This document shows, piece by piece, positions 1 to 64,000 of a DNA stretch of 64,000 nt; positions within the stretch are counted from its first letter, which is position 1; every line of letters starts with the position of its first letter. The stretch lies in assembly GCA_038087875.1 (NCBI GenBank), contig CM075982.1:62868001-62932000 (forward strand), given 5' to 3'. Position numbers and translations under genes: made by a program. The notes beneath the pieces were generated by a model. The model was not told the origin of the DNA and searched no databases. It saw nothing but the letters and a program-made list of their open reading frames with translations. This DNA is from Malacoraja senta. Its lineage: Eukaryota.

Positions 1-330
1 GGATTTAACCAGGGGGGGATAGGATGGAGTCGAGGTATGTAGAAATAAGTTCGGTGGGACACGAATAGGCAGAAACAATGGGTCTGCCAGGACAGTCAAG
101 TTTGTGGATTTTGGGGAGAAGGTAAAATCGGGCCGTGCGGGACTGGGAACGATGAGGATGGAGGCTTGGGAGGGCAGGGAGCCGGAAGTGATAAAGTCAG
201 TGATAGTGCTAGAGATAGTGGCCTGGTGCTCGTCTGTGGGGTCATGGTTGGCGAGTGGCCTCAGCCTTGTAGAGATCAGCGTGCCAGTTCTAATTAAATA
301 GTCAGCAGAATTTAAAAGTTAAGGAGATCG
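1..330 (-). mobile_element. Penelope-like retroelement RT fragment (truncated at window edge)
   Basis: Reverse complement of 1-140 reads [41 protein letters not shown], the FYxLPKIHK..PGRPIVS signature of PLE reverse transcriptases. Right boundary approximate. Confidence 0.75.
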
Positions 331-384
331 AAAGGAGGTGAAGCTACGTTAGTAAAGATGATGGGCTAGAAGTTCATTGTGTAA

Positions 385-1179
385 TGCAGAAGTTGTCTTA
401 CACAGATTACATTATTCCAAAATAAAACTAAATAGAATTTTCCCACATATTTCTCCTATATGTGATAAATGCCTGCATCTAGAGGCCAATTTAACACATA
501 CCTTTGCAAATTGTATAAAAATTAAAAATTACTGGACTGATATTTTTCAAATAAACTCCGAAGTTGTTAATACCAAACTAGCTCCAGACTCAAAATTAAT
601 AATACTTGGGATATCAGAACAAAGTTTAACACTCACAACAAGCCAAAGAAACTTCCTTGACTACATTATAATAACAGGGAAAAAATTAATATTAAAATTC
701 TGGAAAGGCCCTACAACCCCCACAATTAAAATGTGGATTGTGGAAATGTCAGAGACCCTACATCTAGAAAGAATTAGACTCGTCTTAATGGACAAGCAAG
801 AACTTTTTGTTAAAATATGGGCTCCATTCATTGCCTATTTGAAGGGATAGAGTGGCCCTGCGCGAAAGCCCGACTGAAGCTTGAACTAAGGATTAGATGT
901 AATTATATTTCATAACATACGAACTTATCTCCTATGACGTATTATAAGTTATTCATTCCACCTTTTTTTCTTTTTTGATATTGAAATTCTTCTTTCTTTC
1001 TCTTCTTCCTCTCTATTTTTCTTTTTCTATCTCTATAAAAAAAACACTGGAAGCAGAATTAACTGACAATTGACAAATTTAATAATGTATGAATGATTGA
1101 TGTATATGAAAAGTTTTTTCTTCGATTCTATTATAATATGTTACTCTACACTGTAATATGTTTGCTTCTAATAAAAAAA
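385..1179 (+). mobile_element. 5'-truncated L1-clade LINE (ORF2 Cys-rich C-terminus, 3'UTR, A-tail)
   Basis: ORF 377-850 has VLHRLHYS...CDKC-x7-H-x4-C...YW (L1 ORF2 C-terminal zinc motif) and ends KIWAPFIAYL*. A T-rich 3'UTR follows, ending AATAAAAAAA at 1170-1179. Confidence 0.75.
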
Positions 1180-1187
1180 TTATATCA

Positions 1188-1608
1188 CAGAGAAGAACGC
1201 GGCGGCCTCGAGGTGTGCGGAGAAGTCCTGAATGTGAGGCAGCGGATAGCGGACTGCCGTGGTTACCACGTTCAGGCGCTGGTAATCACCAACAGTCTCC
1301 ACCCCCCAGTTGCCTTCGGGACCATATGCAGCGGGGAGGCCCACGGGCTGTTGGACCGCCGGACAATCCCCATGTCCTCCATCAGTTGGAATTCATCCCG
1401 GGCGATGCGCAGTTTGTCCGGAGGGAGGCGGCATGCACCAGAGGGCCCTCAGTGGGGATGTGATGCACGACCCCGTGTTCAGGGGCCGCCTTGCTGAAAC
1501 GGGGTGAAGGAGCTCTGGAAAATCGGAGAGCAGGGCGGCATCCGGACCCATCGACCTCGGCGACGGCGTTGAGCTGCAGGACGGGTGGGGGTGGGATCCA
1601 CGGCGCAG
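1188..1608 (-). mobile_element. Gypsy/Ty3 pol (RT) fragment, degenerate, runs into gap
   Basis: Reverse strand reads RLPPDKLRIARDEFQLMEDMGIVRRSNSPWASPLHMVPKATGGWR..GDYQRLN..RYPLPHIQDFSAHL, the Gypsy RT N-terminus, with frameshifts. Confidence 0.8.
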
Positions 1609-1808
1609 NNNNNNNNNNNNNNNNNNNNNNNNNNNNNNNNNNNNNNNNNNNNNNNNNNNNNNNNNNNNNNNNNNNNNNNNNNNNNNNNNNNNNNNNNNNN
1701 NNNNNNNNNNNNNNNNNNNNNNNNNNNNNNNNNNNNNNNNNNNNNNNNNNNNNNNNNNNNNNNNNNNNNNNNNNNNNNNNNNNNNNNNNNNNNNNNNNNN
1801 NNNNNNNN
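1609..1808. other. Assembly gap (200 N)
   Basis: Run of exactly 200 N, probably a fixed-size scaffolding gap. Confidence 0.99.
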
Positions 1809-2564
1809 TTTTTATGACTGTTGAAACAATTATTAAAAAGAGACAGGACATGAAGTAAAGCTAGGCACGGCATAAATATTTGCCCTGATTAATTCAAATG
1901 GCGTCCCATGTGCACATTCAGCACAAACTTTCATTGTATAACATTCCTCTACCCAAGCAAAAGTGGTGCATTGCATTTTTGTCCTGTCAGATCATGTTTG
2001 TATAGTTACGCAATATTCTATATCATTAAAATAATATTACAATTTAGTGTTCGTAACTATGAGCCTACTCTTATATATATGCTCTCTAAACTAAAATGGT
2101 ATTGCCTGAAATCTAAAATGACTCAAATTATGAATGTGTGAATACAAATGTATACTTCATTTTTCTTGGTAAATTGTTCCTATTAATTACAAAGCTATAC
2201 AATTAATGTTTTTTATTTTTATTCTATAATTGTCAAGTAACTCTCCAAAGCTTTCTTCAAGAACAGAAATAATGGCATTTCCTTTGCCTCTTCACAACAG
2301 GCAAAGGAAATGCCATTATTTCCCCCCCCCCCAAAAAAAATTGGGAATGCTTTTCCAGATAGCTGTAGATGTATCTGTTTTAGTTTTATGAACATGGTGA
2401 GCCTCCCACCCTTGAAAGTACAATTGTGAGCCTTATTTATGTCTAGCCATATCATATGGATTCATCAGGGCTACACAAACCTGCCACTATGAGGCAAGCA
2501 AAATTAATGGCAGTAGATAGCAAGTGTTGTTTGTTGTTCTCTTTATGTGTCAGTACAAATAGCA

Positions 2565-2997
2565 ATAGAGTCATAGAGTGATACAGCATGAAATCAGCGC
2601 AACTTGTCTGCTGACCAGGTTTAATGAACTAGTCTAATTTGTCTGTGTTTTAACCCTTTTCCCACTATACCTTTTCGATTCATGTACCTGTTTAAATACT
2701 TTTAATCATCACCATTGCACCCTTCCCCTGGCAGCTCGTTCCACTCCCCCTTGCATGAAGAAATTGTCCCTCATATGCCTTCTAGTTCTGGACTCCTCTA
2801 TGCTGGCATAAAAACTATGACCAATCACTCTATTTGTGTCTCTCATTATGTATAACTCTTTAAGGTCAACCATCAGCCCCCAATGCCCCAGGGAAAAAAG
2901 TCCCAGCCTATCCAGCCTCTCCTTATAATGTAAGCTCTCATACCCTAGCAACATCCTGGTGAATCTTTTCTGTATGGTTTCCAGCTTAGTGACATCA
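2565..2997 (-). mobile_element. CR1 LINE 3' fragment, degenerate
   Basis: Minus ORF 2709-3008 contains LETIQKRFTRML...YKERLDRLGLFSL, the CR1 ORF2 C-terminus. Tail-like ATAGAGTCATAGAGT at the left end. Confidence 0.75.
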
Positions 2998-3424
2998 AAT
3001 GTTAGCACTCAGCACCTCAATGAAGCCTTCAATCTATCCATACTCAATCTTGGTCATGATTGGAAACCTATCTGTGTAATTGAGAGAACTGCACAAATCT
3101 AAATAGCAGCAAATATTTCAGATTCATCGCTGAAGTAGATGAAATCTTTAATCACTTTGGGCTGACATTTTTTTTAACCACACTGCCTGACAAATGTAAA
3201 GAAAAATTCTCATGAAACCATGAATCAATGGCATGGTGGACCATCTGCAGCTGATTTAACCAACAGTAGATAGGTCTGTAAAAGTACGTTATCGAGTGAA
3301 ATATTTTAAACTCTTCAACTCTTACATGCTTCAATTTATTAGTACTAAATTCAGGGAAGAACTGCTTTAAATTATATGAATAAATTGTCTACGCTATTGT
3401 ACTATTTTGGCTTCTAATTTTGTA

Positions 3425-3737
3425 GGTTAGATTCATATAAACATGGGAAGGTACAGCATGCACAGGCACACTTAGTCCATGCCTACCATCAAGAACCCAT
3501 TTTTACAGTATTCCTGCATTAACCCCTTTTACTCTCCACATGTTCTCATTAACTTACCTCCACTGCATCCCAATTCTCTAACTTATCTACACATTCGGGG
3601 GAATTCAAAGTGTCCAATTAACACAGTTTTGGAATGTGGGAGGAAACCAGAGTTCCTGGAGAAAACCTACAAAGTCATAGGGTGTTTCTCCACACAGACA
3701 GCACTGGAGGTCAGGATTGTTGGTGCTGTGAGCAGGA
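3425..3737 (-). mobile_element. V-SINE (HE1-like tRNA-derived SINE), degenerate
   Basis: Contains TTTGGAATGTGGGAGGAAACCAGAG...CTCCACACAGACAGCAC..GAGGTCAGGATTG, the reverse of the V-domain/tRNA head of elasmobranch SINEs. Similar pieces at ~14119-14168, ~19250-19375 and ~41300-41560. Confidence 0.6.
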
Positions 3738-3949
3738 GCTCACATTATAGAGAAAATCCCAAAATGTTGTTTTTTGATGGATTTGGTTTTGCATTCCAAC
3801 ATATTTTCTGTGGATGTTATCTTAATTAAACTCCTTGATTATTAAATTATCTCTTTGTTATGTATGCAGTAAATATATGGCTACTTTGGTTTATGCTTAT
3901 ACTTTTTATCATGTCATAACTTAGCTAACTGGAAAAGGGTGCAGTCATA

Positions 3950-4119
3950 GTGTTAAAGAAGGAACTGCAGATGCTGGAAAATCGAAGGTACACAAAAATG
4001 CTGGAGAAACTCAGCGGTGCAGCAGTCTGAAGAAGGGTTTCGGCCCGAAACGTTACCTATTTCCTTCGCTCCATAGATGCTGCTGCACCCGCTGAGTTTC
4101 TCCAGCATTTTTGTGTACC
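3950..4119. mobile_element. Short palindromic Penelope-derived element with hammerhead-ribozyme core; 15-bp TSD
   Basis: TSD AAGGGTGCAGTCATA at 3935-3949 and 4120-4134. Inverted arms GGTACACAAAAATGCTGGAGAAACTCAGCGG / CCGCTGAGTTTCTCCAGCATTTTTGTGTACC. CTGAAGA-AGGGTTTCGGCCC-GAAAC at 4027-4051. Confidence 0.75.
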
Positions 4120-4558
4120 AAGGGTGCAGTCATATTTCATTTCAAATTTGAAAATATGGTTTATTTTAGTCATAGTGCTATGCAGCATAGAAACAGGCCC
4201 TTCGGCCCAACTCATCCATACTCATCCAGGTTGCAAGTTTTCTTCTACTTATAGTGCAAAATAATTAAATTATATTGTTCATCTTCAATGTTGTCATTAT
4301 CATACTCTAGAAATGCATTTTAAATTAATATTTTGTTATTCAAATTTATATTTCTTGGTTTCTTCTTGGTTTCTTGGTCCTCCAAAATATTCCAAATGGA
4401 ATTTGAACTGGAGGTGGTGGAGGGAGGACTTAAGCCAGAAAGGGTTTTGGGAAGAAAGAGCAACCTTAAATTTAGTTGCATTTACTTTAGTATAATTTCA
4501 AAAGATACCTTAGGTGGAAGTGAGGTTATAGGTTTTAAAAACTTTGAAATTACATTAA

Positions 4559-4753
<195 letters not shown>

Positions 4754-5172
4754 TAATCAGTAATGCGTAATAAATACTTTGGATTCCCACCTAATAGATT
4801 AACTACAACATCAGTAAAATACCAATTCTAATTTAGAAGATCACTCGCCTAATTGGGTTTTATTAATATTTTCATTCAAACTGTTTCATCAAACAGAACA
4901 TAGTTTTAGTTCTGTTTTTGATCAACCTCAACCACCCAGAATCGGAAGTGACTTAGTCAAAGGAGAACTTGTGGTTGAATTGTATAGTATATGTATGTGA
5001 ATAGTGTAATTCTAAATAGGAATGGAAGAATGCTGTTGTATATTTTTCTGAGTGCTTACAAGTAATTTATTTTCTAGTCTTGTTAAGGTTATCACACACT
5101 GGAACCCCTCCAATGCATTCATGATCATGAATACCAAAAATGATAGTTGTCTTGGATCGGTTTTACAAATGA

Positions 5173-6640
5173 CTAGACTAAGTGGGCCCCGCTGGGTCCC
5201 TGTCACATAGGAGGCCTGGTCCCCCAACCCGTTCCCCAATGCAATATTCCACCACTCACCCATTCCCCAAATGCAACCCATCCCCCCAACGCGATATTGC
5301 ACCACTTACGCATAGTCCCCAACTGCGCAGGCACGGCTCATTTCACCTCATCCCCCAGCACTCCCTCCCCCTCCTCTTCACCCTCCTTCTTTCCCCTCTC
5401 CTCCTCCCCAACTCTCTCCCTCACCTCTACCTCCCTCTCCTTTCCCCTACCCTCAGTCACTCCCTCGCTCCCTCCATAACTACTCCTCTCCCTACCCTCC
5501 TATCCCTTTATCCCCCACTCCTCACCTCCCCCTATCCCCCCCACTATCCCTACTGACCTCCACCACTGCCCTCCTCTCCCTCTATTCCACACTCCCTACC
5601 TCCCCCCACCCCCCTCCCTCTATACCCTCTCCTCCCCCACTCTCCTCACCTCCCCCACTTTCCCCCCTCCCTCCCTACCTCTTCCTCTCCCTCAATCCCC
5701 CCACTCTTCCTCCTCACCTCCCCAGGATATTTCCCCTCTCCCCCTCCCCTCCCCTCCCCAATCCCTCCCTCACCTCTCCCTCCCTCTCCTTTCCCCTACC
5801 CTCAGTCACACCCTCCCTCCCTGTGTGTGTCTGTGTGTGAGTTATTCCGTGCAAACAGCTCGGCCACCCTGCAACCTGATTCTCCCTCCCTCGGTCCACC
5901 CCAGCTCAGCCGCCGCTTGGCCCGTCCCCGTCCTGTCCGATCGCCCGCTGCTGCCACTCGGCTCATCCCAGCCCTGCCTGCCTGCTTGCTGCCGCCGCCG
6001 CCGGGCCGAGGGTGGGGGGGGGGGGGGGATGGAGTCGGCATTTGTCACGGTGGGCAACACGAGTTTGATGAGCTGGTGGAGAAGATCTCCGAGAAGTCCG
6101 TGAGGGTGAATTGCTGCAACGGCGGAGACGGACCCGGGGGGATGGGTAGGCGGGACCGCTATTGCCGCAGAGGGCGGAAGGGGGAGAGGGGTGAGTGATG
6201 AGGGAGAGAGAGATGGGACCAGGGCCTCCACTGGGCCGCCACCGGTGATGGGTGAGATGATAGACAAGTTATTGTGAGGAGGGGAGAGAGGAGTTTGTAA
6301 GTGCAGGAGTTTGGAAAAGTAAGGAGTTTGGACAGGCCACCGCCAGTGGGACAGGAAGGGCCGTCGACATCCCGGCCGTGGCATTTTCTGACAGGAGAAG
6401 AGACCAATCTGCGTGGCGCTGACTGAAGGAATCTGCGCACGCGCGGTTTTTAAGATTTTTAAACCTCGATAACTTTTACAATATACCACTGATCGGAACG
6501 AATCTTGTTGCACTCGCAGCACAGGAGAACGGTGAATAACCTGGCGAAAAATCGTAGCGCTATCGTGCACCATTTTTGCGCGAATAGAAAAACTCCGCAA
6601 AGCGGAAGAGCACAAGATCAGAGTTTTAGTTATGTATAGA
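5173..6640 (-). mobile_element. Non-autonomous Helitron (1468 bp) carrying captured host sequence
   Basis: On the minus strand it starts A^TCTATACATAACTAAAACTCTG (6640) and ends with the imperfect GC hairpin GGGACCCAGCGGGGCCC (5200-5184) followed by ACTTAGTCTAG^T (CTAG 5173-5176). AT target, no TSD, no Rep/Hel ORF. GC-rich interior against AT-rich flanks. Confidence 0.8.
6029..6105 (+). pseudogene. ALG13: ALG13 exon 1-like fragment inside the Helitron (frameshifted)
   Basis: ATG 6029 gives MESAFVTVGNTS, then after a 1-nt frameshift (F)DELVEKISEKSVR, then |GTGAAT. Compare the ALG13 N-terminus MKCVFVTVGTTSFDDLIACVS. A donor GT sits at about the expected end of exon 1. Confidence 0.72.
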
Positions 6641-6831
6641 TTACAGCACAGAAGCAGGTCATTTGGTACAAAAGACTCCATGTGAGCTTCCTTCCACTGA
6701 TTTCTTATAACCCCATTAGCATAATTTCTATTCTCTATTAATTGTGTTTTTCCTGACTACCTCTTATCCACAATTCTTCTGCTCACTGTGTCCTAAGGGG
6801 GTAAGTTTGGCACTTTATCCAATGTCTAGTT

Positions 6832-7500
6832 CAAGAAGCCGCTGTGTGGAGTTGGGACAGCCGCTGTGTGGAGTCGGGAAAGCCGCTGTGTGGAGTCGGG
6901 TAAACCGCTGTGTGGAGTCGGGTAAACCGCTGTGTGGAGTCGGGACTTGCTGTGTGGTGCCGCGGCCGGTGGCCGCTGAGTGGAGTCTTTGCCCCCCACA
7001 CATCCTCCAGACACACACACCCTTCCCCCCTCCCTCCTTCCCTCCCTTCCCCCTCCCTCCTTCCCCCCCTTCCTCCCCACACCCCCCCCTCACACCCCAC
7101 TTTACCCCTCCCCGTTCCTCGCCCCTTCACCCTACCCTCCACACACCACCCCACCACCCACTCCACCGCCTCCCCCCCCCACACGACCCCTCCCCCCTCA
7201 CCACCCCTCCCCCCGACACCACCCCTCCCCCCGACCACACCACCCCACCCCCACCTCCTTTGGGTTGGGGGAAGGGGGGAACGGGGAGGGGTAAAGGGAG
7301 TGTGTGGGGGGGAGGGGGATGTGTGGGGGAGGAGGGAGAGGGTGGGAAGGAGTGAGGGGGAAGGGGATAGGGGGGTGTGTAGGGAGGAGAGGGAAGGGGG
7401 GGTGGGGAGGGGTGGGAGGGAGGGACTCCACTCAACGACCACCGGCAGCCGCACCACACAGCACCTCCCGACTCCACACAGTGGCTTACCCGGCTTCTTG
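6832..7500. mobile_element. Foldback/MITE-like element, near-fully palindromic, with subterminal 22-bp repeats
   Basis: Ends CAAGAAGCCG...CGGCTTCTTG. The left arm GCTGTGTGGAGTCGGGA..TGCTGTGTGGTGCCGCGGCCGGTGGCCGCTGAGTGGAGTC is mirrored at 7424-7483. A C-rich tract (~6990-7258) faces a G-rich tract (~7261-7423). TT on both flanks. Confidence 0.65.
6839..6948 (+). repeat. Tandem repeat, 5 x 22 bp (CCGCTGTGTGGAGTCGGGTAAA)
   Basis: Units start at 6839, 6861, 6883, 6905 and 6927, with a partial sixth unit. Confidence 0.95.
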
Positions 7501-8679
7501 TTGGTTATGACCTCTCAGTTCTGATAGTATCATTCTAGTGTTATTTTTGCACCTTTTCCAGCACTTCCAGGTACTTATCCCGATATGAAGACCAGGACCG
7601 TCATGGTGAAGAACAAACGCTGTCCTTGGTTACCCTCTAATTTATTTCATACTGCCATTTTGAATCTGTTTTAATTTGAACCAAACTATCCCCAACATCT
7701 CAGTATCTTTGTTAACTGTAGCTGAGCTAACAATCCTATATTCTATCCATTTAAAAAATATCTACTGCTACCTCTGCAATGTTAACCATCTGTTGCTGCT
7801 TCAACTAATCTGCTTTTGAAACAATAATGCATTATCTACTTGCATTGTTTGTAGGCCAGTCTCTCATTTTCAGATGGAGACACGAAACTGCAGATGCTGG
7901 AATCTGGAGCAGCATCTCTAGAACTTTGCGAGTCAGGCATCATCTTTGGAGGGAAGGACTGTGTTTTGGGTCGGACCCTTCATCTGGATTGAAATAGTAG
8001 AGGAGATATAGCCCATGTAAAGAAGTGAGGGAATTAGATGGGCAAGAAAATGATGGTGGCTCCAGATGTTAAGGTGTTTCTGGTGTATGGAGTCAGATGG
8101 AGGAGGAAAGGACGGAAATAGCATGGGAGGCTACTCTCATAGAAACATAGAAAATTGGTGCAGGATGAGGCCATTTGGCCCTTCGAACCAGCACCGCCAT
8201 TCATTGTGATCATGGCTGATCATCCACAATCAGTAACCCGTGCCTGCCTTCTCCCCATATTCCTTGATTCCGCCTGCCCCTAGAGCTCTATCTAACTCTC
8301 TTTTAAATTCATCCAGTGAATTGGCCTCTACTGCCTTCTGTGGCAGAGAATTCCACAAATTCACAATTCTCGGGGTGAAAAAGTTCTTCCTCATCTCAGT
8401 TTTAAATGGCCTCCCCTTTATTCTTAGACTGTGGGCCCTGGTTCTGGACTCCCCCAACATTGGGAAATTTTTCCTGCATCTAGCTTGTCCAGTCCTTTTA
8501 TAATTTTATATGTTTCTATAAGATTCCCTCTCATCCTTCTAAATTCCAGTGAATACAAGCCCAGTCTTTCCAATCTTTCCTCATATGACAGTCCTGCCAT
8601 CCCAGGGATGAACCTCGTGAACCTACGCTGCACTGCCTCAATAGCAAGGATGTCCTTCCTCAAATTAAGAGACCAAAAC

Positions 8680-8882
8680 TGTAGATGAGATATGCATGTG
8701 CCTTTCACATAGTGACCTCACACCCACTAACCACTCCCCATATCACAAGTATAACTACAACCTCCACACCCACAGATCGCTCTCTAGTTCCTGTGACAGA
8801 CCACGTACAGCTAGTGCAATGTATAATGTCCAGTATGAATAAAGATAGTAAAGTAACGATGTCTCAATATCAATCCTTTACA
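8680..8882 (+). repeat. 5' LTR (203 bp)
   Basis: TGTAGATGAG...CCTTTACA; AATAAA at 8838-8843. Confidence 0.96.
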
Positions 8883-8975
8883 TGGTGTCAAATAACTTAC
8901 CTTGCGCCTCCCGTTTATCGGTTTATCATTTAATTTTGACCCAGTTTTTTGGTTTCCCCCCCTAACTGTTTTGTT

Positions 8976-11900
8976 ATGGCCTCTTCTGCCCGTAAGCCCG
9001 ATGCGCTCGTTTTCGATTTCGACATCGCCCTTCGATGGGACATATTCAAACGCGACTTTGAACACTATTTCACGATTGCCCATCCTGGCGCCACCGACGC
9101 TCTCAAAGCCTCGCTGCTTCTCAACTTGGCTGGTCCCAACGCCTTGACTCGCTCGGACTTCTTCGTCTACGCTCCTGGAGAATCAGCTCGGGACCCGGCA
9201 TGTCTGTTGGCTAAGTTTGACGCTATTTGTGACATTCCTACTAATTGCATTTTAGAACGTTTTAAACTGTTCGCGCGGCGTCAGCTCCCTGGGGAATCGG
9301 CTGAGAACTATGTCATTGCGCTGCGGGACCTGGGCAGGCGCTGCCGCCTCGAGACGTGGACCCCCGATAATGTCATCAGGGACCTACTGGTTTACGGTCT
9401 CCGTGATGAGAAGCTCAGGTCCGAACTACTTCGCAAGCCGGATCTGACCTTGGCCGATGCAATGCACGCTACTCGCTTAGCCGACGCTGTTTCCGCGGCG
9501 GCGCCGCCGGCTGAACAGGCGATCAACTTTGCCAGCACTCCTAGCTATCCCATGAACGCACCCCAGTCGCGACCCCCGGTGTCGCTCGCTGCTCGAGGGG
9601 GACGCGCCCCGAGGTTCGGTGGTGCCACAAGGGGAGACACCCAGCAAAGGTGCCCTAATTGCAACTTCACATCTCATCAGTTCAATGTGTGCCCTGCGCT
9701 GGGAAAGTACTGCAACTCCTGTAATAAGTTGAACCATTTTGCTGCAGCCTGTCGTTCCCGTGGGAAGCCTGTCGCTGCTCGAAGGCAAAATTTAAACAAC
9801 CTTCTACAGTCGGATAATGATCTCAGCTCCCAGCACTATTCCGATGAACATTCTGTTCCTACATCCAACTCCTCTCAGGCAGAAACCAGCTTGTTTACCG
9901 TGGTGAACGCACCTGCTATGATAACGGATCCTTCTGTGCAAGTCACTGTGAACAACTCGACCTTCACGGCCAAAATCGACACTGGGGCGGTTACCAATGT
10001 TATGTCAACATCTCTTTTCAACCAGATAAGGACTAATGAGAAGATATTTTCTCAGAGCTCAAACCTGCATGCCTACGGTGGGGAGATCCTTACTCCTGTG
10101 GGCAAGGCCACACTACACTGTAAGATACTGAAGGCCACTCGGCCCCTCACCTTCTTTCTCCTCAATCGAAGTTGCGTTCCCCTGCTGGGGATCCAGGCAT
10201 GCCAGGAAATGGGACTGGTGTCCTTCCACCGGGACATCCACCACGTGCGGGCTCTTATGGACCCGCTGGCCGAGTATCCTGACCGCTTTGATGATAAGCT
10301 AGGCAAACTACCCTGCAGCTACAAGATTGAAGTGGACCATAAGATCGTTCCTGTGGTCCATGCTCCTCACCGTATTTCCTTCGCCATGAGGGACAAAGTG
10401 GAGGCGACCCTACACAGTATGGTACAAATGGGCGTCCTAAAGGCGGTCGTCGAGCCCACCAGCTGGGTCTCTTCCATGGTTGTTGCTGCTAAAAAGGACA
10501 TGAGTGAGATACGCATCTGCATCAACCCCAGAGACCTCAACCTGGCCATTCGGCGCCCTCACTACCCTATGAGAACGGTGGAAGACGTCGCTGCACGGGT
10601 TGGTCCAGCAACGGTCTTTTCGGTCCTCGATGCCAAGAGTTCATTCTGGCAGATACCACTGGACGAGCGGTCGTCCATTTTGACAACCTTCGCCACCCCC
10701 TACGGGAGGTTTCGGTTCCTCCGAATGCCCTTCGGAATCAACTCTGCCAGCGAGGTATTCCAGCGAACCATGGAACAGTTGTTTTCAGATCTGCCTTGCG
10801 CCATAATTGTTGACGACATCCTCGTTTACGGTAAGGATGTTGCCGAACACGATGTCAACCTCCGCCTGATCCTGGACCGGGCCAGGCAAATCAACTTGAA
10901 ACTGAACCCCAAGAAGTGCCGATTCCGCGTCTCGGAGGTCACCTATGTTGGACACGTATTCACCGCTGAGGGGCTGAAGCCTGACCCGCAGAAAACGACT
11001 GCCATCTCAGGGATGCCTCCTACTAACGTGGCAGGCCTGCAACGCTTTCTCGGCTTGGTAAACTACCTGGGGAAGTTCATCCCCGACCTAAGCGAGCTCA
11101 GCGCTCCCCTGAGGGATCTGATCAAAAAGGACACTTCCTGGCTTTGGTTACCCAATCATCAGAAGGCATTTGACATTCTTAAGTCTAAACTGATCAGCAC
11201 ACCCACGCTCAAGTTCTTTGACCTGCGGCATCCCATTGTCCTCACCTGCGACGCCTCTCAATTCGGACTCGGTGCCGCCTGCCTCCAGGTCCATGACGGC
11301 CTGCAGATGCCTGTCTCATTCGCGTCCCGCACCATGACCGCCACCGAACAGCACTACGCGCAGATTGAGAAGGAGCTACTGGCCGTGCTGTTTGCCTGCT
11401 CCAAATTCCGGGACTACATCGTGGGCAACACTTTCACCGTTGAAACTGACCATCAACCACTTGTTACCATCCTCAACAAACCGATCCATGTGGCCTCATC
11501 ACGTCTGCAGCGCATGCTGCTGCAGCTCCAGCGTTTCACGTTCACGGTGGTTTATCGTAAGGGGAAGGACATGTTCGTAGCCGACACGTTGTCTCGCGCC
11601 CCGCTGACGTCCACTGCTCGCCACCAATACGAAACGTCCGAGTTACTAGTACTACGATTGAACTTCGTCCCCTCGCCACAGATGAAATCCCTGGTTGAAC
11701 ACACTACTAACGACCCTGCCCTGCAACAGCTGTCTGCCGTCATCCGGCAGGGCTGGCCTGACTGTCGCTCGGCACTGCCGGCTGGAGCCGTGCCCTACTT
11801 CCTGATTCGGGACGAGCTCGTATTGCACGACGGCGTGGCGGTGAAGGGTCACAAAGTGGTCGTGCCCGCGGCACTGCACGACCACTATTTTCAGGTCGCA

Positions 11901-13155
11901 CACCGCGGTCACACTGGGGCCGAAGCCACTTTGTCTCTCGCCAAGGCACAGTTCTATTGGCCGGATATGGCAAAGTACATCCGGGAGAGGGTCTCATCGT
12001 GTTCCACCTGCAACAGCCGCGCCCCCCATCAGCAGCGTCAGCCGCTTCTACAGCAGCCCGCGCCCGGACTGCCCTGGATGGCGCTCGCCACAGACATTTT
12101 CGAGTGGCGGGGCAAACATTTCCTGGTACTCGTTGACTTCTACTCCAGCTGGTTTGCGGTTGACCGGCTGCCTTCCGTGACCTCTTCGGCCGTCATCGAC
12201 AGGTTGGACCCTCACTTTAGCACATTTGGCCCCCCCGGCAAGCCTGCAGTCGGACAATGGCAGCCAGTTCACGAGCTCCGAGTTTAAAGCGTTCGCTTCC
12301 AGATGGAACTTTCGCCATTTCACAAGCAGCCCGGAGTACCCGCAAAGCAACGGTTTGGCCGAGCGCGCGGTCCGCAGTGCTAAGCACCTGTTGGAACAGT
12401 GTGGTGGCATTAACTCCGACTTCCACCTGGCCCTCCTCAGCCTTCGGAACATCTCTCGCGACCCTGCCATGGGTTCACCTGCTCAGCGGCTCCTGTCTCG
12501 CGCTACCAGGCTCCCACTCCCGGTGGCCCAGCGATCCCTCATACCCTCGGTCCTTCCACCTGCGGCGATTCAGAAACGGATTGCCTTCAGGCAAGACGTC
12601 CAAAAGCGGTCCCATGACAGGTCCTGCCACCCGCTGCCGCCCCTCTTCCCCGGTCAAGTAGTCCGTATGCAGACCACTCCCGGTCACTCCAAGCTCGCTA
12701 CTGTCGTCGGCTCTGCGGGGTCGCCCAGGTCCTATTTCGTCGACTACGCTGGGACCATTTACCGACGGTCTCGCCAGCACCTTCGGCTCGTCCACGAGCC
12801 GCGTCCTCCTCCCGCCGATCCCTTTGCTCCCCCGCTGCCTGTTTCCCGTCCGGCCGTTGCCCTGCCCGTGATTCCCTGCATGCCTCGCTCTGCTCCTCCT
12901 TCGCCCCCTCCGCTCCAACACACTCCGACTAGTCCTCGCACGCCTCCCCGCGCTCTCCCCGGTCCCGGCCCCGCATCCCCTCCGGTTTCGGTGCCTCGAT
13001 CTTTTCCGTTTCCTCCCGTTTCTCCCTTTCAGGTTCGTCTGTCCCCGCTGGTGCCTCTTCCTCCTCCAGGAAGGGTGGATGGCGAGACGCGAACCCGGGC
13101 GGGACGTCTGGTCAAACCGCCTGACCGCTATGGCGATGTTGCCTATCTATCCTAG
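8976..13155 (+). CDS. Gypsy gag-pol polyprotein (gag zinc knuckles, protease, RT, RNase H, integrase); single +1 frameshift at C7 run 12230-12236
   Basis: ATG at 8976. Two CCHC knuckles (CPNCNFTSHQFNVC, CNSCNKLNHFAAAC), protease IDTGA, RT LDAKSSFWQIPL/MPFG/IVDD, RNase H CDASQFGLGA, integrase HHCC and D..D(SDNG)..E(AERAV). The two ORFs join if one C is removed (FGPPASLQSDNG). Confidence 0.93.
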
Positions 13156-13215
13156 CGCATGAGCCGTGGTCGCCATGTCACCTTTGTATTTGCCTGTCGT
13201 TTCGGGGAGGAAGGA

Positions 13216-13418
13216 TGTAGATGAGATACGCATGTGCCTTTAACATAGTGACCTCACACCCACTAACCACTCCCCATATCACAAGTATAACTACAACCTC
13301 CACACCCACAGATCGCTCTCTAGTTCCTGTGACAGACCACGTACAGCTAGTGCAATGTATAATGTCCAGTATGAATAAAGATAGTAAAGTAACGATGTCT
13401 CGATATCAATCCTTTACA
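13216..13418 (+). repeat. 3' LTR (203 bp)
   Basis: Direct repeat of 8680-8882; AATAAA at 13374-13379. Confidence 0.96.
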
Positions 13419-13990
13419 AAAACTGCACACAATATTCTAGATGTGGTCTCACCATGTCCCTGTACAACTGCAGAAGGACCTCTTTACTCCTATACTCAAA
13501 TCCTCTCGTTATGAAGGCCAACATGCCATTAGCTTTCTTTACTGCCTGCTGTACCTGCATGTTTACTTTCAGTGACTGGTGTACAAGGTCACCCAGGTCT
13601 CGTTGCACTTCCCTTTTTCCTAATCTGACACCATTGAGATAATAATCTGCCTCCTTGTTCTTGCCGCCAAAGTGGATAACCTCACATTTATCTACATTAT
13701 ACTGCATCTGCCACGCATCTGCAAACTCACTCAACCTATCCAAGTCACCCTGCAACCTCCTAGCATCTTCATCGCAGTTCACACTGCCACCCAGCTTTGT
13801 GTCATCTGCAAATTTGCTAGTATTACTTTTAATCCCATCATCTAAATAATTAATATATATTGTAAATAGTTGTGACCCCAGCACCGAGCCTTGCGGCACT
13901 CCACTCGCCACGGCCTGCCATTCTGACAGGGACCCGTTTATACGTACTCTTTGTTTCCTGTCTGCCAACCAATTCTCTTTCCATGTCAAT

Positions 13991-14069
13991 GAATGATCAC
14001 AATGAATGGCGGTGCTGGCTCGAAGGGCCGAATGGCCTCCTCCTGCACCTATTTTCTATGTTTCTATGT
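13991..14069 (+). mobile_element. Very short CR1 3'-end insertion nested antisense in the host CR1
   Basis: GATCACAATGAATGGCGGTGCTGGCTCGAAGGGCCGAATGGCCTCCTCCTGCACCTATTTTCTATGTTTCTATGT interrupts host CCATGTCAAT|ACCCTACC; AAT is present on both sides. Confidence 0.75.
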
Positions 14070-15048
14070 AATACCCTACCCTCAATACCATGTGCTCTAA
14101 TTTTGCCCACTAATCTCCAGGTGTCTGGCGCTGTAAAGCAGCAACTCTACTGCTCTGTCACCGTGCCATCCCAAGTTGGGCTCTGCCATTTTGAAAGAAG
14201 ATATTCATGAAAACTTCCCTTCTTATTATTTGTGAAATTGTCCACCACTATTCACAACTATATATGGTTTGTTGGCAGTGGAATTCTTTGGCACAATTGA
14301 CAGTTTGCAATTTCCACTGTTTACCATGTATGTGCTGTTACTTCAAGTTGGCACAGAAACTCTGTAATGGACAGATGGTCTGCAACAGGTAGTTTTAATG
14401 AGGAGGTCAAGCAAGCATCTTCCTCTTTCTTGATTGTCCCATCGCCGGATCATCTGCCCTTGCAGATGGTCGTGGAGAAGTCTGGGTATTGGGAGAATAG
14501 TACGATTATGGTTTGGGTTTGGGTTTAGATTTATTATTGTCACGTGCATTGAGGTACTGTGAAAAGCTTTTGTTTTGAATGCTATCTAATCAGATCAGAT
14601 ACATAACTACAAGTCCACCACTAATTTTCCTCCTTTAATCTGGACCAAATCACGAGAGCACACTTGAATTCCCCCGCTGAAGTCACCGCAAAATGTGGTG
14701 CCTGGGCTGGGTGAGGCGGCCTATCTCGACCTCATCGGGACTTCCGCGCCATTCAGCAGGTCGAATTTGCCTCCCCCCCCCCCCCCCCCCCCGCTGTTCG
14801 GGAAGTTATCACATTTATTAAAAAATTACATATGATCACATATTTTCAAAATGTTAAGGTAAAATACAACTTAACTGTTGTTCAATTTAGGAGGATTTAT
14901 TTTCTCTTTTTGCCGTCATCCAAGAAAATGTTAATGATGATGTTTACATGCTTATATATAAATGAGATTGATTTATCTATCTTAATAAGTGTGAAATTAA
15001 AAAAAAAAAAACATGGCTCTCAGTTCTCTAAAGGAATGAATGAAATGA

Positions 15049-15153
<105 letters not shown>

Positions 15154-15962
15154 TAAGAATGTGGTTAAATATCTTCTGCTATATTACATTTTGTGTGGGT
15201 GTAGTTGTTTAACTTCAGGGCATGTTGAAGATTAGTTATAATTACCAAATCACTGGCAAAGTGCGATTTTATTGTACTAAATTCAATTTTTTGCATTGTG
15301 CTCTCTTGTGTGGGTAGAGTGGTGAAAAAGAAAACAATAAAATTATGGTAAATGAAGTCCCAAAGATATTTTTCTATTGTGGTGATTTTGAAGAATGGTC
15401 AGATGACATATATATAAAACGTTGTACATGGCTAGAGGCTATTGGTATAGGTAGACTAGCTTGCCAGGAGATCAACATTTGTTTTACTGTGCTACAATTA
15501 TGATCCATTAACTGGCAATTCACTTGAAGCTTTTGATTTTCTACTATTGCCACACAATGATATTTAACACTATGAAATGGAGCAAACAATTTGACTTTAT
15601 TTTCTCCACTTCCCCTTCTAAAACATTTTTTGGAATAGTTGTTTCATTCGAAAATATTGAAGCATTGTAGCTGATTCTAATCCTCTTCCAATATCACATG
15701 AGCTCTGACCACTTTGCTGAAAATCAACAGGCCACAGGAAAGGAATCGGAAAAAAGAAACCTGGCTCATTTTGCCTGGTTTTTTTTTCCAAGCACTCTCC
15801 TGCCTCAGAAATGCAGATCAAAATATTGAGCTTTCTATCCTGCATGGCTCAATGCAACATTAAATTTGCCCATTTAGGTAATACAATTATTTCCAGAGGT
15901 GATATATACCTCGGCATAGCTCTTTTATAGTTGCTGAGATGGCGTTTCTTGTTTTAGATTAG

Positions 15963-16169
<207 letters not shown>

Positions 16170-16949
16170 TGAAACGATTACTTTAAAATAATTACAAAAA
16201 ATAATCAAAAATCTGCAGTTGCCCATTACAAAATATCTTGCATAATTACAGAATTTACTTTTGAGTAATGCTTCGTGATTTAGAATTAATGTTTCGATTT
16301 ATGACTGTTGCACATGCTTCAAAAACCACAATAGTTGGTTTGCAGCGCTATCGTAGACAAGAATGTTTCCTTTTCCCCCAGGAATAATTAAATTGTAAGA
16401 TGACTATACAGCACTCATGTTAAGCTTGGTGGGAGGTGAGATAAAACAAAATTTAGATTTTTTTTTTGAAGAAAAGTAATTTCGGATGTATTCCTGTGAA
16501 ATAAAATTTGTCGGGTATTTCTATGAGGTTCAGGAAGGTGTTATTTAATTGAAGTATTTTAAATGATAAAAGAATTTAACAGGGTTAATTAGAAATATTA
16601 CTTCCTCTGGTATAATCTTAATCTTAATATTAGTTTTGGTATGATGGAGTCAAAGTAGAATTCACTTGGCTAACAGATTGTGATGAAACTTTGGAATATA
16701 TTCTGGAAAAATATATGGATGGTCAATTAAAAAATTTAAGGCTACAATCTCAAAATGTTTTATTATGTACATATATTAAGAGATATAGAGCATAGTTCAG
16801 TAAATAGACACTAACTGAATTATGGAGTTTATTAAGGAGCTAAATGGTACATGTTCCAGTTCAGTCCAGTTTAACAAGTTGTGAATAATCGTGAAATAAA
16901 TGTTGATGTCCTTATTCAAAAAATATTTTAATTTCCTATGGGAATGATT

Positions 16950-17990
16950 TAGGGGACATTATGTGTAAAGTACTGTGGTTCATACAGTATCAGGTGTGGA
17001 ATTGGAGGCAATTTTATTAGCATGGTTTGAGGATTGGTTAATGGACAGGGGGAGAAAAAGTAAGAATAAGCAGACAAACTTTGAAATGGCAGCCTGCAAT
17101 TACTGTCACACAGGAAATAAAGTGCTGAGACCTCTATTTTCAGTTTTAGATGAGTATAATAAATGGAACCCTGCCGATACAAAGCAAACTATGGGGAGAA
17201 TGAAAAGAGTTAGTAAACTAATAAAGACAAGTTAGGCATCTGGATAAGAATGTGGCAAATGGAATACACTGGGAAGAAATATCAACTTAAATTGTTGAGG
17301 AAAAATAGAAAAACATAATTTTAAAAGGTGACAATTCTGGAAATTGTTGTTTTTCAGAATGACGTGGGTGGTCGTGTTACACAAAGCACAAAGTTAACAA
17401 GTATAGAAATAATTTAAGAAATTATGTGCTACTTTTATCGTAAAAGAATTGGAGTATATATGTAAGGTAGTCTTACTGTGATAAAATGGTGCCTTATGAA
17501 GGCACAACTGGATTACTAGTTTTGATTTCCTTGCCCAAGGCGAAATGCTCTTATTTTCGATGAGGTGTAAATTTTATTCACACAACTAATTTTCTGGATT
17601 CAATCAGATGTAGAAAGAGGAGAGATTGAGTGCACTGGGCCTTTTTCTTTCTTTGAGTTAAAATGAATGAGTGATGACCTCAATGAAATTAGATTATCTG
17701 CCAAAACGCTTGTCAGAATCGATCAAGGAGTATGTTGTCCTTGTTGATGGAGCCAAAAGCCAAAGGCTTGGCCATTAGGACAGCGGTAAAGAGAAATGTT
17801 TCTTTAGAGTGTAGTTGATGGAAATTCTCCATCCCAGATGGCTATGTATTTGATTTCGATTACTATTTTCAAGCTAGGAACAAGTAGAGTTCTTGGAATC
17901 TGGGGATACATGATGATGGAATTAAGTGAAGATCCGCCAACATCTTATTAAAACGAAAAATGAAGTGTCAAATGTCCTACTGTTCCTTTT
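16950..17990 (+). mobile_element. Old, highly degenerate CR1 fragment
   Basis: Residual motifs ILLAWFEDWL, GGCAAATGGAATACA, GTAAGGTAGTCTTACT, CACAACTGGATTACT..TTTTG; no open frame. Confidence 0.45.
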
Positions 17991-18717
17991 TTCCATATTC
18001 TTGTATCCTAATTAAAAATGAATCCATGACTAATTTAGAGAGAGAACTTTCTATGATGACTTCTGTGACACTTGACATCTTACAATCTTGAAAATAATTA
18101 ATTCACAACTGAATAAAAAAACATAAGAATCTAAGACACACAGGCAGGAAGAGACTCTCTGGCCTCTGAAACTTTATCCTCTATTCACTAAGATTATGGT
18201 TAATTCTAAAATGTATTCCCATTCCTGTTCTATACCCATGCCTCTTTATTCATGTTGTGTCCAGAAATAGGAGTCTCAGTTTTGACTGAAACAAGCAAGC
18301 AATTACAGTTCAATACCTACATGGATATGATAATTAGTCATAGAGTCATGGAATGATACAGTGTGGAAACAGGCCCTTCGGCCCAACTTGCCCACACCGG
18401 CCAACATGTCCCAGCTATACTAGTTCCATCTGTCTGTGCTTGGTCCATATCACTCCAAACCTGTCCTATCCATGTACCTGTCTATCTGGTGAATTCTGAT
18501 GAATAGATTTCTCCTTAGTTCTAACCTGAAATACCCTAAGATTGTGATCTGTGTTCCTAAGGTCTTCAACATAAGGAGGCAGCCTCTCAGTATCAACCCT
18601 CTTTATAAATCCCTATTTTTTTTCTTACCATAGTCCCCTACCCCCACAATTTGTTGAATACCATTCCACACCAGAGTTTTCCTAGTATTTCACCCTGGAG
18701 GCCATGACTTATAATTC

Positions 18718-18845
18718 CGTCTGAAGAAGGGTCTCGACCCGAAACGTCACCCATTCTTTCTATCCAGAGATGCTGCCTGTCCTGCTGAGTTACTCCAACA
18801 TTTTGTGTCTATGGCGTAAATCAGCATCTGCAATTCCTTCTTACA
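18718..18845 (+). mobile_element. Penelope-derived short element with hammerhead core
   Basis: CTGAAGA-A-GGGTC-TC-GACCC-GAAAC-GTC at 18721-18748, followed by the same arm sequence (AGATGCTGCC...GCTGAGTTACTCC...CAGCATCTGCA). Confidence 0.7.
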
Positions 18846-20031
18846 CTTAATGTTTGTTTGAAGATTATTTCAATATATGGGATATCATATCTGCAATTGA
18901 TCCTGCCATGTCTTTGCACACATACATCAAGCTCATGTATGTTGATTGTATATTAAAATTTGTAAGCTTATTACATCGTCAGTCATTGTCATTTCATCGG
19001 GAATCATTTAATATAAATCGACAATAAAAATGTTAGCTACTTTGTACTTTCTCAAAGAAACAAAGCCAAATTGAAATTATTTTGGTGCTTCAAGTAAAGT
19101 TCAGCTCTTGCATCAACTAATATTTGAGCCCAAGATCTTTCTGGCCTCTTATGGCCTAGATACTTACTTTATAAACCTAGTGTGGTATTAGGAAGACATT
19201 TCCTTTATCTTCAAACCCAAATTTGAAATTTGATTCCAAAGACGTTGTGTTTAGTTTAATGTAGAGATACAGCATGGTCCACATCACCCACATGTTCACA
19301 CTAGTCCTACATTATCCCACTTTCTCACTCTCTCCCTGCACCCTAGGGGCAAATCACAGAGGCTAATTAACCTAATCATTTATTTATTCATTTATTTTAA
19401 ATCTATGTTTATGCCGATATTTTCAGTTCTTCAATGGAGCATAGGTTTAATAAAAGTAGTTGGAATATGTGGTTGGAAGTGTGCTATTGATCATTTTGAA
19501 ACAGTTACTTGGAAAGGACAACATAGGCAGTGTTTTTTAACAGCATGCATATTTTATTTGATATGTTCTAAATATGCATCTACATTTAACAACATTAAAG
19601 AAGGAAGATGGAGATACCTTAAAATTAATATCTTGCATCATGACAGCAGGTTTACAGTTCCTCTTATTTGAGTAAGAATTAGTTTTATTGAAACATAGTT
19701 CAATTTAGTAATGGGACAGAAAATACAGCCATTCTTATTTCTATATTACTGTGAATAACATTACAAATGATAAATTGATAACTAAAGCAGCATGGGTAAA
19801 AGAAATTGCTCAAAATTATGTTATCAAAGACCCAGATACATTAAAAACCTATTTCCATGAGTAAAATGGTGTGTAAAATTTATAGATAACATAATGCGAG
19901 TCCATTTCTTATTGCTGAAGGCATTCATATAAATAGAACATATGTCATGATAGTTGATCATGTCTTGATAGTTTCCTTTGCTTATTAATGCTCATGTTTA
20001 CATTCAACTAATACATTTCTCCCCCTCCTAA

Positions 20032-20145
<114 letters not shown>

Positions 20146-21285
20146 TCAAAGCTAAGAATTGCCACTGAAAATTTACATATCCAAAATTTTCATAAGAGAA
20201 GATTTATATTGTTTTTCTGCTGAACAACCTCATTGTAAATTCCAATTTGTGTACAAAACTGTGGCACACCGCAGTGAGTGAACAATTGTATAATATGAAA
20301 TAATTCATTCTAGTCTTTGAGTAAGACTGTCGTTAAATATTAATTTTGTTTGATCCATTTTGATGCTTATAGTTCTGCTGCCGTAAATCATATTGCTGAA
20401 ATGTTTTGTATTTTATAACTAATTAAGAATAGAGACATGGTCTTATTTTGACTTATCACTAATACGGTTTGCTGTTACAAATATTTATCTTTTGTCCCCA
20501 ATTAAAATAGAAGCATTTAGCTTATGTTGATACCTGATAAACACACTCTTCATATCAAATATGATTTAGTCAGGATTTCCTCTAACCGATACTAGTCATT
20601 ACTATGTTGTTTTGTTCTAAAAAAAATTGCACTTACAAATTCTAACATGATTAGCAATTTATTCCTACATTCTGAAAATCAATGTAATAATGCAGGACAT
20701 TCTGGGAGTTCTAAGAGTTTCTATCTAAATTAAGTTCCAGGTATTACATTTTTAGTTTTGGTCAGAAATTTCAATTTTGATTATGTTTTCTGGGTTTTTT
20801 ACACTTATGTCTATTAATCATTTGCCTATAATTATTCACTTTAACTATGTGTACTATCTTTACTCGAGGAATATATCCATCAATTGTCACAGATAAATTA
20901 AAATGTAATAATATCTATATAAGCATTCATGCAAATACAATTTATTTTATACCGTGAGAACCTGTTGGGGATAGATCTATTTGTTTCACTTTTGTGTCCA
21001 TTACCTCAGTAATTCTATCTGCTTGAATTTTGTATCTCTCTAGATCCTTTAATGTAATTTGGAGAATTTGCTCTGAAGGCTATCTCAATGTCACAATAAA
21101 ATTGGTAGAAGGAAGTATGGTGTGCGTTTGATTTGTTACTTCAGCCAGTAATTGATGACGTTCTAAGACTTGGCACATTCACTAACCAGGCCATTACCAA
21201 ACTCTTGCAGTGATGGGAATAATACATGTAAACCAGCATTCCTACTTTCTATGGTATCGCATTTAACAAACTTGTCTAAAATTGG

Positions 21286-21505
21286 GCAAAAACAAACTAC
21301 TGGAAGAACTCAGTGGGTCAGCCAGCACCTGTGAAGGAAAATGGACAGAAATCTTTTTGGGTTGGGACCCTTCTTCAGACTGAAGAAGATTCCTGACATG
21401 AAATACCATCTATCAATTTCCCAACATAAATGCTATATGGCCTGTTGAGTTCTTCCAATAGTTTTTTTGCATAAGATTCCAGCATCCGCAGCCTCTTGTG
21501 CCTTA
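21286..21505. mobile_element. Older palindromic Penelope-derived element; 14-bp TSD
   Basis: TSD TTGTCTAAAATTGG at 21272-21285 and 21506-21519. Centre CCCTTCTTCAG-A-CTGAAGAAG (head-to-head cores); degenerate arms. Confidence 0.65.
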
Positions 21506-22389
21506 TTGTCTAAAATTGGTATTGGTTTTACTTTCAAGCAGACGTGATTTGCTCTTGTTGGCTGATGTATGAATGGGGTCATAATTTCATTTTTATTAGT
21601 TAGTTCTTTCTTATAAATAGAATCCAGAAATCTTAACCTTACAACTTTGCATCATTTCAGGTTATCAGTGAAAATTGCAGAGGTACGTTTATAGCAGTCT
21701 CATTGAAAAAGTGCATTGCATTTTCATTTAATTGATCTGTGTTGTGCTTTAGAGTGCTACTTGTGTGCATCGTAACGTAAAGCCCTAATCAGTTTCATTT
21801 TTTGTTAAGATGGTGTAATTTTTTCGTATTGAGTGCTGTACTCCTTTTAGTTCTGTCTAAACAAAATGATTTTCTTTAAATAGATTCTTACACATTTGAC
21901 CAGATACTGATTAACTGTTGAAAATAACAATTTTGGGACCTGTTATAAGCATTTGATTGTGGTGAGTAAAAAAAAATAGCAGTTCACAAATACCAAACTC
22001 ATTAGGATTTTTGTGAAACAAGTTCCTGACAGGAGTTTATTTAGTATGGCTAATCTAAGTACTGTCTTTGAATTTTTTTTGAAATGTGAGGTTATATTTT
22101 TGTTCCTGTGGAATAAACAGATAATTATCACAAATCCAAGATTTGTTAGGTGCAATGGATTGTCATACCACATGTTGATTGAAATCTTTCCAGTAACCTT
22201 AATTTGAATATTTATGTAAAAGCAATGTTAGTTTGAGTTTTCATTTGTGGAAAATGTCATGAAATAATGAAATATTTGCATACAGTTATTTCCAAAGTAA
22301 TATATTACTAAATTAATAAAAAGACTGTTTTAGAACATTTTTATTCCAAAAATTCTGGATCTAAATGGGCATCACAATTAAAATCTTTA

Positions 22390-22720
22390 GAAAGCAGGAA
22401 CTTGCATTCATATATCAGCTTTTAAATCTTCTGTATGATCAGTTTTACAAACAAGGAATTATAGTGCATTATTATGAAAACTGAATTGATAGGCAATTTA
22501 TACACAAATGGAAGAATAAATAACTACCTCTAGGACAGAAAACACACTGCTATCTTTGGACTGTTATACATATGTCTGACCTAGCAGACAGGCCCTTGGT
22601 TTACAGTATCAGCTGAAGGGTAGCACTTCTTAAATTATCTTAAAACATCCATGTGGATTTGATGTTTAAATCCATAGTAGTACTAATGTCTGTAACCTTA
22701 TGACTCATGAGATTAACATG
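22390..22720 (-). mobile_element. Possible ancient Deu-SINE (SacSINE1/AmnSINE1-like) remnant
   Basis: AACTTGCATTCATATATCAGCTTTT, GGCCCTTGGTTTACAGTATCAGCTGAAGGGTAGCAC and AACCTTATGACTCATGAG resemble remembered Deu-SINE motifs; weak match. Confidence 0.35.
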
Positions 22721-25700
22721 CAAAGTTTGGGTTGGAAGCTTAATTAACAATTCTTTATGTCCTTTTGGTTTGCTTACAAAGGTCTGTGAGTGAGGAACTT
22801 GCTCACTCTTGAATAAAGAATTTCAGTGAGGCCAGTGAAGCTAACAAAAGGAACAAAGATCAGCAGAGAATCCATTCAATCCAGGTTTCAATATAATATA
22901 AATATTCCACCCCAAAAGTACTGAGATCAGGTGTAATCCCCAAAATTGTCTTAGTGAGCAACTCAAAACATTATTATTGATTAGATTAAACTCAGCCTGG
23001 TCTCTTTTGTCCAGCACGACAGTTGGCAAAATATAAGGCAAAGCATCTGACAGGCCTACATCCCGATAAAAGTCTGCTCAGAACAAACTTCATATGTGAT
23101 CAGAAATACTTGCCAAATCGTCATAACATTTAGTCAAGGTTCTGTGCTCCTGAAACAAAAATGTCATGAAATCAACCAAAAATGACTGATTAATTTAAAA
23201 TGGGATATCAAATCATATTTTAATCAAAAATACAGAGGCACCAAAATAAAAACTAGACTGAATGGGTTGTAGTATTGAATGGTGGAATCTGAATGCAATG
23301 ACTATGAAAGATGGGCTGTGGATATATGTTTACAATCCTTCAAGCTAGGCTTCTAGTATTCCACCATACAATTATTTGAGGAGTGGGAGAGGAGTTCATA
23401 AAGTAAGATCAAAAACTACAAAGTAATAGTCATCTAGTATCATGCTGTCTAATAAATGTACTATTTTGTCCAGGGCTTTCGTTTGCTCTCCACTTTTTTG
23501 AAAAAAAATCATTTTGCAACATAATAAAACAAGTCAGTTCCAGTTTGTCAAATCACTGAAACTATCACTTTAAGCATTTACTGAAAGTTTACAGACTTGC
23601 CTTTGCATGAGTACAGGACAAGCGTGATGTTGACAAAAGTACTAGTGCCATACATAGTCTTTGTATCAGCACCAAAAAGTAACTGTTTCAAATGACCAAA
23701 ACAAACTTCCAACTATATATTCCAACTATATATTTTTATTGAAACAAAACTCCATTGCAGAACTGAAATCTGAATAAATGTACATTTTAAATAAATAAAT
23801 AATGTGCTGCAATGAATGTACAACCATTTAAACAAATGATTTGTTGTAAGCTAAAATAACATATACATCGCTAATTCTCCCCAGATATATCCAAAGAGTC
23901 AATTGGTATTAATACTTTGCCTTGATGAGGTTCAATTTGAGATGAATATGAACAAAACCTCTTGTTGAACTTGAATGATAGGTTGTGGATCTCACAATAG
24001 TCTAGGAAGAGATTGTATTAATGCTGGTTGTATTTCCATAAGATGTAGGAGCAGAATTAGGTCATTCGGACCATACAGTAAACTCCGCCATTCAATCATG
24101 GCTGATCTATTTTTCCCTCTCAACCCCATTCTCCAGCCTTCTCCCGTAGCCTTTGAAGCCCTTCCTATTGAAGAATTTTCAGTCTATGCACTTTGAAAGC
24201 GTTCCTAATCAAGAATTTCCAGTCTATTACTAAAGTTGGAAATCAAGCATTTAAACATATTTTCTCTTTATTTGTATGTTGCTGTTGGTGAATAAGATGA
24301 CATGCTCTCTGTACATAGATTTGTGCATTTAAAAAAATTCATCATCAGCGATGTTCAAAGAATCTAGTCACAAAGTGACTACAGTCCCTATCTGTCCGTT
24401 AGCTGAGGCCAAATGCAGCTTATTTTTTTGAAGAGTGGAATCTGACGTGGGAAGTGAGAATTTCTGATCTTGTGACAAATGGTTCCCACCTCTGACATAA
24501 TCGCAGAATTAAGTCAGACTGTTAACCATTAAAGTTATGGAGGTGGAGGCAGGCGTGGGGTAATGGGTTCAAGCTGTTATGATAGGAGAGTTTGGGGGGA
24601 AAGTTTCCCTGTGAATTGTTTTAGCTGTATAATTGTTTTTGTCTCTAAACTTCCTTGCGATGAAGGGGACTCGTGGTTGTCATGAATGCTATTCTGTCCA
24701 GTAATAAGTTGGGATAAGAAAACTTGAGAACTGGATACATAAGGGGGTCAACAATTATTTTGAGAAGGGAAAACGTGGCTCTTAAGTGATCATCGTTTCT
24801 CTGTTAAATTTGAATAAATGTAGGTTTATCTGTTATCCTTAAGAATTTTGTTTAATTCTGTTATTTGCAGCTAATTATACCATATTAACCAGCAACCATC
24901 ATTGTAAAGACTTCTTATGGTGCATGTTCCTGGATTTCCAAGATAGACAAGACTAGGGGAGAGGGAGGGGGATACTATTGTAAGGATGGTCTACAATTCT
25001 TAGTTCATTTATGATTTTGTTCTTGATCTTTGCATAAAAATGAGAATACTCTGAAATTATCACTAATAGATTTCATATTTCTTCACGACCCAGAATGAAA
25101 TTTTGAAACTAATTTATTCGAGAATTTTTAAAATTTTGTTTATGTTTAGGCTGGCAACATTAAATTTAGATGTTTGTTAATGTAAATTACTTATTTTCTC
25201 AGAAGAATAATATATTCATTTCACATAACCCTTTCACCACATAATTATTTTTGGAATGAAACTTGGAATTTTTATTCTATTTTCCTTTAAATTCTGAAAC
25301 TAAACTAAAAAGGTGCATATTATTAGTGAAGTTTATTTCATGAATGTTTAAGTATATACAAAATACTTTCAGTTGCACAGATAATATGGCTACCATTGGA
25401 ACCATTAATAATCTGCATTGTATTTTCTGATTAGCTACCATTCTGAGATAGGACAGGAAATGCTGCAGTACGTAACAGGCAAGGCAGCATCCATAGAGTG
25501 AAAAGCAGATTTTACTGTTCAGGCACATGACTTTTCATCATTTTCATATGAATAGAATCAGATTTTTGGTTGTTGAAATTGATTATATTCAGATTTCAAT
25601 TACAAGAATGTGTCCATATATTTGAATAATTACAGTACATGATAATTGTCAGATCACATTCACCACGTATATGCCACATTTCATTGTTGTAATGTTTTTA

Positions 25701-25984
25701 AAATTGTGGTCTAGTTATGAAACTTTGTCAGCTCATCTCTACACTATAATTGGGAATGTTAACCAATTGTTGAACTGTATGCTATTCAAGGATATGATCT
25801 CTAATAGTGTGATGTTAGATGGCCTAATTTATTACCAATCATGTGCCCACCTGAACAAAAGTTGGGCCTTTATGAAGAATTGAATGCTTTGTTTTATGCT
25901 TCAGCTTTTCACATTTTATGGAGGCTGTAGCTCACAATACTTCAGCCATCTTTGTGAGCCAGTTATTCTACTAGATTATTAATT

Positions 25985-26260
25985 GTTTAGTTTATTGTCA
26001 CATGTACTTAGGTACATTGAAAAGCTTTTGTTGCGTGATAATCAGTCAGTGGAAAGACAATACATGATTACAATCGAGCCATCCAGTGTGTAGGGATACA
26101 TGATAAGCGAACAATGTTTAGTGGAAGCCAATAAAGTCCGATCAAAGAGAGTCGAGGGACTCCAATGGAGTAGATTGTTCAGGACTGCGCTCTGGTTGTG
26201 GCAGGATGGTTCAGTTCCCTGATAGCAGCTGGGAAGAAACTGTCCCTGAATCTGAATGCA
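25985..26260 (-). mobile_element. Rex1/Babar-like LINE 3' end
   Basis: Minus frame ..RFRDSFFPAAIRELN.. followed by a 3'UTR ending in reverse-strand GACAATAAA. Related pieces at ~14520-14610, ~31875-31930 and ~35665-35870. Confidence 0.6.
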
Positions 26261-26729
26261 ACCTCTCTTGGTGTAACAAAATGGATGACTTCCCACCAGC
26301 ATCTCAGAAAGTAGTGCTGGGCCAGGGCCAGGCGGGAGGCGCAGTGATAACCCAAATGCTGAATCAGGTTGTGTGCACATATGTGTGCTGAGGTCGGTGA
26401 CTGCACGCTGAGCAGATGGAGGCGCCAGATGCCCTAGTCCCGCACCTGCGCAGTGGCGCGCCCCTGCCAGCAACCTAATGGGCGGTCGAGAGGGGTAGCG
26501 CCCCCTCCTGGACGTCCGGGGAGTCTCGTCTGCACAATCGTCGCGAGAATACAGCCGGGGGGGGGGGGGGGGAGGTGTGGTAGCTTATGCAACATAAACC
26601 ATTCCTATTCTTCCACCAACACCACCCATGTTAACCACTTATTGGGCAGAAATAAGACCATTAATAAGTGGGCAACCACCTCTTAGTTTGGAAGAATTGC
26701 CCTGAAAGTAGTGCTGCTCAAACTCTGCT

Positions 26730-26805
26730 CTCTATTGGACAATAGTCCCCTATGCAAATAAGGCGCCCGCGTCACTTCCGTTCTTTCTCGGCCGCCATTT
26801 TGAGC
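26730..26805 (+). promoter_or_regulatory. ADNP: Probable ADNP core promoter in a CpG-rich segment (~26330-27200)
   Basis: Reverse CCAAT (ATTGG 26734-26738), octamer ATGCAAAT 26752-26759, overlapping half-CRE/ETS CGTCACTTCCG 26770-26780 and YY1 GCCGCCATTTTG 26791-26802. It is the only non-TE CpG-rich block between DPM1 and the ADNP CDS. Confidence 0.75.
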
Positions 26806-27253
26806 AGCGGAGGCTCAGTGAATTATTGTCCGAGAGAGATTGAATTTTCGCCCCCCTCTTTTACCCCCCCTTCGCGGCCCAGCGCCTCAGAAAGTTATCG
26901 GTCCGGGGAGAAAAAAAAAGTTCGCTCGGTCGGGTTTGAGGCTTTGTTGTTTTTTTGGGGGGGAGGAAAGGGAAAATTGCGGGGAGCCGCTTGTCCGGCG
27001 GCGCTCAGTTGTCTTTTTTTCCCCTCCTCTCCTCCTCCTCTTCTTTTGCCACTCACTAAACAGCTCCCTCTTTCAGTGAGCGCTGGAAGCTCGGCCGCTC
27101 GGGGGTTGATGTGAGGAGATTGAAGCGGCAGCAGGAGGAGGAGGCCCTTTGTTTGCGGCTCGCGTTCTTCTCACTGCTGCCGGCCCCGGCTCGCGCTTTA
27201 ACTGAACAATTAAAACAAAATAATCAGAGCAAAAAAAACCCCCAAAAAACAAG
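26785..27253 (+). other. ADNP: Putative ADNP non-coding exon 1 (start approximate)
   Basis: Runs from the YY1-marked TSS region to a strong donor AAG|GTGAGA at 27253/27254. Confidence 0.5.
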
Positions 27254-28690
27254 GTGAGAACATTTATCTTTCTTCTAACAAGTTATTATGACAGATTTTT
27301 TTTCGTGCACACAAATAGTCCACAAAAAAAAATCCAGGACATATTTTTTTTTCCTTTTGCACTGGGTTGTTTAAAAAAAATAACAGTGTGCGATGCATGC
27401 GAGTAGTTTATCTCTAGCAATTGGCACTTTATGGATAAAGATGAATCGACCTAAGGTAACAGATCCAGCAGTAACGATTGTTTTATCCTGTTTGTGTTGC
27501 CTATTCGCACGATATAAAAAATTGCATTAACACCGATTAATTTGCGAAATGCACCATTTGTGAGCCGGCATCAGTTATACTAATCAATCATTTATAATTG
27601 TCAATCATTTGTGTGTGTTTACTGTACTTCAAAGTTAGGTGGGGATTCGTATATTAGTATAATTTACCCTGTATTGATTTGATGTATATATGATAGGTCA
27701 AGGCAACCAATCGATGTTAGTGTTGCTTTGCCTAATCGTGGATTACAATATCACCCAAAAGTGTTTCTCAAAACTGGATGGCCAAGGTTTTTTTTTTCAA
27801 AAGAAGCTCCCCTGTTCAGAGGTTGTTTGATCTATGTTCAGTTAATTTCGAGCTCCCTCAAAATCAGCTCTGTCCTGGACAATTGAAATATAACATAGTA
27901 ATTGTTACCGGTTAATCTGTGTGAGGCATCAGTCGTGAATCTGATCGAACATTTGTTTACACATTTGTTCAATACCTTTTCTAGTGCTCCATGGTCTTTA
28001 GACAGCATGTTCAACCAATCCAGACAGCAAGGAACGCCCTAGACAGAAGACGGGGTGGATGGAAACTGTGATTTAATTTATTTGTTAATTTACATATAAG
28101 TATTCACGTGAGTTCACTCGGTGACAGTTCTGCATATTTTATGATGCTGATAATATTTAGGGATGGGATAAGTTGACGATGATAATGTTAAAATGTGCAC
28201 CTCTGGACTGGTTGCCGGCTGTGACGTTGCTGTAAAATGGCGCGAGTACTGCTCCACTGCAGACATGAATAGATCCAGGGATCCCCAGTTTTGTAATTGC
28301 TTAAGTAGAAATGTTTAGCACGTGTTCTTTGGAGAAAACGTATCGTGATCCAACCGTTATCAGGTTCAAAATGTTGCAACGTACATGACCGGCTTTCAGG
28401 AAAAGGCATTTAGAACTGTTGTGCATCAAATAAAATAGTTCATTAAAAAAAAATTCTTGTTGCATTAAAATCCATTTCGGTTGTAGTGTTTTCTGTATAA
28501 TCTGATGGCAACCCAATTTTCCTTTCTTGCGTGCACAGCCATATTGTAATGCAGCCATGCAGAAAATGAAAATCAATACTGGGTGCAGCAGGAGGCGCTC
28601 TCCAGAAGCTGGTTTGGAGGCTCCAGATGCAGGATGAGGAGTTTTTGGTGAAATATATGCTGTGAGGGGAAAGGGTGGACGCTCCCAATA

Positions 28691-28706
28691 CAGCGCCACC
28701 TGTTGC
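28691..28706 (-). promoter_or_regulatory. CTCF-like motif in ADNP intron 1
   Basis: CAGCGCCACCTGTTGC is the reverse complement of GCAACAGGTGGCGCTG, close to the CTCF core CCASYAGRKGGCRS. Confidence 0.45.
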
Positions 28707-31700
28707 TTAATGGTGACTGAACATTGGGTTACATATAAAGCACATTCCGGCAAGTGTCTTGCAAGAATGCAGTTAATCCAGTAAAACTTCACTAGATATG
28801 TTTTCAGGAAAACATAGTAATTTGCTTAAGATCCAGCTCCATATTGATTGTGTCCATAATTATTGACCGTGTCTTTGTATAACCAGATCCATTTGACGAC
28901 CACTAATGCAAGGCAAAATACACATGAGTTTTTTGATGTCAAAGAATAACTGAAGAGTTTTTGGTTGACTCCGTTTTTTGGGTCAACTCATTCAAGGCAT
29001 TGGTTCTAGATTGGTCCCCCCCCCCCCCCCCCCCCATTGACTAATTAAAGGATAATCGTTTAAGTTGGTTGTTTCAAAATATGTTTTGAGCTTACAAATT
29101 CATTGATGTAGTGAGACATCGGTGTAATCAAATGTGTTTTGATTTACCAAGAAATTATCTTTCAAATGTGTACGGATAAAAAAAATTGATAGCACCTTAT
29201 TACTGCCATTTATCATTAGGTTAGGAGATGTGTACAATTTATCAAAGAATCTTGTAGTTTCAGGTAACTGGTTATCTAAATTTTGAACTATTCTGTTTCT
29301 CAGGATTTTGTCCCCAACTATTTTTTGTTACTATATGGTTCAAAATGGCGCACGGTGCCATTATTTAAAAAAAATCTGCAGGATATGTCATGTAATGCAT
29401 GTGATTTAATAAACTGCAGAGTAAGATGTGAACTTTTCAAATCTTGAATCTATATCATTTTTAATATTACACATTGCTATGGCTGTAGGTTACACAAATG
29501 GGATACACTGTTTACAAAATCGGTGGACAATTCTAATTGTTTTTTTATAGTTCGCCATTGGTTCCTTTGGCATGTAAATGTTTAGAAAGTGTGTATTTAT
29601 TTAGTCCATGTTAAGGTGTAGCTGGATACCATTTCTCTTCAGTTCAATTGTCTTCCGTGGTTATGCACATGATTTTTCGCCCAACTCTTTACAGTACATA
29701 TTAAGAGTAATGTTTTTTTTCTGGCATGAGGAATATCTTCATGGCTTACTTAAATTCATTGTACATTTCTATTTCTTTACAAGAAATCTTTTACTTTTTT
29801 GCCTTTGTGGCTTAGGCCAAGTTTACAAGCTTGGCTGGGTTATAGTGCCTCTGCCAAATGGGTAATGAACTTGGCTATGAAATTCAAAATCTAGTAACTT
29901 GCAAAGTTTCTACTTAGCGGCATCTGATGCAGTTTTCATGTACCTTCCCATTGAGATGACTGAATGTGTTGAAGAGTGGGAACTCCACCCCCTCTACCAT
30001 CAGAATAGGTGGTTTCCTTAATGCCTGATGGAGAATAGCTAACTAATCATGTATTTGCATTCAAACCAAAGATGTCAGTTGTCTACATATGGATACCTCA
30101 ATCGCATTATGCCATCTGAACCATTGTGTTGGCTGAAGGGCTCATTCTTAAATTATATTATGCATTAATATTAACTATTGGTCTGCTGGTAGCTCCAGGG
30201 ATTTGCGAGGAATCTTATTACTTTGTTTCCAAATGTTACTTTTTGCAGAAAAAATATTTATTAATTAAATAAAACTCAGTTCTGTTAGGTAAATTTTATG
30301 CTAAATAGTTTTTCTTAATTCTTCCCCTAATTACCTTTATTTCTATTTAATAAGATTTTTTTTAAATCTTGGTTTAAAACACTGCAGGATTTTTGAGAGG
30401 TGGTATACGGTTGACAACTTTTATATGACAACTGTCTGAAGTGCCAGGTCAAAACAAAAAACATGGATAACCATTCAGCATTAATTGGATGTTGCCAGAG
30501 AAGTAATATGATTGACACTTGAGAATTTCAACTGTTGAATGCAGATATGTCCTTGACAGTGAAATTTCACCCTGATTGGAGTTCATTGTTAGTATTCCAA
30601 GGAGTGTACAAATGTTCGTAATAGGAAAATATTTATGACCTCATCTCTTTTAAATACCAAAATTAATTTATCGTGTGACTTCTAAATTTCCCTTTACATT
30701 TTTTCTAGCCATTATCTTGGGTTTAGATAAAGACATGGATTAGGTTTATCCTGTGTGCAATGCTTTTGATGTTTACCTGACTGAATTATGGCAATCATTT
30801 GAAAATGATACATCTTAAAATGAGACGTCTTGGTTCTTTCACATGCCAGGCAGGATTACTGTAATATCTTGGCAATAGAAAATATAGTACTTTTAACGTG
30901 TAGATGCATCTGAGTTTTTACAAATCTGATTAGATCTACGTTGGCAAGGGGAATTTAATGTCAATATAATCTTGAAATATTTCAACATTTGGGGTTGTTC
31001 CCTTGTAGAATAATTATTCCATGATTATTTGGTTTATTATACTGGCAATACTCTTCACAGGTAGAGGCCTTGCTTCTTTGTAAATCTTAAAATTATTTAA
31101 TGTCATATAAGTCCTGGCAACTAATATGTTGACTGCTTTTGTGAATGCAGGGGAAATATAGATGAACTGCATAATTGGCAGCTATTTGGCAACTGCTTGT
31201 TGTAGTCTTTATCATTAAGTTTGTTAGAATTTAAATCCTCAAAGAAAGTGAAAGCTTGTACATTATATACTTAACGTGGCATTTATTCTGTATAGATAGT
31301 GAATGCTACTGCCATTTATATTTGAACAAAGTAAATTCTTCAACTTCATAGGGAGAATTTTGTTTTTTTCATTGTTTTAAGTGTCTAAAGATTTAAATTG
31401 CGCATTTGGAGAGAAGCTTTGCCTGAAGTTGGAAAGTAATTTTCATATTGTGAGAGGTGCTTAAAGCATATTAATTCCAAGAGATGTTGAAGATTTCACG
31501 AATGGCTTGATGGTCTATATAACAAATCACTACGAAGTAAATGCTAAGAAACACAATTTTAATAACCTGAATCTGCCAATATGACGTTTTCAATGATTTA
31601 AGTCTATTTTGTTCCCTGCTTTATACCTTGAGGAATTTAAAAGTTTGTCCTACTTGCTTTAGTTAGATGAATGAAGATATTTGGTCAAGTTCCTGATGTG

Positions 31701-34700
31701 CATTTACCAGCTGTATGTGTGCCTGTACAGTAAAAAATAGATTATCTTTAGATAATGTTTCTGCTTGAATTACTAAATCCTAAAGGAAAATGGCAAAAAA
31801 TTATCTTTGAGGTTAAAATCACCCTTTGCTCTCATGTTCCTGTGCTTTATTTCCCGACGATCAACTGTCATGTTTCAATGGTTTCTTTAATGTCACATGT
31901 ACCAGGTACAGTGAAATACATTTTTTGTCATGGTGCCAAAGGATAATTTTGAAGAATCCTTTAGTTTTTCTTTAATTAATGCTTTTGAGGTAGTTGTACA
32001 ACTGGCAGAAGAAACTTCAGTTAATTGGTGCGGCCTTGAAGAAGAAAGGATGTTAGGAACTCACAATGATATCAGATGGTTTAGATATGTGCTGTTAGAA
32101 GTGTCAACGGTAATATTTGCTGAAATAAATAGTACATGGTATGCATTGTAAATCTTCTAAAACTGCATATATTTAAGAACATTTAATTGCAAGGTAGGTA
32201 GTTGGGCTGTAGTGTCAAACATTTGTAAATAGTCCAGTAGTTCAAACCCTCGGCTGAATCATCTTTCATTACTTTATATGAATTTATTAAGAGGGATTGT
32301 TTTTGAGATTCTCTGAACTGAAAATATCACTTTAGCCACATATATCAGGTGCACATTGGTCAGTTGTAGGTGCGTGGTGCTGTAGAGTAGGGATTAAAAC
32401 AAACCATTGATTACTTTTGAGTTTGTCGCTGCTGCACTGAAGGAATTTACTATTTTGAGCTTGCATAGGGGTATGATTAGATTTATAAAATAGAATCTGA
32501 AAACTAACAACATGGAAGGAAATGTTGGCTCATTGTCGCTTTCCTGCCTAGTTCCACCTTACAGAATTGACTGTCATTACTTGTGTAACTGCAGCTCTTT
32601 GGGTATCTAAGCATTTGTTAATCACGATGATCACTACCCTTGCAGAGAATTAATTTAAGCCCAAACAGACTTTGAGGTTTTTTTCCCCCTCCCAATATTT
32701 ATTCCCCCATGGCTTTTAATTGCTGTACTAAGGTAAATGGGTCCTTTTGATTTGCCTGATCTGTACCCTCATAATTATGTATATCTCAATGAAATCTCTG
32801 GTCATCTTCTAACAAACACAATCCCAAATTATCTATTCATTCCGCGTAGCTAAAACTTTCCAAAACCTGACTCTGTATTTGAGTTTCATCTGCACCTTGT
32901 GCATTCTTATCTTTGCTGTATGTGATCAGAACTGTAGACTGTATTTAAAGCTGTGGCCCAAGGAGAGTTGTATATAGTTCTAGCGTAACCTCGCTGCTTT
33001 ATATTCTATGCCTCTGTTAGTGAAGAAAAACATCACTTGTGCATTTTTCACTGCATCAGTAAAGTGTTCTGCTACCTTTGCAGATATGTGGATGTAAGTT
33101 CCAAGATTCCGTGTGTTTCATAACACCATTTTGTTCTCCCATTTATGTTTTTTTTTCCCTTGTCCCCAAATACCTTAAATTTCACTTCTCTGGATTAAAT
33201 TTCCTTTGCCACCTTACTACTCAATATCTTCCAGCAGTCTAAAAAGCTCCTCATTGATGTCAAAGGTCTAGCTTTCATTCGTGATCCCTACATCTAAGTG
33301 TAAATTGGTATACATTTCAAAAAGGGACCACAAACAACGTTTTTCTTATCACAAAAATTCAATAATTACCATTAAAGGCTCGGGTTTGGAAATACGTTTT
33401 ATATAAAAGTAGCTTATTTTCTTAGACATGGCAAATCTGAGACTTTAAGCTACAAATTTAATTATAAGGCCTTATTGTTTTTTATTACATTTTTAACCAA
33501 TAAGTGATACATTATATGAAAATCCATGTACTATGTATGCATACCTAGAATTTTCATTTCTACTCGTGAAGAATGACTGCAGTATTTGATTTTCGTTAAC
33601 ATTTGGCAGAGGTGTACATGAGAGAGAGCTGGTTTATAATTCATGTGTATGATTATTTTAAATTAATTGTTGAATTTCGCTATTGAGCTTGGCCCATATC
33701 CAAATTTTTTTTGCAAATTGGATTAGTGAGCTTCTGCTTTGCAGACAAATTTGAAGTTGACTTTTGACCAGATACCTGGAAAAGGAAGCTTGAGTGAAAG
33801 AAGTCGAGTGGAACTGGAACTTCAAAGCCACTAGGCAAATCAGAAGCAACAAAATGAATTGCGGGGATCAAAAAGTGCAAACTTCCTGGGTAATAGTTAA
33901 ACATAATAGTCTGGTGCACAACTTTTGCAGACTAGATTGATGACCCGAATGCTCATGTAGCATTTATTTACACTTACTGGTCAGATTGCAAACACACCAT
34001 TAATGGATTCCTTTTTTTTTTTTAATACTGCCAATCTGGGAGAATCATATGTATAAACTCATCACCCAGAAGACTCAATAGCCAAGCAAAGGCTTAGAAA
34101 TCCTTGAATGCGCAATTGAAACAAAACCTGCTATAGCCCAGATTAAAATTGCACATGTTACTCAATTCTGCCCATGTTCTGTCATTTAAATGTTGTTGTA
34201 TCTGCCTCAACTATCTCTGGCAGCTCTTTCCATATACCCACCACTGTCTGTGTGAAAAAGTTGCCCCTTGGGTTCCTATTTAAAAAAAATGGAAAAAGAC
34301 ATGATTAAGAAGCAATGAGTGATAGCAGGAAAATGCCAGGGAAGTGTGATGGCATGTGCCCTCTTTCAATACCTACACTTTTGGGAGCCAAATGTTCCCC
34401 AATTGCTTCTATCAAAATAGATTGTCAGTTTTCTCCTGAATTTTGCAATGCAACAATGTCATAATATTTTAAATTTAATTCGCATACAATTTTTCAATAC
34501 CAATGCATCGTGATATAAATAGGAAATAGACAAGAAGTCTCCATCCATGCCATTCTTAGGAGAATCCACTCCTGACAAAGTGCATGCTGGCTACCCCAAC
34601 AATATTTCATTTTTGTTTATAGAGCATACAACTTGAGAGAAAATAAGTTTTATCGCAATCATTGATCATTCGGGAGGAATTATTTGGAGTTGAGCAAACT

Positions 34701-35889
34701 ACATATGTTTCTTGGTCACTGGGGCAAGTAAACGATGCAGAGCTCAATGATCTGGAATGGTTTTAGTGCTTTCAGCCACCTTTATAAATGTGGCTATGAG
34801 ATAGTGGTTGGCTGGTTTAATTATAAGATATGCTTTGTCTATTGTAAGTGGTGGTCAGATCTCTTAAATGAACAGTTGCAATTTAGTTAATTAGGAGCAT
34901 TTAAAGTTCAGCATACACGTAGAAAGTAGCTGCGCTAATGACAAGGACCTTGTATCTGGTGCTTGTGGCTTGTGGAAGACTCCAGAGAGGGCTGGGAAGT
35001 TGGATGTTCCTGGTTGGATGAGACCTAGGGGTAGGATATTGAACACCACTCGCAAAAACCCACCCTTTAAATTACTCAACATAAGAAATTGTGATTTATC
35101 TCGTTTAATTAACCAAAATATGATTTGGTAAACATATAATGTGCCTGATGCATCATTGTTCTTTCAGTAAAGTAGATTTGAACAATAATGTGATTAAAAT
35201 GGACAAAAGTCTCTTGTCACTCTGTTTTATGAGGTTGCCCAAGAATTTTGATGTGAAGGAGGTACTTTGTCATTTAGTGGCTATATTCTGCAGGTCATAA
35301 AGCAGACCTATTCGGAAGAAATTTAAACATAGAGGAAATTAACTGATATGAAGTTTCCCTATTTGTGAGGAATATTAACTTTGTGTTGCTTGTAATATAG
35401 TTATATTATTTTTATGATTCATATTTAATTATCCATTTAGAGATCCATATATTTAATTTGTATAAATTTTAGTGTTTGTAATTAAAGCAAGTTGGGAAGT
35501 GAATAATCTTCCTATAATTGCCCATTGACTGCAAAGAAACTTTGTATTATTGATAATGATAAAGGACCAAATTTACGTGTTATTGCCTAATTTAAAGTAG
35601 ATTGTATTTAAAATTGAGAATATTTTATCATTTATAAATGCATTAGCATGGTTTTGATGTGTTTGTATTGGTTTATTGTCATTTATACCATGATACAATG
35701 AACAGCTCTGTTTGCTTAATATCCAGTCAATTCATACTATACATGAGTACAATTAAGCTATACACTAACAAAATGCATTATAGTATTACAGTTGCAAAGA
35801 AAATGCAAAGTCTGCAGTGAGGTAGGTTGGAAGATTAGCATCTGTTTATGGGAGGACTGTTCAGTAGTTTGATGACAATAGGGATTTGT

Positions 35890-36670
35890 AAGGAATGGGG
35901 GAGAAGAAGAGGAGGAGGAATTGACAATGTTTTGGGTTGAGCCCTTTTTTTAGGACTAAGGGTCGTATAAAGAGAGAAGCAGTGATAAGATGTTCACCAG
36001 TGGGTGATTGGTGGACCGAGGAGGGGTGAGGGATGATGGGCAGCTGGGGGAGGAGGAGGATGTATTTTGAGGCAGAGGCAGGTGGATGATAGATGGAGGC
36101 AGCCAATAAAGTAGCAGGTGATGATGATTCCTCAAACAACTGCTGGAGGGTTATAGGCAGGTATGCATAGGCTGACAATGCTAGGATGTGATAAGTAAGG
36201 AAGGTGATAAGGAAACCACTAGGAGAGGTGAAGGGCAAGGGGAACCAGACTTTTGTTGGGGAATGGGAGACGACTGTTGGGTTGGATAATTAGGTGGCTG
36301 GAACTAGGAGGGGAAAGGGTAATGTAATGGGATAATTACCTGCAATAGGTGAGTGTAGAGAGAAGGCCAAAATATCCTGATTGTGGATGGAGGTGTATAA
36401 AGACTATACATTCATAATGAAGATGAAGCGGGCTAGGAAAATTGGAATTTATCAAAATGATGGACGGCAAGTGAGATGACATATATGGGTGGGAAGTGTT
36501 TGGACAAGGAGAGAAATTATAGCGTTAAGGTAAAAGAAGATGGGTTCTGTGGGTCAAAATGATGAAAAATAATGGGCTTAACAGGACAGTCCAGTTGGTT
36601 GATTTTGAATAAAAGCTAGAAGCAATACGTGTGCGGTTGGGGGGCATAAGGTTGGAGTCTGGAAGGAAGA
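35890..36670 (-). mobile_element. Degenerate Penelope-like element
   Basis: Decayed hammerhead-like motif near 35925-35955 and a purine-rich tract. 36540-36640 (ATAATGGGCTTAACAGGACAGTCC...GATTTTG) resembles the PLE RT segment at 75-140. Confidence 0.45.
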
Positions 36671-37112
36671 TCCATTGTTTTGTTGAGATTTGTGACAAGG
36701 ATTTTGGCTCTTACGTTTCTATATTGTGAGATGGAGTTTCTTGCAGTCACTGTTTGACTCTGCATTTTGGAGATCCGTTCTGGTAATACGCATTATTGAG
36801 AACGATGAAAGAATTTATGCTTTAAGTATGGACAATTTGAAGAACTTTTAGTTATACAGGGAGGATATAGATGTCCATCCATCTTCACAATTAGTTTTGA
36901 ACTTTTCAGAGCAATTAGTTTGCCATTTTGGAAGTCTTGTGGACAACTGAAGTTTAAGATTCTTTATATTTGGAACATGTTACACTCTGTCTAAACTATG
37001 CTGGATAACATGGGTTGGATGCTTAGGAAAAATATTAAGTTATACTTAATTTATCCAAAGCAAAAATTTTGCGTTGAAATTTACATAAATTGACATTTTG
37101 GTACCAAATAAT

Positions 37113-39005
37113 TAGAAACATAGAAAAATAGGTGCAGGATTAGGCCATTCGGCCCTTTGAGCCGAATGGCCTAATCCGCCATTCAATATGATCATGGCTG
37201 ATCATCTAAAATCAGTACCCCGTTTCTGCTTTTCTCCCCATATCTCTTGATTCCTTTAGCCCTAAGAGCTAACTCTCTTGAAAACATCCAGTGAATTGGC
37301 CTGCACTGCCTTCTGTGGCAGAGAATTCCACAGATTCACAGCTTTCTGGGAGAAGAAGTTTTTCCTCATCTCAGTCCAAAATGGCCTACCCCTTATTCTT
37401 AAACTGTGACCCCTGGTTCTGGACTCCCCCAACATCGGGAACATTTTTCCTGCATCTAGCCTTCCAATCCTTTAAGAATTTTATATGTTTCTATAAGAGT
37501 CCCTCTCATCCTTCTAAATTACAAACCCAGTCGACCCATTATTTTATCATATGTCAGTCCTGCCATCCTGGGAATTAACCTGGTGAACCTACGCTGCACT
37601 CCCTCAATAGCAATAATGTCCTTCCTCAAATTAGGAGACCAAAATTGCACACAATACCCCAGTTGGGGTCTCACCAGGGTCCTGTACAACTGCAGAAAGA
37701 CCTCCTTGCTCCTAAACTCAAATCCTCTCGCAATGAAGGCCAACATGCCATTAGCTTTCTTCACTGCCTGCTGCACCTGCATGCTTACTTTCAATGACTG
37801 ATGTACAGGCATATCCAGGTCTTGTTGCATCTCCCGTTTTCCTAATCTGACACCATTCAGATAATCTGTCTTCCTGTTCTTGCCACCAAAGTGGATAACC
37901 TCACATTTATCCACATGATATGGCATCTGTTCATTCACCCAACCTATCCAAGTCACCCTGTAGCCTCATAGCATCCTCATCGCAGCTCACACTTGCCACC
38001 AAGCTTTGTGTCATCCGCAAACGTGGAGATGTCACATTTAATTCCCTCGTCTAAATCGTTAATATATATATTGTAAATAACTGGGGTACCAGCACCGAGC
38101 CTTGTGGCACCCTACTAGTCATTGCCTGCCATTCTGAAAACGACCCGTTAATTCCTACTCTTTGCTTCCTGTTTGCCAACCAGTTTTCTATCCATGTCAA
38201 TACTGTACTCTGAATACCATGTGTTCTAATTTTGCACACTAATCGCTTGTGTGGGACCTTGTTAAAGGCTTTCTGAAAGTCCAGGTACATGACATCCACT
38301 GGCTCTCCCTTATCCATACTACTTGTTACATCCTCAAAAAATTCAAGTAGATTAGTCGAGCATGATTTCCCCTTCATAAATCCATGCTGATTTTGACTGA
38401 TCCTGTGGTAGACAAACATGCTGGAGAAACTCAGCGGGTGAGGCAGCATCTATGGAGCGAAGGAATAGGTGACATTTCGGACGTAGACCCTTCTGATCCT
38501 GTCACTGCTTTCCAAATGCGCTGCTATAACATCTTTAATAATCGATTCAAGCATCTTCCCCACTACCGATTTAAGGCTGACTGGTCTATAATTCCCTGTT
38601 TTCTCTCTCTCTCCTTTCTTAATAAATTGGCTACCTTCCAGTCCACAGGAACTGATCCATAGTCGAGAGAACATTGGAAAATGATCACCAATGCATCCAC
38701 GATTTCTAGGGCCACCTCCTTAGGTATTCTGGAATGCAGACCATCAGACCCTGGGGATTTATCTGCCTTCAATCCCAACCGTTTACCCAACACCATTTCC
38801 TGATTAATGTGGATTCCCTTCAGTTCCTCCTTCCCACTAGATACCCGGTCCACTAGTATTTCTGGGAGATTATTTGTCTTCCTTAGTGAAGACAGAACCA
38901 AAGTATTTGTTTAACTGTTCTGCCATTTCCTTGTTTCCCATTATAAATTCACCTGTCTTTGACTGTAAGGGACCTACATTTGTCTTCACTAATCGTTTCC
39001 TTTTT
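37113..39005 (-). mobile_element. CR1 LINE, 3' ~1.8 kb of ORF2 with frameshifts
   Basis: Consecutive minus ORFs KSPGSDGLH, GNYRPVSL, QHGFMKGKSC..YLDFQKAF, VPQGSVL, VRPQLGYCVQFWSP, KNFFSQKAVNLWNSLP. TAGAAACATAGAAA tail at 37113. Confidence 0.92.
38407..38492 (-). mobile_element. Penelope-derived mini-element inserted in CR1; 10-bp TSD
   Basis: TSD CTGATCCTGT at 38397-38406 and 38493-38502; same arm sequence as 3950-4119. Confidence 0.75.
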
Positions 39006-40419
39006 ACATATTTCAAGAAATGTAGCAGATAGCAAATTTGTTTTAATTTGTTTGTTTGCTGGGAACAAAAGCATCAATTTTTTTACAAATGTGGGAAAAT
39101 GTTTGGGTACTTTGCAGAGACACTGCAAATGTGCTAAATCAAAGAGATGGGAGAACTGGACTAAAGGGTTTATTAAAGTTACAAGCTTTAAGAACATGGT
39201 AAAAAGATGATGTGTGGGAAAGAACTGCAGATGCTGGTTTAAATCGAAGGTAGTCGCAAAATGCTGGAGTAACTCAGCGGGTCAGGCAGCATCTCGAGCG
39301 AAGGAATGGGATTTTGGATTAAAGCTGGCTAATTAAGAAAAGGATGATGGGGTGGTGAAGAAAATGGAACAAAAATAGTTAACTTGGAAAACAATACATT
39401 TAAAGAGTTGAGGTTGGTGGTGTGCTGATATGACACACGGCTCAATGTCACATGACCTTAAATGGAATTAGGTTATAGGTAATGAACTATAAAATGCTGC
39501 AATTTACAGACTGGTGCTGATATTAACTGGTAATTTGAGGCAGAGGTGGGAGGAAAGTGTTTTTCTACCAGGATGGAGGTAAATAAAGGATAACATTTCA
39601 CAATTGTGGTTCAAGGTTAAGGAACAGTCTGGTTAATACCAAGATGGTGACTGGAAATGGGTAGAGTCGATTGGTAGAGATTTGTGAAAATAGCCAAAGC
39701 CTGTTATATAGCTGGAAAATTTAATTTTTCATCAAGGCTGGCAGTTGAAGATTTGGAAGGTCGTTTAAACATGGAAGATGTATAGCTGAAATAAAAACAG
39801 CCAATTATTTGAAGTTTTTACAGGTTAGGCAACATCTTTGAGGGGAATGGAGTTAATGTTTTCAGTCAATAATCTTTTGCAATTGCAAAACGTTACAGAG
39901 CACAGAGAACAAAATAGAAAATCCATAATAAGATAAACATTACAATGCTGGAAATATGATTTGCAAGACAAGAATTGCCGATTACCTGCGTCAGGAAGGC
40001 AGTGACACATCTAATCAAAAGAAGGGTAACTGTTCTCTGAGCTCATGTAGAGCTTCATTAGAATGAGGAGTCGTAAGCAGTAGGTCTGTATGGGAGTGAG
40101 ATGAAACGTGGGGTCAACTTGCTGAATTGAAAGGAGGTCTTCTGCAAAATGGTCAGCCAGTCTGCTTTTTGGTTTCTTCATTGGAGCGGGGACTGCATGA
40201 TGGCCATTTAAAGAAACATACTAAAATAGCAGATATACAACTAAATTGATGCTTCGACAGGAGGATGGTGGGATCCCATAAACTTGAAAGCGCATCTCTA
40301 TCAGTTGTTTGGGAAGACGATACAGTTGTGTGGCAAATAATGTTGCAAAGGAAAATAATTGAAGGAAATAAGTGAAGAGTATCAAAAAAGGATCGCTGAG
40401 GAAATCTGATTGAAGATAG

Positions 40420-41127
40420 AACAAAACAGCACTTTGGCCTGCAGTATATGTGCTGAGCTTGATGTCAATTTAAACTCTGCCTGTGTGTGATCCACATCCT
40501 TCCATTCTCTGGATATTAATGTGTGTATCTAAAATGCCACTGTTGTATATGCTTCCTCCACCACCTCTGGCGGTGCACTTCAGGCACCCACCACTCTGTG
40601 TAAAAAAAACTTTCCCCACACGTCTCCTTTAAACTGCAGATGCTGAAAAATTGAAGGTAGACAAAAATGCTGGAGAAACTCAGCGGGTGCGGCAGCATCT
40701 ATGGAGCGAAGGAAATAGGCAACGTTTCGGGCCGAAACCCTTCTTCAGACTCTTATCTTATCTTATCCTTTAAACTTATCTCCTCTCCCCTTAAACCTAT
40801 ATCCTCTAGTCTGTGACATTTCCACCCTGGGAAAAACATTCTGACTGTCTATCTTATCTATGTGTCTCATAATTTATATACTTACAACAAGTTGCCCATC
40901 AGTCTCTGCTCCAGAAACAAAGTCCCAAGTTTATCCAACCTCACGTTACAGCTGACACTCTAAGCAATGTAGCAACATGATAAACCCCTTCTGCACCCTC
41001 TCCATATCCGTCTATAATGGGGCGACTTGAGTTGCACACAATACTTCAAATGTGGCAGTACCAGTTTTGTAAAGCTGCAACGTGACTTCCTGACTCTTGC
41101 ACTCAATGCCCTGGCCAATGAAAGCAA
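40420..41127 (-). mobile_element. Older CR1 fragment, interrupted by a hammerhead-core mini-element (40636-40765, TSD TCCTTTAAACT)
   Basis: Minus frame LVLPHLKYCVQLKSPHY. Insert contains AACGTTTCGGGCCGAAACCCTTCTTCAG (reverse hammerhead core) plus (TCTTA)3; TSD at 40625-40635 and 40766-40776. Confidence 0.7.
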
Positions 41128-43834
41128 GCATATCAAGCTGTGATCCAATTACACAGTGATATTTTGAAATGGTAATGATATTGTAGGATTAAATACACAC
41201 AAATTGGGAATCTTTAGATCTTTGCTTTAGTGCAGTCTGATGCATTGCCTTTATTTAAGAAAATAGTGTGTGGTTTATGGTTTTGATGACACATTCAACT
41301 TACCGAACCTATGCAAGCTGTAAGATCATTTTCATCAGTATCAGTTTGTAGCCTATTCTCCCTTGCGTACTCATGCACCAGGGAGGAGGGGGCAATTCGC
41401 AATAGATGGTGTACCATCACATCTTTGCGATATGAGATAATATAACAGATATCAGTACATTCAGTGGAAGCTCACAGAGCAATGGGAAAGTATGCAGGCA
41501 TCATTCAAAGTCAGGGTTGAACCATTGGAGCTGTGAGGCAGCAATGGTACCTAATCTGCCATTGTATAATCCTTGCTGGTAAGCAAGTGGACTGACTGCA
41601 ATATTGTCCTTACTAAACTATAAATTGCAAGGTAAAATGCAGTTTTGCATTTTTGCAAAACGTATTTTTCTGTACAAATTTGCAATGGAGAAGGATCCAC
41701 TTCGGGGCCTTAACACATTTTAGGTGTTCTTAATCTGTGCTATTTTTTATTAGCTGTTCTATATATAAATCACTAGGAGGTTGAATTGTACTTTATTCTT
41801 CAGTTTGGTGTATCTCCAGTGTGCTGTTTCTCTAATTCTTTGTTATGCTTCCCTCGCTGCATCCATCTTACTTGTGACATCAACACTGTAATTGTGGGGG
41901 GAAATTTTCCTGCCAAACTGAAGGAATGGTATAATTCTACTTTATTGTCATTGTCATGGCTGAGCTATTATATGTTTAGCAAGCTGTAAAACAAAGTAAT
42001 TTTCTCACTAGCTAATAACATTGGTATGCTTAAACTATGCTTTCACTCCTGGTTTGATACTACTTGTAATATAATTAGTCTTGATGGTAAACCTCTGGTA
42101 TTTCACCCCGAAAAAGTGTTTGCTACCCATGAGATGTTGAGTTCTATCTAAATGGCAGTGTAAATTGAAATAAAATGCAGGAAAAGAAAGGAAATTATAT
42201 ATTTTGAGAATAGGCCTGTCTCAAACAACTTGTGGGTTGAGCTAAACTTGTGTAATATCAAAACGGCAAGTTTTTAACTCGAAAAAATGTGTTAAATATT
42301 TGTTATTTACAGTGTGCTTTACTCACAAAAATGGTTGTTCTACAACCTAGATTTTGCAGAAATAACAGCTGAGTAAAAGTGAAAATGTTATATGCCTCAG
42401 TTTGTTCATATTATTGCATCTGTATAATTGCATATTAAAAGTTTATATTTTGCTTCATAGTGAAAGTAATTGCAGATACCTATTGGACACTCGCTGACAT
42501 TCAACCATTTTTTTTTTTTTTAAACTCAGTCAACCATTTTACACCTCTTTGGTTGTAATGAGTGTATTTAATTTTCCAAACATGGCCATTTCTATCTTTT
42601 TCTGTGTGGCTATTTGGCATTGCACATCTTGTTGATATTTATGTTCAGGTGATGTATTTTAGTATGGATGGAGAAATATTTACTCTTATTTTAATATGTC
42701 GGGTCTGATTTCACAACATTTCAATTTTGTTGAGCAGCTCCACTATATCAGTTAATGGATATAACTTCCCTTATGCACAGTTTGCAAATCAAAATCTGAC
42801 TCAAGATGACCTAATATTGTAAACTGTCGTTCATATTGTTTGTGCCAGAGCAGTTGGAGCTTGTGTATGATGAAGCAACTTTGACTCTTAAGTTTTTCTT
42901 CCACAACATTTTCTTGCTTTTATCCATTTTTTTTTATAACATTGCAGTGTTTGGTTACAGTGACTTGGACGGGGTATGAGTAACTCCTTTCATACATCAC
43001 AAAAAAATTCTACCTTTTCATACATAGCAACTAAATGCAGTTTAAAAAAACAAACAAATTAAGATGTTTTAAAGTATTAATCCACTTTCAATTTGAGTCT
43101 AGGCATAATAAGGGTTTTACAATTGTGCAGGTTTTATGGACCATTGTAAAAACTTTGCAAATAAATCAACTCTGCATGGCAACTTGAACTCTGCGTGGCA
43201 AGTTGGGTTGAGAATATTTTTAAATAACAAATATTTAAAATGTATGTTTCAATCTCATTTACCTAGACTACTTGGTTGGAAAAGACTGATCAGTGGCATG
43301 ATACAATTGAGGGCGAAGGAAAAGAGAAATTGTGCACCAAATTAACATCTATTGAAGGTATACTTTCCTTTAGACATTTCCATGTTTGAAAGCTCTAATT
43401 TATTTGAGTTTATTTGATTGTTTAATTAGGTGATCTTTTTAATCTAAATTTCCAAATGTAAATGTGTAAAATCTGTAATCCATTAAACAAGTTGCAAATT
43501 CCCTGATATCTATTATATTATCTGATATATTCTGTAGAATATCTTTTCTTACCTGGAATTACTTCAAATCAAACACTCAGTCATTTTCAGATTATTTAAA
43601 ATATCAAATATGCAATCTGGAGTGCCAGGCGTGCTCAACAAAAATGTTTCTTATGAAGCATCTGTTGTAAATGCCCCACTTTGATAGTAAATAGGCTATC
43701 TCAAATTAGTTCAATGTGCCAACATTTGAACAATTTATTACATATTTCCCTTTCTGATTAACCTTTTAATTTTCATGCTGCCAATTAGTTGTTGACATTT
43801 TGTCCATTCAAAAGTTGTACTTTGTTTCCTACAG

Positions 43835-43881
43835 AGATCCCCATCATCCACAAACTGTTAAATCTGGGGACAAACGTTCAG
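43835..43881 (+). other. ADNP: Candidate 47-nt ADNP 5'UTR exon
   Basis: Strong acceptor tttgtttcctacag| and donor CAG|GTGAGA; no ATG inside. Based on splice signals only. Confidence 0.4.
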
Positions 43882-44340
43882 GTGAGATGGTTTATTCAAT
43901 GTATTGGCGTCTAAAATACAGACTTTTGCTGATTCAGGTATTTAAAGAAATATTCTCAATGTAAAACATTAACATTAACGCTCTCCGCAAATGCTGATCC
44001 ACTGGAGTATTTCCAGTATTTCATTACTTTATTTGGAGTTTTCCGCATCAGTAATATTTAATATATTGTGTGCGTGTGGCCTCCAGGGGGTGCAAACTGT
44101 TCTCTAATTCTGGTTTCTGTAACTTCCTGGAGTCTAAACTCCACTTGTTACAATTTGGAACTTAATTCACTTCTCATGAATGAGTATTCAAAAGAGATTT
44201 CAAGAAAACAATGAAGGAAGGAGCTCAAGCTTGCCCCACCATTAAATATGATCATAGCCAAGAGGTTGCCTTGTACCTCTTCTGTGTCAGTTCCCTATAA
44301 CCCTCAATTCCTCGATCTTTCCAATATTTATCCATCTCAA

Positions 44341-44805
44341 GTCACAAGGTTAATTCGCGGGATGGCGGGACTGTTATATGCTGAGAGAATGGAGCGGCTG
44401 GGCTTGTATACTCTGGAATTTAGAAGGATGAGAGGGTATCTTATTGAAACATATAAAATTATTAAAGGTTTGGGCACGCTAGAGGCAGGAAACATGTTCC
44501 CGATGTTGGGGGAGTCCAGAACCAGGGGCCACAGTTTAAGAATAAGGGGTAAGCCATTTAGAACGGAGATGAGGAAACCCTTTTTCACACAGAGTTGTGA
44601 GTCTGGAATTCTCTGCCTCAGAGTGCGGTGGAGGCCGGTTCTCTGGATACTTTCAAGTGAGAGCTAGATAGGGCTCTTAAAGATAGCGGAGTCAGGGGTT
44701 ATGGGCAGGAACTGATTGTGGATGATCAGCCATGATCATATTGAATGGACGAAAGCCTACTGGCTTGAAGGGACGAAAGCCTACTCCTGCACCTATTGTC
44801 TATTG
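44341..44805 (+). mobile_element. CR1 LINE 3' fragment
   Basis: TRLIRGMAGLLYAERMERLGLYTLEFRRMRG...RTRGHSLRIRGKPF; tail CTATTGTCTATTGT. Confidence 0.9.
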
Positions 44806-45659
44806 TCCACAATAGATATCTAATGGTCTGGCTATCCTGAACCTCTGTAACAGAGCATTCCAGAAATTCACTGCGCTTAAAATCTCCTTGCATTTTAATT
44901 TAACTTACCAGCCCTTTATTTTGTGGGGATGTCCCCATAGTTTGTGACTTCCACTTATGAAAATAATTAAATCCTCCCTGTCCAACCTCTTAGGATCTTT
45001 TTGAGGAAGGTCAACCAACATTCTTCTACACTCCAAGGAATGCAGACTCAATCGGTGCAGCTTATTGGTAACACAACTCCTTCATTTGTGCACTACAATA
45101 ATTAAATCTCTGAACTTGACTCATTTGCAGGCTCTTGCCATTTAAATAATCTGCCTTTTGATTCCTCCTACCAATATTTATGGAATATTAGATTGATATT
45201 GGGGGTTTTGTTGAGGTTTTGTTGAATTTTGGGAAATCTATCAGAGAACTGTCATGTTGAGACCTGGTGGAGATTTGATCTAAGGGGCATTGGTAAAAGT
45301 ATGGATTTAAGTTATTTCCTGGTGTGTGTTGTAATATTAGGTGCATGTGAATAATCCAGTGCTTAACCCCCATCTCTTTGGGTTTGGTTTCAAAATTACT
45401 TGTATGGCTGTGCCACATCAACAAAAGGACCATTCTTCATGCATGAATCCAGACCCTGAATTCTACCAGGTTTATTTGAGTTCACTGCACACTAGCAAAT
45501 CCTGGAACAGTTAGACACAGACACAGAATTAAATGTTTTTTAATTTCTTATAATTTAACAGTTGAGAGGTCTGAAAATAAATGAAATCTTGAACTTCGTT
45601 TTCCTTTCTTTAATTATTATTATTTTCAGTTAGACAACTTTCTTAGTCAGTTATAAGGA

Positions 45660-45817
45660 GCTTCAGATGATGGAATCTTGCATAGAACACAACGTGCTGG
45701 AGTTGCTCAATAGGTCAGGCAGCATCTCTGGAGGACATGGGTAGGCGGCATTCCAAGATGTCGCCTATCCATGTCCCCCAGACATGATGCCTGATCTGCT
45801 GGGTTATTCCAGCACTT
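45660..45817. mobile_element. Degenerate palindromic Penelope-derived element
   Basis: GTGCTGGAGTTGCTCAATAGGTCAGGCAGCATCTCTGGAGGACATGG is mirrored by CCATGTCCCCAGACATGATGCCTGATCTGCTGGGTTATTCCAGCAC. Confidence 0.55.
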
Positions 45818-46169
45818 TGAATTCTCCCCTAAAATTTTATATCAATACATACCTGTTGTGTGTGCTCCATAAATCATAAAGCCTAAGATGTTTCGTTTGA
45901 TGTGATATTTCCTTAGTTTGTGGATGTTTCACAGTCCTTCTACTACAGGTCCACCATTGATTTTCTGGTAACTGGTGGTCCGACACTTCCTTTAAACTGG
46001 AAAAAAAACACGAGAGCACACTTGTACCCCCCTTCCAGAAATCCCCACCGAAAATGCGCCCAGGCTGGGTGAGGGGACCGATCTCAACCTCATCGGCACC
46101 TATGCGGCCGATCGGTGGGTTGAAATTGCCTCCTGCGGTCGAGGCTCTGGAATCCAGCAGATCAAAGGT

Positions 46170-47345
46170 TCTTAACAGCCCTTGTAGTACCTACCCCCAA
46201 TTTCACTCTTGGCAGATCGTTTCAGGCACCCACCGCACCCTGTAAAATAAAATAAACAATGTGCCCTGCACATCTCATTTAAATTTTGCCTGTCTCACTT
46301 TAAAGTTTGACATTTCGCCAAGGGGAGAAAAGGGATAGGGTCTACCCTATCTATGCCTCTCACATTTTTTTACATACCTATGTGTCGGGTGTCCCCTGGA
46401 AAATAATGATTCTCCAGAGAAAATAATCCAAGCTTGTCCAACCTTTTCTAGCTAATACCCTCTAATCACGGCAGCAAACCAGTAAATCTGTTCTGTGTCC
46501 TCGACAAAGCCTTCATGTCCTAGTAATGGAGCAATCAGAACTGCGCACAATATTTCAAATGCGGCCTAACCAGACCCCTATCAAATTGCACATACTCATG
46601 CCCTGACTGATGAAGTTGAGCAAACCATATGCCGCCTTTATCCACGTGTTGCTACATTCGGGGAACTATGGACTTGAACCCCAAGATCCCTCTGTATAAC
46701 AATGCAGTTAAGGCTCTTGCCATTAACTATACTTTCTCCATACATTTGACCCCCCAAAATGCTACACTTTGTGCTCGGTCGGATTAAACGCCATCTGCTT
46801 TTTCTCCGTACATTACTATAGCTGATCTTATAAGGCAATGAATACTTTGGCAGCCTTCCTCACTTCACGGTTTTGGTGTCATCTGCAAACTTACTAACCA
46901 ACCCATTTACATTAATAGGTAGACAAAAGTGCTGGAGAAACTCAGCGGGTGAGGCAGCATCTATGGAGTGAAGGAAATAGGCAACGTTTCGGGCCAAAAC
47001 CCTTCTTCAGACTGGAAGAATGGTTTCGGCCCGAAACGTTGCCTATTTCCTTCGCTCCATAGATGCTGCCTCACCCGCTGAGTTTCTCCAGCACTTTTGT
47101 CTACCTTCGATTTTCCAGCATCTGCAGTTCCTTCTTAAACATTTATATTAATATCCTAGTTTGTATATTTTTCAGAAACACCATAGCCCCCAGCACATAT
47201 ACCTGCGTAATTCCGCTGGTCTCAGACTTCCAGCCAGAATAACCTTTCCACCACAACCCTCTGTCGTCTGAGTTAGTCCGTTCTGAATCCAAACGACCAA
47301 GTCACAATGGGTCTTAATCTTCTGGATCAGATCCCCTTGAGAGAC
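46170..47345 (-). mobile_element. Older CR1 fragment (interrupted at 46918-47139)
   Basis: Minus frame KCSILGG..QRDLGVQVHSS; GGTGTCATCTGCAAACTT is reverse KFADDT. Confidence 0.7.
46918..47139. mobile_element. Palindromic Penelope-derived element, two head-to-head hammerhead-type cores; 14-bp TSD
   Basis: ~85-bp near-perfect inverted arms. TSD CATTTACATTAATA (46904-46917) / CATTTATATTAATA (47140-47153). Centre AACGTTTCGGGCCAAAACCCTTCTTCAG-A-CTGGAAGAATGGTTTCGGCCCGAAACGTT. Confidence 0.8.
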
Positions 47346-47689
47346 TTCATCGGTCATTTCCATGATTTCAGAATTCATCAAGTGTTATACAAATTTATTG
47401 CTGGCCTGCTAATTTTTACCTCTTAAGCTTGATTGATCAGTTCACAAGTAAAGTGGAATCTGGTATGAAATTTGAACATAGTCGTTAATGGAATGGGATA
47501 TTAAGCATTTGAAGAAATTCATACACAACAAAGAAAATGCACATGTATATTTATTTCATTCCTACAGTGGTTTCACTTGGTTTGCTTAATGATATAAGTA
47601 GTTCTTGGTAATTTATACCACATTTAACCTTATTTTGAAAATAATTCCATCGAGGCTTACCTGTGCTCTTTTTGGTTTGAACAGAAACT

Positions 47690-47797
47690 ATGTACCAGCT
47701 TCCTGTTAACAACCTTGCAAATCTAAGAAAAGCTCGTAAAACTGTGAAAAAAATCCTTACTGATATTGGGTTAGATTATTGTAAAGACCATATCGAG
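47690..47797 (+). CDS. ADNP: Activity-dependent neuroprotector homeobox protein, first coding exon (exon starts 47685)
   Basis: acag|AAACT ATG gives [36 protein letters not shown]|gtaagt; human is [36 protein letters not shown]. Not in the ORF track. Confidence 0.96.
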
Positions 47798-49150
47798 GTA
47801 AGTAGAATGTATTTTGGGAGGGGTTGAAATTATATCACATCCTAATTGTACCAGGATTTTGTTAGCATTTCAAAATGAACATAGCAAGTTAAGGCAATTA
47901 TTACATTTATTACATGATGGTCCAGAATTTGCTGTTCTTAAGTTGTAGAAATTGCTACGGTATGGAGATGTTATTCTGATGTGATAAAAGGATGCTCTTC
48001 TGGATGACAAATTATTACAGAGCTTTACTAAATTTATTCCATAACGCCACGAGTGCTGGTTGGATCTGGATATGTAGGGTCAAATTTCAAATATTTTCTA
48101 ATAATGCAGAACTTGAAATGATGGTAAACAGTGAAGAAGAATGTAGGAGATTGCAAGAAGACAGGGTGGCACAATGTGGAATTTCGCAGGCACATGGAAG
48201 TGGCAGATGGAATTTAATACAATTACATAAAGTAATTGGCAGAAAGAATGAGACAGTGTAGATCAAATGGCAGTGTTCTTGATGTATTGTTATGCATTGA
48301 TGGAGTGGTGAGTAAAGTTTATGGCAAAGAATGTAAACGCAGGAAAACTGCATAAGATCCCCACAAGTTGTATGAGGACAGGGTATAAGTTATTTGTTTG
48401 GCCACAACAAGAGGATTGTATCCAATTCTGGCCACTACTGTTAAGAGAGGTGTAGATCCAAGACTTATATAAATTTTTAAAAAAAAGATTCCAGGCTGAT
48501 GTTAGACTTAAAGTTTGGATTACTCTTTTCAGAGCATAGGCGGTTGAGAAGAAGATTGAAGATATATAAGACCATGACTGTTTTAATATGAAAAGTAGAG
48601 TGAACTGTACTTAGAAGCAATGCTTCAAAGACAAGGTGGCACAAATTTCAAATTTGGATAGCATATATAGGGGAATAAAAGTAATCCTGCATAAAATATT
48701 GTTGGGTTGCAAAAAAAATTATTAATTTGTAGAAATGTAACCTCAGCTGAATAAGTGTATATTTATAACCTGGAACAGTGACCGTAAGAGCCCTGGAAAA
48801 GATTACACAAGGCTTTAAAAAGGGAGTTGGAATTGCACTCTAGGGACAAAAATTTGCCAGGGAATGAGTGATAATCCTGCTTTACTATAAGATGCATTGT
48901 CATTTGTCTGGCCACTCCTGCTGTGACAGCAGTTGAATGCTTTGGCATTGAATTTGCAACTATTGGACAAATTACTACTGAAGTAATACTGCATTTTGAG
49001 AACTGAAGTTTGTATCATTTTGCTGCTTACAGTTTTATAGGATTGATTTATATTGTGTGTATAGAAATTGTAAGAAAATTGTTTTGACAAAGCTTCAGAA
49101 AAGGTTTTTAAGAACTAATGAATTCAATAGTAGAATTACTCTTATTCCAG

Positions 49151-49243
49151 GATTTTAAACAGTTTGAACCAAATGATTTCTACCTAAAAAACACTACTTG
49201 GGATGATGTCTCGCTTTGGGATCCTTCTTCCACAAAGCTGCAG
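49151..49243 (+). CDS. ADNP: ADNP second coding exon (93 nt)
   Basis: ttccag|[31 protein letters not shown]|gttggt; phase 0/0. Confidence 0.96.
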
Positions 49244-49806
49244 GTTGGTTTCATTTCAGATTTTGAATATATTGACGGTTAAGTTATGGTTACAGCCATA
49301 ACTAGTTAACAGGAAGATCTTTATCTAGTTATCAGGAAGATCTTTATTACTACAGGATCCTTCATTCTTTTGGTCTGCAATTTTTTAACTAATGGTTCGA
49401 TGATTGTGTTGGTAAATCCACTGTACTGGCAGTTCAAGACATTTGATGCGTCTCTCTGTATATGTGAATTGTAGTTTAATGCAGTTTAAATATGTTGTAT
49501 ATATTTATTCAGTTGTCTCAAGCCTGACTGCTAACTGGAGTATCAGCACAACTTGTAAAGTAGTATCTACTATTCTTGTGTAGACACTAAAAATATATCA
49601 TGGCTAAATAACGGATAACCGATTTAGAGCAGTTTTTGGTAGTGAATTTTAAAATGAAACTTCTAAAATTGAAAAAATATTGTGTATCTATATTTACGCA
49701 AATTATTTACAGTATTCTAATAGTTTTGTTTAAATCATAAATGAAGTAATATTAGATTGATTTACATTGCAATATGAACTAAACATCATTTTTTGTTTTT
49801 TTTCAG

Positions 49807-52800
49807 GATTATCGTACAAAACCATTTTGCTGCAGCGCTTGCCCTTTTGCATCCAAATTTTTTTCTGCCTACAAAAGCCACTTCCGAAATGTTCATAGTG
49901 AAGATTTTGAAAACAAAATCCTCATTAATTGCCCTTATTGTCCATACAATGCTGACAGAAAGACCCTGGAGACCCATATCAAAATATTTCATGTTCCTCT
50001 CTGGAAAGTACCTAGTGGAGGCAAGAATGCACACCATGAAAAGTCAAAGCAGGATAGCAGTCTTAAACTGAAGCATGGTGACAGTGTGGAACAAGCAGTC
50101 TATTACTGCAAGAAGTGTACTTACCGTGATCCCCTTTATGATGTTGTCAGAAAGCATATTTACAGGGAACATTTTCAGCATGTGGCAGCCCCTTATGTGG
50201 CAAGAACAGCAGACAAGTCAGTGAATGGAACATTTTCTGCCACTAATGGAAGAGAGGATGGGACTGTGCATTGTAAACGTTGTCTCTTCATACCCAAAAC
50301 TTACGAAGCCTTGGTGCAGCATGTTATTGAAGACCATGAACGAATAGGATACCAAGTAACAGCTATGATAGGGCATACTAATGTGGTTGTTCCAAGATCA
50401 AAACCCTTGATGCTGATAGCACCAAAGCCACATGACAAGGCTTTAGCTGCTGGAAATTATCAGGGTGGGAAAGGTTCAATGCAGCAGAATATGAATCGTG
50501 CATCCATGTCAAAAAATACACAGAATTCGGCTGTCAATCTTATGTCGGGTGGTGGTCGTCTGCCACCAAAGTATGCTGTTTCATCGATGGCACATAACTA
50601 TTCTTTGGGTCAACAAATGAGGCTCCCACTGCCAGGTGGTTTACCAGTTTCTATGCAGCAGCGACCACAAACAGTAAAACAGTTGATCTCTGGTGGCAAT
50701 GGGCGACAATATGGAGTTGGTGCCGGTGAACAGAGGAGAGCATCGCAGATGCAATATAATGTTCAGTCAGGAAGCATGACTGGTAACAGTGGATCAAGTC
50801 AATTATCAATGAAACAGTCACAGTTCAATATTTCTCAAGCTCAGAGGATGCAAGGATTATCTGCTTCAGCAGTAAAGTCATTAACTTCCCCAACAGGCCT
50901 AACTAATTCTGCTAACCAGAGCCCTGCGTTAGCAGGGTCTGCTGCTCAGAAGTGGAAGATTTGCACAATGTGTAATGAGCTTTTTCCAGAAAGTGTGTAC
51001 AGCATACACTTTGAAAAGGAGCATAAAGCTGAAAAGATCCAGGCTGTAGCTAATTACATTCAGAAGATCAACAGTTTCACAAGCAAATGTCTCTACTGTA
51101 ATCGCTATTTACCCAGTGAAACACTGCTTAACCATATGCTTATCCATGGACTCTCGTGTCCCTACTGTCGTTCCACTTTCAATGATGTTGAAAAGATGGC
51201 TGAACATGTAAGAATCCTTCATATTGATGAAGAAGTGGGACCCAAGACTGAATCAACGTTAACTTTTGATCTGTCTACACAGAAAGGTAGTCGCAGTAAT
51301 ATACAGCTCCATGTTACTACATACAGTACATCTGAGAGTACCTCGGTGGAGAATACAAATTATCGGCCCCAGAATCAGAACTTGGGTTTTAGAAAGCCAG
51401 AAGGGCAGTTGCAGCAGCCAAAACCACAGGTCAAATCTAAAATAAAGCCAGATTTGAATTCTATACCTCAAACCCAGATACCCTATAAAAATGATGTGGG
51501 CAAAACCCTTTGTCCGTTGTGCTTTTCTATTTTGAAGGGCCCAATATCTGATGCTTTGGCGCACCATCTGAGGGAACGGCATCAGGTGATACAAACAATT
51601 CATCCGGTGGAGAAAAAGCTTACCTATAAGTGCATTCACTGTTTGGGAGTCTACACGAGTAACATGACAGCTTCAACCATAACATTGCATCTGGTGCACT
51701 GTAGAGGTGTTGGAAAAACACAAAATGGTCAGGATCGGAGCCTTACTCATGCCAAGGTAACACACTCGCCAAGTGTAATGCCCATGAAGCGAGAATATGA
51801 GTATGCATATGGGGACTTTGCTTTAATGAAAAAAAGGAAATTGGATGGTGAAGAACCTGTTCAGGGTTTAACCCCGGGAGACGATAAACCAGAGGAGCCA
51901 GTAGCTTTAGCTATTGATCCCAAGGGCTATGAGGATGAGTCCTATGAGGCCAGAAAAATGTTCCTTACAAACTATTTTAACAAACAACCTTACCCAAGCA
52001 GAAGGGAAATTGAAAAGTTGGCAGCTGGCTTATGGTTGTGGAAATCTGATATTGCCTCCCACTTTAGCAATAAGAGGAAGAAATGTGTTCGAGATTGCGA
52101 GAAGTACAGGCCTAAAGTATTGCTTGGATTTAACATGATGGAGACGCGAAAAGTAAAGCACAATATGGACTTTGGGCCGACTTGGAATATACTAAATAAC
52201 AAAGAAATAGTTGGCAAAGAATCTGTTACTTTAAAACCAAGCATAGAAAAAGTAAATCAGAAACTGGGAAAAGGGAGAAGAGATTTGATTCGGGGACCAG
52301 AAAAATTGGAGGGAACTGTTTTAGATTTGAGCTCCCAAATGGAGGAAAATTCAAATCCAAACTTGGGAAAGATGAAAGGAAGAACTGTGAACCTGTGTTC
52401 AGAAAACGTGGAGGGAAGTGCTTTAGACTTGAGCACTCAGGTGGAAGAAAGACCTTCAAATGCCGGCTCTGCAATGGAGGAGGGAACACCATTGGATTTG
52501 AGTGCTCAGGTGGTGGAGGAAAGTCCTTCAATCAAGAGCACTGAGATGGTGGAGGAAAGTCCTTCAAATATGAGTTCTGAGATGGCAACAGAGAGCCCAT
52601 CAAATGTAAGTTCTGATATGGTGGAGGGAAGTGCTTTAGATTTGAGTTCCCAGATGGTGGAAAAAAGCCCTTCAAGCATGAGTGCTGAGATGGTGGAGGA
52701 AAGCCCATCTAACATGAGCGCTGAGATGGTGGAAGCAAGTCCTATAAATACGAGTCCTGATAATATGGAGGAAAATGCAACAAATGCTTTTGTTGGTGAA

Positions 52801-53496
52801 GATTTGTCATCAAGTGAAATGAGTGGTTTGCAGAGCAGGGAAGAAACTTCTGAAATGGTTCCTGAAGAATTAAACAAGGAATTGCAAAAACCTGCATTTA
52901 CGGCAACTGCATCATTAGAGTTGAAGGATGATGTGTCAAATATGGACGAGGAGCAGTATCCTGCGCCATCTTTAGAATCAAAAGATAAAGACTCAGAAAG
53001 TGAAGATTCAGAACAACTTTCTGAATGCAAAGATGTTGCTTCACCAACTGAGGATGGACTAGCATCGCCACATGCTTCTGATCAGGAAGATGTTTCATCT
53101 GAACTTAAGCAAGAATTTTGGATCAAACGACCTTGGACAGATGATGTATCCCAAAGTGAAGAGGAGGAGGAGCCCACTCGGACCTCGAAAACAAAAGCTG
53201 TATTGGAAAATGATGAACAAAATTGGGGAGCGGGGCCAGGTGAGTGGAGTGGAGCACCATTCCAAAATGAAGGAGAAAAGTGGTCCAAAGAACAGCCTGA
53301 ATGGAAGAATGTTTCACCAGAAAATGAGGAGAGTTTGTCCAATCCATTGTTGGATTGGCAAGGTAACACGGCAGATAGTGAAGGTGAGGAGCTGGATCAA
53401 CTCCTTGATCAGTCAAACGATGGCCTCTCCGATAATGTAGCAGAACCTGTTTGCAGCTCTTCATCGGGTGTTGGGCTAAGTAGTCAACCTGCATAA
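49807..53496 (+). CDS. ADNP: ADNP large terminal coding exon (zinc fingers, NLS, homeodomain, PxVxL, acidic tail); total protein 1296 aa
   Basis: tttcag|[30 protein letters not shown]..., in frame with ORF 50086-53496 (whose GTG start is not real). Multiple C2H2/C2HC fingers, KKRK, homeodomain [40 protein letters not shown]1-binding PKVLL (52111-52125). Ends GVGLSSQPA* (human GVKLSSQQA). Confidence 0.97.
52306..52776 (+). repeat. Coding minisatellite in ADNP, ~13 units of 33-36 bp (11-12 aa)
   Basis: Units such as [12 protein letters not shown] / [12 protein letters not shown] / [12 protein letters not shown]; DNA consensus ATGGTGGAGGAAAGYCCWTCAAAYATGAGTKCTGAG. Confidence 0.9.
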
Positions 53497-54475
53497 AGTT
53501 TGACTTGTTTTGGAGTCTCTTGCTGTGAAATGTGTGCAGTATCTTAAAATGAAAGAAGCCTGTGTATAAAATTTGAAGGACAATTCAAAGGTACAGAATT
53601 ACAGATGGGGTTGGGGGGGGGGGGCAGTAAAATGTAACTAGTTTTGTTGCAATTTGCCCTCGGAATGCTTTACAGTTGTACAAAAGTGGCATTGTAATTT
53701 ACTTTCTAAATGTTTTCTCATTTACCTATGGTAGTGAAAGGCCAACATGTACTTACTGGTTAACAGTGTAATGTACTATAGATTTCAATAAGACCTTTAA
53801 GTTTGTTATATTCATTTACTCAGTCTGCGTAGCTGGAATGTATATTTCTACAGTTTTAGAGCCATTCTAAGTGAAGCTTATCGTATAGGTCTTGTGTACT
53901 TGTTCTAGATTTACTGTATGATTCACCTTTTTTTAGTGATGCCCCTGCTGTTAAATAAACGCAGCATTTAGTTCACTTGATAACTGCTTGAAGGAGGTTG
54001 TGCTGTAGTGTCTGTCAACATTATTATAAAACTAGTTTTTATTGCACATATCCTTATACAACTTTGGTAGCATTTGGCCAGTAGCTTACTGAACATAATA
54101 ACTGGCCTTGCTGTAATATGGCAAATTGCTGTTTAATGTATCCTTTGCTCCAATATTGATGGTTACTGGCATTTCAAATGTTAATGCATTTTTAAAATCT
54201 CCCTTCAAACTAAATTACTTACAGAACTAGGAATGAAATTCATAATATGCTGATTTCACTAATTTGTGTTTTGGATCAGCGCACATGGTGAATTGGGTAA
54301 AACATGGCAAATATTTAGAAATGCCTGGTTTTGCCTATTTCAAGGTTATATGTTAGGGATAAACACCTTTATGGTGTTTGTATACATTGTATCATCTATG
54401 TAATAGTGTCTGTGTAGTAAATTTCATTTTTGTGATCTTTATTTTCCTTTGTACTTTTCATTTACACTTCTGGAA

Positions 54476-54562
54476 AATAAAATGCTTTATCGTACTTTAT
54501 TGTGTATGATATTTACATGCATTTTACATTATGTACTTGAAATAGTGGACAGTTTTAATAAA
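54476..54562 (+). terminator. Candidate ADNP polyadenylation signals
   Basis: AATAAA at about 54476 and 54557, roughly 1 kb after the stop in a TE-free AU-rich 3'UTR; usage not verifiable. Confidence 0.35.
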
Positions 54563-57500
54563 ATGCAGTCCCCTATATCAGTTTCATAAAGACCCATTAA
54601 TTAAGTTTAGCAGTATTTCTTAACTTAGTAAACCTCAAATACCGGCTGTTTTGTAAGTTCTCGATAGTAAATTGGATATGTTACAGTTCATAAATCATTT
54701 TGAAGCAACAAAATGACTGCTTACTTTTGATTTTGGTGGGGGATGCATCTTAAATTACTGTTGCATTCCTAGTTTCATTAATTTAATGTGTATACATTCA
54801 GTGCACATGCTGTGAGCTGTAATTGCTTATAATGTTGTTGCTTCATGACTAATTAGTTGTAATAATTCAGTAATCCAGTGGCTGTGTAACTTTGTGTAAA
54901 GTTGGATACCATGCAGTCTAGCATGGATAAATGTTAATACATTAATTTGTACTTCAATTTTGAAGATAGACTTTAATTCAAGTCTGAGTGGATGTCTTCC
55001 ACTTTTTTCAAGATCTATTAAGATTGTTGATCGGCATTTGATTTCATGTTATTGAGATTGTAAAAGCAATTCAATTTCAGATAATCCATTCAATTTAACA
55101 GATGCTTACTTCTGTATAAAACATGCTTGTTTATGATCTGCAAGTTTTTGCAAGGGACGCATTTAAGAATCCTGACAAATTCAGAATTTAATATACAAAG
55201 AAATATTTAGGCAGTGAATTTCAATTACCCAATTGCAACATTAGATGCTATAGTTACCAGATCATTAGTCAAAGTTTGAGATTTACATTTGGGTGGGGGT
55301 GGAAGTGTAGTTTGCATCATATGGATAGGCTGTTGGGGCCTACTTTTCAAAGTTCATTATAGTAGTAACTGCTAGTACAGGGGTTTATCTATCTGAATAT
55401 TTTTAATAAGAAATTTTAATTAACTTAATATCTTGTGATTTTAATAATGGAGTATAATTTACTCTATTTAGTGTACATTTTAAATTCTAAATCTGCTTAC
55501 AGTTCATATGGATTAAGAATACACTTGTAAATTGTCCTGATTCTTTCACACATGGTGTCATTTATTTTAAGTGCTTTATTCATTAAGGTATTTATTATTA
55601 TATAATATAGTGTCATGGTTGTATAAGACTGGTGTATTTTGTGTTCCTCTTGTATATTTTGCTGAATACATCTGTAAATTTCACTTTCTAATTGTGAGCA
55701 ATGCTGCTTGGAATGTTCCACCTTTAATGTTGACTGCTTTTCGGGTTAGAATTTGTATGATTCTTAAATAGTATCAAACTCAAGTACCATTGCTAACACT
55801 TTGCCCTCTGACTCAGTTCTAGATTAACATTTACTTTATAGCATCAAGGAATGGGTTCAGTTGCAAAAAGCCAGTGCAGACATACGGGATTGCACACAAT
55901 ATGTATGTGAGGAACCAATGCATCTGAAATAAGTTAGTACGCTAAGTATTAGCGTAGTATGCAGCATGCCGACATAACTTAGTGGATAATTTTGACATTA
56001 TTCCAGAAGTCATAGAACTGGCTGGAGCTGCAGTGAGAGTCTAAGAAAATAACTACATTATGGTTTGGTGACATATTCCAAATCCTTTTGCTCGAAGAGT
56101 CACAAAGAACTGAAATAAGAAATTGAATATAAAGTTTCATAAGGTAACACGGTTACATCGATTGGTCTGTATAGAATCATTCTGAAATGAGTTTGTTAGC
56201 TGTAACAGGAAACTACAATTTATATACCAGGATCAATTAAACATAAGTTTAAGAGCTGCCTTGAAAGCTTGAAGCTCCTTGGGTCTTTTGTGTGAGTTTA
56301 ATCAATTTTAGACTGTACTGAATAAATCAAAGCACACTGGGCAAAAACTTCTGCTTATTTGAGACACTGTCACCAAATATACAAGAGCACTGTGAAATTA
56401 AGGTGAAAATACCTAACTTTAATTAGGTAAATGGCTATGAATAAATGTATTGAATAAGCTTCCAAGCGGATTAATTGAAGTTTCTCAAGTATTTGGAGGG
56501 AAATATGTGACTTAATGTATTTGAACTGGCTGAACATTTAAGGAGTTCAAATGCACATTTGTAAAAATCCTGTTCTTTAGCGAAGCATTAAACTGAAACT
56601 GCGGTGTTGCAGCGGAAGAGACAAACTCTGTCAATAGACTATAGGTGCAGGAGTAGGCCATTCGGCCCTTCGAGCCAGTACCGTCATTCAATGTGATCAT
56701 GGCTGGTCCTATCAATGCATCTTCAATATTCTTCAATCAAAAACTTGCCACTAAGCCAAAAACTGATTAACTTAAACTAGTCATTCTCCTGCTGTACATA
56801 ATAATTAGAGGTGCGCAGGTGATCTGATCCCTGCTTTGTATCCACTTTTCCTGTCTGGTGCTCCATTGCCTCTTCTCAAAGTTTGAAAGTTTACTAAGGC
56901 TTTACGGCTCTAAAGAAATGATGAATTTCAAAGATTCTCTGCTTTAAGTGAATGTATTTCTCTTCCACTCTATCTCATACTGGAGCAATGATCCTGAGTG
57001 CTGATTTCTTATAACAGAAAAGAGTCCTGTGGTGCCTACTTGTCAGAACCCTCAGGAGCTTGTATCAACCCTCAGGAGTAGATCATCACTCGTGCTGTTA
57101 AATTCTAGAACATGGGCCTGATCTACTTAATATTTCACATATAGATGCTCCCTTCATATCTGTAATATGTCAAATGCCAGTTTCATCTGTTCAGACAAAA
57201 TGTCAACATCAGAGTTGAAGAATTATCTATTTTTGCTAGAATTGAAAATGTTCCAGATTTTAAAATGAACAGTGGCATCTCTCAGTGTATGTCAGTTTGT
57301 AGGCCTTTCCATCCTTAAATACTAGTTCTAAATGCCAGTGGTTCCAAAGTACTTTCTGCATCTAATCCAGCTGTTCTTGCATCACATTTTGTTTACTTGT
57401 GCAGATATATGCTCCTGAGAAGGTTAAATAGAAGTACATAGAATGAGTGTTTTGGGTTGACTAATGTAGGAGGAGCAGAGGTAGTGATTTAAAAACACCA

Positions 57501-59121
57501 ATACCTTAGAGGCAATATCAGCAGCCAACCCCAAATTCAAAGGTCAAAGCTATTGTGGGTGAGGCCGAGATAGCCTGATGATAAATCCATTAGATTCTCT
57601 GAAGAACACTTACAATTATTGTATGGAATTGTTTGACTCTAATTATCTACCAATCAGGAAGAGGACACATGAGCTGTTATAATTTAAGATTCTCTGGCAC
57701 TTGATTCCAACAACAACTGTGATGCAAGAAATGTCAATGGTTTTGGGGTTGTGTCATGTGATTGGAATAAGGGCAATAGTGAGAATGGCCAAGTTTGGAT
57801 AAAGTTTACAATTGCATCCTTGATGTCCTCTTTCTTTCTCGTGGTTTCCTATCCCTGATTCTTGAGTGCAAAGATGGACCAATTCAGTGCACGTTTTAGC
57901 TAGATAGTTGGATCTGGCTGGACTGTGTTAGGCACCAGGCCTGATTCCATCTGGATTGTTATGAAAGCAGAGATCTATGGGTATCAGAGAAAAATATGAG
58001 TTAGGTCCCTAAGTGCTCATTTGCCTTCAACAAGGCATGTAATTAATGAGACTGATGTTTAAATGTATTGGTTCCCTTTTCTATTACCATCTTGTCTACT
58101 GAGTAACTGCTAACATTTTAATTCCTAATGTCTTGTATACTGGTTATGAGTGGTCCTAATCCCAAGCTCCCGAGGGGTCTGTTAAGTAGATCCATAACAT
58201 TTTTTTTCCTGTTATGAGAAATCAACACTCGGGATCATAGCCCCAATGTGAAGTAGCATAGAAGAGAAATACATTCTCTTAAAGCATAATCTTTGAAATT
58301 CATAATCTCTTTAGTAGATTCATACTTCAAGCCAGTTGCCTATAATCCCTATTTTTATCTCATGAACTGATCTTATGCTTGACGCATACCTGATTAATTT
58401 TACAAAATCACAATTATTTACTTATTACTGCCCTTTAGTATTGTTTCTCGCTATCATAAACCAATTACCTTTCAAGAATGTTCCTTCAAACCACCTGCTT
58501 CCACACTCCCTTTCCTCTAATTCATGAAATCTATTTGCATTAAACATGCAGTTACATTAAATACATATTTCCGCTTCTGACCTATGTTCACTGTTGAATA
58601 TCCAATTGTACATGCATAAATCTGGCAAAGGATGCCTTTTCAAATCCCAGACTATTTAGATTACGTAAATAAATCTTTGATTCATTTCTCAGTGTAATTG
58701 TGTTGTACTTAAGTGCAGATCTACCTCTCCCTCTCCCCCCCCCCCTTAATTCTATAATATCAATGTTAATGGACATGCATATTTTAGTTAATTATTTGTC
58801 AGACAAAGGTACAATAATCATCCCCAACAAAAGCTCATTTTCTTTGGTATCAATTTTCAGCACTTAGTCTAACCAGGTTGTTTGCAATTTGAAGCAAGTT
58901 ACTAGCTTATGTGAAACAATTTCTTTAAAACTACCGTTAGCCATTCTGCTGTTTAACCTCTCATTGTAACTTATGTTTATGTTTTATTTTATTAATGCTA
59001 TATTGTCAGGCCCCTCCCACCTATTTCATTTTTCAAAATGTTTGGGTTTTATCCTATTCTTTATCAATAAACTTGCATTCTTGATGATTAGCTCTCACCT
59101 CAAATTAAAAAAAACAAGATA

Positions 59122-60706
59122 CAATACCATCCATAATGTTTGGGACAAAGACCTATCATTTATTTATTTGCCTATGTACTCCACAATTTGAGATTTGTAA
59201 TAGCAAAAATCATGTGGGTAAAGTGCACATTGTCAGATTTTATTAATTGTCATTTTTACAGATTTTGGTTTCACCATGTAGAAAGTGCAGCTGTGTTTAT
59301 ACATAGTTCCCCCCCATTTCAGGGCACCATAATGTTTGGGACACATGGCTTCGCAGGCATTTGTAATTGCCTCCTTAATGCAAGTATAAGAGAGCTCTCA
59401 GCGCCTAGTCTTTCCTCCAGACTTTCCATCACATTTGGAAACTTTTATTGCTGTTTATCAACATGAGGACCAATGTTGTGCCAATGAAAGTCAAAGAAGC
59501 CATTATGAGACTGAGAAACAAGAATAAAACTTAGATACATCAACCAAACCTTAGGCTTACCAAAATCAACTGTTTGGAATATCATTATGAAAAAAGAGAA
59601 CACTGGTGTGCTTACTAATTGCAAAGGGACTGGCGGGTCAAGGAAGACCTCCACAGCTGATGACAGAAGAATTCTCTATAATAAAGAAAAATCCTCAAAC
59701 ACCTATCCGACAGATCAGAAACACTCTTCAGGAGTCAGGTGTGGATTTGTCGATGACCACTGTCTGCAGAAAACTTCATGAACAGAAATAGGGAGGTTAG
59801 CCACAAAAATAGGATGGCCAGGTTACAGTTTGCCAAGAAGTACTTAAAAGAGCAACCACATTTCTGGATACAGGTCTTGTGGACAGAAGAGATGGAAGAT
59901 TAGCTTATATCAGAGTGATGGTAAGAGCAAAGTATGGAGGAAAGAACAAGATCCAAAACATTCATAGAACAAGATCCAAAACATTCATCCTCATCTGTGA
60001 AACACGGTGGGGGTGCTGTGGCCTGGGCATGTATGGCTGCTGAAGGTATTGGCACACTTATCTTCATTGTAGTAGCATAATGAATTCTGAAGTGTGGACA
60101 CACCCTATCTGCTCAAGTTCAAACAAATGCCTCAACACATTTGCCGGGGGTTCATTCTACAGCAAGGCAATGATCCCAAATATACTGCAAAAGCAGCAAA
60201 GGAGTTTTTCAACGCTAAAAAATGGTCAAATTCTTGAGTGGCCAAGTCAATCACCCGATCTGAGCCCATGCCTTTTATATGCTGAAGAGAAAACTTGAAG
60301 AGGACTAGCCCCCAAAACAAGCATAAGTTAAAGATGGCTGCAATAAAGACCTGTCAGAGATTCACCAGAGAAGACATCCAGCAACTGGTGATGTGCATGA
60401 ATCACAGACTTCAAGCAGTCATTGCATGCAAAGGATATGCAACAAAATACTAAACATGACCACTTTCATTTACATGACTGCTGTGTCCCAAACCTTATAG
60501 TGCTCTGAAATGGGGGGGGACTATGTATAAACACTGCTGTAACTTCTATATGGTGAAACCAAAATGTATAAAATGGCCTTTATTAAAATCTGACCATGTG
60601 CACTTTAACCACATGTGATTCTTTCTATTACAAATCTCAAATTGTGGAGTACTGAGGCAAATAAATAAATGATGGGTCTTTGTCCCATACATTATGGAGG
60701 GCATTG
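59122..60706 (+). mobile_element. Full-length decayed Tc1 transposon (IR/DR type), TA TSD
   Basis: TA|CAATACCATCCATAATGTTTGGGACAAAGACC ... GGTCTTTGTCCCATACATTATGGAGGGCATTG|TA. ~220-bp TIRs with inner DR CATAATGTTTGGGACAC. Length 1585 bp. Confidence 0.93.
59463..60453 (+). pseudogene. Tc1 transposase pseudogene
   Basis: Fragments MRTNVVPMKVKEAI, GRSRKTS, VLWTEE, VKHGGG, NDPKY, LEWPSQSPDLSP, KGYATKY*. Multiple frameshifts and a 23-bp tandem duplication at 59943-59988. Confidence 0.88.
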
Positions 60707-60849
60707 TATATTAGTGTAACATACTTAAATCTGGAAACGTCACTTGCCTGAGAAACAATATGTTCCAAACACTTTTGTTCTCCAGATCTGAGGTTTTGTT
60801 TCAACTATTCAATTCACTTCAAATATTTACCTCTTAAAAAAGATTAAAA

Positions 60850-61210
60850 TAAAGTACTGGAGTGACTCGCCAGCTCGGGTAACGTTTTTGAAGAACATGA
60901 ATAGGTGATGTTTCGGGTCAGGATCCTCCTTCGGGCTGTTGGGGTAAAAGAGGGTAAAAGCTGGAAGAGACATGGGAGCAGGACACCTTGCAAGTAATAG
61001 GTGGATATGGGGGGGGGAGGGTGTTGATTGGCAGATAGTTGGACAAAGGCTAGAGATTAAAAAGATAAAAGGTGAGAAAATTATCAAAGAGGTGTGAATT
61101 GTGAAGGAAACGGGAAGAAGGCCCAAATCCAGGTGAGGCCAAGGATGGAGGGGGGGGGGGATGCACCTAAACTTGGAGAATTCAATGTTCATACCATTAG
61201 GTTATAAGCT
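60850..61210 (-). mobile_element. Degenerate Penelope-like element end
   Basis: GTACTGGAGTGACTC...GATGTTTCGGGTCAGGATCCTCCTTCGG (reverse decayed hammerhead core), purine-rich tract, GAGAATTCAATGTTCATACC. Confidence 0.5.
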
Positions 61211-64000
61211 AGTGACATCTTACTCCTAATCAATTCTTTATAGCCACGTATCAATCAGCGTATTCCATGTAATATCCCCCCCCAAAAAAGTCACTTTAAA
61301 ATACATAAGCATTCAATTTTAAGGTTTAGAAGAGAAAACTAAAGGCAAATGCTTCTGTTTGGTAATTGGTCAATAATTTGAAATAATTTCATGCATCTAT
61401 CCTTAAGTCATGGAAAAAAAGAAGAAACTCCAGTCCTTTCATATTGGATTTAATTCCATTCTTGAGCTCACATTAAATATGCTGTGACGACAACAGTTCC
61501 AAATGCCAATTCAGTTAAGTTCTGCTCAGGGCAGCAAGGTAAAAATCTCTCATGCTTTGTAATTTGGCTGATAACCCGTTTCAGTGGAAAAAATCAATCT
61601 GAGGGGATTAGAAAGGTACTTAAAGGTTGACCTAAAAACATCACAGGTCATGAGAGGTAATTTGTGGACATCACAATGCCGTTGAGTACATTTTTTTGTA
61701 TTAAAAAGCGACGTATTATGAGTGCAGAGCAAACAAGGTAAATGCACTGTTGGAGGGCTACATGCTGCAAAATGTCTCATTTTGCTAATTCTATGTGAAT
61801 ATTTCATTGTAGCCTCTCCAGTCGAGTTGTAATGTGAAAGGTCTGAAATCGGAGAAGTAGCTAAAGTATTAACTTTGCCTAATTTAATATTCTAATGTGG
61901 TATTAGAGTTTCTAAGGCATGCCATATTTTTATTTACTTTTTGAGTTAACCAAAAGCGATACAACGAGCTAATTTCATCTTGGATCTCCTTGTATTGATT
62001 TGTGGGTGATCTTTAAACTGTCATTTAGAGATGAATACCCATTAATTTGCCAAATAAATACTTTAAAGACAATTTCATGATTTGAATGATGACTACATGG
62101 TGCTGATCCAAATATTGCATATAGCAGTTCATTAAGCTTTGTATTGTGCCAGCATTAAAATAAGAATCAACTTAACCCTTGACTGGGATAATAGCTGAAC
62201 CAGAAATGCTGTTAATTGTAAAATATTCCTATTCAATTGGTACACCAAGAAAATTATTTTTGGGATAGGAATGTAATTTTGTTGTAGCTTTTCTTTATAC
62301 ACAGTATGTTGCGCCTCTTAAATATTTTAAGTGGTCCATTCAAAATTGTGCTTGGAAGATCATCTGAATCAAGTGGATTTCATTTTGCTGCATTGATTGG
62401 AAATACTATAGGCTACAAGTTGCTATAAATTTCTGAAAATCAAGTTCACTCACTGACTAGTTTAAGGCTTCCCTTTAGTATGACTGGATTCTTAAGCGCA
62501 TTAAGAATGAGGAGTCGTTCATCTAGTGTGGATCCTTTTCTGTTATTGGAAATTAAAAAGGTAAAGCTAATTTGTAATAGAAAGAGGGACCATTTTGTAA
62601 ACAATACTGAAAATGCCACTAATTTTCAACAAAGATCTTGCATTGGTTAAATTATAAAATCAGTCACTGGCACAAGCTTTTTATTAAGTTAGCTATGGTT
62701 TTAAATAGATAATTCATTGGTGACTATTTCAATTTATGAACTAGCTGTAGCATATTAACTGAAAAGTATGAACAGGTTAATGGTGTATGGGTGCTACTAA
62801 AACGTAGGCCAACCATATTAGTTTTATCACAATTGGAAATCATGCATCAGCTATCACACATACACAGTAAATTTTAAATGCACTGGTACAGTTCATACAT
62901 TTGACGAAATAACTGGCATCTGTAAGGTACTCTCGTCAATCAATATGATTTAACCTTTTCTACAAAAATTGTCTTCTATTCAGATTAAATTAAATACCAG
63001 AAAACATTAGCAAAGTTACACAAAATTAAATGTCTTTCCCATAAATTGGCAGTCCTGAGCCACTTTCAAAGGTGAAATTATATTGAAATTGTACCAATAG
63101 AGATGGGTGTCATTCCATAAATGTATATCTTTAATATAGATAAATATTCGTGCTTCTTTAAAAGTAATTTTCTCACTAACCTAATTGATAGCTAATCATT
63201 TAAGTCTTTCAGTTTAATTGAAATACAAAATGTACACTTGATAAATTAGTGAATGGCAAAAGTTATGCTGGATTAATTGGATAATAAAGAGACAATTTAA
63301 AACAAATTACAGCATTGATCAAGTGGAATACAAGTAATGCTCAATAGTTTTACACCTCTACATTGGTACAGCATACACAATAATTCTGTCTGCAAACAAA
63401 TTTGACATTACACCTGGAGTCAATTTACAGAGTAACAATGTTCTCAATTTTAATTCAAAGACATCAGCACAAAATGTTTATTCTACAAAACATTATGTAG
63501 AAGACGAATTACTGTTGGTCATTTTCACCACCATTGTTAGGATGACGTTTGTAAAGGTTTGAGCGATTTGCTGTTATAAATTCCGCACGTTAGTGATAAC
63601 TTCACTTTTAAAAACGGGATCAAATTTTGATAAGTCTGGTCCAATCCATATTTTTAAGGCTGATTTTATGCAAGCATTTATCACAATGCCAATTTTGTCT
63701 TACTTAACAATCCTTTCAAACCATTTCCTTTTCTTGTCTAGTTTGTATCATTTACAACTGCTGCCAAAGTTTTGGCTATGGCTGCATTACTTAACAGGAA
63801 CAGATGTTTCCTGTACCTCTACTGCTGGGCAAAAATTACATGTTAAATTGACAGGAAGTGTGTAGTGTTTCCATGATATAAAACTGATCCTATTAAATTT
63901 ATAACATAGCCTTCTGGAAGATAAAACAATGTTGGAGAATTGTGCTGTTGGGATAGATATCTGCATAAAATGAATCACTTTACCATTAACCTATTTGCTT

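Follow-up and report, generated by a model that had tools for sequence, protein, structure and literature searches.

The 64-kb window analysed here (64,000 nucleotides of Malacoraja senta DNA) carries, within an intron of DPM1, a GC-rich insert that combines Helitron-like ends with an ALG13-like first coding exon on the opposite strand, which raises the question of whether a rolling-circle transposon captured and dispersed the 5′ end of a host gene. We consider it likely that the insert is an old copy of a high-copy family of non-autonomous canonical Helitrons in an elasmobranch, that it was inserted in the DPM1 intron between A and T, and that it contains a captured 5′ piece of ALG13. The features on which this reading is based are collected in Table 1.

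Helitrons of the canonical Helitron1 type start with TC at the 5′ end and finish with CTAG at the 3′ end, carry a GC-rich hairpin before the 3′ end, and are inserted between A and T within AT-rich targets, with neither target-site duplication (TSD) nor terminal inverted repeat (TIR). The original prediction had assigned such ends, without TSD, to the minus strand of 5173-6640, and they were recovered there in a non-autonomous canonical copy of 1,468 bp. The 5′ end corresponds to TC at 6640 and 6639 (TCTATACATAAC...), preceded by a host A (complement of T 6641), and the 3′ end to ...ACTTAGTCTAG at 5176-5173, followed by a host T (complement of A 5172). The latter conforms to the CTRR pattern of canonical Helitron 3′ ends, and the whole terminus reads GGGACCCAGCGGGGCCC-ACTTAGT-CTAG on the minus strand. 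No TSD was found when the left flank (...CAAATGA) was compared with the right flank (TTACAGC...), and no TIR was found at the ends, where complementarity was confined to low-complexity C-rich/G-rich stretches. The insert thus resembles the canonical Helitrons of plants, insects and vertebrates in every sequence-level end feature and in its AT-rich targets, and differs from them in that this copy has no Rep/helicase gene.

Table 1. Features of the element, its cargo and the host gene, by position in the window (depths are summed word depths).
Feature	Position	Strand	Evidence or remark
Whole Helitron copy	5173..6640	-	Depth jump and loose contig ends at 5172/6641; no transposase-like coding capacity
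Host A of the A-T target	5172	.	A on + strand, equivalent to T after CTAG on minus strand; other copies diverge beyond, agreement 0.41
Host T of the A-T target	6641	.	T on + strand, equivalent to A before TC on minus strand; other copies diverge beyond, agreement ~0.4
5′ terminal region common to the whole family	6431..6640	-	Starts TCTATACATAACTAAAACTCTG; depth 158k-231k in X1 vs 23.6 in flank
3′ terminus: subterminal GC hairpin, 7-nt spacer ACTTAGT and CTAG	5173..5200	-	Sequence and consensus
3′ subterminal region with short sub-repeats, number variable between copies	5201..5330	-	Top depth of the element, 234k-764k in X1
Low-complexity internal stretch, C/T-rich (minus strand G/A-rich)	5331..5829	.	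Composition, tandem repeats
CpG-rich promoter/5′UTR-like cargo 5′ of the ATG, with a G run at its end	5830..6028	+	GC 0.71, CpG o/e 0.64
ALG13-like first coding exon	6029..6105	+	Translation; broken by 1-bp deletion at 6064-6067
Two candidate GT splice donors	6100..6107	+	GTGAGG at 6100-6101, GTGAAT at 6106-6107
Intron-like cargo 3′ of the donor	6106..6430	+	Depth 5.8k-38k
Cargo, X1 summed depth	5834-5914		19,171
Cargo, X1 summed depth	5915-6157		5,766-7,521
Cargo, X1 summed depth	6158-6400		26,783-37,873
Single place, X1 summed depth	6040		5,833
Single place, X1 summed depth	6065		998
Single place, X1 summed depth	6097		3,034
DPM1 exon upstream of the host intron (limits approximate)	4652..4750	+	Peptide VVSGTRY...GGVYGWD at 4679-4729
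DPM1 exon downstream of the host intron (limits approximate)	15085..15153	+	Peptide RGANFI...LTGSFR
DPM1 exon peptide GYVFQMEM	16104-16127	+	Motif match
DPM1 exon peptide	20041-20088	+	Motif match

Logan contigs from four DNA runs (X1, X2, X3 and X7, with organism labels A-D) were aligned to positions 4700-7100 at 85% likeness and their word depth was summed; this quantity is not copy number, and counts derived from it are orders of magnitude only. The flanks had a word depth of 23.6 in X1 and were matched by this run without any difference, so that X1 represents the species of the window and perhaps the very same sample. From ~24 in the flank, word depth rose to 10^4-10^5 at the Helitron limits, with summed X1 values of 58,633 in the bin containing 5173, 763,821 in 5186-5266, 158,575-231,461 across 6401-6643, and 74.6 past 6643. 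Across the four runs, the element reached 10^3-10^4 times the depth of the flank, with similar ratios in the three organism labels other than A. Outer loose contig ends piled up at exactly two places, namely 5172 (129, 177, 121 and 77 contigs in the four runs) and 6641 (91, 142 and 145 contigs in X1-X3). The earlier expectation that the termini would be shared by many copies was thus borne out, with 77-177 contigs per run ending exactly at the boundaries in all four runs.

Beyond 5172 and 6641, the consensus of the other copies was AT-rich and of low agreement (0.39-0.43), which points to many different AT-rich insertion sites. The matches of these copies include positions 5172 and 6641 themselves before diverging into unrelated AT-rich sequence, so that, as read from this low-agreement consensus only, the other copies share the flanking A and T, as for an A-T target. 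Within the element, variant break points were found at 6425-6431, 6303, 6233, 6153 and 5225-5228, and these, together with the far deeper ends, agree with a family in which the ends are constant and the cargo differs between copies. We estimate that the termini are present thousands of times (10^3-10^4, as an order of magnitude). Parts of the Helitron were found in eight organism labels; a metagenome scan for the consensus 3′ end returned no match, and the 64-kb window holds no second copy.

The GC hairpin predicted at the 3′ end is perfect in the family consensus, whereas in the window copy two changes render it imperfect. The latter reads GGGACCC-AGC-GGGGCCC, which corresponds to 6 bp plus one mismatch, and the 61-nt 3′ end of this copy folded no better than its shuffles. 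At 5187 and 5192, the other copies carry A and T, respectively, in ~98-99% of their contig depth, so that the consensus differs from the window copy by 5187 C>A and 5192 C>T and reads GGGACCC-AAC-GGGTCCC, a perfect 7-bp stem positioned 7 nt before CTAG. This consensus hairpin has a dG of -7.5 kcal/mol and a z of -3.24, with 1/200 shuffles equally good, and relative to it the stem of the window copy is weakened by the two substitutions. Such a weak hairpin would suit a dispersed repeat other than a Helitron, for instance a SINE, a MITE or part of some larger composite element. We regard this as extremely improbable given the lack of TSD, TIR, poly-A or simple-repeat tail and of any tRNA, 7SL or 5S match, together with the TC and CTAG ends found at A-T sites in many copies and the canonical hairpin of the consensus.

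Several further classes were considered for the insert. A TIR transposon was rejected because there is no terminal inverted repeat, and a SINE or known RNA because Rfam gave no match within 5173-6640 for E values up to 1 and because tail and TSD are both lacking. A 279-aa open reading frame on the minus strand of the element matched no Pfam family, and its coding capacity was rejected on this ground. Helentron/Helitron2 elements, which are common in fishes, are inserted at T-T and possess short asymmetric terminal inverted repeats. The window element shares with them the rolling-circle superfamily and the occurrence in fish genomes, but its target is A-T and it has no such repeats, which sets it apart from that type.

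Inside the element, the GC content increases from ~0.33-0.39 in the flanks to 0.54-0.68. Contig joints between 5259 and 5368 skip or step back by ~44-104 nt, in keeping with the variable number of 3′ subterminal sub-repeats, and a direct repeat of 90% identity links 5393-5473 with 5741-5822. The 5′ terminal region shows a CpG o/e of 1.76. Between these parts lies the cargo proper (5830-6430), with 63% GC and a CpG o/e of 0.66 overall. CpG-rich, promoter-like DNA had been predicted upstream of the exon, and the composition of 5830-6028 (71% GC) agrees with this; its depth in X1 was 7.5k-19k. Downstream of the exon, the break points at 6153, 6233 and 6303 suggest that the cargo is built of modules.

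The exon reads MESAFVTVGNTS over 6029-6064 and, past a 1-bp frameshift at 6064-6067, continues in the next frame as (F)DELVEKISEKSVR up to 6105, so the coding content proposed for 6029-6105 is present and is followed by GT at 6106, with another GT at 6100. No ALG13-like frame was found beyond the donor in 6106-6430, where all three frames stop within 50 codons, in keeping with the proposal that homology ends at the donor and gives way to intron-like DNA. Cargo depth is lower than that of the ends, yet far above single copy (1k-19k vs 23.6 in the flank). At a single-copy depth of ~24, this translates into ~40-250 exon copies, that is, roughly 10^2 as an order of magnitude, and the cargo depth of 40-800 times the single-copy word depth upholds the notion of a family that spreads the exon.

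The 1-bp deletion of the window copy is common to ~95% of the copies as judged by depth, which implies an early loss of the frame in the history of the subfamily. A minority of contigs (2-5 in each run, with a depth near that of a single copy or a few copies) has a C inserted behind 6066, accounting for depths of 50.8/998 in X1, 25.6/588 in X2, 18/178 in X3 and 42.9/241 in X7. This C restores AGT TTC GAT, which encodes S-F-D. In one X19 contig it is accompanied by 6057 A>C, resulting in GTTSFD, the canonical ALG13 motif, and two X20 contigs combine 6057 A>C and 6067 G>C with an added A to give TTSFNE, likewise in frame. One intact low-depth version may represent the parent gene.

ALG13 is a subunit of UDP-GlcNAc transferase, and both ALG13 and DPM1 are genes of the dolichol pathway. 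The likeness of the exon to ALG13 consists of the N-terminal beta-strand/loop motif FVT.G.T..F..LV, placed directly after the start codon. A scan of all six frames of the 64-kb window with the 16-mer MKCVFVTVGTTSFDDL, which we take to be the human ALG13 N-terminus, returned 6029-6076 as the best match, with a score of 34 (z 6.2) against 26 for the next best, even though the match was shortened by the frameshift. The human N-terminus of 44 residues that we assumed matches the yeast Alg13 structures 2KS6/2JZC with an E of 7e-4, which confirms it as at least a member of the ALG13 family. In local alignment, the window peptide (with X at the break) scored 56 against this human N-terminus, with 0/5000 shuffles as good, and 24 against yeast Alg13, with 37/5000 shuffles as good. 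When the variants of other copies were included, the scores were 68 and 28, respectively, with, across the versions, 0/5000 shuffles as good against human and 20-37/5000 against yeast. The resemblance to the ALG13 N-terminus that had been noticed from the DNA alone is thus the top match of the window.

Database searches brought no support on this point. The 26-aa peptide, with X in place of the frameshift, had no match in Pfam or PDB, which says little, as it is too short for the filters of HMMER. The protein database yielded no protein of 72-228 aa sharing three 5-residue words with the frame-2 open reading frame (5806-6195 of the window, region 66-105) and no protein of 25-79 aa sharing three such words with the second half of the exon (6061-6195), so that an elasmobranch ALG13 of 72-228 aa with an identical peptide is either absent from the collection or nonexistent. 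The best scores of an Atlas features search on the peptide (0.82-0.83) were at the level of shuffled proteins, and the motif FVTVGTTSFD was not found in print in the literature searched.

The Helitron could be real and the ALG13 likeness due to chance or to another source, in which case the cargo would be anonymous GC-rich DNA with an ATG-led frame reading FVTVG.TS. The match covers only ~21 aa, the Pfam, PDB, shared-word and Atlas searches came back empty, no RNA read splices from the donor, and the peptide score by itself, estimated at ~34 bits, is borderline for an unanchored short match against a whole proteome. However, the match starts at Met and spans the invariant N-terminal motif of ALG13, it ranks first in the whole window and above all 5000 shuffles, the variants of other copies lie nearer to the canonical motif and are back in frame, and the exon is preceded by CpG-rich DNA and followed by a GT donor. 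Chance likeness therefore appears unlikely, and the parentage of the cargo exon is very probably ALG13, as judged by an N-terminal match of 21-26 aa plus the copy variants that restore the GTTSFD motif and the frame. Relative to the gene, the cargo comprises only the first 24-26 codons, frameshifted, and is a gene fragment rather than a gene.

With ALG13 as the likely source, a course of events can be proposed. In Helitrons, the TC of the 5′ end is where Rep/helicase begins and the hairpin-CTAG of the 3′ end is its stop signal, and the present element would have been moved in trans by the Rep/helicase of an autonomous relative. An ancestor of the subfamily probably took up genomic DNA from ALG13, reaching from the CpG-rich 5′ region through the first coding exon into the start of intron 1. 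A genomic rather than a cDNA piece is indicated because a donor and non-coding DNA come after the exon, and a retroposed mRNA was rejected as the origin because no exon-2-like frame is present past the donor. The chimeric element would then have been amplified to roughly a hundred or more places, with the exon frame probably lost early in the subfamily through the shared 1-bp deletion. The window copy, inserted between A and T in the DPM1 intron before the split of the three organism labels whose contigs reach the site, has a degraded hairpin.

Maize and vesper bats provide well-documented cases of large Helitron amplifications that carry the 5′ ends of host genes, and the closest known case, HelibatN3 of Myotis lucifugus, was reportedly described by Pritham and Feschotte in 2007. 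This bat element carries the promoter, 5′UTR, exon 1 and part of intron 1 of NUBPL in about 1000 copies (Thomas et al. 2014, PMC4224331). In bats, 5′ gene ends are the preferred Helitron cargo, and some captured pieces enter host transcripts (PMC4224331). The present element resembles HelibatN3 in a probable capture of genomic DNA that preserved the exon-intron junction, and differs in its elasmobranch host and its ALG13-like rather than NUBPL cargo. Further differences are the promoter activity and chimeric transcripts shown for the bat system, and the exon frame, which is already broken in most copies with ALG13 cargo. Helitrons have been recorded in chondrichthyan genomes at the superfamily level only (PMC4350176, PMC8455134). 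In the literature searched, no report of gene capture by Helitrons in cartilaginous fish came to light, in line with the original remark that none was known. If the present reading is true, Helitrons would deserve a place among the real components of batoid genomes, annotators should beware of spurious intronic ALG13-like first exons and CpG islands, and a second vertebrate system would become available for asking whether captured promoters rewire host transcription.

Expression bears on whether the cargo is active. Promoter and exon transcripts might splice from 6099 or 6105 to the DPM1 exon at ~15085, resulting in 5′-truncated or chimeric DPM1 RNA, a scenario compatible with the sense orientation relative to DPM1, the retained CpG (o/e 0.66), the GT donor and the precedent of the NUBPL-carrying Helitrons of bats. 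However, only 6 of 12.9 million oligo-dT RNA-seq reads from organism C, a close relative, fell on 5836-6330, contigs from RNA-labelled libraries of organism B pass straight through the donor, and the frame of the window copy is broken, all of which make active cargo very unlikely. Neither a spliced joint nor a loose end was seen at 6099 or 6105 in the RNA reads and contigs of relatives, where reads are few. Single-cell reads, mainly on 6125-6310, look like unspliced background, and when RNA runs containing the exon were sought, X1, a DNA-like run, was the only one to come up. The thin RNA data from relatives thus gave no sign of the cargo acting as promoter or first exon. A bolder extension, according to which a skate/ray Helitron family repeatedly captured promoter plus first-exon modules and seeded hundreds of introns, with some acting as alternative promoters or first exons, including ones chimeric with DPM1, strikes us as speculative and improbable. 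If such modules did act as promoters, the phenomenon known from bats would have a second, independent occurrence among vertebrates, in a lineage ~400 million years removed.

The placement of the insertion within DPM1 was established by exon peptides on the plus strand at both sides, located with motifs that presumably correspond to those of human DPM1. The Helitron occupies the intron between the exons at ~4652-4750 and ~15085 and is antisense to DPM1, while its ALG13-like exon is antisense to the Helitron and hence sense to DPM1. The dolichol pathway shared by ALG13 and DPM1 had been noted as a possible coincidence, and it is best read as such because the element occurs in many places. Contigs spanning the left junction, with >470 nt of unique flank and 50-56 nt of the element, are present in X1, X2 and X3 and differ from the window by 0, 19 and 8 letters, respectively, so that organism labels B and C have the same insertion, which is older than their split from A. 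Among the contigs listed, none joins 5172 to 6641 as an empty site would, and the insertion is found in all three labels reaching the site. The damaged terminator hairpin and an age exceeding the split of these three labels make an old, immobile fossil without function the most likely description of the window copy, which is probably of no consequence to DPM1.

Downstream of DPM1, ADNP was found at 50086-53493 (ADNP_N, E 1.9e-293), an adjacency that we take to exist in human as well. The genome accordingly belongs to an elasmobranch, with a batoid as the nearest of the species named, since the closest named relatives of this ADNP are those of Narcine bancroftii (90%), Pristiophorus japonicus (85%) and Scyliorhinus canicula (84%).

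Lying beside the Helitron in the host intron of DPM1 is a second repeat, which is palindromic and foldback-like. One of its arms carries five copies of the 22-bp tandem unit AAGCCGCTGTGTGGAGTCGGGT (6836-6944), mirrored by reverse-complement units at ~7423-7510, and the core between the arms is first C-rich and then G-rich. This repeat is also high copy, because its word depth reached 28k-40k in X1, the DNA run whose contigs match the Helitron flanks without difference; this depth is summed over contigs aligned to 4700-7100 at 85% likeness and is not a copy number. Matches to miRNA models at 7204-7331, all of them sub-threshold, are a reflection of the palindrome.

Within the Helitron, the 3' subterminal region contains sub-repeats of ~50 nt each (5225-5370). 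Their number differs between copies of the family, as judged from the aligned contigs, in which many joints within this interval skip or go back 44-104 nt.

The same intron also houses an open reading frame pair encoding an aspartyl protease, a reverse transcriptase, an RNase H, an integrase zinc-binding domain and an integrase core. By these coding domains, the element is classified as a Ty3/Gypsy-type LTR retrotransposon.

The junction bases of this intron were examined at 4746-4756 and 15078-15086. The reading frame apparently requires the upstream exon to end in ...ATCAG, since AG plus the C of the next exon yields Ser; the first intron bases would thus be GG instead of GT, and the junction may have been misread. 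Use of an alternative donor, AGG/GTATAA, would break the frame.

Features of the window outside the Helitron
Feature	Position	Strand	Remarks
N run	1609-1808		200 consecutive N; assembly gap or masked
Palindromic repeat	~6826-7512		190 bp off the Helitron
Two adjoining ORFs	8949-13155	+	1112 + 309 aa; protein domains
Large ADNP exon	50086-53493	+	ADNP_N + homeodomain

Among named relatives, the ADNP exon was nearest to that of Narcine bancroftii (90%), followed by Pristiophorus japonicus at 85% and Scyliorhinus canicula at 84%; one Logan protein was 98% identical to it. By this comparison the genome belongs to an elasmobranch, with a batoid as its closest named relative. The N run adjoins a GC-rich stretch at ~1200-1650.

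What the first reader, a model, noticed from the sequence alone, without database searches (positions are those of the whole stretch)
52306..52776. ADNP has a tandem-repeat expansion carrying four CtBP-type PxDLS motifs interleaved with SP phospho-repeats
Seen: downstream of the homeodomain/PxVxL are ~13 units of 11-12 aa of two types, EG(S/T)xLDLSxQ(M/V) and [11 protein letters not shown]. They give VLDLS (52318-52332), ALDLS (52420-52434), PLDLS (52489-52503) and ALDLS (52633-52647). The array accounts for much of the extra length (1296 aa versus ~1100 aa in human). LDLS is kept despite synonymous codon differences (TTA/TTG, GAT/GAC, AGC/AGT). Knowledge: PLDLS is the canonical CtBP-binding motif, ALDLS and VLDLS are functional variants (EBV EBNA3A), CtBP is oligomeric so multivalency raises avidity, and ADNP forms the TE-silencing ChAHP complex with CHD4 and HP1. 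I recall no such array in mammalian ADNP. Inference: this lineage may have a ChAHP-CtBP variant with a phospho-tunable multivalent corepressor tether created by minisatellite expansion.
Basis: partly seen in the sequence, partly recalled or inferred. Interest (0 to 1): 0.8.

Follow-up and report, generated by a model that had tools for sequence, protein, structure and literature searches.

The report
Skate ADNP carries conserved CtBP-type motifs
The disordered tail of the chromatin regulator ADNP in skates, rays and sharks holds four strictly conserved docking-type motifs for the corepressor CtBP, set in an old 12-residue repeat array; this suggests, but does not prove, a CtBP link that mammalian ADNP lacks.

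Summary
Window 49801-53496 (+) is the last exon of ADNP from a skate. At the stated coordinates it encodes VLDLS, ALDLS, PLDLS and ALDLS within about 13 units of 11-12 residues of two homologous types.

- **Age of the array.** It is not a recent or lineage-specific minisatellite. All four motifs sit at the same positions in 22 skates, rays and sharks. Chimaeras keep only motif 2. Tetrapods, coelacanth, lungfish, gar, bowfin, bichir, sturgeon and skate ADNP2 have none.
- **Selection.** In five elasmobranchs the LDLS codons collect synonymous changes at the background rate (pS 0.39) but almost no replacements (pN/pS 0.026). The rest of the array has pN/pS 0.36 (Fisher p=0.008). The SP cores are equally constrained.
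- **Disorder.** AlphaFold2 predicts the region to be disordered.
- **Precedent.** ALDLS and VLDLS are experimentally shown CtBP sites in EBNA3A and RAI2. In RAI2, two ALDLS motifs 21 residues apart polymerise CtBP; here motifs 2 and 3 are 18 residues apart.
- **Second gain.** Neoteleost adnpb carries a canonical PLDLS in a different sequence context.
- **Modelling.** A complex prediction gave weak support only (0.52; best control 0.01).

Binding and phospho-regulation remain untested. I found no prior description.

The parts
47690..47797 (+). ADNP coding exon (residues 1-36 of the 1289-aa orthologue model)
   Evidence: tblastn of Leucoraja ADNP P0088, 100% identity
49145..49243 (+). ADNP coding exon (residues about 35-67)
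   Evidence: tblastn of P0088, 94% identity
49801..53496 (+). Last, large ADNP exon with zinc fingers, homeodomain, HP1 motif, repeat array, acidic tail and stop. The 5' boundary is approximate.
   Evidence: tblastn residues 66-1289, 98%; Pfam ADNP_N 1.9e-293; the same frame is open for 1237 aa
51958..52083 (+). Homeodomain (ORF residues 625-666)
   Evidence: Pfam PF00046, 8.8e-07; 0.016 changes per column across 22 elasmobranchs
52111..52125 (+). PKVLL, the PxVxL-type HP1 chromoshadow-binding motif of ADNP
   Evidence: Read. Aligns with PGVLL of tetrapod ADNP. HP1 dependence of this motif in mouse ADNP and ADNP2 is shown in bioRxiv 10.1101/2024.02.05.578923.
52306..52776 (+). Repeat array of about 13 units of 11-12 aa, of two homologous types: EG(S/T)xLDLSxQ(M/V)V and [12 protein letters not shown]
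   Evidence: AF2 mean pLDDT 49 with no secondary structure
52318..52332 (+). Motif 1, VLDLS (V or I at the first position across elasmobranchs)
   Evidence: LDLS in 22 of 22 species
52420..52434 (+). Motif 2, ALDLS (the only one also present in chimaeras)
   Evidence: ALDLS in 22 of 22 elasmobranchs and 2 of 2 holocephalans
52489..52503 (+). Motif 3, PLDLS (canonical PxDLS), 18 residues after motif 2
   Evidence: PLDLS in 20 of 22 species, PLDLR in Rhincodon and Stegostoma
52633..52647 (+). Motif 4, ALDLS (A in batoids, Pristiophorus and Heptranchias; V in the other sharks)
   Evidence: LDLS in 22 of 22 species
52480..52767 (+). Higher-order duplication: two 144-nt blocks, each of one LDLS unit plus three SP units
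   Evidence: TRF period 144, 2.0 copies, 76% matches; units listed in register
52516..52623 (+). Three SP-type units ([36 protein letters not shown])
   Evidence: SP columns 0.071 changes per column; SP codons 7 synonymous to 0 replacement changes
52660..52767 (+). Three SP-type units ([36 protein letters not shown])

Best explanation
The post-homeodomain tail of elasmobranch ADNP is an intrinsically disordered region. It was built by an ancient tandem duplication of a 12-residue unit. In four units the SP-type core (P-S-N-M-S) is replaced by x-L-D-L-S, which creates four short linear motifs of the CtBP-binding (PxDLS) class.

Most likely each LDL core docks as a beta-strand in the PxDLS cleft of a CtBP subunit. 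One ADNP molecule could then engage several subunits of a CtBP dimer or tetramer. ADNP is already tied to CHD4 and to HP1 through PKVLL in the ChAHP complex, so this would add a CtBP corepressor module at ADNP-bound sites.

Shown here: the motifs exist, the region is predicted disordered, the motifs are under strong purifying selection, CtBP genes are present in the genome, and identical pentapeptides bind CtBP in other proteins.

Inferred: that binding occurs in ADNP, that it is multivalent, that its outcome is repression, and that the interleaved conserved SP sites are phosphorylated and modulate it.
For: 1. Protein-level conservation. Across 22 elasmobranch ADNPs the 16 LDLS columns show 1 change in total (0.062 per column). 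The rest of the array shows 1.24 per column and the homeodomain 0.016. Block-permutation p is about 5e-4.
2. Codon-level conservation in 5 elasmobranchs. LDLS codons have pS 0.39, pN 0.010 and pN/pS 0.026 (7 synonymous to 1 replacement change). The rest of the array has pN/pS 0.36 (43 to 71), Fisher p=0.008. The zinc fingers plus homeodomain have 0.076.
3. The first motif position varies only among V/I, A, P and A/V. P, A and V are documented at this position of CtBP sites.
4. ALDLS and VLDLS of EBNA3A bind CtBP and synergise (PMC2883600). Each ALDLS of RAI2 binds CtBP with a Kd of about 5 uM through the central LDL only (PMC11187106).
5. AlphaFold2 with an alignment gives mean pLDDT 49, pTM 0.10 and no secondary structure, so the motifs should be accessible.
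6. The genome encodes two CtBP paralogues. Their exons match residues 3-352 of a vertebrate CtBP1 core, which includes the N-terminal part of the PxDLS-binding domain.
7. Independent recurrence. Neoteleost adnpb has PLDLS or PLNLS directly before EPIAIDSDSDEEE. Among the 75 clusters that carry this anchor, 51 have PLDLS and 3 have PLNLS; 6 more clusters without the anchor also have PLDLS, out of 93 clusters in all. The sequence context is unrelated to the shark array.
8. Complex prediction of a vertebrate CtBP1 core with the 41-residue piece holding ALDLS and PLDLS: ipSAE 0.52 against a best control of 0.01. Runs agree in at least 54% of contacts and the partner pLDDT is 40-43. The tool's verdict is 'weak support'. 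Its mark was reached by 51 of 78 solved complexes and 2 of 108 mismatched pairs. Scores of 0.60 or under came from only 5 of those 78, and from all 4 mismatches that passed.
Against: - No binding experiment exists for any ADNP, and I found no paper linking ADNP to a PxDLS motif.
- Three of the four motifs have A or V rather than P or G at the first position. As I recall the strict ELM pattern, they fail it.
- Mammalian ChAHP works without such motifs, and chimaeras keep only one, so the module is dispensable for core ADNP function.
- The complex prediction is only a weak pass. It may reflect the model's memory of solved CtBP-peptide complexes, and it used a surrogate vertebrate CtBP1 rather than the skate protein.
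- The SP cores are just as conserved as the LDLS cores. The whole array may therefore serve a partner that is not CtBP.
Confidence: 0.5

Rival explanations
1. The motifs bind CtBP, but the array acts like RAI2. Closely spaced motifs would cross-link CtBP tetramers into filaments or nuclear foci. This would sequester or inactivate CtBP, or concentrate it into condensates on ADNP-bound chromatin, rather than simply tethering an active corepressor.
For: In RAI2, two ALDLS motifs separated by 21 residues polymerise CtBP and relieve CtBP repression, and a 10-residue linker still works (PMC11187106). In skate ADNP, motif 2 (ALDLS) and motif 3 (PLDLS) are separated by 18 residues. This spacing is the same to within a residue in all 22 elasmobranchs. 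The other linkers are 29 and 43 residues.
Against: Other proteins with multiple PxDLS motifs are reported as ordinary CtBP recruiters; EBNA3A is one, and ZEB1/2 by my own knowledge. Polymerisation has been shown only for RAI2. ADNP is DNA- and HP1-bound, which favours local recruitment. Nothing was tested here.
Confidence: 0.15
2. The array is a conserved disordered module for a different partner or property, and the match to CtBP motifs is coincidental. Candidates are SUMO binding (V/I-L-D-L followed by Ser and acidic residues resembles a SUMO-interaction motif), an S/T-Q cluster for ATM/ATR-type kinases (LDLS-S/T-Q occurs three times), or an acidic phospho-regulated spacer.
For: Motif 1 (V/ILDL), and motif 4 in many sharks (VLDL), fit the hydrophobic-hydrophobic-x-hydrophobic core of SUMO-interaction motifs. 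Three of the four motifs are followed by SQ or TQ. The SP cores are as conserved as LDLS, so selection is not specific to the CtBP-like part. Teleost ADNP has a clear SIM-like IAIDSDSDEEE nearby.
Against: Motifs 2 and 3 have invariant A and P at the first position, which fits CtBP sites but is poor for a SUMO-interaction core. The invariant element is L-D-L-S in all four, exactly the CtBP core. The independent teleost motif is the canonical PLDLS. The SQ/TQ reading does not explain why LDL is invariant.
Confidence: 0.2
3. The array is a neutral relic of an old repeat expansion. It looks conserved only because cartilaginous fishes evolve slowly.
For: Elasmobranch substitution rates are low: the tree length is 0.82 substitutions per site for the whole exon over 22 species. 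Much of the ADNP tail is conserved.
Against: Synonymous divergence at LDLS codons (pS 0.39) equals the background (0.30-0.34), while replacements are about 12 times rarer than in neighbouring array codons. Neighbouring columns changed 1.2 times each on the same tree.
Confidence: 0.05

Closest known systems
RAI2 (retinoic acid-induced 2), tandem ALDLS motifs binding CtBP
   Same: It has the same non-canonical pentapeptide ALDLS, present more than once in a disordered region. The linker is short (21 residues in RAI2, 18 between ADNP motifs 2 and 3). Contact in RAI2 is through the central LDL only (PMC11187106).
   Different: RAI2 has two motifs and no DNA-binding domain, and it inactivates CtBP by polymerisation. 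ADNP has four motifs, interleaved SP units, zinc fingers, a homeodomain and an HP1 motif. No sequence homology to RAI2 was detected or expected, and polymerisation was not tested.
EBV EBNA3A (ALDLS plus VLDLS) and EBNA3C (PLDLS)
   Same: The same three pentapeptides occur here. The two non-canonical EBNA3A sites synergise for efficient CtBP binding (PMC2883600).
   Different: These are viral proteins with two sites and no repeat array. The relation is convergence, not homology.
Mammalian ADNP in the ChAHP complex (ADNP-CHD4-HP1)
   Same: The skate gene is the orthologue: ADNP_N zinc fingers, homeodomain and a PxVxL-type HP1 motif (PKVLL here, PGVLL in tetrapods).
   Different: Mammalian, bird, reptile, amphibian, coelacanth and lungfish ADNP have no xLDLS motif and no 12-residue array in the tail. 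No CtBP appears in the ChAHP/ChAHP2 paper that I searched.
Neoteleost adnpb (medaka, cichlids, flatfishes, cod and others)
   Same: It is the same gene family and the same region (the disordered tail after the homeodomain), with a canonical PLDLS or PLNLS.
   Different: It has a single motif, fused to a SIM-like acidic stretch (EPIAIDSDSDEEE) and not in a repeat array. The motif is absent from salmonids and pikes (PQYLS or PKYLS), otophysans, elopomorphs, osteoglossomorphs, gar, bowfin, sturgeon and bichir, so it is an independent gain.
Zinc-finger/homeodomain repressors with several PxDLS-type motifs (ZEB1/ZEB2, Drosophila Knirps, Kruppel and Snail); from my own knowledge, not tested here
   Same: They are DNA-binding factors that carry two or three CtBP motifs in disordered linkers.
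   Different: Their motifs are not embedded in a tandem repeat. These are different protein families.

Membership tests
ADNP (activity-dependent neuroprotector homeobox) | ADNP_N zinc-finger region plus C-terminal homeodomain | tested here: met
   Pfam PF19627 1.9e-293 and PF00046 8.8e-07; 98-99% identity to skate ADNP models
ADNP (activity-dependent neuroprotector homeobox) | PxVxL HP1-binding motif just after the homeodomain | tested here: met
   PKVLL at 52111-52125, aligned with PGVLL of tetrapods. The paralogue ADNP2 lies elsewhere (G000:C19), has PFVLL and no tail.
CtBP-binding PxDLS short linear motif | Pentapeptide P/G-[LVIPME]-[DENS]-[LM]-[VASTRG] (ELM pattern as I recall it) | tested here: inconclusive
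   Motif 3 (PLDLS) meets the pattern. Motifs 1, 2 and 4 (VLDLS, ALDLS) fail it at the first position but are identical to experimentally validated non-canonical sites in EBNA3A and RAI2.
CtBP-binding PxDLS short linear motif | Located in an accessible, disordered region | tested here: met
   AF2 with a 12-sequence alignment: mean pLDDT 49, pTM 0.10, no secondary structure
CtBP-binding PxDLS short linear motif | Motif conserved above the flanking disordered background | tested here: met
   0.062 against 1.24 changes per column, permutation p about 5e-4; pN/pS 0.026 against 0.36, Fisher p=0.008
CtBP-binding PxDLS short linear motif | Partner present in the same organism | tested here: met
   Two CtBP paralogues in G000 (C1 and C2934), with exons matching residues 3-352 of a vertebrate CtBP1 core. 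Shared nuclear location is assumed from knowledge of both proteins.
CtBP-binding PxDLS short linear motif | Physical binding to the CtBP cleft that depends on the D-L residues | not testable with these tools
   Only an in-silico proxy was possible: ipSAE 0.52 against a best control of 0.01, 'weak support', no interface reported
RAI2-type CtBP polymeriser | Two or more CtBP motifs separated by a short linker (10-21 residues work in RAI2) | tested here: met
   The linker between motifs 2 and 3 is 18 residues; the others are 29 and 43. Spacing is conserved.
RAI2-type CtBP polymeriser | Induces CtBP filaments or nuclear foci | not testable with these tools
   Needs SEC, EM or cell imaging
Minisatellite (recent, unstable coding tandem repeat) | High identity between units and copy-number differences between related species | tested here: not met
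   Units are 70-76% alike. Unit number and motif positions are the same in 22 elasmobranchs apart from one SP unit missing in batoids. All skate transcripts keep four motifs.
SUMO-interaction motif | Core of three or four aliphatic residues (V/I/L) flanked by acidic or phosphorylatable residues | tested here: inconclusive
   Motif 1 (V/I-L-D-L), and motif 4 in some sharks (V-L-D-L), fit. Motifs 2 and 3 have invariant A and P and so have only two aliphatic residues.

The most novel reading that the evidence does not exclude
ADNP acquired CtBP docking at least twice in fish evolution: a four-motif array in elasmobranchs and a single PLDLS in neoteleost adnpb. In elasmobranchs the array, with its RAI2-like 18-residue spacing and conserved interleaved SP sites, would nucleate phospho-regulated higher-order CtBP assemblies on ChAHP-bound chromatin. 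That would be a ChAHP-CtBP super-complex with no mammalian counterpart.
Probability: 0.15. Interest if true: 0.7.

Novelty: new member of a known kind. Interest (0 to 1): 0.45.

Why it matters
ADNP is the sequence-specific subunit of ChAHP, which silences retrotransposons and competes with CTCF, and it is a major autism gene. All mechanistic work has been done in mammals, where the tail after the HP1 motif is regarded as poorly conserved.

If the elasmobranch array and the neoteleost PLDLS really bind CtBP, the composition of ChAHP differs between vertebrate classes. A second corepressor system (CtBP with its associated histone-modifying partners) would then be wired to ADNP in sharks, rays and most spiny-rayed fishes. 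Medaka, a laboratory species with the motif, would allow a direct genetic test.

The case also illustrates how a repeat unit (P-S-N-M-S) can turn into a docking motif (x-L-D-L-S) through a few single-base changes and then be frozen by selection.

If the motifs do not bind CtBP, this remains a well-conserved repeat in a disordered tail, of modest interest.

Tried and rejected
- **Ortholog DNA.** No DNA was returned for Scyliorhinus canicula, S. torazame, Hypanus or Mobula because the assembly files were too large. No record was found for the Rhincodon X2, Heterodontus or Narcine proteins. The codon analysis therefore rests on five elasmobranchs plus Callorhinchus, not on the 22 species used at protein level.
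- **Solved structures.** A PDB sequence search with the whole exon product and with the 41-residue two-motif piece at E up to 10 gave no hit.
- **Recent minisatellite.** Rejected.
- **Array shared with ADNP2.** Rejected. Skate ADNP2 ends about 30 residues after its PFVLL motif and has no xLDLS.
- **Homology between the teleost PLDLS and the shark motifs.** Rejected. The flanks are unrelated, and the teleost motif occupies the place of PQYLS or PKYLS in salmonids and pikes and of non-motif sequence in gar, bowfin and elopomorphs.
- **RRT-type second CtBP motif.** Absent from skate ADNP.
- **Literature.** Papers that mention both ADNP and CtBP do so only as separate entries in interactome lists; I checked the TBR1 interactome paper. 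None of the top hits combines ADNP with PxDLS or PLDLS.
- **Complex prediction.** Reported as weak support only. The tool gave no interface, so I cannot say which of the two motifs docked.
- **CtBP used in the model.** It was an unnamed vertebrate CtBP1 representative (P0239, residues 1-352), because a full-length skate CtBP could not be assembled from exons under the tools' rules.
- **Cyclostome ADNP.** Not found in the first search and not pursued. Whether the common ancestor of jawed vertebrates had a motif therefore stays open.
Full report
**What is there.** The window comes from a skate. It is contig C6 of a 1.94-Gb assembly, and its ADNP is 98-99% identical to that of Leucoraja and Amblyraja. 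ADNP has coding exons at 47690-47797, 49145-49243 and about 49801-53496 on the plus strand. The large exon matches Pfam ADNP_N (1.9e-293) and the homeodomain. It carries the PxVxL-type HP1 motif PKVLL at 52111-52125.

The synonymous differences between copies are as described: TTA/TTG, GAT/GAC and AGC/AGT.

**Anatomy of the array.**
- Tandem Repeats Finder reports a 36-nt period (6.8 copies, 70% matches) and a 144-nt higher-order period (2.0 copies, 76%) over 52474-52762.
- In register, 52480-52767 is two blocks, each of one LDLS unit ([24 protein letters not shown]) followed by three SP units such as [12 protein letters not shown].
- The two unit types are homologous codon for codon. They differ by a coordinated set of single-base changes: GGA/GAA, GCT/CCT, TTA/TCA, GAT/AAT, TTG/ATG and CAG/GAG. 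An SP unit (P-S-N-M-S) is therefore only a few point mutations from a CtBP-type core.
- The 5' third of the array (52306-52479) holds motifs 1 and 2 among more degenerate units.
- Linkers between motifs are 29, 18 and 43 residues. The array has 7 SP dipeptides and 3 S/T-Q sites.
- AlphaFold2 with a 12-species alignment gives mean pLDDT 49, pTM 0.10 and no secondary structure, consistent with intrinsic disorder.

**Distribution.**
- One database search plus a cluster look-up gave ADNP from 22 elasmobranchs (skates, electric ray, sawfish, stingrays, mantas, sawshark, cow shark, catsharks, carpet sharks, lamnids, bullhead shark) and 2 holocephalans.
- All 22 elasmobranchs have four motifs at the same positions. 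The only departure in the LDLS core is PLDLR in Rhincodon and Stegostoma.
- The first motif position is V/I, A, P and A/V at motifs 1 to 4 respectively.
- Batoids lack one SP unit that sharks and chimaeras have. Otherwise the unit number is fixed.
- Chimaeras keep only motif 2 and lack about 47 residues around motif 3.
- No xLDLS occurs in tetrapod, coelacanth, lungfish, sturgeon, bichir, gar or bowfin ADNP. None occurs in the skate's own ADNP2, which ends about 30 residues after its PFVLL motif.
- All assembled skate transcripts retain the array. They are spliced contigs of about 5.4 kb, shorter than the genomic span.
- The array is thus an ancient duplication shared by all living sharks and rays, not a recent or unstable minisatellite.

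**Selection.** On a tree of the 22 proteins, parsimony gives these changes per column:

| Region | Changes per column |
|---|---|
| 16 LDLS columns | 0.062 (1 change in total) |
| SP columns | 0.071 |
| Other 127 array columns | 1.24 |
| Homeodomain | 0.016 |

Four random 4-column blocks do as well as the LDLS columns in about 5 of 10,000 draws.

DNA was obtainable for Pristis, Heptranchias, Chiloscyllium punctatum, Stegostoma and Callorhinchus. Among the five elasmobranchs the codon classes compare as follows:

| Codon class | pS | pN | pN/pS | Synonymous : replacement changes |
|---|---|---|---|---|
| LDLS | 0.39 | 0.010 | 0.026 | 7 : 1 |
| SP | 0.36 | 0.000 | 0.000 | 7 : 0 |
| Rest of array | 0.34 | 0.122 | 0.36 | 43 : 71 |
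| Zinc fingers plus homeodomain | 0.34 | 0.026 | 0.076 | 337 : 81 |

Fisher's exact test for LDLS against the rest of the array gives p=0.008. The motif cores are as constrained as the folded DNA-binding domains.

**Why CtBP is the leading candidate.**
- PLDLS is the canonical CtBP site.
- ALDLS and VLDLS are the two non-canonical sites of EBNA3A, which synergise for CtBP binding (PMC2883600).
- RAI2 has two ALDLS motifs 21 residues apart. Each binds with a Kd of about 5 uM through the central LDL alone, pairing with beta-strand 2 of the CtBP binding domain (PMC11187106). That fits an invariant L-D-L-S with a tolerant first position.
- The skate genome has two CtBP paralogues.
- A complex prediction was run with a vertebrate CtBP1 core (P0239, residues 1-352) and the 41-residue piece holding motifs 2 and 3. 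It scored ipSAE 0.52 against a best control of 0.01. Runs agreed in at least 54% of contacts and the partner pLDDT was 40-43.
- The tool grades this as weak support. Its mark was reached by 51 of 78 solved complexes and 2 of 108 mismatched pairs. Scores of 0.60 or below came from only 5 of the 78, and from all 4 mismatches that passed. Memory of solved CtBP-peptide complexes cannot be excluded.

**An independent line of evidence.** A second search showed that neoteleost adnpb carries PLDLS directly before a SIM-like acidic stretch, EPIAIDSDSDEEE. Among the 75 cluster representatives with that anchor, 51 have PLDLS and 3 have PLNLS; 6 more without the anchor also have PLDLS, out of 93 representatives in all. 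Carriers include Lampris, Polymixia, medaka, cichlids and flatfishes, with PLNLS in cod and Lepidogalaxias. Salmonids, pike and mudminnow have PQYLS or PKYLS at that place, syngnathids have lost the motif, and earlier-branching fishes have none. The context is unrelated to the shark array. ADNP therefore appears to have gained a CtBP-type motif in its tail at least twice.

**Mechanism and rivals.**
- My best reading (0.5) is a multivalent CtBP-docking module added to ChAHP in elasmobranchs.
- A variant (0.15) is RAI2-like cross-linking of CtBP tetramers. The conserved 18-residue spacing of motifs 2 and 3 suggests it. The outcome would be sequestration or condensate formation rather than simple tethering.
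- A different partner, such as SUMO or kinases acting on S/T-Q, is possible (0.2), because the SP cores are equally conserved and motif 1 resembles a SUMO-interaction core. The invariant A and P at motifs 2 and 3 and the canonical teleost motif argue for CtBP.
- A neutral relic is disfavoured (0.05).
- Phosphorylation of the SP sites, and any tuning by it, is pure inference.

**Comparison and novelty.** The closest known cases are RAI2 and EBNA3A (same pentapeptides, multivalency) and zinc-finger repressors with several PxDLS sites. The gene itself is ordinary ADNP. I found no paper that links ADNP to a PxDLS motif. Papers that mention both ADNP and CtBP list them separately, and the ChAHP/ChAHP2 study I searched does not mention CtBP. 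I class the finding as a new member of a known kind: a CtBP-motif-bearing transcription factor. If true, it implies that ChAHP composition differs between vertebrate classes.

**Limits.** There is no experimental binding. The codon analysis covers five species. The CtBP in the model was a surrogate, not the skate protein. Polarity (gain in chondrichthyans or loss in bony vertebrates) is unresolved because no cyclostome ADNP was retrieved.

Noticed in passing
P0085 and P0128-P0214 (teleost adnpb), about residues 925-950: Neoteleost adnpb has a canonical PLDLS (PLNLS in cod and Lepidogalaxias) fused to a SIM-like acidic stretch, EPIAIDSDSDEEE. The acidic stretch is present in nearly all teleosts, including adnpa. 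The PLDLS is absent in salmonids and pikes (PQYLS or PKYLS), lost in syngnathids, and absent in zebrafish relatives.
   Followed up: partly
P0090 (Rhinoraja longicauda ADNP), HP1 motif: This skate has PKALL instead of PKVLL at the PxVxL HP1-binding motif, that is, the central valine is replaced. This could be a real variant or an assembly or annotation error.
   Followed up: no
P0032 (Ambystoma mexicanum ADNP), tail after the homeodomain: The axolotl tail has its own unrelated SP-rich repeats (NVSSPKQNVSSPKEDGSSPK...) at the equivalent place. The ADNP tail seems prone to independent repeat expansions.
   Followed up: no
L014 (G000:C19:7813500-7819900, minus strand): Skate ADNP2 is a 920-codon open frame that ends about 30 residues after its PFVLL motif. 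It has no disordered tail and no CtBP-type motif.
   Followed up: yes
L016 (Callorhinchus) and P0005; alignments: Chimaeras keep only ALDLS (motif 2). At the places of motifs 3 and 4 they have SP-type or near-motif units (SPLRMS, EGSPSCLSP) and lack about 47 residues. Whether this is loss in chimaeras or gain in elasmobranchs is open.
   Followed up: partly
window 8949-13155 (+): Two overlapping open frames encode a Ty3/gypsy-like retrotransposon pol (reverse transcriptase, RNase H, integrase zinc-binding and core domains), with a frame change near 12226-12287. They lie about 35 kb upstream of ADNP.
   Followed up: no
window 1609-1808: A run of 200 N (assembly gap or masked stretch). Left as it is.
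   Followed up: no
L001-L005 (G000:C19:7.94-8.26 Mb and C5723): Five hits to the 2-hydroxyacid dehydrogenase family, with open frames of about 190-270 aa, are clustered within 0.3 Mb on the same contig as ADNP2. They are not CtBP and were not identified further.
   Followed up: no
P0101 (skate transcript assembly): One skate transcript has FLDLS instead of VLDLS at motif 1. The other three motifs are unchanged.
   Followed up: no
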